Shown: piece by piece, positions 1-64,000 of the stretch
Position numbering within the stretch: the stretch's first letter is position 1
Layout of the letters: each line of letters begins with the position of its first letter
Source of the DNA: Ostrea edulis
Taxonomy: Eukaryota
Length of the DNA: 64,000 bases
NCBI RefSeq assembly: GCF_947568905.1
Contig: NC_079165.1
Span: forward strand, 65,906,001-65,970,000
Direction of reading: 5' to 3'
The notes under the pieces: generated by a model
Told to the model about the DNA's origin: nothing
What the model saw: only the letters and a program-made list of their open reading frames with translations
Databases searched by the model: none
Position numbers and translations under genes: made by a program

Positions 1-252
1 CCATTGTCTTTTCTTGAGAAAATTGTAATGTCAGTGGTATAACAAATTTAGTCAATAGTGTAACACTTGAAATATCTGATATGAATTGCAGATCAGGTGT
101 ATAGAAATTAGTTGTTTACAAAATGTGTTCTGTAGTATTGTGTGTTGTACGTAATGTGAAATTATTATCGTGCTTACTGGATAGTTCAGTGGATAATTCA
201 CACCCATACCCACTCACCGTCTCTTGCTGTCTATTGTATTTTACTATAATTC

Positions 253-417
253 ATAGGCGTAGCTTGGGTTCGAATATTACCGAGGCAGGGGTCTGCCCCC
301 CCCCCCCCCCCCCCCCCCAAGAAGCTATCGACATTTTAACAACGTAAAAGGTGTTTTTTGGGGTTTTTTTTTACCGAGGCAGCTGCCTCGGTTGCCTCAA
401 TGGAAGCTACGCCACTG
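253..417. mobile_element. Short MITE-like element
   Basis: Inverted ends GGCGTAGCT (256-264) and AGCTACGCC (405-413), internal perfect palindrome GAGGCAGCTGCCTC (376-389), poly-C spacer. Confidence 0.5.
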
Positions 418-537
418 TAATTTACGCTTACAGTACCTATATGTTACATATGTTTGATATAAACATAAATTAGAAAAGGGTTTATAAACCTGGTTGGTTT
501 CCATATACGTTTATGTTACATTGATCGAGATGTATTG

Positions 538-2460
538 ATCTTGGACCTCTAGGCATATTATTATTAATCCGGCTAGATGTTACTGTGATGTTGCTGAAAA
601 TACGATGTCTTTCTGTAGATACTATTAGCTAATAATAACTCAATTCAACTTGCATAAAAGAATAATTGAATTTACTAAATCATGACCTTAGTGTCCTAGA
701 TGAATGATAAAAAATTTGGTTGTTAAAGTTTAATCCCTCTAAAACTGAGACCCCATTTAATGGATTGCATAAACAACGAAATTTTCCGTATATTCCCTTC
801 ATGTTTCACCCACGATGTCAAAATTCAACACTTAGTACTAAACAAATTAGGAAGTCGAATTCAATCAGTGCACATATAATACACTTTTTTTTAAAATTCA
901 CGGAAATTGTTATCATCCGTGCAAAATGAATCCGTGATTTGTATTATTTATCAAGCCACGGACAGATTTTTTTTCAGTCACGGATACCATATAGTTTACG
1001 GAAATTCTGTAAATTGAAAAATGTATATGAAATAACGATAATATACTTGTAATATGAAAGAAATATAGTCTTCCGTCTGTAAATTTCACATGTTTACAAT
1101 GTGATGAAGGAACCACAGAAATATTGCATACAAATCACGGACAGATTTTTCTTTCCAGTCACGGATATACCAAAGTTTACGGAAATTCTGTAAATTGAAG
1201 AATTTATATGAAATAATGATAAAATACTTATACATGTTTATTATAATGTAATGAAGGAATCACGGAAATATTGCATACAAATCACGGACAAATGTTTGTG
1301 ACGAAACAACTACGGTGACGTCACAATGCACTGAAAATTTCTGTGACTGATAGATTCTAACTACATATTCCCTGGGGTGTAACAAAACAATTCAAAGTAT
1401 GTTCGAAGTCACAAATCTATAATTTAAAAAATGCACGGACAATTTTATTATCCGTGCAAAATGAATCCGTGATTTGTACTATTTTTTCTATCTCCGTGCA
1501 TCCGTGCGTCCGTCACTTGTCCGTGTTTTGTAAATGGCGTCTAAAACTAATTAAAGCTGTACATTTTTCATCGAATAAGAACATTGATCCTCAGAAATTA
1601 TTTTTCCAAAACTGTCAGTTGTAGTATGTGCCAGTGCATAGACATTTAAGATTGTTTCATGCGATTTGGGCTGGGCCCAGTTTATAAATAAAATAACAAG
1701 TACGGCTTACAAAAAAAACCAAAAAAACTAGGTCTTCTTAAAAAATTTAAATTCACCTTAGGAAGAAACACTAGCTCTTTCAAAAATGTACACTACTTTC
1801 ATAAGACCAGCTTTAGAATATGGCTTTGTATACTTTCCATATGTATCTCGTCTGTTGGAATATAATTCATACCAAACTGAGACACGCATGTATTTTGAAT
1901 TATGATTTTTATAAACGCAATATTGTCGATTCTCCATTATGTTCCTGCACCAGTCCATGGCATGCGTGAAGATGCATATCACTTTTTCTTTATTTGTAAG
2001 AAATATTCAATTGCTAGATACAAATTAATAAATAAATTGCTTAGGTTAAATGATTTGGTTATTATTGATACACATTTTCTACTTTGCGGTGATAATGTCT
2101 TATTAACCGAATTGAATAATTGTATTTTCTCCTATGTTCAGACGTATATTCATGAAACCTAAAAATTTGGCTGTTGATCATATCATAATGGAATGCTACA
2201 TATCAACATAAAGAGGAGAAATTCCTCTATCTAAAACATTTAGAAAGTGAAAAAGTAATATTTTTCACTTAAGGGTGGTTTTTGCTTGACGGTAATCATA
2301 TTCCATTGTTTATCTATAGAACACTTACCATTTATGTATTTCCTGTATATTATTTTTAATGACAGTTGTGTGTTGTAACATGTATTAGATTATAAGGAGA
2401 ACTCGCAAGTTGTACGAACTTGCTTCTGATCCATTTGTATATATTATATACAATAAAATA
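538..2460 (+). mobile_element. Decayed CR1-type LINE (RT 3' half and 3' end), interrupted by a DNA element at 747-1543
   Basis: 538-746 and 1549-1830 align by eye with the RT at 63437-63890 (WLLKFNPSKT, HRHL, IRPALEY). 1855-2160 encodes the CR1 ORF2 C-terminus (IIHTKLRH...SPLCSC...EDAYHFFFIC). AATAAA near 2453. Confidence 0.8.
747..1543. mobile_element. Non-autonomous TIR DNA element with CACGGA-rich internal repeats (TAG terminus, possibly Academ-like)
   Basis: Ends GAGACCCCATTTA / TAAATGGCGTCTA (11 of 13 complementary), flanked by a direct AAACT repeat (742-746, 1544-1548). Two internal ~180-bp repeats. It splits the LINE at a point that is continuous in the 63.6-kb copy. Confidence 0.7.
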
Positions 2461-2697
2461 CGTGCACATCACTTGATCACAACTTAACAACTTTCTGATC
2501 AAATAAGTAAGCATATTGCATAAATTTCAGTTCTGCTTTGGGTAGAAGTGCCCCGGGATATTTTATATAAACCTACATGACCGTCTCTTGCTACCCTCTG
2601 CAGCAGGTTATACTCCACAGACACAGTTTGTGGATAGGGATGTTTTGCATTTGCATTAATTTAGATATTAGTATATATAGGTCTATATCTACTATGT

Positions 2698-2698
<1 letters not shown>

Positions 2699-2732
<34 letters not shown>
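2699..2732. repeat. (CT)n microsatellite
   Basis: Direct reading. Confidence 0.95.
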
Positions 2733-2735
<3 letters not shown>

Positions 2736-2769
2736 TCGTATAGCCCAGGCCTGTAGGTCAAATTCTCAT

Positions 2770-3010
2770 TTCTCATCAACAAACATGTACAAAACGGAGA
2801 ATTTCTAACATTTCGTTTATATAGATCATAATTATATATACAGTTGTATCTTAGCTTTGTATGAATAATGTTGATATATTGTTTTCCAAAAGAGTAATAT
2901 GATGGTGGTCTTGTAATGTCTGTTATCATATTTTTACGGAATGAATTGATTGAGATGGCTTCTCTGGCTTCTACATTTAATAAATTCCACTGTTTTACAG
3001 AGTCGATCAT
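2770..3010 (-). mobile_element. CR1-type LINE ORF2 3' fragment, opposite orientation to the 1855-2160 copy
   Basis: ORF 2732-3061: SVKQWNLL...NIIHTKLRYNCIYNYDLYKRNVRNSPFCTC, paralogous to the + strand piece. Confidence 0.75.
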
Positions 3011-3167
3011 ATGGTTGAATGTTATGCCCGTTTGGGCCCTACTTTGGAATGAATAAATCATATAAGAATTTTTGCAGTTTTAAAGCATCAACTCTTTTTC
3101 TGAAAGTTTTAACTAGATATTCACTCAATTTGACAGTTACTGGTCAACAACCAATCTTATTTGTTAA

Positions 3168-3736
3168 GGTGGATCGATCCTCATATGACTATCAATATTA
3201 ATGGTTAAAAGTGAAAAAATTGTATTAATTTCCACTCAATATAGTTTAATTTAATCAATAACCAACGAAAATGTGTATGTTGCCACCTTTTTAAAGATGT
3301 CAGACATACAAAAACAGAAATATATATCAACATAAAAAAATCACACATTTTCGTTAAACAGAATAATGAAAATTGATTTTAAAAATTAAACTTGCTGAAA
3401 TGACAAATTTCAAATGTCAACAGTTTAAGAAAATGCTAATTAAGTGATATATGAAAATTAATTGTGGATATTAGGGAAATCATTGTGTCATAGATATGCA
3501 GTAGAGGAAATTCCAGCATAGGAGTTATTGCCCTTGACAACATTTTTAAAATTATAAATAATTGATTATCTATGGAAAATAAAAACTTTTTCAATATCAA
3601 AAGTTTACCAGAATTTTCATTTCATTCAGTAAATGAAATTCCTCTGAAAGATATATTTCTACCATGCGCAAAATTTAATTTAATAAATATTTTGCAAAAA
3701 CCTACATGTGTGACATCACATGAGGATCGATCAACC
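3168..3736. mobile_element. TTAA-flanked MITE (Kolobok-like)
   Basis: TTAA|GGTGGATCGATCCTCAT ... ATGAGGATCGATCAACC|TTAA; one mismatch in 17 bp; RR...YY termini. Confidence 0.75.
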
Positions 3737-4574
3737 TTAAATAGTTATAAAAATTTTGTTGAGTTATAAAATGAGAATTAGAATATTTATTCAACCTATT
3801 TGGGCCTACAGAGGAGCATTATGATGCATAAAGTAAAAAATCACACAATTTTAAACAAAGGAAAACAAAGAGGAAAGCAAACAAAACATATTGCACTGCA
3901 TGGTGAACAGAGAATTAGCCGTCAAATCTATCAATGTGTGAAATACACACAAAATATATGCACTGATAGTAACTATGTTGCAGTAATCAACTTGCATGGT
4001 ATTATAAATGAGAGGGGGGAAAATGTATACATGTTACATCGGGTTCAGTAATCTGAATATTCTGAATTCATTGGCGGCGAGGGTGAAATGAGTCTCATTT
4101 ATTATTTTAATTTATTTTGATTTTACTCCTATACAGAGGTAAAGTTTCAAAGAATATGAAATCAATAATGTTGATTTGTTATAATTCAATCGAAATAACC
4201 ATTGGATGGGGTTGAAATAGTGACAAATTACAGTGGCTTTGTGTAGCTGTGTGGATCGTTTGCGGTTTAGGCTGTAAAATGACTTGGTCACTTGGTGCTA
4301 TAAGATTCAAATAAAATGATGTTACCAGGATCATTTTATTTTCTTATAGGTTAATTTACACTTCAATAATATACTTCATCTTGGTAAATGATAATGTATC
4401 CATTTATCCGGAAGTCCTCAGCTTTTATTAAATAGATTCTGACTTGTTGATACTGCTATATATATTAATTATTATAGCCTAAGTTTGAGTATTGTATTTT
4501 GATTCTGTGTCCAAACATAAGCCTTGGCATCAATTTTGACTTTAATGTTACGAAGCTGTCTTTCCATGGAATTA

Positions 4575-6010
4575 AAGGCCATTTACAAAACACGGACGCA
4601 CTGTAGAACAAATCATGGATTGATTTTGCTTTTGCATGGATGATAAAAAATGTCCGTGCATCTCCGTGGATTTAAAATTAAAAAGTGTTGATTAATAGTA
4701 TTGTCCGTGCGATATATTACATGTTATAGACTAATATGTGTCATAGATCTAGCTGCAAAAATAACACAAAACGCAGTCCTCGTTAAGAATTGCAACAACA
4801 AAAAAGTAATTATGTCACAGTATCATTTACAAACTCTTACAATCCATACATTTGATTGTTTTTTTATTTCTTTGTTTAATACTAAGTGTCAAATTTTGAC
4901 ACCATGGATGAAACCTCTGGCGACACTTTGTACAATTAAACACGAATCCATATTCAGGCATTCTACAAGTATAAAACTAACTGTAGGCGCTTGCAAGAAG
5001 ACAAAGACAATTTACGGAAAAATTCATTTCTTATATGTACAATACATAAAGTGGAGTCTCGTTACTTCAGTCATTTCCAGTATTCTGTACACGGATGTGC
5101 AATTACTGATGCCTGGGGCTACTGATTTTAGAGGTCGGGCATATGTATATGCATTGTATATTAACGGGAATAGTCAGCTCAATGACAACTATTGTTAGAT
5201 TTTCAAAGTTTTTTTTCCTCTATTTCCTTAAAGTTTTATTTGTTAAAAAATATAACTCACTATGAAGCACTTCACAACGTTTAACACCTGTAAATAGCAG
5301 TGTTTCTCTGTTTGCTCTGTCCTCAATTTGGTTATCTTTACATTTTCCTTTTCACTAAACAATTACAAAGAGAAAATGTTAGATATATACAGTTGACAAC
5401 ACTGTATGACTTGTACTTTGATGAAGAGAAAAGTCTCATGTATTGCAAATATATTGCGAAATCCAAAGATCCAGGAAAAATTATAACTATTCTGAACTTG
5501 AAGGGTGTTCTCATTCCATGTAGAAAGTATGAAATGCCATACAATAATAATTAAACTGAGTCATTCACTACTTGGCCAGAAGCTATCAAACAAATTGTTT
5601 AATAATAAAAGATATGAAACTGACCAGTGTTTGCATAAAAATATTTCAATTTGCATATATCAACTCCATTTTAGTTGTTTTGTTGTGTGTTTGTGACAAC
5701 AAATATTTCAAATAAGGCAAGAGGATGAGAAGCACATATGTAATATGTGTTCAACAGTCCAAACATTTTTTAAAATTGTTTTGGACTTCTCGCAGTAATA
5801 TATATGCTTAATAATATACAATTTTGGCAGCGTCACAATATGAACATACGCAAAATTTTTAGACGGAAGACTAAAATTCTTTCATTATACAAGTAATATA
5901 TTTTAATTCAAGTCTAAGACTTATTTCATGTAAATTCTTCAATAAAACCAATTCATAGAATTTCCATAACTTTGGTATCTGTGACTAAAATGTCTGTCCT
6001 TGATTCTTCC
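4575..6010 (-). mobile_element. Second, larger copy of the 747-1543 element in reverse orientation, upstream of the first EZH2 coding exon
   Basis: GCCATTTACAAAACACGGAC near 4578 is the reverse complement of 1520-1539. 4870-4915 matches 803-846 reversed; 5860-6000 matches 955-1080 reversed. Right end not resolved. Confidence 0.65.
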
Positions 6011-6462
6011 ATATTTTGTATGTAAGTTCCGGAATTAAATAGATCATCAATATGAATAAAACCTTTGATATATAGTACATAAGTATAAACTAATCCCCTG
6101 TAGGTGTTTTTAATGGTTCATTGGTGTTTTGGTATTTTTAAGGGAGGGGTGATTTTGGTAATTATTTGGTGTTCTGTTTCCATGAATTCCATGAACCCCA
6201 AAAATGTTATGTAGCTATAAATTTAAATAGCGTTAGTATAGATGTGTCAATACACGTAATTGGTTGCCTTGCCCAATGGAAAAGTTACAGATATGGCCAA
6301 AATATATGTGTATTTGTTTTCCCGACTCTACCTACTTTATTGTTAGGAGGAAAAACAGTTAATGCAAGAATAATGCTGAACAATTGTATTTAGTAGTAAG
6401 TATATATAGACATGTAGAAGTATTCTGATAAGAGATTGATGACCTTTGCTATTACAGGTGAA

Positions 6463-23116
<16,654 letters not shown>

Positions 23117-23340
23117 TACTACATGTAATAGGCAGTATGGAGGCAAATTCTGTGCAGAAATTACCTGGTGCTCAAGAATAGAATAACGTTTTCGAAATAC
23201 TGTGCAATATGTGGAATTTAGTGAATTAAACAGCTAAACAGTGTAAAAGGATTATGTCAATTGTTAAAACACTCTAATTCTGAATTTAGAGCATGATGAA
23301 TACTAAGTACACAACAATTTTCCTCACATGTAATTTCATG

Positions 23341-23362
23341 TTTATTAACAAATGTAAATAAA
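23341..23362. terminator. Opposed poly(A) signals for EZH2 (+) and the small minus-strand gene
   Basis: TTTATT at 23341-23346 (AATAAA on the - strand) and AATAAA at 23357-23362. Confidence 0.5.
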
Positions 23363-23668
23363 ATGAAATACTGTTTTCTTCTTTTGAAATTACATGCATT
23401 GATTTTTTTGTACCAGTATATATAAAAATATGAAGGCAGTATGATAAATGATCCATTAAGGATTAAGAATACAGCGTCAACTGGAGGCCAACGCTTGGAA
23501 ATAATATTGAAATGTGTCTTTGAGTCAACAAACATCATAATCATTTTCCCTCATATTAGGTAACCATGCTTCAAATTGATTGTCACATTCCATCTTGGAT
23601 GATAAAGATTTTGCCTTTCATAATGACATAAAATATGTAAACATCTGCTAATTAATCTGTTAGCAACT

Positions 23669-26600
23669 TCATGAAGTTTGTTGTAGTCCCATGTGCCTCA
23701 GCTGTTCTGGTGTGAGAACTTCAGCAGCATGTTCTGCCTGCCAAGCAGCCACTTTCTCCTTCCCAAGTTCTGCATGCAGTTTGGCAAGCTTCTGTTCTGA
23801 TTTTACCGTTTCTGAGTTCATCCTGTTTCAAAATAATATTCTTATTACTTTCACATTTTGATAGTTTAACTAAAATTTGTAATTTGAGACATCATGTCAT
23901 AGGCATGTGATACAATGGCAGTCATCAGAACTTAGCATTTAGCTTTCCTACAAAGCTGGCAAACCACAGTATACTATTTCTATTTGCTTGACGATGTTTG
24001 TGAATGTGCACATCAGAGTCAACTGTACTGTAATGCTTATAACATGTCTTTAGTTCTTAAAAATGTCAATTTACAACCCTTTTATGTAAAGTAAGGTCAA
24101 AAGAAAAAAATATTAAACCATTATATCTAGTCATATAACTTTTCATCACAAGAATGATTCATGTAAAAATATGTACAATCAGACTTGCTGCATTATGTTT
24201 TGAGGCAACTACCACCGTATTACATTTAGTTTATTAGTTTACCAGCTAGCAAACATGGATTTACAACTTTGTTGCCATAACCGTTTCATCATTTGTCTTT
24301 GAATGCTGTCTGAGAAAAGTACAGGTGACCCATAAACAGTTTTATAAGAATCTACAGAGAAAATACCATTTAACTGTTTATCTGTAAATACTGTTTCCTA
24401 TTGACCACTTCTAAATTTATTTTGCTCATTTAGAATTATGTTCATTTGACCAAGAGAAGCGATATACACCAATTAACTCATGATTAAGCTTTTGGAGGAG
24501 AAAATATTGTTTTACGGTATATATATATTTCATTTTGTAATTACTGCATACCATTTACTCTTATGTATCTAGGATTGTATTAATCCACTCTTATATGTCT
24601 ACTACTTTGGGAACAAAAGGCGCATTATAATAGGATTCTGTGTAAAGCTTACTGTTTGCAAAAACCATTGATTTAACACTGACCTTCGGCTCTCTGACAT
24701 GGCTCGGGAGAAAAAGTCCAGCGCTCTCTTGTCATCAATGTCCTCTGTGGCATTCATTTTTCCATCCTCCTAAAATAAAAGTTTTTGAAAGCTTATTTAA
24801 ATTTGCAATACGCATAATGTACTAGTGCTGTTGTCAGATGTCAAATACACTGGTAAACTCCATCCCAGTCTGATTAAAATCAAATCCTTAGATCTGTTTG
24901 CATCCCTCATTACTCAAAAACAATTTCTTGGGAAGAGGGGGGGGGGGGGGGGATTGAGTATTGCAAGTCTGCTTTGAAATTAATTGTTTCAAAAACTTTG
25001 ATTTCTTGATTTAAGCCATATGATTAATTGATTGTTGTATTGTTACAATTATCAATAATTGAATTGTTGCTCTATCTTTGCTCTATCTAAATGAATTTCG
25101 CATTAATCAATAAAATTAGATTACATACAGACTAATATGATTATGTGAAAATATCTCTAAAAGTAATGCTGACAACTTTTTAGGTCACCTGAGTAAACTC
25201 GGGTGACCTATTGCAATTGGTCGTTGTGTATTAACAATTGAACATTTTTAACTGCTTGATAACTACCAGCCCAATTCTTTTCAAATTTGGTATGAAGCAT
25301 CATTGGGACAAGGGGGACATAAATTGTAAATTTCAAGACTCCAACACCCCTAGGGGCGGGGCAAAAACTGCCCGAAATTGACAAATTTTCAAAAATCTTC
25401 TCAAGAACCACACACGGGAAAGAAAAACTAAATGCATAGTGATGTAGAGCAGGAAAGCCTCTACCAAAATTGTAAATTTCATGATCCCCTGGGTAGGGGT
25501 TCTGACCCTAGGGCAGGGCCAAACTTGGTATATAGTGTTTGTGTAAAACACTTGAATAATATCTTTTTAGTGCTATTTATACTAAATTGAAACGAAATGG
25601 ATAGAGCAGGTAGTCTTTTACCGTAAACTTGATGATCCCCAGAGTAAGGGTTCTGACCCCAGGGTAGGGCCAAACTTAGTATATAGTATTTATGGGTAAG
25701 TTTGCTGATGCAGTATAAAATCTAAATGCATACTTAGGAATAGCAGAAAAGAATGTACAAAAAATGGTGAATTTCACAACCCAGGGTTATGACTTTAGGA
25801 TGAGTCCAAATTAGTCATATCTTTTGATGTTTTAATGTTAATACACCTATTATTTAAAGCCTTTCATCAGTGTATGCACTTTTGAGGCCAGTAAAGTTTT
25901 AAGAACACATCTTGTTTTATAATGTTGCTGAACATTAGAATTTAGCTTAAATATTCAGAACAGGATTTTTTTCTCTAGATTTTATAACCCATGGAAGTAG
26001 TAATACTAGTACTCAGGTGACCGATTAGGCCTGTGGGCCTCTTCTTTACTAAACCTACCACGCAAAAATGAATGTGTTAGAAAGGTGTCTCTGCTGTAAA
26101 TTGAGACCCGACTAATGGGTGATGAGTAGGAAATCCTAATCTGAATCTTTTGACGTCATGTGCAACAAATGTAGAGATTTGTGCTGAGTCTGATGAATGT
26201 GTAAACAAAGCAAATGAATATACGTTTAAACATAGCTATTAGTTTAAGCTCAAAACTTATATTAAAGACTTCAGACTTATAATATCTGCCATTCTGTGCC
26301 TTGATCGTATTGCATACATGTACACGTGAATGTGCTAGATGCATTTATTACTCTTTCAAAATGAGACAAGTAAACCTGCAGGGGGCAACATTGTACATTT
26401 GAGGATGTTCACCTTCACTTTTTAACTATGAACCGGATTTATACTGTAGAGTCACTTTTTTTAAAAATTATTATTTTGGTTATGACGGTCATGTAAACTG
26501 CATGACGGTTGTGTATAGCCGATATATAAAATAGGTACACTACGTGTATAGGGCCTACAGCCGGTGTACATTAGGTACCCAGGGGTCTAGCGAATAGCCG

Positions 26601-27041
26601 ATTTATAATAGGCCTAGACGTCGACGGTCGGGCGAATAGCCGATATATGGGGTGTGATTTTTCCTCTTTTCAGAGGAAATCCTCTGATTTGCTCAATTGT
26701 CGAAAAAATGAAACACTCTGGATTTGATCTAAAGTGGCAGAAAATTATATTTTTCCAGGTAGGGTGAGGTGTATTCCTCCCTTTTTGACCAGTTTTCCTC
26801 TGATTTCTGAGGAATTCAGTCACATCCCTGCGATATACAATAGGTGCACTGGTCAGTGTGTTTCGTTAGTTTATCACATATGTCGGTATAACTTTGTCAT
26901 TTCATGAGCTATTATCTTCTCATGGATGCTCTAACAATAAATACAGAATACCTTTTGTTTGTTATAATGCTCGGTGATAAAATCTTCTAAGCTTTTCGCA
27001 GATTTGTCCTCTTTTTCGTGGTCGTTTGCCTCGTCCGCCAT
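23669..27041 (-). CDS. Uncharacterised 109-aa acidic/helical protein, 3 exons
   Basis: Exons 27041-26952, 24769-24684, 23822-23669; GT-AG, phases 0 and 2 match, 330 nt, strong start context (CAAATGG). Translation: MADEANDHEKEDKSAKSLEDFITEHYNKQKEDGKMNATEDIDDKRALDFFSRAMSESRRMNSETVKSEQKLAKLHAELGKEKVAAWQAEHAAEVLTPEQLRHMGLQQTS. Confidence 0.8.
25177..26046 (+). mobile_element. Helentron-type element (family A, uninterrupted)
   Basis: Same 5' hairpin and 3' end as 20204-22529; internal tandem units with GGGGTTCTGACCC. Confidence 0.8.
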
Positions 27042-27404
27042 TTGTAAACAATGAGAGGCACTGCAAAGCTAGTTGATTGTATGTTTTCGAACTTTTATCT
27101 ACAATGCAAACAATTGTTGTTCTCGAAATATTTTATGAAATGATAAATAATAAACAATTGAAAAAACTTGGTGTTACACGCAATATCTTCTTTTTACCAC
27201 ATCTGAGTATTTTTTATGTTGTCATGGAGCTATGTAAATCATCATTCGGAATTCCTCGTACTCGTCCCTTGATATAGGAAAAAGCGTCTAGAGGAGTTCC
27301 GATGTTGCAGGTGCCCGTTGTAAACTATACTTGGTAACGGTAAGGATTAACTTCATAATCGCGTTATTGTGCAGTAATCCAAATACTCATAAGATTAATT
27401 AATT
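27042..27404. promoter_or_regulatory. Probable bidirectional promoter (363 bp between two start codons)
   Basis: Divergent ATGs at 27041 (-) and 27405 (+). Forkhead-type TGTAAACAA 27043-27051, X-box-like GTTGTCATGGAGCT 27218-27231, RFX half-site GGTAAC 27333-27338. Motif function is inference. Confidence 0.6.
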
Positions 27405-30400
27405 ATGCCGCGAAGAGGAGGAAGTGATAACGGATCAGAGAATCCTGAACTGGTGGGGACTTTTGAGACACTTCGTGATGAGGGCGAACACTTCGTTCAC
27501 GTCAAGCAATGGCAAAAAGCAATCGACAGCTTCACAAGGGTATGCCTATTTTTGTATTTTTAAACACGTCATATTGATCATTTATATCTGCAGCTTATAA
27601 AGTATTTAAATAGATTAAATCATTAGTGAAAGTTATCGAAATATTTTTGTTTCTCCTAATCCACACTTAATTACATGTGCCACATACAAAAGCTACTACA
27701 TTGTAATTGCTTCTGGTTAATAAAATCAAGTTTTGAAAGAAAACAATCTGCAAAATTCTATCAATACCTTAATAGATAGACTGTTGCTGATTGGGTTTTT
27801 TTTAAACTTGGGTCTAATTTTACAAGCCAGGGACAAGGCCATATTATAAAGACTTTGCATTTGTTTTACTTCTTGGAATGGGCAGTTATGGGAATTAAAT
27901 TATTCTCGTGTGCATCCAATAGATACATAAACACACTCCATCTTTACTAGCAATCTAATTAAAATTAGATGTTAGATCTGCTCGTGTACTCACATACATA
28001 ATTATGTATGCAAGTACGCGAGCGGATCTAACATCTAATTTTAATTAGATTGTCTTTACTAGTAAACATATGGGAAAGGCTGTGTCATATAAGATTTGAT
28101 ATTTCAGCTACATAGATTAAATTGTTCATATTGCCTGTATATAATGCATGTATGAATTGATTATTAAGGCCATTGACATGAACCCTGAGGACAAGAAATG
28201 TTATGTGACGAGATCAAAATGCTGGTTACAACTTGGCAATGCTGAGAATGCTCTTATTGATACTGAGGAAGCCCTCAAACAGGACAAAGAGTACATCCCA
28301 GTAAGTTGGTCAAGTTTTGTATTCTAAAAAACAAAAAGAGGGGGGGGGGGGTGAAACTATTCTGAGTAATTGCAAGAAAAAATCATGCAAAGAAGGAACT
28401 GATAAAGACCTAAAATTTATCCCTTTTTCAGGCACTATTACAGAAGTCAGAGGCAATGTACCAGTTAGGAGATTTTGAAACAGCCTTAGTGTATTTTCAT
28501 AGAGGACATAAATTAAGACCAGAATATCAAGAATTTAGACTGGGAATCCAGAAAGCACAGGAGGCCATCAACAACAGCATAGGAAGTAAGTTTTGTATTG
28601 ATGAAAGCAAATATATAATTAATAAATGCATGCATCATTTTCATACTAGCTCATGTAGATGTAGCTAACACACAGGCACACAAGATCTGAACTGAATACT
28701 ACACCCTTCCAAATTATAATTTTATCATTAATTATTATTTACTAGCTGCCATCTTCATTTTGATTTACAACTGAAATGATGAGAAATAAACTATTAACAA
28801 TATCATTACTAACCAGCAAGACACCCCGTACAGTCTTTCAAAGGACATATGTTTTATTTCTGTATGTATAATATGATCTAAATTTAATTTTATCAAGCAA
28901 CAAACATGAAAATACATGGATATATGTATTTACCTTACCGGAAAAGAATTGTTTCAACATGTTCAAATTTTGATTTACTCTTGACACAGAGCCAGATTCG
29001 GTCAAACTCACAGCAGAAGGTGACTTGACTTATTTCTACAAACAAGAAGAGGTAAATTATTTCTATTTATTCTTCCTTGGTTTTATTTTTGTTTCTTTTG
29101 AGCATGATTTTCTTGTGCTAGACATTTTCTGAGGATTCTTTGTAATCAAGAGTTTTTTATTGCGCTATTTCTGATTACTAGTAAATGAAATAAATTCGAA
29201 CATGGCAAAGTAGTAATGTAAATATGTTTTATGCTGTTTTATCTTATTGTTAAAATGAATAGTCTGATTTATCAATTTCTACATTGTCTTATTTGAAACT
29301 AAATTTCAACAGTTATTTCCAACGGTAAATTGATTTGCATTGGGTCAGGGTTGTGTTCTTTCAATACAACTTAATTAAGTCATCTGTCAGACAATCTATT
29401 TAAGCAAATGGGAGAAAAGTTCAAAAGTATTGAAAGAACATTTGAATTCAAGAGATTTGCTGTGTTATAATACAAATTGTGTGAACATCTATGCATGTAC
29501 ATTTAGACTTGGCAAAATACTTTCATAGATAATCCTAAGTACTTGCCTGATAATCATTGCTGAGTATAAAAGTATAAAATGGCTAAAAAAATACTTTTGA
29601 AATGTTGGTTATTTGCTGCACAGTACAATATATAAGCATGTTATTTGTACAATGCATGTATAAACACATCATGTACCCATGAACTAGAAATTCATTTTTG
29701 CATGGTTGGTAAAAATGTATTAATTTAAGAGATAAGATTTAATCAACAAGATGTGCAATTACTTCATTGGTGTAACATCATTGGCTCATTCTACACAGAC
29801 AAACACAGAGAATGATGTCAGCTTGAGTTTGAACTGCTTTGATATATACTGCTTGTTGCGTGTTCTTTATAAGCATGTATGTATTGTATAGGATGAAAAG
29901 GCCAAGGTAATCAACGAGTGTGTTGTAGATTTTCCTGTCAAATATTTTGCTTTCTCATTCTCTGCCAATCCTGTTGTAGAAATTCTGTCATTATACATAT
30001 CTAGATATTATACCTTTTCCATGATTTCTGGTCTTTAAATTCATAATTTTATGAACATTTTAATGAAGACATTGTATACATATAATCATTAATTTATATT
30101 ACATAATTATATGTATACACTGTATGTATGTATAGTGTATGTAAAGTTTTATAACGTATTGCAAGCTAGTGGGGGTTAAATAGTGTATCTCAACACAGTA
30201 ACAGTAATAAAATCTTTTCACGATTTTTGATGTTGGAATGTAATGCCTAGTCAAAATTATTTCATGATTTCATTCCTTCATTGCACAGGAAACAACAACA
30301 ATTCACAATCTCTCCAATTTCTCAATTTATTTTTACACAGATTTTAATTATTGTTCTTTTTAGATATTAGTGTTTCACAGTTGAGAGAGTGGAGGGGAAG

Positions 30401-33400
30401 GGGACAGACAGAGAGAGAGAGGAGAGGGGGCATACAGAGAGAGAGAGGAGGGGGCAGACAGAGAGAGAAGGGGAGGGGGCAGACAGAGAGAGAGAAGGAG
30501 AGGGGGCAGACAGAGAGAGAGGGGGAGGGGCAGACAGAGAGAGGGGGAGGGAGCAGAGAGAGAGGGGGGGCAGAGAGGGGGAGGGGGCAGACAGAGAGAG
30601 AGAAGGAGAGGGGACAGACAGAGAGAGAGGGGGAGAGGGCAGAGAGAGAGAGGGAGAGGGGGCAGACAGAGAATAAAACTGATCTGGTTGTGTTCATCAG
30701 AATTTTATCTGTACTACATGTGTTTGTTTTACTGAACATATAATTTAAAGAACTTGTTTAAGGAAGATTTTCACAATAAGATTATAATTTCTTGTTGTGT
30801 TATTTCCAAACGTATTAAATTCATCAAGCTATAACATTGCTGTCCCTGAACTATGTGATTTTTGTTTGTTTATCACTGCATATTGTAAATTATATTTTCT
30901 TCATTTTTCTTTCCTCACAGGCCAAGAAGGTACATTATTTTTCATTTAGACACTTACTAGGTGGATTTAGGTTGTGCATTTTCCCTATGAATTAAATTTG
31001 GATATCCTGGCCAAGTATTGCACCAGACTGGGTTAAAAGTAGACAAATTTCCTGGTTCTCGGTGTTTCATATGTTCTTTTATTATCCTTGGTGGTTTGGG
31101 TTTGTCTGTTTGATTACCAAATTTATTTATTTCAGTCACAATGAAAATTGAATTTCGACACCTTTTTTGTGAATTTCATGCAGTCACTTTTATTTTCTTG
31201 ATTTGCACATGTGATACATCATGGATATTAAAAAAAAAAAAACAAATATGAAATTTTGCTTTTTACATGTGTATGAAACACTGATAAATTAAAACATGAT
31301 GATCATAATTTGAAATATTGATTACATGAAAGCACAATTGCTTGTAAATACTACTGTGTAATTTTTGTGTGGGCAATTTTAAGAAGTACTTGAAAGATTA
31401 AAGAGCTTTGCATTTATAGTGGAGTTGCAATGAAATTCATTCTTTTTGATGGACTTGAATAGCTGGCATCAACAATTTGGTTTTCATGTGATAGGTCAAA
31501 ATGCCTTACATCTGAATGAATCTAAGAATTGGATATCATGATTACCTAATATTTCAGGAAGGTCAGTATTGTCTAGGTAGTCACTATACCCAAGGGCAAA
31601 GTCAGGGATATTTTAAAAATGTGGATAAATATTTGGAAAAGAATTCTTAGTTTAAGGATTATAAGTGAAACATCTTGTACTTACATACTACAGTCAAACC
31701 TCATTATCTCATACACAGTGATGGTACTGAGAGGAAACTTTGAGATATCCGAGGGTTTGAGATATTGAGGTTGAAATACATAAGAATATTTAGTTGGGAC
31801 TTCCAACTCACGTCGATATATCCATGGTATTGGAGATATGAATGTTGGAGATTCTGAAGTTCAACTGTATATGAAAAAAGATGTCTATATTGGAGTGGGT
31901 TCACTAGAACTCGTTCCATCAATCTGAATTACCGTTGCAACTCCGCTGTGCGGCTTTGAATCTGACAATGTTTTTGTTCTCATTCTTGTTTTATCACACA
32001 CATATCTTTAGATATATTTAGTGTTAGTGCACTATCATTACTATGGCTACATACTGTATTATTTTTTGTTAAAGAATATGGTGAGTGTCAGTTCATATCT
32101 CATGACCATTTTAGGCCAAAGGGAAGAAGACTGGTGGTACCTATGGAAAACCAGGAGCCAAGAAAGAGGCAGCTAAGGAGAGACAGAGGCCCCAGGGGAG
32201 TGGGGACCAGAAGACCATCAAGCAGCTGCTGGGCGAGCTGTACGGTGACAAGGACTTCCTGGAAAAACTACTCAGTGAAGACAGTATGTATCGGACAAAT
32301 TTAGTAGGTGTTGAATTTGGTAGATCTTGAACTGACTTCAAGGCTTCAGTTGCAATTGTTTTTTCAGTTGGATATATTGAACATACTTCTCCACTCAGTA
32401 AACATGATGACAAGGAGAGCTCAAAATACATTCACTTAAAGATATTGACATTTTAATCTACAGCAAACAGATTTGCTAGAGAGGGTGCTTCAGGCTTATG
32501 TGCCTTGTATTCAACTTACGGCCCAGGAAATACTGTGATTAACAGTTCATTGTCTTTTTTATATTTTGCTAACAGGTTTAACAGGTGATAACAACCCCAC
32601 AAATAAAGGCATTAGAGAGAAGATCTATGATGGGCTGGAGTACTTACATAACCGAGCAGACTTCTGGCGGCAACAGAAACCAATGTATGCCCGTAAACGG
32701 GACAAGATGAAGCAGAGACAGAGTGCAAAAGCCCGCAACCAGGACCCCACCAACTACCTACTCCGGTGTCTAGAGGATATTGATGATGGTGGGTCATATA
32801 TACAAAATTTGTTTTACCTATCAGTAAATTGAACGTACAACCCATTTTTCAGCAGAATTAGAATAGAGAAAGGTAATTTGAAATGGACTTGTAGCTTTTA
32901 CCAACACATCACAGCCTGAATACTTGTAGATTGTCTTTAAATGAAATTGGAGCCAAAAATAAAAAATTCTTTTTAAAATGTTTTTTACTTGTAATACATA
33001 CAATTATGTTCTGGTACATATAATATCACATTATGATATTTATTTTAAATCTGAAATCAGTTAGACCCAGAGGCTGAAGACTTGCCTCCAGATACTGATT
33101 TCTCTGGTTATGAACACATATGATATCAGTATTATTTCCTTAAATGTTTCTTCAGATCAAACAAAGGAGCGATATGAGGAGAGCTTACAGAAAGCCAAGA
33201 AGACGTTGAAGACAGTAGAAAGCATGAGTGATGATCAATTACAGAACAAGGCCGAGATTCTTGCTAATCTCCACAGCCAGATAGGAAATGCTCATCTCGA
33301 ACTCGGCAAACACAATGAATCACTCAAACATCATGAAGAGGACCTCAGGATTGCCAAAGAGAAGTAACAAAATACATTTTATTTGTCAAGCAGAGGCAAA

Positions 33401-36400
33401 ATACAGATTTTATACACATATTTTCATTTTGTATCAATGTCCTTTGTTTGAATCCTGGCCCTGATGTTGTAGTGATTTGGAGGATGCCAGGTCTCGAGCC
33501 TTGGATAACCTTGGAAGAGTCCATGCTCGAAAAGGAAATTACGAGAAAGCCATAGATGTGTAAGTATCCAGTGATGTCATGTCTCCACAGCTTGAATTTT
33601 ACCCATTTTTGAGAATCACTCTTTTGAAATTTTTTTTCCTCTAGAAGGCTTACATGTTGGGGTAGTGTTTTTGTAAATGTCTTGTAAAACTGTCTCCATA
33701 CATTTTGGTAGAAGTATTGGTGTCTGCTATCATAACACTGCTTTTATTGTAGTATTCTTGAAGCGTGGGTAAAATAGTGTGATTCAGAAAAGCAAACGTA
33801 ATATAAAGGGGTGTACGAAAACTTGGAATATATGGTGATAGTGCAACTTGACTGTGTTAGTGTGCGATGGAAATCTCGCGCATTAAACTCCTCTCCAGTA
33901 GACAGTGAACTCTTTATGGATGTTTATGATTTATTTCATAAATGTTGGATTCTGAATATGTATATGAAAGTATTAAGGTGATATTGAGATAGTTATTGAT
34001 TTATATCACCTTGACACCATAATAAGAGCAAGTCTTATACAGAAAACCATAACTTAAACGAGATCCATTGGTTGCCTTCAAATATGCTAATAAAATTTGA
34101 TCAAAATGAGGTTTTCGTAGACTCTTGTGATAATAAGCATGTGATATTTATCTGTAATGAATATATATTTTCATAGACCATTTCAAGAAATGATATGTAC
34201 TTATATACATGTATTAGCTTTTGTTGACCAACTGAGTACTGATATACTGTATGTGTAGTTATTTTTAGCAGGTTCATATTTTAGCGCCTTTGGCGTTGAA
34301 GCAAGAACACTAATTTATTGTTGCGTTAATTAGGAAAATCTCTATTTATCCATTATCAAACACAGAACAAGCGCTAAATCATGATTATGCCAAATATTGC
34401 ATCAGATCCAACTGTGCCAAATTTTAAATTTGCCAAAGTAAGTACGCATACAGTATGTGAACAATTACTTATCCAACATACTGATGATGAGATCAACGGA
34501 TTCATGTGTCAGCAATATGTCCAATTCAAATTAGACACAGGCTATGGTAGATCTATCCAGAATTTGTCTAGTTTTTATGTACTAATAATGAGTATCCGAT
34601 ATCCAAAGAAGAGAGGGAGTGCTAGAACTGGACAGTTTCTGTGTTGTAGGAGAATCCTTTATTGCATGGACGATGTTTTCATTATAAATGTAACAAAACT
34701 CATTAACATATATATTTATTTTTGCAAGCTTTACCAGAAAATATTTAATACCATAATGTATAATACAAGAGTACATGTACTTACTTGCTTGCACATAAAT
34801 TTTCCTAAAGTTATTTTATGTAAAGTTTTATAAAACTTGAGAGAACTTTCAATCATTTATTCTGAAATCTATGAACAAAGTGTGAACAAATACATTATAT
34901 TGTGCCTTGCACTACATGACTGAAATTAAAAATTTTCTGAATTTATAGATGGGAAGAAAAATTACCCTTGAGTAAATCTCCACTAGAGAGCACCTGGTTG
35001 TACCATGAGATTGGACGTTGTTACCTGGAGCTACAGAGATTCCAAGATTCCAGAGATTTTGGAGAGAAAGCCATACAGGCCGCAAAAGAAGCGGAGGATG
35101 ATGGCTGGCAGCTTCATGCTAGTGTCCTTGTAGCTCAGTCAGAGGGTGCGTACACATTACACTGTCATGTTTCTGAGTAATATTGCTGTATTCAGACATA
35201 GGGAGTGTGTATTCAGATATGACATAGGGAGTGTGTATTCAGAAATAGGGAGTGTGTATTCAGACATAGGGAATGTGTATTCAGACATAGGGAGTGTGTA
35301 TTCAGACATAGGGAGTGTGTATTCAGACATAGGGAGTGTGTATACAGACATAGGGAGTGTGTATTCAGACATAGGGAATGTGTATTCAGACATAGGGAGT
35401 GTGTATACAGACATAGAGAGTGTGTATTCAGACATAGGGAGTGTGTATTCAGAATTAGGAAATGTGTATTCAGACATAGGGAGTGTGTATTCAGACATGA
35501 CATAGGGAGTGTGTATTCAGACATGACATAGGGAGTGTGTATTCAGACATAGAGAGTGTGTATTCAGACATAGGGAGTGTGTATTCAGAATTAGGGAATG
35601 TGTATTCAGACATAGAGAGTGTGTATTCAGACATAGGGAGTGTGTATTCAGACATTGGGAGTGTCTATTCAGACATAGGGAATGTGTATTCAGACATAGG
35701 GAGTGTGTATTCAGACATAGGGAGTGTGTATTTAGACATAGAGAGTGTGTATTCAGACATAGGGAATGTGTATTCAGACATAGGGAGTGTGTATTCAGAC
35801 ACATAGGGAGTGTGTATTCAGACATAGAGAGTGTGTATTCAGACATGACATAGGGAGTGTGTATTCAGACATAGGGAGTGTGTATTCAGACATAGGGAGT
35901 GTGTATTCAGACATAGAGAGTGTGTATTCAGAAATGACATAGGGAGTGTGTATTCAGACATAGAGAGTGTGTATTCAGACATAGAGAGTGTGTATTCAGA
36001 CATAGGGAGTGTGTATTCAGAATTAGGGAATGTGTATTCAGACATAGGGAGTGTGTATTCAGACATAGGGAGTGTGTATTCAGACATAGGGAGTGTGTAT
36101 TCAGACATAGAGAGTGTGTATTCAGACATAGGGAGTGTGTATTTAGACATAGAGAGTGTGTATTCAGACATAGGGAATGTGTATTCAGACATAGGGAGTG
36201 TGTATTTAGACATAGGGAGTGTGTATTCAGACATAGAGAATGTGTATTCAGACATAGGGAGTGTGTATTCAGACATAGGGAGTGTGTATCAGTTTTAGGG
36301 AGTGTCGTTACTGAACTATTTTGTATTGAGTCAAGGGTAAGTACTCTTACAGTCAGTTGTCTTTGTAAAGAGTTTAAAATTATGAATTTCTGTTTTTACA

Positions 36401-37839
36401 GTGAAATTAGGTGACTTACAGTCAGCAGCAGAATCGTTTGAGAGATCGTCAGAACTCGCTAAAAAACTGAATGATGCTCCAGCAGAGGCAGCTATTAAAA
36501 AGGCAATGGAGGAGGTGAACAACCGGATAGTCCAGGGTGTGAAGGACGGAGACGAGAAAGAGGACGACAAGGGGTCCGTGAAGTCAGAGGGGGGCAGGAA
36601 GGGCGCAACCAGTCAAACTTCAGGTAAATACATCATCTCCAGACTTATTTAAGTTCATGAAATGTTTACTAAATTTCTCCATATCGGTTCACACACAATC
36701 AGTGACTGAATGTGTGGTTAATACATTAGATATTCTTGAACTCATATATACTTCGTTCTTAAAAAAGCCTCATCAAATCTTTAAGATAACTTGTATTATG
36801 TACATACTACATTTAATTGTACTTTGTACGTATTTCTATATTTTCATGAAATCTTGCATCCTGTTCCACTGATAAACCCAAATTTTGGTAAAGACATAAA
36901 TTAAAACAATAAATTAAAACAACTGTTATAAATATTTCTTGTTTTAAAATTATAAAGTCAAGGGAAATGAGAAAGATCAGGATGAAAAGAGGAGTAAACA
37001 TAGTAAAGAGGATGGAGACCAAGGTATATGATGACACTGGGAGCTGTCTGTAGCCATTTCTGTGTTGTTCTGCATGCCCTGTACCTCTGTCAAAATTTGT
37101 TGGCAATTATTTCTATATCACTGCAATGTGCATTTTGCATCAATTCTTGCTCTGACATGCTTGTATTTGATTTCAAAATTCAAGAGTGTTTGACAAAATT
37201 GAAAATGACATTTGCTTTAATATATGTGTATATTGCTTTTTGCACAAGCTCTTGATTGGGATGATGGATTTTTTCCGTTTTTTTTTTCTTTCTCTGTCTA
37301 ATTAACATGGTTTTTTATGTTTATTTACAAATGTACAAAAAATGATTATTTCTCTTTGTAAATTATCGGTGTGTAACTAACCATTCTCTGTGATTATGGA
37401 GAAATTCTGAATCAGTTTAAAGGAAGCATCATATACATTAAAGGGTCATGGACACAACTTTTGATGAATTGAAATGACAGTAATTTGTTATACTAGAAAT
37501 AAAGATCTTTTATAAATAAGAGGATCGAAAATATTTTCACACAGGATATACTTTGTATTTACATAAAATCTGGCTCCCAAAATTATGTTTATCAACATGC
37601 TTGTCATAGCTGAGAAACTCTCAAATACATTTTTGTGTAAGTTTTTTAAATTTAGGTTTCTTGCTACATTTCACACAAATACCATTATATTATTAATCAA
37701 ATATGTAAATAATTTCTTGTACATGTACCAAAATTGTGTCCATGCTCCTTTAACAATTTCTCATGGTATACGAATCTGACAACTGTTTCATTACATTTTC
37801 ATTTACCACCCATGTAATGATATATCCAGTGCTTTAAAA

Positions 37840-37870
<31 letters not shown>

Positions 37871-40800
37871 GCTGGAATCTAGATTTATATACTGTACGGT
37901 AAAATAATTTATTTTCGTGAGTATTTAATTTTTGTTGATTTTATGGAATAGACGTACCCATTCAAATCCTTCATGAACAACAGAAACATAACTTCAATAA
38001 AATATGATAATTCTTCAACCAAGAGCTTAGGTCCCCTATTAACTTGCTTATCGTTCTCAAGCCACAAAAATTTGACCCTACAGAAATAAATGATTCTATG
38101 GTGTTATGCACGATTGATTTTCCTTCTTTTTAGCATTATAGCGACCACATGTATTTTTAACTCTGACCATTACCAGATGTAATTTGTAGCCTGTATTATT
38201 ATAAGTATATATTTTGTTTAAAGGGACTGGTTAAAGTTTTTCGAAAGAAATGTTTTTCATTTCTTATGTTAAAAATTAAAAATATAGCTCATTTAATGTT
38301 GACAACCAAAATCATGACTGTCTGAATGCAAGGATAAAAGCAGTATTTTAGCTTTGATTCTGTGTTATGTAAACAAAGATTCCAGTCTTTTTATGTAAAC
38401 AAACAAACCAGTGAAATGTTAATTTTGTGATTTAAAGCATCTTCATTTTGTACAATCACAAATTTTAACTTTTAAATGACACATTTTACCTAAAGTATAC
38501 TTGAGATGCGAGATATATATAATAAACTTCCAGGATCAATGTCCATTTATTTTGAAAACCCCGTAAACAATAATACACCTCAAAACAAAACAAAACAAAT
38601 AATAAACTCTCTATAATGAGCTTCTGTCATGATGATTAACCTTAATTTTTTTTGTGAAACCTTCTAAAACATATTAGACTGTAGATTTTGATCATTTGAT
38701 GTGAAGATCGTGAATCAGTCCCTTTAATATGTTTACCAGTAAGTAAGAATCAGTTAGTTTGATACCTTGCTCATAATTTTGACCCTATTCTTATTAAGAC
38801 GGCCGAGATGAGGATTACCCTGATGACTTTGAACAGGACCAGCAAGGTGAATCACCATGTTGTAACTCTATTGTTCCTCTCCTTTTTAGCAGAATCTGTT
38901 TGCTATTACTTTCAAAGGCACTGGTATAAGCCTAATCCATGCAACTGACAGATTAGAAATATATTACATGTATTTCATGTATATTTCTGCTATGTAATAA
39001 GTTTTTAAAATTTATTCTTTTTCCTTTCAATCTGATATTTTATTAACCCTTTCCTGATGACATTAGACAATGGCAGTAATCAGGAGTCAAACTCGAAACC
39101 TGAACAGACATCAAAACAGGAGAGCACTGAGTCAAAACCCGATGAAAATCCAAACGCAATGACATTAGACAATGGCAGAAATCAGGAGTCAAACCTGAAA
39201 CCTGAGCAGACGTCAAAACAGGAGAGCACTGAGTCAAAACCTGATGACAACACCAATACAGAGGACAAGGACAATGAACAGACAGAAGCAGCAAGCCCTA
39301 CACAACCGCAGTCTCCCTCAAAAATAAAGCCCTCCACTAGTCCCCAGTCTCCAACAAAATCAAAGCCCACTGCTAGTAAAAGGAAAGAGAGCAAGAAAGG
39401 ATCTGATAGTAGGAGAGTCAGCAAGGAGTCGCAGAAGTCCACAAAGAATGCTCCTGGTCACAAGAGTGAGGCACAGAAGAAGACGTCCAAGTCCTCCTCA
39501 AAAGGAAAAGCTAGTCCTCCAGCAAAGAAAAGCAGCACTCAAGAGAAGACAGAGTCTACAGAAAAGGAACCAATGGAAGAAAACTCAAAGAGAAATGAAA
39601 TAGATGATGAAAATGACGAAATAAGAAAGGTGTCGGAGGCCAACTCTGAAGTTAATTTGTTTGAAAATGAAGAAGACAAAAAAGGTCATTCTCAAGCCAA
39701 ACCAACATCAAAGCCCAAGAAGAAATCTTCTGTGGAGATGCCACCCAGAAAGAGGTCTTCTCCTAGTCCATATGAACAAAATTCAAAGACGACATCCACT
39801 ACTAGTACAAAAAGCAAAAAGAATTCTACATCTAGCAATGAGAAAAGTGAAGAGAAGTCCAAACAAGAGACAGATGGGATAGAAGATAAGTCAAAGGTTG
39901 ATAGCAAAGAGGAGCTGGCACTGGACAGCAAAGACAAAAAGCAAACTGAGGAACTGCCAGAACAGAGTAAATCAGAGGAAAATGTGTATGAGGAGAGAAA
40001 GGACGGGAATCAAACCGAGCGGAAAGCCGAACCAAAGGAAAGTGACTCTGAGGGAAATATAATGCCCTCACAAGATGGTGAGTCCCTGCACCATGAGGCA
40101 TGAGATGTTGTGACACAGGGGCATGACAGTAGGAAGTAGATCTGTGTTGTGTCGTTATACAGTTAAACACTATACCCTGGAGGATGTGCATGTTTGTACT
40201 TCAACATGTCAATTTAGGATTGTGTAGCATGATCATATCTGTGCAATTTAAAGTGTCAGAATGTACAGTAGTTGAATAATTTTTCTTTCTTTTTAATGTT
40301 GTGATTAGGATTACTAGAAAATTAATTATTACTTTGCATTTCAGGGTCTTGTAGGTATTTTATTGAAATTTGGCCCATAGTTTTAATATTTTCATTTTGT
40401 AGAATAAAACAATGAATAGAGAACTTTACTTATAGAATATCTTCCTGTTCACATTTCATACTAGCCATAGATTTCAAGCTGCCGACAACAAGGTCTAGTC
40501 CCAGACCTCCTGGTTCAGGGGTGAGTCTTCAACCACGAACTAATTCTCGTCCACGCTCTGTCAGCATCAAGGAACCACCCGAGTCTGAAAAAGGCTCCAA
40601 AGGGTTTCACGAAGAAACAGGATCTAATGGGACAGGACATTTGTCTACTTCCATGAAAAAGAAAACCCCCTCTCCGGTGGTCAGAAAGGAAACACCAGGG
40701 ATTGATGGGAATGGATCGACCAAGAGTCCAGCTGGTAGTGCCAAGAGCAACAAACCCGCATCAGAGCCTGGGAATTTTGAAGGTCGAAACAAAAACATGG

Positions 40801-42536
40801 TCTAACAAATGATTGGCTGCTAATGGAACATTGTAGTGCCGTAACAGTTCAGAATGTTTGGATTGATGAATTAAGTGTGTGGCTTCATGAAAATAAAATT
40901 GTGAAGTAAATAGTAACAAAGGAATATGCATGAATGGCCTTCTTTTCCTAACCTCTGTTGTCTTCATCTAACTATTTTTGTCTTCGTCTAACTCTTGTGA
41001 AAGATGTATATAATATGCTTTACCGTGTAATAATACTATTGCAAGAATTATCCTCTAACAGAATTTTTTATTATAATAGTTAACCTTATATAATGTATGT
41101 ATATGTAAAATGTTATGGAGTGTATGCTGATTTTATGGGTTTTTATGGAGTCTTAACATTTTCACTAAATTTACATGTAGAAACAAATGTACAAATGATC
41201 AGTGATGAAGATTCAGCAGTGCCATTAGTGACAGCAGACAAGGATTCTAAAGTAGAGGTCGAACCTTATGATACAGAGGCCTCAGAGAAAGGTCAAAAAC
41301 ACCCCCCACCCACCCTCTGTCCTCCTTGTTTCATGCATGAAATGTATCAGAAACCAAGAGCTCTTACAATTCTGTCATTTTCAAAAGCAGATCTTGATAT
41401 TCATATGCTTTCCCGTAGTAGGCAACCAAACGATCTCGATCTGTTCTGTTTTAGTGGGACTTGTGATATACCATGTCAAATGAATGACTCTCTCTGTTCT
41501 GTCTCATTCATGTGTACACAGTCCCCTCTCAATTGTCTACCATAAAGCATAATCGGGAACAGACATTTTAGTTTATAATGAAACATACCTGTAATGTATT
41601 TTATGATAGTGTAAATAGTTATGTTACTTTCAGCATGTCTGTACCCACTGACTCCCGATACAGTTCTCTAGACCCTATTGTCTTTAGCATGATACTTTAA
41701 AGAGCATGCATATAGCATATCTTGTACCATTATATTTCTAATAAGAATATACATAAAAAAAACTTTGCATGACTTTTTTTTTAATTCTACTAATGTTCAT
41801 AACTTAATATTAAAATATTCTTGTGTGAGCATTTTTTTTTTGGATAAGTGTATTTGAGATTTGATTTTTTTTTTTCACCATTACAATCTGCATGACATTG
41901 TCTTGATTTTCTTTTCCAGGATTAGGTTACTCCCACCCATTTGAAATCAAGCGTTAGTTCAATCATTCATATCTGCATGAACAAAACTGCATGTCCAAAC
42001 ATTAAGTTGTATTTGTAACCATTACATAACATACATGTTCAGTATTTTGATCATTTTAATAAAAAAAATTATATCTATATGCTTTTAAACTATTTCTAAA
42101 CAGATAAAATAACTCAAGTCTATTGAAATTCAAAATATGTTGCTTACATCATATTATATATATATATATATATGTATGTATATAACTAATTTTTGAGAAA
42201 AGTTCCCATAATTTTGCTTAGTGCATATATACATGTATATTCAATGCTTTTAATTGACCTTTGTAATAAAAAAAGAAATAGTTCTTAGTTCCTTTGTCAT
42301 ATAAAATTCATTTTGCTGTTTATTCATTACATTGCAGTTAATTTCGACTTTGGAAAAGAGTATATTTGTGTTTGCAACCTTTTCACTTAGTACATTCAAT
42401 GTCTATCATTTATACAGTGCCAATACTTCATAAATATGTATTCCAATAGCTCAACATTAAATGCAATCATGCTTGTATTTCAGAGAAAGAAAATAAAGAG
42501 ACTACAGAGGAGAAAGAAGAGGCAGTGAAATCTTGA
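27405..42536 (+). CDS. TTC25: Tetratricopeptide repeat protein 25 / outer dynein arm docking complex subunit 4 (~626-aa isoform)
   Basis: Exons 27405-27539, 28169-28300, 28432-28585, 28990-29051, [29892-29906], [30921-30929], 32115-32283, 32576-32788, 33156-33363, 33473-33559, 34949-35145, 36402-36623, 36958-37023, 38799-38846, 41181-41291, 42484-42536. Motifs GDFETALVYFHRGHKLRP, GIQKAQEAINNSIG, QLLGELY.DK, FWRQQKPMYAR, SRALDNLGRV, TWLYHEIGRCYLEL. Tail exons are less certain than the TPR core. Confidence 0.93.
27951..28052. mobile_element. 102-bp near-perfect palindromic MITE with a 10-bp TSD (Mutator-like)
   Basis: 40-bp arms with 2 mismatches, central palindrome CATACATAATTATGTATG, and TCTTTACTAG duplicated at 27941-27950 and 28053-28062. 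Confidence 0.8.
30385..30672. repeat. Purine-rich (GA/GACA/GGGA) compound microsatellite
   Basis: Direct reading. Confidence 0.95.
31691..31867. mobile_element. pogo/Tigger-like MITE
   Basis: TA|CAGTCAAACCTC ... GAAGTTCAACTG|TA. Confidence 0.6.
35186..36290. repeat. 21-bp minisatellite (~50 units) in a TTC25 intron
   Basis: Unit GTGTGTATTCAGACATAGGGA, with occasional 26-bp variants. Confidence 0.97.
37442..37749. mobile_element. TTAA-flanked MITE (Kolobok-like)
   Basis: TTAA|AGGGTCATGGACACAA ... TTGTGTCCATGCTCCT|TTAA; 14 of 16 complementary. Confidence 0.75.
38222..38723. mobile_element. TTAA-flanked MITE (Kolobok-like)
   Basis: TTAA|AGGGACTGGTT ... AATCAGTCCCT|TTAA. Confidence 0.75.
39067..40805 (+). 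CDS. TTC25: TTC25 alternative long tail: 1011-nt S/K/E-rich exon (39067-40077) plus terminal exon (40471-40805), giving a ~1020-aa isoform
   Basis: First AG after a long pyrimidine tract at 39065-39066, GTGAGT donor at 40078, phase 1-1. The next exon continues in frame to TAA at 40803-40805. Confidence 0.75.
41920..41957 (+). CDS. Candidate third TTC25 terminal exon (GLGYSHPFEIKR*)
   Basis: Strong acceptor TTTTCTTTTCCAG, phase 1, short open frame, AATAAA near 42059. Confidence 0.35.
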
Positions 42537-43301
42537 GACGGACCTGATGTGTATAAAACGAACATTTTTAAAGACAACAATTCGATGGAGCCTTAGAAGT
42601 ACATTTATTTACGCAGTAGCCAGTTTAAGGGAGGGGGGGATAACATATTTTGATCAAACATTTGCCACATTGTACTGCTAGTATCGCAGGAATCTGTTGT
42701 GAAAGTTGCATGATGTTTGCAGCATTAAGTCAACTTCAAATAATTTTTCATACATTAAACCTCTTCTAAATTTTCACTAAAGCAAAATAGTGTTTTTAAA
42801 CTTTTTGATTAAAGTTTGGTGCATGGAAAGGGGTCATGATATCTGTAAATATATTGTGAATTTCTATCTGAGAATCAGTACTTTTATTTCCTAAAATCTA
42901 CTCGAGAGTTTCCAGGGGCTTTACCCTAAACCTGCTGGGAGAATAGAGATGCCCCTCCTTCTCCATCATAATACTGGATCTGTCACTGCTACGCAGCCTT
43001 TTTAATAGCATAACATTTTATTACCCAAACTGAAACACTGTTATTGTAAATTTTATTGTATTCAGCTCATCAATACATGTAGTAGGTACTATGAAGCATA
43101 TTGTTGATGTATTGATTTGCTATAAAATGTTTTGTATACTTTTAATATACATATTTTTTTTATTTTTTTTTTTACATATATGTGCTAGAAAGCTGTTTGC
43201 ATTATATTCAAATTATGTGCACAGTCTACGCAATTTGTTAATAAATTTAACTAATTTTTTGTCATAGTTCTCTTTGATTTTGTCTTCATTGAGGTTTTTT
43301 T

Positions 43302-46300
43302 TCAGTAAAATTTTGGAACTCTCTTTTTTAAAGGACACATGCCTGAAGGGATTCTTTCAAATAGTGTTTGACTGCCATCTGTAACAGAAAGTAAATTAAT
43401 CTTAAAGTGAATTAATCTGATAGGCTAAATTCAGATGAGCATGAAGTTAAATGTTTTTAAAATACAAAATTAAACACGAGATGGTAGTACAGTACAATCT
43501 TACACCACTGAGATCCATAGTACACGGGACAGATTCCCATCTGAGCTCTAGTCTCTGCAAATACAACGTTACCCTGAAATAAAAAGATTATAATTATATA
43601 TACATCTGTATGTATCTATGATTATAATTATATATACATCTGTACATATCTATGATTATAATTATATATACATCTGTACATATCTATGATTATAATTATA
43701 TATACATCTGTACACATCTATGATTATAATTATATATACATCTGTACACATCTATGATTATAATTATATATAAATCTGTACGTATCTATGATTATAATTA
43801 TATATACATCTGTACACATCTGTGATTATAATTATATATACATCTGTACACATCTGTGATTATAATTATACCCCCCGCAACAAGTTGTGGGGGGGGTATA
43901 CTGGAATCGGGTTGTCCGTCCGTCCGTCCGTCCGTCTGTAGACGCAATGGTTTCCGGACTCTAAAGCATTATCCTTTCCACCTACCGTCACCATATCATA
44001 CATATGGACTACCCATGGGATGAAGATGTTCCCTATCGATTTTGGGGTCAAAAGGTCAAAGGTCAAGCGCACTGGACATCGAAGTAGCAATATGGTTTCC
44101 GGGCTCTAAAGCGTTATCCTTTCCACCTACAGTCACCATATCATACATATGGACTACCCATGGGATGAAGATGTTCCCTATTGATTTTGGGGTCAAAAGG
44201 TCAAAGGTCAAGTGCACTGGACATCGAAGTAGCAATATGGTTTCCGGGCTCTAAAGCGTTATCCTTTCCACCTACAGTCACCATATCAAACATATGGACT
44301 ACCCATGGGATGAAGATGTTCCCTATCGATTTTGGGGTCAAAAGGTCAAAGGTCATCCGCACTGGACATCAAAGTAGCAATATGGTTTCCGGGCTCTAAA
44401 GCATTATCCTTTCCACCTACAGTCACCATATCATACATATGGACTACCCATGGGATGAAGATGTTCCCTATTGATTTTGGGGTCAAAAGGTCAAAGGTCA
44501 AGCGCACTGGACATCGAAGTAGCAATATGGTTTCCGGGCTCTAAAGCGTTATCCTTTCCACCTACAGTCACCATATCATACATATGGACTACCCATGGGA
44601 TGAAGATGTTCCCTATTGATTTTGGGGTCAAAAGGTCAAAGGTCAAGCGCACTGGACATCGAAGTAGCAATGTGGTTTCCGGGCTCTAAAGCGTTATCCT
44701 TTCCACCTACAGTCACCATATCACACATATGGACTACCCATGGGATGAAGATGTTCCCTATCGATTTTGGGGTCAAAAGGTCAAAGGTCACGCGCACTGG
44801 ACATCGAAGTAGCAATATGGTTCGGTTTGTCATGCCATTTGTTTTTTACACTCAGAAAAGAGGTAGTTTATACCTATTACCAACACCCTTTGGGAGATTG
44901 GGGTAAGCGGGGGGTATTCTTAGTGAGCATTGCTCACAGTACCTCTTGTTATATATACATGTGTACGTATCTATGATTATATTTGAATTGTGTACTGTAC
45001 AAAAATCCACCAAAAGTTAAACTGAAACAAGAAACGATCAAATTTTCTGAAATCTAGAAAAAAGGTGGAGGGTCATTGTATAAGTATTGTTGCTGTGATT
45101 AACGGAAGGATCTGAAATTCGAGAATATAATTAGTTGCACATATATTAAATTACAAGTACATTCATCAATATTTTGCTAATACAATCCTTTGCTAGCTAA
45201 ATATTTATATATTCTCATATGGGAACTCCTCTTTAGGTTACAAAGTCTTGCTTAGTATTGAAAGTTATTCGGTGCATAAAAAAAACCTTGCAACACTTTG
45301 ATACACGATTGAACTAACCTTAGTGACGGGTATCTTTATCTTGGACATAGGAAATACTAACTCTCCGCCAACTGTAGAATCGGTGAGCTAAGAAAACCAA
45401 CATAGGCGATGACTACATTTTTTTTTTATTTTGTATTTTATGCATCAAAATTGAGAGAGAAAAGAAATGGGCTTACAAATGAGATGAAATTTCCGACGAC
45501 TGGGCTTTGTTCCTACAAAAGAAATTACAGCTTTTTACGAAAGTCATGATCTGTATATTGCTGTGAACACCCATTACGCAATGTCATGTTTGTTGCAGAA
45601 TACTGTCCATTTCTAACATATTTCAGCTGAAGATTTTATACTTCATGAAATATATCAAAAAGGACAAAAACTGTACCTCGGGTTCGTAATCCATCATCTG
45701 CCCTTCTGTGCCGATATTAAAAGTCTAGACAGGTAGAAAAAAAGAATTCACGTGGTTAATCTCAACATATAAGGATAGAGATTATCGTAATCAAAGTCAT
45801 ACTGTAAGACTACTGTCTATAGACTAACCCAGTAATAACCATACTGTCAAATATACTGTCTATAGACTAACCCAGTAATAACCATACTGTCTATAGACTA
45901 ACCCAGTAATAACCACACTGTCAAATATACTGTCTATAGACTAACCCAGTAATAATCATATTGTCAAATATACTGTCTATAGAATAACCCAGTAATAACC
46001 ATCCTGTCTATAGACTAACCCAGTAATAACCATCCTGTCTATAGATTAACCCAGTAATAACCATCCTGTCAAATATACTGTCTATCTAGACTAACCCAGT
46101 AATAACCATACTGTCAAATATACTGTCTATAGAATAACCCAGTAATAACCATACTGTCAATTATACTGTCTATAGAATAACCCAGTAATAACCATACTGT
46201 CTATAGACTAACCCAGTCATAACCATACTGTCTATAGACTAACCCAGTAATAACCATACTGTCTATAGACTAACCCAGTAATAACCATACTGTCAAATAT

Positions 46301-49300
46301 ACTGTCTATAGACTAACCCAGTAATAATCATATTGTCAAATATACTGTCTATAGAATAACCCAGTAATAATCATACTGTCTATAGACTAACCCAGTAATA
46401 ACCATACTGTCAAATATACTGTCTATAGACTAACCCAATAACCATACTGTCTATAGACTAACCCAGTAATAACCATACTGTCTATAGACTAACCAAGTAA
46501 TAACCATACTGTCTATAGACTAACCAAGTAATAACCATACTGTCAAATATACTGTCTATAGACTAACCCAGTAATAATCATATTGTCAAATATACTGTCT
46601 ATAGAATAACCCAGTAATAACCATACTGTCTATAGACTAACCCAGTAATAACCATACTGTCTATAGACTAACCCAGTAATAACCATCCTGTCAAATATAC
46701 TGTCTATAGACTAACCCAGTAATAATCATATTGTCAAATATACTGTCTATAGAATAACCCAGTAATAACCATACTGTCAAATATAATGTCTATAGACTAA
46801 CCCAGTAATAAACATACTGTCTATAGACTAACCCAGTAATAACCATACTGTCTATAGAATAACCCAGTAATAACCATACTGTCAAATATACTGTCTATAG
46901 AATAACCCAGTAATAACCATACTGTCAAATATACTGTCTATAGACTAACAAAGTAAGCCATACTGTCAAACATACAAGATACTTACTCTGTATGAAAAGA
47001 ACACGCGCGGGAAATGACTGAGTTTCAGTTCTGAGAATTTGGCTTGTAAGTTTGGAATCCATTTCCAGTATGTCGTGTCGTACACTGCTGCACTGAAATG
47101 CAACGAGGGAACTCTCTTATAGAAAACAATGGACGCATAAAAATAACCCCTAAACGTCGATTGATTTTGTACACCCCTTGTATCAGGGACTGTAACACGA
47201 ACAGCACAGATCTTTTTTCATTCACCAATGGTTTAAAGTAAAGTTCAAACGAATAGACCATTAAAACCAACTAAACATTTTCTTTTTAACCAAAGACTGG
47301 GGCTTTGTTGCAATAATGAAAAACCGACAGCTGATTTATATATGAGTGTATTTTAAAGAAGCTGTGCAAATAAGAATCATTCAATATTGGAAATAAGTAA
47401 TTTTTCCTAAAGAGCCTACACACAGATATTATTATTATTTCAAATTTTTTTTTAATACTTTATATAGCATATATAGTGAGTTTACGTCACATTATACTAG
47501 AAAATACAGAGTTATCTGCCCTTTATGTAATATAAAACGTTGCGAGTTTTGCTAGGCAAAGAAGGGGCAAACAACAAACCACGATTGACTTTATGATCGT
47601 TGTAATTAGGAACAAATTATTAAAAACTTTTATTCGTAACCTTTTCAATGAACCACCCTTTGCATGATTCTAACATGCATTGTTTTTGTAATTAACCAAT
47701 CTGACTGAAGCCAAACCTAGCTAGCTCTATATCAAATTAGCGTAAACGAAGCTCTCGTTCTAGGGTCAGCGTATGTAACTAACGTGATCCAGGGTATCCC
47801 TGTAAACACGATGTCTTGCATTCTTATGAACATTTCAATAAACGAAGACATTGATATTTCTGTTTAGGAAGTGGGCGCAAAAGATGCGATTTATGCAGTA
47901 ATTTGGGTATATAGGTAACGTAATTTTTAATTTTTTTTTATCAATTTCTTCTATACTTTCCTGTATCCAGTTAGCATGTTTGGGATATTGGATAAATAAA
48001 AAGTTACCAAATTTTTGCTTCATGTAGATAGAATGTTCATCTAATTTTGGTCAGTCATCTGACTCAAGGTAAACTGATATTTTTTCTGTCATTTCTTTGT
48101 GTAAAATGCGTACAATAAATTTCAAAAAAGAAAATAAACTGAAGAATTTGCCCATTTCTGAAAAACAAAATATTCAGGTTAACTTGCATGTACAACCTGA
48201 TCAATATATTTAAATCCCATTTCACCATATGCATGATACGTGTCTCGAATATAGTACAGTCCGCGATATACCATTTAGAGCACTCACTGGCTGAACTCGT
48301 TGTATGGGCATTCTCCATCGGTGTTTGTATGTATGTTTACAATTTGTTTTATACTTTATTTGAATTGCGGATAATATACATTTGAATGTATTATTTTGAT
48401 TAAAATAATTTCATCATTAGTTGTGATGAAAAAATATGTAATAGAATATCTCGCTACACATTCGATTCCTGCAATTTCCTTACCATCATATCTGAATAAT
48501 TTATGATTTCTGCCCCCCCCCCCCCCCCCTCCCCCAACAAAAGAAAAAAGAGCGTAGAAATATTAGAAAACAGAAAAATGAATTTAGTGTTTGTAAACGG
48601 CAAATAACTCTGAATTATAAGTCAATGTTGAATTAATTTTGACGAGGGAGTGGTACATGAAACGTCATTACGTATTTCGTGATAAACATTAACATATATA
48701 TATAGTACGTAAGATCCAGAAAATAAAAATAGGCTTTTTTCTTTGTTTTTATAATCATTCTGCAGATCGATAAATAAAATTGCGTTTTTTCCAGTACTAA
48801 GACTAATTTTCTTTAAATTGCATAATTGTTAGCTGATACAACTTAATATTTTACTTGTGTTTCACTTGGGAGTATCCTCTCACTGTGGAGGAGTCCATCA
48901 GCTGCAACAGAAAAATAATCCTTAGAAGAGTTTTAAATGAAACACAACAAGAACATATCCGATTAAAATATAAAAAAAAGTGTAAAGGCGAAACAATGGT
49001 TCATCTAGACACTGAAAACTTTCTACAATACCACAACTCTACAATACCACAATATTAAATCCATAAAAATACCAAAAATGTATTTTAAAAAATAATATTA
49101 ATAAATGTACAGATAGATAAATATATAAAAAAAAAACAACCCAACAAAACATCCTCAATGAAAAACGAGGTGAATGACACACTTTAAGGAAGCAGGGTAG
49201 TCATTGAACAATACTGTCCATGTTTTGTAAACCAATGAAAATAGTAAAGAAAGCATATCTAATAATTATAAAAATATTTCTGAAAATGTGCAGAGCCTTA

Positions 49301-51712
49301 GATAATCTGAAGTCCCTATAATGTTGCTATTAATGTGTACGGTCTGCTACAAATTTAGAATAAAGTATATCCAAGAATTTCAACAACAACAAAAAAATAT
49401 GTAATCAACTCCGAGCCAGCCTCCTTAAGACAACTTCAATGATGTGAGGGTCTATGTCATGTATTGTTCATAATATTGAGCCACATTTCTAATGGACAGT
49501 GGAATTCCAGTATTTTTTATTGATACTGATAGTGACAACTATTTCAACATGCACAGTGCACAAACTTGCTTTAACGTTACAGTATACGTTTGGATTTGTT
49601 TTCTTGTTATATACAATGATCTTCTGCCGCTCACCTTCTTATATCCCATATAAGAAATGGCCATTGCAGTACCCTTGTCCAACATATCGTACAGAACAAT
49701 GATCTGGGGACGTCCGTTAACCACTTCCGCCCTCACGCCAGTCTTCATGTACGGAACAGGATTCCTCAACGGGAAGTACACGCACTTTAATCTAGATGAC
49801 TTTGAAATTACCTGAAAATAGTAGAATTCTGAATACTAACATGTATAGTACAGGCAGCAAAATGAAAATATGGTAAATTGATTTTTAAAAAAAGTGACCA
49901 TTTTCTGTTCTGATTTGCAGAGTTCCTCATAGAGCCGCCTGCTCTTCTTTGACGGTTTTCTCGGTTTCAGTTCAGAAGGATCAGCTGATGATTTGCTTGT
50001 CTGTAAATATTCCAAGTTTCTTTTGGCAGCAACGTTTTTGGGATCTACAATATTCAAAGTAGCAGCAACTGAATCACATTCATTTTTATGTCTAGTAATA
50101 TCCCTTCAATCAAAATCAGTTTGAAGCCAAAGTACATTTTCTTACCTAGTCGCAGCAAGTCAGCTAACGTCGTCTGTGCTTCTTTGACAAGACCAGCCTG
50201 TATTACAAGATTTTAACCTCTAATTTCACACGCTTCAAAGTAGATATACGTGAATTATGAAGGAAGTGCTAAAGTTTAGTAGATTACAAATTTTAGTATG
50301 CAGCTGAACCAACCTTGAAATATGCATTGGATAATAGGTGGAACACTGCCGATGACGATATTTGGTCATCTATATCGGATATACGATTTTCTTTCACCTC
50401 ATCCACGATGTATCTGAACCACTTAATAGCATAGTATGTGTCGTCCATTTCATATGCAGAGTTTGCTATGTCAAAGGCGTCCGACAGGGATAGCCTCTGT
50501 AGCGGCTTCACTCCCGTTACATCGCCACTCATTATCTGCTCAATGGTGAGGCTTTTGTAAAGCTGAAGCGCAGATATAGTACTTGCGATTGTGTTAAAGA
50601 CGTCCTTATTTGGAACATTTTCTTCTATGTTTTGTAATTTCACTTTTAAAGCTGAAAGAAATTGATAAATGTGAAAATGAAATGTGTATTATTTAGCTGT
50701 TTCGCAAAATGGTATTGACAAATGGTATATGTGACTTAACTGACTCAAATGTTTGGCCCCGGATTTCCAAACTTTACCGCTGTACTCTTTGACAGCTCGG
50801 TTATACTCACATTCTGTATATAGACCTTTAAGAAACCTTTCAACGAATATCACCACGGGATTCAAACAAGAATGTGTATTGTCTAAATCTGGCAGTGGCA
50901 ATGGTATGGCAGAAGGAAACTGAGTAATGAACGAACTGAAGGGCTGGCCAAGATAATAAAAATTAGCTATGAAAAAACAAAACAGAAACGCTGGACCAGC
51001 TAATTTTCAAAAAGGCTCTATAGTAGCACTATAGGTTGGTAATCAGAAGGCAAGCGAGTACCTGGTTACTTAGAAACCACATAGAAGGACGGTAGGAAAA
51101 AGCGGAAGTACGGGACCAAACAGCAGGAGACTCAAATGAAAGATGCCGATGGTGGCATCATGTCACTGAGAGATTAAGGTGCTATGTAAGACCCAATTCG
51201 AAAGTTATTCAACAGAGAAACCAACTAGGTATTTATATCAAATGTTCTTAGAGTTTAAAAAAAATGTTACCTTTGACACAAGTATCACTATTTAGTATAA
51301 GTTGTAAAATTTCCCGCCATTCGTGGTATAGTCGTCTGGTGAGGTGGAACTGGTTGATGGGGTGGCTGATATAACCTACTACATTCCTGCCGATATCCTT
51401 GTGAATAGTTTTGACATTTTCAAGCATCCTGCAAAGAATGTATAAAAGAAAAGGAACAACATGATGAGGATAAATGGTGGTTCATCCCTCACACATCGCT
51501 GTACTTATGATCAATACTGACCCAGTTATATTGGCAAACTTGTGAACATCTTCCTCATGATTTCTTAACTCCTGTTTAACGATCAAATCCGAGAGAGTGA
51601 GAAGTTCCTCTTCCATTCGGAAAAACTTTTCAAAATTCATAACTGTAGTTAGATCTTGGGAAGTTCCAAAGGAAAAGCACGCGACCAAGAAAACTGTAAC
51701 CACTCGAGCCAT
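43302..51712 (-). CDS. P4HA: Prolyl 4-hydroxylase alpha-subunit homologue, 504 aa, catalytic residues lost (probable pseudoenzyme)
   Basis: 13 exons: 51712-51522, 51428-51271, 50651-50314, 50197-50146, 50044-49899, 49811-49635, 48901-48855, 47092-46987, 45724-45677, 45512-45477, 45387-45319, 43573-43504, 43378-43302. 1515 nt, all GT-AG, no internal stop. Signal peptide, HPINQFHLTRRLYHEW, TPR (DAFDIANSAYEMDDTYYAIKWF), LYEELCK, DSTVGGELVFP, CPVYYGSQW. Confidence 0.88.
43586..43867. repeat. 34-bp minisatellite (8 units plus one interrupted unit completed after 44950)
   Basis: Unit GATTATAATTATATATACATCTGTACACATCTAT, period 34. Confidence 0.95.
43867..44950 (+). mobile_element. Helentron/pearl-type element with a 6 x 145-bp satellite core
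   Basis: 5' ATACCCCCCGC hairpin, (GTCC)n, units at 43951/44096/44241/44386/44531/44676, 3' GCGGGGGGTAT subTIR, GTGAGCATTGCTCAC stem-loop, CTTGTT end. Confidence 0.9.
45800..46972. repeat. Minisatellite of mixed 31-bp and 43-bp units
   Basis: Core ATACTGTCTATAGACTAACCCAGTAATAACC with an optional 12-bp ATACTGTCAAAT module. Confidence 0.95.
50780..51180 (+). mobile_element. Heavily deleted RTE-like LINE fragment in a P4HA-like intron
   Basis: Relics YIDL*ETF (FIDLEKAF-like), TGFKQECVLS (TGVRQGCVLS-like), WYG...LAKII and EGKR...T*KDG. Confidence 0.45.
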
Positions 51713-52018
51713 CTTTATCAGTACGAGTTGTAAGGAGGCAGTCGCCACGTGAACATCTGTTTCACTGTGAGTTTCCTAAAGATGACGCTTCCAACACGTG
51801 TTGCGTGTTGTATGTGGACATTGATTTGGAGTGTCACCCCTTTACGACGCACAACATCAATCGATGGCAGTATCGATGCAGCATTCCGTCAATTATATTT
51901 TGAACAGATTCAATTTTGTCTTATATACAATGATGATTTCCTTAAGTGTGTTCTTTTTGTAAACGATAAGGGATCTAAAATTTTACCAAAAGTGTACCAC
52001 GTAGGTAAGAAAAAGCAT

Positions 52019-52100
52019 TTAGCAGACTCGATGTTCAATTAGCAGACTCGACGTCTATTTAGCAGACTAGATGTACAATTAGCACACTCGACGTTCAATT
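52019..52100. repeat. 20-bp tandem repeat (4 units)
   Basis: TTAGCAGACTCGA(T/C)GTTCAA. Confidence 0.85.
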
Positions 52101-52856
52101 TGAGCGAGAACAACGTTAAACAATTAACGGTATGCGTTAAAATATTTTGTAAAACATGTTTATATACTGTATATCTATTAAATTTCTTTTAAGCAGATGT
52201 AATTATTTCTGATTCGGAAACCATGCTGCTTCCAATTTCATTACTCGTGTGAATTTTAACTCCGTATCAGATATGCCGGTAATTTGCAATGACACTGCAA
52301 TCCGAGCTTGAGTTTTATTGACAAGAACTGTTGACAGGGGCAAGCAATTGAATAAGAAATCAATGATATGCTGCAATAATGAATAAGTTGAAGTTATGTT
52401 ATGACAACACATATAGACTCCATTGAACTTAGGGTACAGCATCAGTATGACATGTCAAACGTTGTATTATTTAATACTTTCCATTTATATTGTTTCATTT
52501 GTATTGTGCATCATCCATCTATATTGCATAATTTTTCATTTGTATTGTACATTTTCCATTTGTGTTGTATAATTGTTCATTTGTATTGTATTACGGCAAT
52601 TTACTATGGACAGTGTAGATGTCCTGACGTGTATGGTATACAATGGTAATGATGTTGTCTTTTCACAGATGTAATGAAATTTTAGATGGGTTTTTGTGTT
52701 TTCTATTTAAAAAAAAAAAAGGAAAATGAAGAAAACGAACGACTGCGAACAATTTTCACGTCTGTGTTGAAGTGTTTGACGGTAGGGGATCTAACCGAAT
52801 GCAATATACGAGTACATGTATCATGAAAACTAGAATTTATTGCGTCACCTGATAGA

Positions 52857-52874
52857 ATATATATATATATATAT

Positions 52875-52945
<71 letters not shown>
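52857..52945. repeat. (TA)n/(GT)n microsatellite
   Basis: Direct reading. Confidence 0.95.
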
Positions 52946-52947
<2 letters not shown>

Positions 52948-54069
52948 AGGCGCCGTTTTAATATTTTTGAAGTATTTGCTGATATCAAAAAATCATTTTT
53001 TTATATCAAAATGTCTATTTTAAAATGATTTTCTGATATCAGAAATTCGAATCCTTGATATCAAATAATAACAGACATTTTCTGATATCAAAAATTTTAT
53101 TATATGATATCAAAAAATCATTTTCTTATATCAAAAATTCGAATATTTGATATCAAAAAATCATTTTCTGATATAAAAAATTACATCAAATTTTCTGATA
53201 TCAAAAAATATAATTTTTGATATAAGAAATTCACATTCTTGATATCAAAATATCAGACATTTTCTGATATCAAAAATTCGAATTCCTGATTTCAAAAAAT
53301 CATTTTCTGATATCAAAAAATCGATTTTCTGATATTAAAAAATCATTTTCTGATACCAAGAATTCAAACTGATTTTTTGATATCAGAAAATACATTTTCT
53401 GATATCAGAAAATACATTTTCTGATATCAGAAAATAAAAGAAAATGGCGAAAAATCTTTACATAAATAATGAATACTCCCTTGACCCGTAGAAAATCGCT
53501 GAACTACAGTCTACAGTGCCCGATCTGCTTTCCCCAAATGCATCTACAGGTTCGCAACAAATTTCAGGTGGGAAGCTTAAGGTTGCATCACAGGGAGCAT
53601 TCATTAAGTCGATCGTAGTTTTATATGAGTCTTATTTTCTGGTATCAAAAAATGGTATCAAAAAATAGATTTTCTGATATCAGAAAATACAAATCATTTT
53701 TTGATATAAAAAAATCATTTTCTGATATCAAGAAATCTAATTCCTGATATAAAAAAATGATTTTCTGATTCAAAAAATGAAAATTTTGATATTCGAAAAA
53801 CAAGTAATTTATTGATATCAGGAATTCGATATTTTTTTATATTAAAAAATCAACCTTATTTTCTGATATCAAGAAATTGATTTTTTGATATCAGAAATTA
53901 ATTTTTTGATATCAGGAATTCATTTTTTGAAATCAGGAATTCGAATTTATGATATCAGAAAAAATGATTTTTAGGAATATTTTTTGATATCAGGAATTCG
54001 AATTATTGATATCAATAATTCTTTTTTTAAATCAGAAAATACCTCCAAAATATTTTAAACAGCACCTCA
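52946..54069. mobile_element. Foldback-like element: ~39-bp TIR, inverted arms of GATATC subrepeats, ~200-bp unique core
   Basis: TGAGGCGCCGTTTTAATATTTTTG ... CAAAATATTTTAAACAGCACCTCA; arms built from TTTTCTGATATCAAAAAAT; core near 53440-53640. Confidence 0.75.
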
Positions 54070-55432
54070 TATATATTTCTTATCTGTATAAAGGAAAATA
54101 CATGTATGGGCCACTTTGACACCCCTCCTCACAGACATCAACACTCTCCATAGTAAATTGCCGTATGGGATGGTTGTACTCTTGGTTAAAAGCACGACCG
54201 TATCCTGCTTGGGAATGGTGCTAATGTATCCATAGGACGTTTGGCCACAGTAGTAGTTATGAAAATTATATAGCCTATGGCTTGATGCTCGAACCATGAG
54301 TTAAACCAATGAAATCCTTTGAAAAATACTTCTTACAAATATTTGATATATATTATTATACATATAGTATTATTATGTATGTATATATAAATCATATATA
54401 TGCCTTACACAAAAAATAATAAAATACATTCTATCCAATGGGCTTCTGCATCATAAGTGAGAATTATGAGGGAGTATCCTAGAATATTTTATCCCAACTT
54501 ACATTGTATGCTTTCACGTAAATGATGAAAAAAGAAAGAAAAGAATTTCGAGTCAAAAAATCTAGTAGTCATCATTAACTGTTGAAATCTAATAACTATT
54601 TTTTTCTTCAGAAAATGCATTGGTACGTATATATTCAGAAATGTTTGAAATTTTTCTTTTATAGATTTAATCCATGCATGTATACTGGTGATAAAGTTAC
54701 AATCCACGCAAACAAATTTCTGATACATTACTTTTCTTTGATGTTAATGTTTATACCGAAATTTTACCATTTTTAAAACTATGTCATTTAAACTATAAAT
54801 AAAACAAACCACAAATGTTTTGGAATTAGAATCCTCCGTACCGCGTTGCGGTCCAGTTTCTGTATTTAGTGCGTTCCATGGCATGAATTAATACGTACTA
54901 TTGTAAGACGGGTACTTTGGTCCATATTTTAAAAATCAATTTGAAGTTGATCACAAAAAGAAACTGCACTCAAAAACCGAATGTATTGACGGCAAGCTCA
55001 AGTTTACTGAAGACTGTTAAGAGCAATTGTTTGTTTCTGAATGAGGAAGTCACGACTTCATTCATCGAAATATCATCAAGAAATTCATAGTGAAGAAATT
55101 AATAGAAATGTTCCTTTTGATATGTGAATTCGCAGTCGCATGCAAAGATTTTTTTTCTTTCAAAAAAAGCAAACAAAAATCTAAACATTGTACATACCGT
55201 TACACTCATTGTAAGTTTCCTTCCTAGTTCGAACAATCCATTGACGGCGAAAGATATTCTATAAACAAAACGCACGTAAATATTTTTGGAAATGAACACT
55301 TTCGTTCAAGTTGGCAATGATTCACAATCGTAGATATTGATAACTAGCATTTAATCGATCTGTGGATAAAAAGGGCGAGACCGGTTACACGATGCTGAAA
55401 ATCCGTGTAGAAATTTCTTAATTCTTCATGAC

Positions 55433-57802
55433 ATGGGTCCAGCGAGTTTATTTCTGATTGTTCAACTTTTTGTACCTGTTTTGTGTGTTTACAAAGGTAT
55501 TGTCTCAAATATTGTCTATTCATTCCAATGTGTTGATGATTTCTTACAAAATTATGCGTTTCGTGAATACTAGTAATATAAAAATCTTGAGATAATTTAC
55601 TTAAACTTATAGAGATCATTTTATGTTTTATAGATGTGGTTTTCGTCCTAGACAAATCTTCCTCCTTGACGATTACAGACTTCGACGATTCCTTGCACTT
55701 TACACATGACATCATACAGTCGTTAGAAATTGGAACGTCAGATGTACTCGCGTCGTTAGTGACGTTTTCGACTGAACAGACAGAAGTGTTCGATTTAAAG
55801 GATTACACCGAAAAATCGGAAATGTTACAAGCGGTTGACAACCTTCTGGGGACGAACACTTCTGGGGATGGTGATGTCACAGGTTCTCTTCAATTTGTGT
55901 GGGATAATACCTTTCAAACCAGTGGCAGAACTAGTCCAGACCGAGCGGTCATTCTGGTGACCAGCAGTATTTCAAACGACACCGCGGAATCAATCGCATT
56001 TGCCGACCGCATTCGCACGGATTTCAATGCCGACATTTTCACCATTGGTGTTGGTCCTACAGTGTACGCACAGAATGCCGAGCTGAGAGGGGTGGCCAAT
56101 GACCCCGACGCCAATTTCACCGTCTTTGTAGAAAGCTTCAGTGATCTCTGGTGTGCTGTTCCCGACATTGTGGCAAAATTAGGTAATCCGAACATAGTTT
56201 ATCTTAACGAAAATCGTCTTTTAGAGTAGGTCCTAAAATACATTTGATAATTATTCTCAATAACGAAATTCACTTGCTTATCCTATTCTCTGTGTGTTCT
56301 CTTCAGATCCGTCGTCATCACTGACGCCATACTCTAATTGTACACTGAAGTCACTACCACCTATAATAACACATACAACAGAAAACGTGCCATCTACAAC
56401 ATCTACACAACCCACAACATCTACACAACCCACAACATCTACACAACCCACAACATCTACACAACCCACAACATCTACACCTATAACAACATCTACACAA
56501 CCCACAACATCTACACAACCCACAACATCTACACAACCCACAACATCTACACAACCCACAACATCTACACCTATAACAACATCTACACAACCCACAACAT
56601 CTACACAACCCACAACATCTACACAACCCACAACATCTACACCTATAACAACATCTACACAGCCCACAACATCTACACAACCCACAACATCTACACAACC
56701 CACAACAACTACACAACCCACAACATCTACACCTATAACAACATCTCCATCAACAACATCTCAATCTACAGCGTCAACAACTACACAATCATCCACAACT
56801 CAATCTACAACACTTACAATTCCATCTACCACATCAACACCAACTATGACATCATTACCACATACATTAAGTAGTACTTCACCTCTATCATCAGAAGAAA
56901 TATCTACAACACCATCAATGTCGCCGAAAACAACAACAGTCCAATCCCCAACAATAACACAACAGACGCTATCGGTTTTGGGACCAGCCCAGTCCGCCGC
57001 CTCTACCAGTGGTTCAAGTAATTTTTTTCTTGAAACTGAGTTGAACGTTTTTCTTTTTCTTTTATGGCTTCAGTTGTTTGGTAGTTAGAGGGGACATTCC
57101 AAATGCATGACAAAGAAGCATGAATCGGATACTTTTTATATCCATAACATTTAGATTTATAATTATTTTTTTGGTCCCGTGAGGATCCTGGTTAGAATAG
57201 GTCCTCAGTACCCCCCTTGATTGTCGTAAGAGGCGACTAAATGGAGCGGTCCTTTGAATGAGACCGCAAAAAAACCGAGGCCCCGTGTCACAGCAGGTGT
57301 GGCACGATAAAGATCCCTCCCTGCCGTAAGCGCTAGGGCACAGGCCTAAATTTTGCAGCCCTTAACCGGCAGTGGTGACGTCTCCGTATGAGTGAAAAGT
57401 TCTCCAATAAACAATATGTTTTTTAGCTAATATTTGAGCAGCTGTTATCGTTGATATGTGTTCTTTAGAGTATCTCTTCTTTTGATTTGTACATACAAGA
57501 TTGTTCTATACCCTAGGTACCAGTATTGTTGCCGGTGTCGTTATAGGCATTCTAGCCGCCGCTGCTGCCGTATTTGCATTATTAGCCATCTGGAGACGAA
57601 GGTAAAATTATGTACCTATCAATCATTCATATAACAATATATATACATTTTACTTTCTGGACCATTTCAATCATATTTCATTATTTTTAGACGTTCTGCA
57701 AACGAAGACGAGCTCCCCATCCTAACTCTCGTAAGACAGTACAGGTCGGCTCCAATGGGACCCTCTAAATCGACCTTCTCGCACCAACATCACCGCTTTT
57801 AG
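55433..57802 (+). CDS. Type I membrane protein: signal peptide - vWA domain - Thr-rich mucin stalk - TM - short tail (506 aa)
   Basis: Exons 55433-55496, 55634-56182, 56307-57017, 57517-57601, 57691-57802; phases consistent, 1521 nt. DVVFVLDKSSS, FTIGVG, TM IVAGVVIGILAAAAAVFALLAIWRRR. Confidence 0.92.
56396..56737 (+). repeat. Coding 18-bp tandem repeat (19 units, TTSTQP/TTSTPI)
   Basis: ACAACATCTACACAACCC units within the stalk exon. Confidence 0.95.
57174..57415 (+). mobile_element. 5'-truncated SINE (Meta-type central domain)
   Basis: TTGTCGTAAGAGGCGACTAA resembles the MetaSINE core as remembered; GC-rich body and short A-rich end. Confidence 0.6.
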
Positions 57803-58324
57803 ATGAAGAACTGAGACTACAATAATGACTTCAAAATTAATATACTATACAATATAGTATCTGTATTTAAAAGAAAGGGAAAGAAGATATACAAATTGTC
57901 AAATTGATACAACATCCAAGGCTACATATTGTATATGTACATGTTAGATCCTTTAACTCTTTTCATGTTCTATTATGGTGCTATTTACAATTCGTACTAC
58001 TATACCAAGGTTGGTTTTTTTTTTTTTTTTTGTTTTTTTTTTTGTAGAGAAGGAAGAATGGTGGTATGGAGTACAATTTATTTCTGTGAAAATCTTGTTA
58101 AGATCAGTTTTGCTTAAGTGGCATGCAGGGTATGACATGCCCTGGAAGATATGGCAACGAAATATTGATAAATTCCTACTAACATGTATTCTCAAATAAA
58201 CATTTCCTGTCCAATCACATCAGTTTCGTTCTTTGTTTTGTACATTTTTTTTCAAATTCATATGTTTTCAAGTACTTAACTATATTCTGAAATAGTAAGT
58301 TTCGATTTTTTCATTTGGAATATA

Positions 58325-59587
58325 CGAGAGCTGTTCGATATGTAATGTGCATTGTACGATATCTCAAAAGCATTCGACTCAAATTGTGAAATGAACATTA
58401 CGTCCCTTCAAAGTATTCTCCGCGGTTTGAAATACATAATTTCAATCTCTGAATCCATTTCTGAAAAGCGTCACGGTACGCTGATTTAGGTAAACCTCTG
58501 TGGCACTGACAGATGGCTGAGCCAAGGGCTTGTCGGGGCTTGTAACTACGACCAGATAAGAACTTTTGAAGTTTTTGCAAAAGGAAAAAGTCGCATGGGG
58601 ATAGATCTGGAGAGTACGGTGGGTGTGGCAAGACGGTAGCCTCTTCCGACTTCAAAATTTGCTTCACAAGCTCAGCTGTATGTGATGGAGCATTATCATG
58701 AAGTAGACAAACATGCCTAAATTCTGACACAGGGCGTCGCTTATGATAATGAGCTTTTTTAGTATAACATCTCGGTAATACAGTCCTGTAACACTTCTGC
58801 CCTTCGGCACCGGAATTTGTACGGCTATACCATCACATGAGAAGAATATGCAATGAAGAACCTTCTTTGTGCTGATGGTTCTTTTGGCAACTACAGGCCT
58901 TCTACCGTGTTTAGTTAGCCATATTTTGTTTCCAATTTTTCTTACTGGTTCGATATAGTGAACCCATGTTTCATCACCAGTAACAATGTTTGCAAATTGT
59001 CTTTGATTGAATTTGGGAAACATTTTGAGCAATTGCTTAGCGGTTTGTACTTTCAAAATCCGCTTTAAAATGAAATGCACCCGCGATAGCGATATGCCAA
59101 CAGCTTTGGCAATATCACTAATCGTATACTAGTATTTGCCATTACTTTCAATTATTTTCCTGACTTTTGAGACATTTGCCTTGCCTGTTACAGTCCCAGG
59201 TCGGCCAAATTTTGCTGCATCTTTCACGGACTCTGTGCCAGTCAGAAATTTCTTTCTCCACCTACGGATAACTTGTCAGACCCATAAACTTCCCCCAGTT
59301 CAGTAAAGATCTGCATTACCGAATGACCGAGTTTTGTTTCGAAGTTTTATATAAACTCTAATTTGTTCAATATTCTCAACCCGTTTCCCAACCATTTTTA
59401 CAACAGTGATCAACGACTGGCTCTATTGAAATGACTATAAGTTTAAAACTATTTGGAGCTGAAGGCTCGTGTTTATACCGTTGGAAAGTTATTAAATAGA
59501 GCTATTTCCGAGTATCATCATCCATGAAATCGTGCAAAGCGTTATCGCGCTGTAGTACAGTACACATTACATATCGAACAGCCCTAG
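58325..59587 (-). mobile_element. Near full-length mariner transposon (DD34D), decayed
   Basis: TA|CGAGAGCTGTTCGATATGTAATGTG ... CACATTACATATCGAACAGCCCTAG|TA; 1263 bp. Confidence 0.95.
58398..59405 (-). pseudogene. Frameshifted mariner transposase
   Basis: IVTGDETWVHY, LLHDNAPSH, HPPYSPDLSPCDFF, with 34 residues between the 2nd and 3rd Asp; split over several frames. Confidence 0.92.
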
Positions 59588-59699
59588 TATACTTTTTGAC
59601 AAGCATTATTAGAAGATTAATGATTTCATCTTCTCTAGGGAGACCTAGTATTACTGTACTTGCATCATTTTAGTCTTTTCCTAGATTTTTTCAAATATC

Positions 59700-60837
59700 C
59701 ATTTTTCTAATTGGCAGCATAATGGACAGACATTTGGGCAATAAAAGAAAACTTGCAGAATGTTTTCAGTTTCAGTTCGACATAGAGAACAAATTATCAT
59801 CTCTGATTTTTGACAGAAACAAGTACTTGTTTGTACATATGATTCTATAAATATTTCTAAAATTCAACCATATCAACCTTGTATCTTTTGTTTTTGATTT
59901 TTTTTTTTTTATGAATCTGTTTCCAATCACATGGTCTCCTTTAACTTGAGTTCTTTAGTTCACTTGGATTCACCTTTTGCTTTATCGTACTTATTAGAAC
60001 CTTTCTTATTCACTAGTTTTATAAAATCTGGCTGAAAAAGTCTGTAGTGGGGTTTGACTTGTATGTTTGTACATTAGCCTAGCCCAAGAATGCCAAATTG
60101 CTCTTTTTATTCCCTCGTAAAAAGTGAAGCAGAGTTTAAGAGAGAATTTTTCAATAATATCTTCAAGACACATAAAAATACCATTACCATCAAACAAGTC
60201 ACATACAATAGTAATCCTTTTTCATACAAAGATTTGGGGGAAAAAAACATACCTATTTTGGATCATGGTTTTATTGTTACATGTATACCATAAAGATTCC
60301 ACTAAAATATCTTCCAGGTGGAGTCGCGTGAAAATGTGTAGAACATCTGAAAATATATTTAGGACTTTTTTCCAAACGCTATTATATTGATAGTATTTTT
60401 TGTTTTAACTTTAGAGTATTCTGGTCCAAACTGAGATAGATGGACAGTATTAAAGTTTGTGATTTCAGTGAACAGTGGAATACAACCAGAGTCTCTATGA
60501 AATAATCTTCTAAACCGTGTTAATTTTAGAAATTTGATAAAGAGCTCGATATTCGTCGTTCTAAAACCACCATCCTCTTTTGAAAAAAGCATTGTTTTTC
60601 TTGATTTCTTTTTCTGTTTTTTTTATTCCACATAAAATTATACAAAAAAGGTTTTCTAATTCTTTTACCCATTTTTATCAGGCTGTGGAAGAGAGCAGTA
60701 AACAATTGTTGATTTTGAATAAAAGCAAGCTTTTTATGATTGTAATTTTTCCAATTGGAAATGTGTTTCTTAGAATTTTATCTCCTTTTAAATGTGTTGA
60801 AGACATTTGTCAAAAATCAGATGTGTTGTGTGTGTGT

Positions 60838-60874
<37 letters not shown>

Positions 60875-61140
60875 CTGCAGTGTATATTGTGTCATTAGCA
60901 TATTTAAGTAAACACATTTTTTCTTTGCCAATCGTTATTCCTTTTATGTTTTTGTTTGTCTTGTCGAATATCCCATGATTTCTACACAAAGATTAAATAT
61001 ATAGGGAGAACTAAAATTGAAGACTTTAAATAGTGTTTTGTACATAAATTTTCCCAAAAGATTGAATTAAATACTGCTTTTTCAGAATGAAAGAGTAAAA
61101 TTATTCTCGCTACATATTTCTGTTCTTCAACATAAGAATT
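59700..61140 (-). mobile_element. Decayed L1/Tx1-clade LINE ORF2 fragment
   Basis: Relics LLF..EKAVFNSIFW (DFEKAFDSI-like), LLKYANDT (YADDT-like), SKEDGGFRTTNI; many stops; poly-G insert near 60838-60873. Confidence 0.65.
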
Positions 61141-61269
61141 AAAGATAATAACATTAAAGAACATAATAAATTGTGTATTTTCATCTGAGAAATTTTGGTT
61201 GTCATGTATACGACAATCTTGAACACTTTTTATACTATTTGCAATGCATGTAGAAACAATTTTATATGA

Positions 61270-61530
61270 ATCAAGATTTATCGCATGTGAATCAAAATTT
61301 CCGCATATAAATATAAAGATTATCGAATATTAATCAAAATTTTCGTATAATAAATATCAAATTTATCGAATACAAATCAAGATTTTCACATATGAATAAC
61401 AAAATTATCGAATACAAATCAAGATTTCCGTATGTGAATAACAAAATTATCGAATATAAATCAAGATTTTTGCATATGAATAACAAAATTATCGCATATA
61501 AATCAGGATTTTTGCATATAAATCATGATT
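61270..61530. repeat. Degenerate ~40-bp tandem repeat
   Basis: AATCAAGATTTT..CATATGAATAACAAAATTATCGAATA units. Confidence 0.7.
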
Positions 61531-62378
61531 TGCATGATATTGCAATGTTTTACGCGCCATAAACCTGTATGGGTACGTGTATGTTTCGTATTTTGTTTTT
61601 CTGGATATATGCATACTTGAGATGCAGTATAGACATTGAATATTTTGTCTCATATTATAATACTTGGTATGTTGTTTCTGTGTGACGGTATTTCATCTAT
61701 TTATAAATTTATATTAAGACGTACCAGTTTGATTTCATGTAAGGACTAAACTTCCTTGAAATTTTAATCGGTTTAAATAGAGGGCGCGCGTTTTAACAAT
61801 ATCCACGTTGGTCAAAGCTAGGTTTTGTAAATGGAAGACTAAAATGGTTTTCTGATAAGACTACATGAGATGGAGAGGATATTTTTCTGCTCCTTTTATT
61901 TGGCGTGTGTTTCAGGCATCTACAAAGGTATTTTTATCATTTCTAACTCTCTTTTTTTTTCTTCAAAAACCAATGTTAGAAATTTTTTAACATATATCAT
62001 TTCATATGGGTTCCTCTTGTGTTTTCACGTTTCTGAAATCGAAAGTTGTGTATTGTATCAATTCTATATTCATTTGTAATTGCTTTAACAATGCTTATTA
62101 TTAATTACATGAAGGCCCAATCATTTTTTTTAATATTCATATGTAGGCCCATAATTGTTTTGTATCTCCAACGACTAGTACTGGAGACAAACAGATTTTC
62201 TTTAGAATTATCAATTTAACCTCTACATTACTGGTATCTAAAATCAAATGATAAGACCCAAACATCTACAAATATATATTTATGATTATTTATAACATAT
62301 GAAATAATTTTACATTTCTTTATTAGATACACTTCATAGATACAAACTTTGAATACACAAATGAGATGAGGGAATAAC

Positions 62379-62420
<42 letters not shown>

Positions 62421-63254
62421 TCGGTAATAGGATTTCGCCTTTGGTTTAAATTCGTTGATATTTTTTAAATTTCATACATGTAAGTAACAACACATGTGTG
62501 AATTTTCCATCAGTGTATTACAATGGGCAGTACAATGGATATTCCTTTTGATCGTCATTTTATTTTATCTTGGACTTTAAAGGTTTTCAACATGAACATT
62601 CCACACTTTCTATACAATTACAGACAACAAAACTTGGTTTGTCAATTTAAAAGTTGATATATAAGCAATCGAGATGAAATAAAGAACTTAATAGAGATGC
62701 TAAGGTACATATTATTACTCTGTAAATCTTTGAACATAAATACACCGGACGCTATTTTCATTGCCAGCTTTTGAGAGGCAAACAAGTCCAGGGTTGCACA
62801 AAATCTTTGCGGTGCACCCGATAAGACGTCCATTATCCGCATTAATGAGTAACATTAATGCACTGACATAAGTTACATTTACGCTCTTATCAGGTATTAT
62901 AAATCAAATTCATTTGTTGGCACATGACATTTCACTAAACATGCATAGATCTTGAAAATATTTTGATATTCAAATACACATTTCCACGGCGCAATCTTAG
63001 CTTACTTGAGACGACCAAATACAATACAAAAAACATAAGCAACCAAAAAAAAAAAAAAAAAAAAAGGAAGAAAAAAAGGATTTACATTCGACAAAGAACG
63101 TTTTCGTGATGATAGATATTAATAGATATTACAAGTAATGGGTCATTTCAAAAATGAAACTGTTATTCATTGGAGGATTTTTAAATATTTATCTTTAATT
63201 AATTTAGAAATACATGTGTTCGTTGTTGGATTTCATTTTAAATACCCTAACTTT

Positions 63255-64000
63255 TGACCCATTCATAGTACTTGCAATGCCACGCTTTGTTGTCACTCTT
63301 TTATTTAAACTACATAGGATCAGAGGCAGTATTTTTCAGTGGTTTAGTAGTTATCTCTCTTGTCGGACCCACAGAGTTATGTTCAAAGACCAGTTGTCTT
63401 CAATTGCAAGTTTAAATGCAGGGGTACCCCAAGGGTCTGTTCTTGGACCTCTATTATTTTTTTTATCTATGTAAATGATGTTGCTGAAAATATGTTGTCT
63501 TTCTGTAGATTATTTGCTGAGGATAACTCAATTCAACATGCATATAAGAATTTGAATTCACTTTAAATCCATGACCTTAGTGTCCTAGATGAATGGTCAA
63601 AAATATGGTTGTTGAAGTTTAACCTCTCTAACACTAAAGTTGTACATTTTTCATTGAATGAGAACATCGATCATCCAAAATTATTTTTTCAAGACTGTCA
63701 GTTGTAGTATGTGCCAGTGCACAGACATTTAGGATTGTTTGTTTCATGCGATTTGGGCTGGTCCCAGTATATAATTAAAATAACAAGTACGACTTACAAA
63801 AAACTAGGTCTTTAAAAAAATTAAAATTCACCTTAGGAAGAAACACTCTTTCAAAAATATACACTACTTTCATAAGACCAGCTTTAGAATATGCCTCTGT
63901 TGTTTGGGATGGATGTAGCTCATATAACAGTGATCTTATTGCTGGCCTTCCTATAGTAGCCTCTAGAGATTCTCTATATTTAGAAACTGGTTTAGAACCT
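63255..64000 (+). mobile_element. CR1-type LINE reverse transcriptase fragment, runs off the window
   Basis: QWFSSYLSCRTHRV, AGVPQGSVLGPLLF, YVNDVAE, LFAED (FADD-like), WLLKFN, IRPALEYASVVWD. Confidence 0.92.

What the first reader, a model, noticed from the sequence alone, without database searches (positions are those of the whole stretch)
23669..27041. Unrecognised 109-aa micro-gene wedged between EZH2 and TTC25
Seen: three GC-richer minus-strand exons (90, 86, 154 nt) with good splice sites join in phase from a strong ATG to TGA. Each is below the ORF-track threshold. I cannot assign the protein to a family. It has an acidic N-terminus and a predicted helical or coiled C-terminus (SEQKLAKLHAELGKEKVAAWQAEH). 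Inference: since it shares a promoter with an axonemal gene, it may be an undescribed cilia or sperm protein.
Basis: partly seen in the sequence, partly recalled or inferred. Interest (0 to 1): 0.7.

Follow-up and report, generated by a model that had tools for sequence, protein, structure and literature searches.

The report
Small conserved uncharacterised gene beside ODAD4
The three short exons are a real, spliced and expressed oyster gene for a 109-residue helical protein that public annotation already lists as "uncharacterized"; relatives occur from sea anemones to amphioxus, but nothing yet shows it works in cilia or sperm.

Summary
Exons 27041-26952, 24769-24684 and 23822-23669 (minus strand) have GT/AG borders. 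One transcript contig from a public run joins them at exactly those junctions.

The gene is not unrecognised. Its product is letter for letter RefSeq "uncharacterized protein LOC125678864 [Ostrea edulis]".

It belongs to an old, unnamed family:
- The profile search found 103 cluster representatives.
- Members occur in bivalves, gastropods, octopus, brachiopod, nemerteans, annelids, sea urchins, amphioxus, cnidarians, and GC-rich microbial eukaryotes.
- The family has no Pfam model, no solved structure and no paper found.
- Intron positions are shared across phyla.

AlphaFold2 gives a disordered acidic N-terminus and three main helices, with no informative fold match.

The head-to-head pairing with ODAD4 (TTC25) is conserved in oyster, scallop, mussel, abalone, Lingula and Lineus. 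The tail-to-tail EZH2 neighbour is conserved in oyster, Lingula and Lineus. Amphioxus, sea urchin and Nematostella lack both pairings.

I read the protein as a small non-enzymatic helical binding subunit. A cilia role remains an untested inference (about 0.2): no RFX X-box in the shared promoter, no match to any solved chain, and no vertebrate among the named hits.

The parts
27042..27098 (-). 5' UTR, minimum extent. Its last 12 nt (27053-27042) are a conserved element, CATTGTTTACAA, directly before the ATG.
   Evidence: The X1 transcript contig (record 6) reaches 27098. The 12-mer is identical in mussel L013 and Lingula L005, and similar in scallop and Lineus.
26952..27041 (-). Exon 1 coding part, 30 codons from the ATG (acidic N-terminus and the start of helix 1).
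   Evidence: The donor AAG|GTATTC is used in the X1 contig.
24770..26951 (-). Intron 1 (2182 nt). It holds high-copy repeats at about 25055-26116 and 26648-26830.
   Evidence: The joint in X1 skips exactly this stretch. Repeat depths run to thousands in all runs.
24684..24769 (-). Exon 2 (86 nt), ending in phase 2. It encodes the acidic linker and the start of the long central helix.
   Evidence: An exon of 28-29 codons sits at the same position in scallop, Lingula, amphioxus and sea urchin.
23823..24683 (-). Intron 2 (861 nt).
   Evidence: The joint in the X1 contig skips exactly this stretch, with GT..AG ends on the minus strand.
23669..23822 (-). Exon 3 coding part (154 nt including the TGA). 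It encodes the rest of helix 2, helix 3 and the C-terminal tail.
23405..23668 (-). 3' UTR covered by transcript contigs. The only canonical AATAAA on this strand is further down at 23346-23341.
   Evidence: X1 record 2 spans 23405-23779 and X3 record 18 spans 23089-23653. The poly(A) signal scan is.
27099..27306 (.). Shared divergent promoter region between the outermost transcript evidence of the two genes (at most 208 bp). The ATG-to-ATG distance is 363 bp.
   Evidence: Transcript contigs end at 27098 (small gene) and 27307 (ODAD4 exon 1, X1 record 7). Contigs cannot prove true transcription starts.
27307..27540 (+). ODAD4 (TTC25) exon 1, with its ATG at 27405. This is the divergent neighbour.
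   Evidence: (X2 record 16, a 1723-nt mRNA contig).
23055..23380 (+). EZH2 last exon (coding to the TGA at 23114-23116) and its 3' UTR. This is the convergent neighbour, and its 3' end probably overlaps that of the small gene.
   Evidence: X2 record 9 (a 2718-nt contig) starts here at the acceptor site. The AATAAA at 23357 is.

Best explanation
This is a genuine, single-copy, three-exon protein-coding gene, already annotated as Ostrea edulis LOC125678864. Its product is 109 residues, 12.5 kDa, pI 5.2, with no cysteine and no predicted membrane segment. It belongs to an ancient, unnamed and uncharacterised eukaryotic family. Shown: splicing and expression, orthologues in at least seven animal phyla, shared intron positions, and a roughly 78-residue conserved core (residues 18-95) predicted as three helices (18-31, 43-78, 80-94). 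Inferred mechanism: the protein is a non-enzymatic helical module that binds a conserved partner. The long central helix carries a conserved hydrophobic/small stripe (F49/F50, A53, S57, M60, S67, L74). Beside it lies a basic ladder spaced seven residues apart (R45, R52, R59, K66, then K70) with acidic E56 and E63. Helix 3 carries the E89-H90-A91-x-E93-V94-L95 motif with an invariant histidine. In lophotrochozoans the gene is transcribed divergently from ODAD4 across a short shared promoter, so the two genes are probably co-regulated there. Which partner it binds, and whether the protein acts in cilia, is not known.
For: The exon model and splice sites are. All three coding differences between X1 and the window (27030, 27015, 23711) are third-position and synonymous, while the 3' UTR carries at least 7 substitutions plus indels (my codon reading). 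The gene is single copy in its own genome. Database protein P0007 contains the three exon translations at residues 1-30, 31-58 and 60-109, with R59 from the split codon. A profile of four bivalve proteins found 103 representatives at E<=1e-3 and 30 at E<=1e-10. Named members are all 'uncharacterized' or 'hypothetical' and span Mollusca, Brachiopoda, Nemertea, Annelida, Echinodermata, Cephalochordata and Cnidaria. Intron positions are conserved in scallop, Lingula, amphioxus and sea urchin. A Mytilus transcript contig, L014, carries the uninterrupted ORF. The AlphaFold2 model built with 31 sequences has pLDDT 78 overall and 88-96 over residues 50-100. ODAD4 is the divergent neighbour in six lophotrochozoans.
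Against: No experiment bears on function. The binding-module idea rests only on conservation patterns and a monomer model of moderate global confidence (pTM 0.49). The conserved stripe could be merely the intramolecular core of a small helical bundle. I could not read model coordinates to separate buried from exposed residues. The invariant His90 with Glu89 and Glu93 could instead mean metal binding or catalysis. X1 and X2 are labelled RNA only by guess. Their RNA nature is inferred from exon-only coverage and spliced contigs.
Confidence: 0.8

Rival explanations
1. One reading: the protein works in motile cilia or sperm flagella, for example with the outer-dynein-arm docking complex, and is co-expressed with ODAD4 from the shared promoter.
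For: The head-to-head pairing with ODAD4 is conserved in oyster, scallop, mussel, abalone, Lingula and Lineus. A forkhead-type core, TTGTTTAC, sits in a 12-nt block before the ATG that is identical in oyster, mussel and Lingula. Motile-cilia genes are typically driven by FOXJ1, a forkhead factor (my knowledge). Both genes are covered in runs X1 and X2. In sea urchin, the ciliary kinesin KIF9 lies 7 kb downstream.
Against: The pairing is absent in amphioxus, sea urchin and Nematostella. No RFX X-box with two or fewer mismatches lies in the oyster or scallop intergenic region. Forkhead-like words are not clearly enriched there: the background fraction reaching the observed count is 0.07-0.69. 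The family profile matches no chain in the PDB at E<=10. That library includes axoneme cryo-EM entries, such as the ODAD4-bearing 8j07 and 7rro. None of the named hits is a vertebrate, although vertebrates have ODAD4 and motile cilia. Conserved bidirectional pairs are often functionally unrelated (general knowledge).
Confidence: 0.2
2. The central helix is a ubiquitin-interacting motif (UIM), and the protein is a small ubiquitin-binding adaptor.
For: The core hydrophobic-x-x-Ala-hydrophobic-x-x-Ser pattern is present. It runs F50-x-x-A53-M/L54-x-x-S57. Ala is invariant, Ser/Thr occupies 94% of sequences, and the flanking residues are always hydrophobic. The pattern follows an acidic run (E39-D43). 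The comparison with the UIM consensus is from memory.
Against: The Pfam UIM model is not among the families listed for any of the 31 members at E<=1, nor for the oyster protein at E<=10. The position four residues before Ala is an invariant Phe, not acidic. The position seven after Ala is a near-invariant Met, not acidic. The acidic run is displaced by about 6 residues. The motif sits inside a 36-residue helix predicted to pack against other helices.
Confidence: 0.07
3. The gene is functionally tied to EZH2/PRC2. This could be through its protein, or through the overlapping convergent 3' ends acting as antisense regulation.
For: The tail-to-tail EZH2 neighbour is conserved in oyster, Lingula and Lineus. 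In the oyster the two stop codons are 552 bp apart. The nearest poly(A) signals (23346 minus strand, 23357 plus strand) imply about 60 nt of 3' overlap. One RNA contig spans 23089-23653.
Against: Scallop and mussel have other genes downstream. Nothing resembles a known PRC2 accessory protein. The linkage may be inherited synteny: human EZH1 and ODAD4 both lie at 17q21, from memory.
Confidence: 0.03
4. The three exons are a chance ORF or a non-coding promoter-upstream transcript.
For: Each exon is short, and no known domain matches.
Against: The protein is 61-83% identical in other bivalves and is recognisable in cnidarians and amphioxus with the same intron positions. The observed differences are synonymous only.
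Confidence: 0.01

Closest known systems
RefSeq/UniProt 'uncharacterized protein' orthologues: Ostrea edulis LOC125678864, Magallana gigas K1R6Z4, Mizuhopecten LOC110449379, Lingula LOC106181377, Nematostella A7S231, Branchiostoma C3XPE5
   Same: The O. edulis entry is the identical sequence. The others are 30-83% identical over the full length, with the same three conserved blocks and the same intron positions where checked.
   Different: Nothing differs in kind. None has a name, a Pfam family, a structure or any paper that my search found.
Ubiquitin-interacting motif (UIM, Pfam PF02809)
   Same: The hydrophobic-x-x-Ala-hydrophobic-x-x-Ser core lies on a helix after acidic residues.
   Different: The Pfam model gives no listed hit. 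Positions that are acidic in UIMs are an invariant Phe and a near-invariant Met here. The helix is part of a larger conserved three-helix core.
Small helical subunits of large assemblies, such as BLOC-1/BORC-type, Mediator Med21-type and kinetochore small coiled-coil subunits
   Same: Similar size, all-helical prediction and conserved heptad-like stripes. The weak shape matches are of this kind (Med21 TM 0.37, Mis12 Z 4.4, DASH Z 4.5).
   Different: No sequence relationship was found. All structural scores lie in the range the tool itself calls common for helical models (best Z 5.7).
Outer dynein arm docking complex (ODAD1-5)
   Same: The gene shares a divergent promoter with ODAD4, conserved in three lophotrochozoan phyla.
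   Different: There is no similarity to any ODAD subunit or to any chain in solved axoneme structures. The linkage is not conserved outside Lophotrochozoa.

Membership tests
Orthologous group of Ostrea edulis LOC125678864 (unnamed family) | Full-length sequence similarity that includes the three conserved blocks (L-x-x-F...Q; F-hyd-x-R-A-hyd-x-E-S-x-R-M...K-S-x-x-K; E-H-A-x-E-V-L) | tested here: met
   P0007 is identical to the exon model. The alignments are A1 and A2.
Orthologous group of Ostrea edulis LOC125678864 (unnamed family) | Three coding exons with shared intron positions | tested here: met
   tblastn of scallop, Lingula, amphioxus and sea urchin proteins on their own loci gives a middle exon of 28-29 codons at the same alignment position.
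Orthologous group of Ostrea edulis LOC125678864 (unnamed family) | Conserved neighbourhood (ODAD4 divergent, EZH2 convergent) | tested here: met
   This is met only within Lophotrochozoa. ODAD4 is the divergent neighbour in six species, and EZH2 the convergent one in oyster, Lingula and Lineus. It is not met in amphioxus, sea urchin or Nematostella.
Ubiquitin-interacting motif (PF02809) | Match to the family's profile | tested here: not met
   PF02809 is not reported for P0007 at E<=10. It is not among the 25 families listed for the 31 members at E<=1. The model is very short, so HMMER's filters may hide weak matches.
Ubiquitin-interacting motif (PF02809) | Acidic residues directly before the hydrophobic-x-x-Ala core, and an acidic residue seven positions after Ala (consensus recalled from memory) | tested here: not met
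   Position Ala-4 is an invariant Phe, and position Ala+7 is Met in 97% of sequences.
Ubiquitin-interacting motif (PF02809) | Binds ubiquitin | not testable with these tools
   This needs a binding assay or a complex prediction. The structure tool folds single chains only.
Axonemal / outer-dynein-arm docking proteins | Sequence or fold match to a component of solved axonemes | tested here: not met
   The profiles of A1 and A2 gave 0 PDB chains at E<=10. Foldseek's best hit had E 3.8, and VIA-align's best Z was 5.7, with only generic helical hits.
Axonemal / outer-dynein-arm docking proteins | Ciliary promoter signature (RFX X-box) | tested here: not met
   No X-box with two or fewer mismatches was found in the oyster or scallop intergenic region. 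The other species gave only 2-mismatch hits.
Axonemal / outer-dynein-arm docking proteins | Expression or protein presence in ciliated tissue, sperm or isolated cilia | not tested
   The runs found carry no tissue label and are contigs only. The supplements of the ciliary proteome preprint are not held.

The most novel reading that the evidence does not exclude
The gene represents an undescribed, ancient eukaryotic protein family that runs from microbial eukaryotes to amphioxus and has been lost or diverged beyond recognition in vertebrates and ecdysozoans. Its product would be a small helical partner of the motile-cilia machinery. In lophotrochozoans it would have been held beside ODAD4 for over 500 million years by a shared forkhead-responsive bidirectional promoter.
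Probability: 0.15. Interest if true: 0.55.

Novelty: already known. Interest (0 to 1): 0.3.

Why it matters
As a gene discovery it does not matter, because public annotation already has this model and its orthologues. Its modest value lies elsewhere. It is a clean example of a conserved, expressed small protein family with no Pfam model, no structure and no literature. It is present in most marine invertebrate phyla sampled and in some microbial eukaryotes. It also sits in a three-gene micro-synteny (ODAD4 divergent, EZH2 convergent) kept in molluscs, a brachiopod and a nemertean, with a 12-nt block before the start codon identical between oyster, mussel and Lingula. That makes it a reasonable candidate for a family description and a simple functional test. 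It also offers a handle on how divergent promoters are conserved. It does not by itself open a long-standing question.

Tried and rejected
- **Exon-by-exon searches.** Pfam, PDB and protein-atlas searches with the separate exons gave nothing.
- **Full-length searches.** I used database protein P0007 and family alignments A1 and A2.
  - Pfam gave only sub-threshold noise such as BRE1, Caulimovirus coat and DUF1266.
  - PDB sequence profiles gave zero hits.
  - The feature-based atlas search gave scores of 0.87 or less, against phage and bacterial hypotheticals.
  - Fold searches gave Foldseek PDB E 3.8, atlas TM below 0.5 and VIA-align best Z 5.7. All are generic helical matches and I rejected them as evidence.
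- **Literature.** Six accession or locus names gave 0 papers. The ODAD4/TTC25 promoter search gave nothing relevant. The supplements of the ciliary proteome preprint are not held.
- **RFX X-box scan** of the shared promoters was negative.
- **Forkhead-word enrichment** was not convincing.
- **Naming the GC-rich microbial members.**
  - Looking up their neighbours' clusters gave no organism names.
  - Pfam on the neighbours shows eukaryotic domains only (PH, RING, BolA).
  - L009 has GC 0.67-0.70.
  - I therefore could not test whether these organisms have flagella.
- **Genomic loci for O. edulis and M. gigas** through the look-up of encoding contigs were not on record.
- **COA3.** I considered this small gene near human EZH1 as a possible vertebrate counterpart because of an LTPEQL-like string recalled from memory. 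I rejected it: it is a membrane protein and the similar strings lie in a different order.
- Every full-length analysis used the database record P0007, and a script checked only that it contains each exon's translation.
Full report
**1. The observation**

On the minus strand, exon 1 runs from the ATG at 27041 to 26952 (90 nt, phase 0). Exon 2 runs 24769-24684 (86 nt). Exon 3 runs 23822-23669 (154 nt, ending in TGA). The donor sites are AAG|GTATTC and AAG|GTCAGT. The acceptors are ...TTTTAG|GAG and ...AAACAG|GAT. Exon GC is 0.41-0.50, against 0.31-0.36 for the introns and 0.338 for the window.

**2. Splicing and expression**

I laid contigs of four public runs on 22400-27700. Run X1 contains a 325-nt contig (record 6) covering 26951-27098. 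It has two joints that skip 2182 nt and 861 nt, both with GT..AG ends on the minus strand. These are exactly the two predicted introns. The DNA run X4 covers the same ground colinearly.

X1 and X2 are labelled RNA only by guess. They behave as transcriptomes:
- Unique intron sequence has zero depth.
- A 2718-nt contig enters the window exactly at the EZH2 last-exon acceptor (23055).
- A 1723-nt contig ends in ODAD4 exon 1.

X1 comes from a slightly different genotype ("organism A"). Its three differences inside the coding exons (27030, 27015, 23711) all fall on third codon positions and are synonymous by my reading of the frame. The 3' UTR (23405-23668) carries at least seven substitutions and small indels. 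The gene is single copy in its genome.

**3. Identity**

- The exon-3 peptide found Crassostrea proteins that continue upstream into the exon-2 sequence across the same junction.
- Using one of them (P0003) as query returned P0007, "uncharacterized protein LOC125678864 [Ostrea edulis]", 109 aa.
- A script showed that P0007 contains the three exon translations at residues 1-30, 31-58 and 60-109, with R59 from the split codon AG|G.

So the gene is already annotated, and the window is Ostrea edulis or something very near it. All later full-length work used P0007 by reference.

**4. The family**

Bivalve orthologues are 61-84% identical. A profile of four bivalve proteins, run against 1.84 billion cluster representatives, gave 103 hits at E<=1e-3 and 30 at E<=1e-10.

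Cluster look-ups and the third word search put names on members, every one "uncharacterized", "hypothetical" or "predicted":
- Bivalves: unionids, Dreissena, Mytilus, Solemya and three scallops.
- Other molluscs: Haliotis, Lymnaea, Bradybaena and Octopus.
- Other lophotrochozoans: Lingula; the nemerteans Lineus and Tubulanus; the annelids Ridgeia and Paralvinella.
- Deuterostomes: the sea urchins Lytechinus and Diadema; Branchiostoma.
- Cnidarians: Nematostella and Acropora.

Further members sit on gene-dense contigs from aquatic metagenomes. One of these, L009, has about 68% GC. Their neighbours carry PH, RING and BolA domains, so they are microbial eukaryotes. I could not name them.

No vertebrate, arthropod or nematode is among the named hits. 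Many hits remain unnamed, so absence from those groups is not shown.

The three-exon structure, with a middle exon of 28-29 codons at the same place, is shared by scallop, Lingula, amphioxus and sea urchin. A Mytilus transcript contig carries the uninterrupted ORF.

**5. What the protein looks like**

- Basic properties: 12.5 kDa, pI 5.2, no cysteine.
- Fold: with the 31-sequence alignment, AlphaFold2 gives mean pLDDT 78 and pTM 0.49. Residues 50-100 score 88-96. Residues 1-13 are disordered. The helices are 18-31, 43-78, 80-94 and 97-102.
- Invariant positions: F21, F49, A53 and H90.
- Positions conserved in at least 80% of sequences: L18, Q29, R52, E56, S57, R59, M60, E63, K66, S67, K70, L74, G79, E89, A91, E93, V94 and L95.
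- Pattern on the long helix: the residues form a hydrophobic/small stripe. Next to it is a basic ladder with heptad spacing (R45, R52, R59, K66).
- Database searches: no Pfam family reaches threshold for any of the 31 members, and no PDB sequence matches the profiles.
- Fold searches return only generic helical matches.

**6. Neighbourhood**

EZH2 lies upstream on the + strand and ends at 23116. ODAD4/TTC25 starts at 27405 on the + strand. Transcript evidence for the small gene reaches 27098, and for ODAD4 it reaches back to 27307. At most about 208 bp therefore separate them, which makes this a divergent promoter.

| Species | Divergent ODAD4 neighbour | Convergent EZH2 neighbour |
|---|---|---|
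| Oyster (window) | yes | yes |
| Scallop | yes | no |
| Mussel | yes | no |
| Abalone | yes | not seen |
| Lingula | yes | yes |
| Lineus | yes | yes |
| Amphioxus | no | no |
| Sea urchin | no | no |
| Nematostella | no | no |

In scallop, mussel, abalone, Lingula and Lineus the identity of the TPR neighbour as ODAD4 was confirmed by tblastn with oyster ODAD4 exons. The block is therefore a lophotrochozoan micro-synteny, not a universal feature of the family.

**7. Testing the cilia inference**

For:
- The ODAD4 pairing is conserved.
- The 12 nt before the ATG (CATTGTTTACAA, window 27053-27042) are identical in oyster, mussel and Lingula, and similar in scallop and Lineus. They contain a canonical forkhead core. 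An in-frame stop 30 nt upstream shows that the block is non-coding.

Against:
- No X-box lies in the shared promoter.
- Forkhead words are not clearly enriched.
- The family profile hits no solved chain, axonemal ones included.
- The pairing dissolves outside Lophotrochozoa.
- No vertebrate member was seen, although vertebrates have ODAD4.

The ATG context (AAATGGCGG / AAGATGGCGG) also resembles a YY1 site, by memory. It overlaps the conserved Met-Ala-Asp codons, so this cannot be separated from coding constraint.

I put the cilia reading at about 0.2.

**8. Other readings**

The segment F50-x-x-A53-M54-x-x-S57 resembles the core of a ubiquitin-interacting motif. Pfam's UIM model gives no listed hit, and two positions that are acidic in UIMs are an invariant Phe and a near-invariant Met here. 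I put this at about 0.07.

A link to EZH2 rests only on the convergent neighbourhood and the probably overlapping 3' ends. The nearest poly(A) signals are at 23346 (minus strand) and 23357 (plus strand). I put this at about 0.03.

A chance ORF is excluded by the cross-phylum conservation.

**9. Verdict**

The claim of being unrecognised does not hold, because the gene is a public RefSeq model. The cilia or sperm function is an open and weakly supported guess.

My best reading is a small soluble helical binding subunit from an old, unnamed family, probably co-regulated with ODAD4 in lophotrochozoans.

Interest is modest at 0.3. The family deserves a name and a simple functional test, but a specialist would find nothing here very surprising.

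Noticed in passing
window 27042-27053 (minus strand); L013 9989-10000; L005 9989-10000; compare L003, L015 and L008 just before position 10001: The 12 nt directly upstream of the small gene's ATG (CATTGTTTACAA) are identical in oyster, mussel and the brachiopod Lingula. Scallop and Lineus keep TTGTTT(G/A). The block contains a forkhead-type core, and together with ATGGCGG it gives a YY1-like word. Species where the gene is not beside ODAD4 lack it.
   Followed up: partly
window 23055-23668: EZH2 (+) and the small gene (-) converge, with their stop codons 552 bp apart. Their nearest AATAAA signals (23357 on + and 23346 on -) point past each other, so the two 3' UTRs probably overlap by about 60 nt. 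One RNA contig (X3) spans 23089-23653 without a break.
   Followed up: partly
window 25055-26116, 26648-26830 and 22400-22576: High-copy repeats lie inside intron 1 and downstream of EZH2, with depths of thousands in every run. Contigs join about 25943-25972 back to about 22444-22486, so the same repeat family flanks the gene on both sides. These are probably transposon fragments.
   Followed up: no
window 35146-36300 and 30344-30743: Two tandem-repeat blocks lie inside the ODAD4 gene region. One is a minisatellite giving long repetitive ORFs on both strands (GSVYSDI-type units). The other is a GA/CT-rich block.
   Followed up: no
window 39057-40103 (+): A 348-codon open frame is rich in Lys, Ser and Glu and has low complexity. 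It lies downstream of the ODAD4 TPR exons and may be a lineage-specific C-terminal extension of ODAD4 or a separate exon. The ODAD4 neighbours range from 600 to 795 aa in the other species.
   Followed up: no
L007 18993-21570; L004 about 9985-9993; L013 20837-25813: In sea urchin the convergent neighbour 7 kb downstream is the ciliary kinesin KIF9. In amphioxus a perfect CRE palindrome (TGACGTCA) lies 5 nt before the ATG. In mussel the downstream gene is a DnaJ protein. Human DNAJC7 lies beside ODAD4 (from memory), which hints at older synteny.
   Followed up: no
P0004, P0005, P0010, P0012, P0013, P0024 (database proteins): Several short database 'proteins' are gene-caller read-throughs of single exons of this gene into intron sequence on unspliced genomic contigs. 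They inflate the hit lists but are not isoforms. RefSeq 'isoform X2' entries in C. virginica and Haliotis start at the internal Met of exon 2.
   Followed up: partly

What the first reader, a model, noticed from the sequence alone, without database searches (positions are those of the whole stretch)
43302..51712. Intact prolyl 4-hydroxylase alpha gene that has lost all four catalytic residues (pseudoenzyme)
Seen: 13 exons splice into an uninterrupted 504-aa frame, and the last five intron positions match those I recall for human P4HA1. Known: P4HA1 binds Fe with H412-x-D414 and H483, and 2-oxoglutarate with K493. Here VANYGVGGQYEPHFD aligns to TFNIGTEGQMMDYEP (H>Y, D>P), and RHAACPVLVGNKW aligns to QMGICPVYYGSQW (H>M, K>Q). 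The loop before the second His is ~9 aa shorter. The signal peptide, N-terminal dimerisation domain, TPR peptide-binding domain, GGELVFP and CP are kept. Inference: a maintained non-catalytic protein, possibly a collagen/proline-rich peptide chaperone, PDI scaffold or dominant-negative regulator of collagen hydroxylation. Most of the catalytic exons are invisible in the ORF track.
Basis: partly seen in the sequence, partly recalled or inferred. Interest (0 to 1): 0.85.

Follow-up and report, generated by a model that had tools for sequence, protein, structure and literature searches.

The report
Catalytically dead collagen prolyl-hydroxylase subunit gene
This oyster gene encodes a full-length relative of the collagen prolyl 4-hydroxylase alpha subunit that has lost every iron- and 2-oxoglutarate-binding residue, yet is conserved under strong purifying selection in every bivalve sampled, so it is a maintained non-catalytic "pseudoenzyme" that databases still label as an enzyme.

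Summary
On the minus strand, 13 GT-AG exons (51712 to 43302) splice into a 504-aa frame. [quoted passage not shown]

What is kept:
- The P4Ha_N dimerisation domain and the TPR_P4H domain score above Pfam thresholds.
- The C-terminal domain still has the P4H double-stranded beta-helix fold (family profile against 7ZSC, E 5e-14; AF2 with Foldseek; Atlas TM 0.78).
- The four catalytic-domain cysteines are kept; in human C-P4H-II they form the internal disulfide and the two links to PDI.

What is lost:
- The HxD strand is replaced by a short variable loop.
- The distal His is Met, the 2OG-binding Lys is Gln, and the 2OG-binding Tyr is Ile.
- The beta-helix core contains no histidine at all.

This is a family, not an accident. 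The same losses appear in oysters, mussels, pearl oyster, scallop, clam, unionid and the protobranch Solemya, and exon structure is conserved. dN/dS is 0.04-0.12, and the dead domain is as constrained as the rest. A spliced mussel transcript exists.

Seven of ten peptide-groove residues are changed, so "peptide-binding domain kept" holds for the fold only.

The mechanism, a PDI-bound non-catalytic alpha-like subunit, is inferred. I found no paper describing this. The scan also flagged an unchecked similar candidate 37 Mb away (s1-301819).

The parts
51522..51712 (-). Exon 1: start codon, predicted signal peptide (MARVVTVFLVACFSFGTS|QD) and start of the N-terminal dimerisation domain
   Evidence: The ATG is at 51712 and the donor is GTCAGT. 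The signal peptide is inferred from the sequence only.
51271..51428 (-). Exon 2: P4Ha_N domain
   Evidence: Pfam PF08336, E 5e-10 on this exon alone; splice sites.
50314..50651 (-). Exon 3: end of P4Ha_N and first part of the TPR peptide-substrate-binding (PSB) domain
   Evidence: PF23558 TPR_P4H, E 3.8e-5. This exon was the query of the exhaustive search.
50146..50197 (-). Exon 4: PSB domain (TPR helix)
   Evidence: The 52-nt exon is conserved in oysters, Mytilus and Solemya.
49899..50044 (-). Exon 5: end of the PSB domain (invariant RN motif), linker, and helix with Cys289 (RLYEELC)
49635..49811 (-). [quoted passage not shown]
   Evidence: PMC9676403.
48855..48901 (-). Exon 7: CAT domain helix
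   Evidence: The 47-nt exon is conserved in all four oysters and Mytilus.
46987..47092 (-). Exon 8: CAT domain up to the start of strand beta-I
45677..45724 (-). Exon 9: TFNIGTEGQMMDYEPE. Holds the beta-I remnant (NIG in place of NYG) and the short variable loop that replaces the His-x-Asp strand.
   Evidence: The AF2 model has pLDDT below 50 at residues 420-423.
45477..45512 (-). Exon 10: EQSPVVGNFISF (beta-III). The 2OG-contacting Thr position is Asn.
45319..45387 (-). Exon 11: LTDSTVGGELVFPMSKIKIPVTK (conserved GGxxVFP strand)
43504..43573 (-). Exon 12: GNVVFAETRAQMGICPVYYGSQW. Carries the 9-residue deletion, Met468 at the distal-His position, Cys471, and Gln478 at the 2OG-Lys position.
43302..43378 (-). 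Exon 13: C-terminal tail with Cys494 (SGMCPLKK), which aligns with the PDI-linking Cys529 of C-P4H-II, then the stop codon. There is no KDEL.
   Evidence: PMC9676403.

Best explanation
What is shown (about 0.9 likely). This is the Ostrea edulis member of an old family, present in every bivalve order sampled, of catalytically dead paralogues of the collagen prolyl 4-hydroxylase alpha subunit. The protein keeps the full three-domain alpha-subunit layout: the N-terminal coiled-coil dimerisation domain, the TPR domain and a C-terminal double-stranded beta-helix. It cannot bind Fe(II) or 2-oxoglutarate, for these reasons:
- The His-x-Asp strand is replaced by a short variable loop.
- The distal His is Met.
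- The 2OG-binding Lys is Gln, and the 2OG-binding Tyr is Ile.
- No histidine is conserved anywhere in the domain.
Purifying selection on the dead domain is as strong as on the rest of the protein.

What is inferred (about 0.5 likely). After signal-peptide cleavage the protein stays in the ER by docking on protein disulfide isomerase, as canonical alpha subunits do. It lacks a KDEL signal. It keeps all four catalytic-domain cysteines, including the two that align with the cysteines that disulfide-link human C-P4H-II to the CGHC motifs of PDI. There it would act without catalysis as an alpha-like subunit. It could form a homodimeric PDI complex, or pair through its dimerisation domain with a catalytic alpha subunit. 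Its remodelled TPR groove would then bind or present a client other than the classical (Pro-Pro-Gly)n substrate.
For: Gene model.
- It equals the NCBI protein.

Domains and fold.
- Pfam finds P4Ha_N (E 4.5e-16) and TPR_P4H (E 8.9e-11) but no 2OG-FeII_Oxy_3 hit even at E 10.
- The family CAT profile hits human P4HA2 CAT 7ZSC at E 5.1e-14 and Bacillus P4H at 3.8e-9.
- The AF2 model has pLDDT 80 and pTM 0.79.
- Foldseek matches 4BT8/4BT9 for the N-terminal and PSB domains, and 7ZSC for CAT with TM 0.62.
- The Atlas model gives TM 0.78 to chordate P4HA.

Catalytic positions.
- They are replaced in all 10 full-length family members.
- No His column is conserved in CAT.
- Oysters and Mytilus have zero His in the beta-helix core.

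Family range.
- It includes Ostreida, Mytilida, Pteriida, Pectinida, Venerida, Unionida and the protobranch Solemya.
- The tree broadly follows bivalve phylogeny.

Conservation.
- All four oysters have 13 exons; every exon length is the same except exon 1, which is 3 nt shorter in Saccostrea.
- Mytilus and Solemya share the exon pattern.
- dN/dS is 0.04-0.12 for the whole gene, the N-terminal half and CAT. Bootstrap upper bounds are 0.145 or less.

Expression.
- An intronless 1757-nt Mytilus contig encodes the protein collinearly, with no gaps.

PDI docking.
- C289, C471 and C494 are invariant and C305 is kept in 9 of 10 members.
- Their counterparts Cys294-Cys504, Cys311 and Cys529 form the intrachain disulfide and the two PDI links in C-P4H-II (PMC9676403).

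Precedent.
- Mixed alpha-subunit tetramers exist in C. elegans (PMC3548485).
Against: - There is no direct expression evidence for the O. edulis gene itself. Support comes only from the NCBI model and mussel transcripts.
- PDI binding, ER residence and dimer partners are not tested. The cysteine argument rests on alignment alone.
- The scallop member lacks C305.
- The region that should carry the PDI b'-pocket contact (Ile324 of C-P4H-II) aligns poorly and has low pLDDT.
- dS is saturated (above 1), so the omega values are approximate.
- I could not retrieve a canonical oyster P4HA. The canonical comparators were nematode copies and the human 7ZSC chain.
Confidence: 0.6

Rival explanations
1. 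A secreted, PDI-independent binding protein. The dead P4HA scaffold has been reused outside the ER, for example in the extracellular or shell or byssus matrix, as a binder of proline-rich or collagen-like proteins.
For: - There is a signal peptide and no KDEL/HDEL signal or transmembrane segment.
- The TPR groove is remodelled, with a family-specific invariant Arg-Asn motif, which suggests a new ligand.
- The family was found mainly in bivalves, which make unusual collagenous materials.
Against: - Canonical alpha subunits also lack KDEL and are retained through PDI.
- All four CAT cysteines are conserved, including the two that align with the PDI-linking ones (PMC9676403). Conservation of those two is hard to explain without PDI.
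- The accessions were found in no paper of the searchable library, shell- or byssus-proteome papers included.
Confidence: 0.2
2. Specifically a regulatory partner of the active enzyme. The dead subunit heterodimerises with a catalytic alpha subunit through the conserved N-terminal coiled coil. The resulting asymmetric complex with PDI would tune, up or down, the hydroxylation of particular collagens. This is a special case of the PDI-bound non-catalytic subunit described under best explanation, not an alternative to it.
For: - The dimerisation domain is the best conserved Pfam match.
- Mixed alpha-subunit tetramers, [DPY-18][PHY-2][PDI-2]2, are documented in C. elegans (PMC3548485).
- Dead paralogues that regulate their active partners are a common kind of pseudoenzyme (PMC5201418, listed).
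Against: - No data on partners exist.
- The coiled-coil sequence is only about 20% identical to canonical subunits, so homodimerisation is at least as likely.
- I could not obtain a canonical oyster alpha subunit to examine interface compatibility.
Confidence: 0.2
3. Still an enzyme. The domain would catalyse hydroxylation or another reaction with relocated or non-canonical ligands.
For: - Some predicted pseudoenzymes have migrated catalytic residues (PMC10211241 abstract).
- Glu463 is invariant and Asp375 nearly invariant in the family.
Against: - No histidine is conserved anywhere in the CAT domain.
- Oysters and mussels have none in the beta-helix core.
- All three 2OG-contacting positions are changed.
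- The beta-II strand is reduced to two residues, and both the segment after the HxD position and the loop before the distal His are shortened.
Confidence: 0.03
4. A decaying pseudogene, or a gene-model artefact in which other exons provide the catalytic residues.
For: - The catalytic exons are tiny (36-70 nt).
- The introns are full of satellites.
- No O. edulis RNA was available to me.
Against: - The frame is uninterrupted and all introns are GT-AG.
- Exon structure is the same in four oyster genera, apart from a 3-nt difference in exon 1 of Saccostrea.
- Mytilus and Solemya share the pattern.
- dN/dS is about 0.04-0.12.
- A mussel transcript is collinear with the model.
- tblastn with canonical CAT sequences and motif scans of all six frames of the window found no alternative catalytic exon.
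Confidence: 0.03

Closest known systems
Collagen prolyl 4-hydroxylase alpha subunits (vertebrate P4HA1/2/3; nematode DPY-18/PHY-2)
   Same: - The three-domain architecture matches: P4Ha_N, TPR_P4H and a C-terminal P4H-type double-stranded beta-helix.
- It is collinear with a canonical nematode subunit over the whole length (20% identity, E 1e-21).
- It has a signal peptide and no KDEL.
- The four CAT cysteines are conserved, as are the GGxxVFP, CPV and W motifs.
   Different: - The His-x-Asp...His triad is lost.
- The 2OG-binding Lys and Tyr are lost, and in oysters the Thr as well.
- About 24 alignment columns are missing after the HxD position relative to the nematode copies (about 12 relative to 7ZSC), and 9 before the distal His.
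- It does not reach any Pfam 2OG-FeII_Oxy_3 score.
[quoted passage not shown]
CRTAP and P3H4/SC65, the non-catalytic members of the leprecan (prolyl 3-hydroxylase) family
   Same: The concept is the same: a non-enzymatic paralogue of a collagen prolyl hydroxylase, maintained as an ER protein that works in a complex with the collagen-modifying machinery. P3H1/CRTAP/PPIB structures 8K0E/8K0F appear among the fold hits. The rest is from general knowledge.
   Different: CRTAP and SC65 lack the dioxygenase domain altogether and belong to a different family. Here the dioxygenase fold is retained and constrained, but disarmed.
Microsomal triglyceride transfer protein alpha subunit (another protein that uses PDI as its beta subunit)
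   Same: It is a precedent for PDI acting as a structural, solubilising subunit of a protein that is not a hydroxylase. PMC9676403 compares the two complexes.
   Different: The fold and function are unrelated. The MTP-PDI complex structure shows no intersubunit disulfide.
Pseudoenzymes in general, including dead paralogues that regulate active partners (for example the T. brucei AdoMetDC prozyme)
   Same: It is homologous to an enzyme, lacks the catalytic motif, and is under purifying selection.
   Different: The searchable library yielded no paper on a dead collagen P4H alpha subunit. The partner and its effect are unknown.

Membership tests
Collagen prolyl 4-hydroxylase alpha subunit (procollagen-proline 4-dioxygenase, EC 1.14.11.2) | N-terminal P4Ha_N dimerisation domain | tested here: met
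   Pfam PF08336, E 4.5e-16, 59 bits against a cut-off of 25.3. Foldseek matches 4BT8/4BT9.
Collagen prolyl 4-hydroxylase alpha subunit (procollagen-proline 4-dioxygenase, EC 1.14.11.2) | TPR peptide-substrate-binding domain (fold) | tested here: met
   Pfam PF23558, E 8.9e-11, 42 bits against a cut-off of 27. phmmer to 2YQ8/1TJC.
Collagen prolyl 4-hydroxylase alpha subunit (procollagen-proline 4-dioxygenase, EC 1.14.11.2) | Proline-binding groove residues of the PSB domain (human Y158, D192, Y193, Y196, Y199, R223, N227, Y230, F231, Y233) | tested here: not met
   The O. edulis residues are Y, H, L, N, F, A, N, Y, L, T. Only Y158, N227 and Y230 are kept. D192, Y193, Y196 and R223 are lost in all family members. 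The residue list comes from PMC12433258.
Collagen prolyl 4-hydroxylase alpha subunit (procollagen-proline 4-dioxygenase, EC 1.14.11.2) | C-terminal double-stranded beta-helix of the P4H type | tested here: met
   Family profile against 7ZSC_A, E 5.1e-14. Foldseek 7ZSC, E 7e-9, TM 0.62. Atlas TM 0.78. All structural evidence rests on predicted models.
Collagen prolyl 4-hydroxylase alpha subunit (procollagen-proline 4-dioxygenase, EC 1.14.11.2) | Fe(II)-binding His-x-Asp...His triad, described as 'fully conserved' in PMC9676403 | tested here: not met
   HxD is replaced by a variable loop and the distal His is Met (V/L/A/W in relatives). No His column is conserved. O. edulis has no His after residue 396.
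Collagen prolyl 4-hydroxylase alpha subunit (procollagen-proline 4-dioxygenase, EC 1.14.11.2) | 2-oxoglutarate-binding Lys, plus Tyr and Thr | tested here: not met
   Lys is Gln (E or L in relatives), Tyr (ANYG) is Ile, and Thr is Asn in oysters. Residue roles come from PMC9676403.
Collagen prolyl 4-hydroxylase alpha subunit (procollagen-proline 4-dioxygenase, EC 1.14.11.2) | Conserved cysteines for the intrachain disulfide and for the links to PDI | tested here: met
   C289, C305, C471 and C494 align with Cys294, Cys311, Cys504 and Cys529 of C-P4H-II. They are invariant, or kept in 9 of 10 members (C305), across the family. This rests on sequence alignment only.
Collagen prolyl 4-hydroxylase alpha subunit (procollagen-proline 4-dioxygenase, EC 1.14.11.2) | Assembly with PDI into an alpha2beta2 tetramer, and prolyl 4-hydroxylase activity | not testable with these tools
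   This needs co-expression and enzyme assays.
Pseudoenzyme (maintained catalytically dead homologue of an enzyme) | Clear homology and a shared fold with an enzyme family | tested here: met
Pseudoenzyme (maintained catalytically dead homologue of an enzyme) | Catalytic motif absent | tested here: met
Pseudoenzyme (maintained catalytically dead homologue of an enzyme) | Maintained by purifying selection, so not a pseudogene | tested here: met
   - Omega is 0.04-0.12 in every oyster pair whose dS could be estimated, and in every region of 200 or more codons; dS was too saturated in two or three Saccostrea comparisons.
- Bootstrap upper bounds are 0.145 or less.
- The exon structure is intact in six genera.
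- The family is present across Bivalvia.
Pseudoenzyme (maintained catalytically dead homologue of an enzyme) | Expressed | tested here: inconclusive
   Intronless transcript contigs exist for a Mytilus orthologue (L004) and for a family member of unnamed origin that groups with Ruditapes in the tree (L005). I had no RNA data for O. edulis. The NCBI model matches mine exactly.
Pseudoenzyme (maintained catalytically dead homologue of an enzyme) | Lack of enzymatic activity shown experimentally | not testable with these tools
   This needs a biochemical assay.

The most novel reading that the evidence does not exclude
Bivalves, and perhaps molluscs more widely, have carried a dedicated dead alpha subunit of collagen prolyl 4-hydroxylase since at least the last common ancestor of the sampled bivalves. 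It still docks on PDI and pairs with a catalytic alpha subunit or with itself. This would form an asymmetric or fully non-catalytic complex that selects, holds or shields particular proline-rich clients, such as byssal or shell-matrix collagens. That would be an accessory-subunit layer of control over collagen hydroxylation, comparable to CRTAP for prolyl 3-hydroxylation, and not so far described for P4H.
Probability: 0.25. Interest if true: 0.72.

Novelty: new variant of a known kind. Interest (0 to 1): 0.6.

Why it matters
Collagen prolyl 4-hydroxylase is one of the best studied 2-oxoglutarate oxygenases, and its Fe-binding motif is described as fully conserved. A paralogue that keeps the whole alpha-subunit scaffold, including the cysteines aligned with the PDI-linking ones, but has shed all cofactor ligands gives a natural separation-of-function variant. 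The sampled lineages include the protobranch Solemya, which suggests the losses go back to early bivalve history.

It can be used to ask what the alpha subunit does apart from catalysis, such as PDI docking, dimerisation and client binding.

It also matters for annotation. [quoted passage not shown] Gene-family counts and expression studies in oysters, mussels and scallops therefore count them as enzymes.

Finally, it points to a possible extra regulatory layer in the making of bivalve collagenous materials.

Tried and rejected
1. An extra exon candidate at 50975-50790 is open in frame and has a good acceptor and donor. I rejected it because exon 2 joins exon 3 directly in frame, matches the canonical sequence there, and the NCBI model and all orthologues skip it.

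2. A small ORF at about 48310 between exons 7 and 8 is not needed for the frame and has no homology.

3. Hidden alternative catalytic exons. tblastn of two canonical CAT domains and motif scans over all six frames of the 64-kb window gave only chance hits, with E of 0.5 or more.
   - The 145-bp intronic tandem repeat translates on the gene strand to ...YDMVTVGGKDNALEPGNHIATSM.
   - This weakly resembles the canonical FDMSTRGESDPYEEGTGNRIATVL (E about 3).
   - I rejected it as chance. It is not significant, it lies in the wrong intron (after the GGELVFP exon), and it is a recent 96%-identical tandem array.

4. The alignment-based word search and the Solemya query in the search for homologous proteins returned nothing new. 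As a result I could not retrieve a canonical oyster P4HA, and I could not test the family's range outside molluscs.

5. Literature searches for a dead P4HA or for the accessions found nothing.

6. I did not hand the spliced protein in as typed letters. All protein-level tools were run on P0028, which is identical to it.

Full report
**Observation**

The minus strand between 51712 and 43302 contains 13 exons, all bounded by GT...AG. Together they give a 1515-nt reading frame of 504 codons plus a stop. The exons, in window coordinates, are:
- 51712-51522
- 51428-51271
- 50651-50314
- 50197-50146
- 50044-49899
- 49811-49635
- 48901-48855
- 47092-46987
- 45724-45677
- 45512-45477
- 45387-45319
- 43573-43504
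- 43378-43302

The translation is identical, residue for residue, to P0028. No second copy lies in the window.

**Domains**

On the whole protein, Pfam finds P4Ha_N (E 4.5e-16) and TPR_P4H (E 8.9e-11). It finds no 2OG-FeII_Oxy_3 match even at E 10. A single-sequence search of the PDB finds only the N-terminal and peptide-binding domains of human P4HA1.

The C-terminal 230 residues are nevertheless a P4H catalytic-type domain:
- A profile of ten family members hits the human C-P4H-II catalytic domain 7ZSC at E 5.1e-14, and the Bacillus anthracis P4H at 3.8e-9.
- An AlphaFold2 model has mean pLDDT 80 and pTM 0.79.
- Foldseek matches that model to 4BT8/4BT9 for the first half, and to 7ZSC and other P4Hs for the second half, with target TM about 0.62.
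- The ESM Atlas model aligns with chordate P4HA clusters at TM 0.78 over 214 residues.

**Catalytic residues**

PMC9676403 gives the Fe ligands of C-P4H-II as His430, Asp432 and His501, calling the motif "fully conserved". It gives Tyr421, Thr467 and Lys511 as the 2OG contacts. I used two alignments: the profile alignment to 7ZSC, and a MAFFT alignment with two canonical nematode copies. They agree on the following:
- ANYG is TFNIG, so the Tyr is Ile.
- The strand bearing HxD and the segment after it are replaced by a 10-16-residue variable stretch. Its AF2 confidence is below 50 at residues 420-423.
- The Thr position is Asn in oysters.
- RHAACPV is QMGICPV, so the His is Met. In relatives it is V, L, A or W.
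- GxKW is GSQW, so the Lys is Gln. In relatives it is E or L.
- The loop before the distal His is 9 residues shorter.

No column of the family's catalytic domain has a conserved histidine. The oyster and mussel proteins have no histidine at all in the 76-81-residue beta-helix core. The O. edulis protein has none after residue 396. A 2-His-1-carboxylate site is therefore impossible, and a "migrated" site is very unlikely.

**Not a pseudogene, not an artefact**

An exhaustive HMMER search with exon 3, a word-based search and cluster look-ups found full-length relatives with the same losses in:
- Magallana gigas and M. angulata
- Crassostrea virginica
- Saccostrea cucullata and S. echinata
- five Mytilus species
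- Pinctada
- Mizuhopecten
- Ruditapes
- Sinanodonta
- the protobranch Solemya velum

A maximum-likelihood tree groups them away from canonical P4HA and broadly follows bivalve phylogeny.

I mapped the proteins back onto genomic loci. All four oyster genera have 13 exons, and every exon length is the same except exon 1, which is 3 nt shorter in Saccostrea. Mytilus and Solemya share the pattern 158/338-341/52/.../69/70.

Pairwise dN/dS among oysters is 0.04-0.12 for the whole gene, the N-terminal half and the dead domain alike. Bootstrap upper limits are 0.145 or less. dS is saturated, so these are rough values, but they lie far below 1.

An intronless 1757-nt contig from a sequencing run encodes the mussel protein collinearly with the 13-exon, 20-kb genomic gene. 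The family is therefore transcribed and spliced as modelled.

Synteny is kept. VWA-domain genes lie upstream in the other oysters, and a VWA ORF lies at 55636-56226 in the window.

tblastn with canonical catalytic domains and motif scans found no alternative catalytic exon anywhere in the window.

**What is kept and what is changed elsewhere**

All four cysteines of the catalytic domain are conserved. C289, C471 and C494 are invariant, and C305 is kept in 9 of 10 members. They align with four cysteines of C-P4H-II:
- Cys294-Cys504, the intrachain disulfide.
- Cys311 and Cys529, which disulfide-link the alpha subunit to the CGHC motifs of PDI.

The protein has a signal-peptide-like N-terminus and no KDEL, like canonical alpha subunits.

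The peptide-binding groove is not conserved. Ten residues shape the P1, P5 and P8 pockets of human PSB-I (PMC12433258):
- Only Tyr158, Asn227 and Tyr230 are unchanged.
- Asp192, Tyr193, Tyr196 and Arg223 are replaced in every family member.
- An Arg-Asn pair at positions 226-227 is a family-specific, near-invariant motif.

The TPR register fixes this alignment without gaps. Mutating Tyr193, Tyr196 or Tyr230 raises the Km for (PPG)10 in the human enzyme (PMC12433258). Classical substrate binding is therefore unlikely.

**Interpretation**

It is shown that this is a conserved, catalytically disarmed paralogue of the collagen P4H alpha subunit.

The following is inferred:
- It lives in the ER bound to PDI.
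- It acts as a non-catalytic alpha-like subunit, either as a homodimer or paired with a catalytic alpha subunit.
- It has a changed client specificity.

Mixed alpha tetramers are known in C. elegans (PMC3548485). I give the pseudoenzyme status about 0.9 and the PDI-docked subunit mechanism about 0.5. A secreted binder independent of PDI gets about 0.2. Residual catalysis, pseudogene and artefact get about 0.03 each.

**Novelty**

Four literature searches and an accession search found no description of a dead P4HA subunit or of these proteins. Databases name them as P4HA1/2/3-like enzymes. The nearest concept is CRTAP/SC65 in the prolyl 3-hydroxylase family, but those proteins lack the oxygenase domain entirely.

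The family may reach beyond bivalves:
- A Pomacea canaliculata gene, LOC112561121, shares the N-terminal domains.
- Its NCBI model stops early.
- Downstream exons encode GGDIVFP and YHAVCPVAYGTEW. The latter keeps a His before CPV but has Glu for the Lys.

**Limits**
- I had no O. edulis RNA data.
- I had no canonical oyster P4HA sequence.
- I had no access to model coordinates.
- I did not test the intron-position match to human P4HA1.
I could not examine it.

Noticed in passing
window 43586-44822 (intron 11 of the gene): Two tandem arrays sit side by side: 34 bp x 8.4 (43586-43870, 96% matches) and 145 bp x 6 (43947-44822, 96% matches). A C-run/G-run hairpin-like motif at about 43870-43900 separates them. 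On the gene strand the 145-bp unit translates to ...YDMVTVGGKDNALEPGNHIATSM, a non-significant (E about 3) look-alike of the canonical P4HA segment after HxD. I judged this to be chance.
   Followed up: partly
window 45811-46975 (intron 8): This intron is almost wholly a degenerate 43/31-bp satellite (TACTGTCTATAGACTAACCCAGTAATAACC...), about 31 copies. Repeat-rich introns such as this go with the O. edulis gene being 8.4 kb, against 3.2-5.7 kb in the other oysters.
   Followed up: partly
window 55636-56226 (+): This ORF has a strong von Willebrand factor A domain (PF00092, E 6.7e-27). It matches the VWA genes that lie upstream of, and divergent from, the orthologues in M. gigas, C. virginica and Saccostrea, so synteny is conserved.
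   Followed up: partly
window 58667-59080 (-): An ORF with a weak match to the mariner-type Transposase_1 DDE domain (E 3e-4), probably a transposon remnant.
   Followed up: no
L008:17128-17205 and 17813-17890 (Pomacea canaliculata, GCA_003073045.1 CM009758.1): The gastropod relative LOC112561121 (XP_025089155.1, 442 aa) seems to be a truncated model. Exons downstream of its annotated end encode MNDVEMGGDIVFPSANARVHPS and QGTVLFYFPSFKKYHAVCPVAYGTEW. These are the family's last strands, with a His three residues before the CPV cysteine but Glu in place of the 2OG-binding Lys. It is a possible intermediate state, or a sign that the family predates bivalves.
   Followed up: partly
P0026 (Trichinella papuae KRZ67941.1): This 1107-aa 'P4HA2, partial' is two tandem canonical P4HA genes fused in one model. 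Each half contains a duplicated GNRIAT segment, as if both of two alternative exons had been included.
   Followed up: no
window 48515-48535 (intron 7): A run of about 20 C with flanking A-rich sequence, a simple homopolymer tract.
   Followed up: no
same genome, about 37.03 Mb before the window start (scan note s1-301819): Another first-reader note describes an intact P4HA-like gene that has lost its iron-binding triad. It did not appear among the exon-3 search hits, so it is probably a more distant paralogue. The oyster may therefore have more than one dead P4HA-like gene.
   Followed up: no
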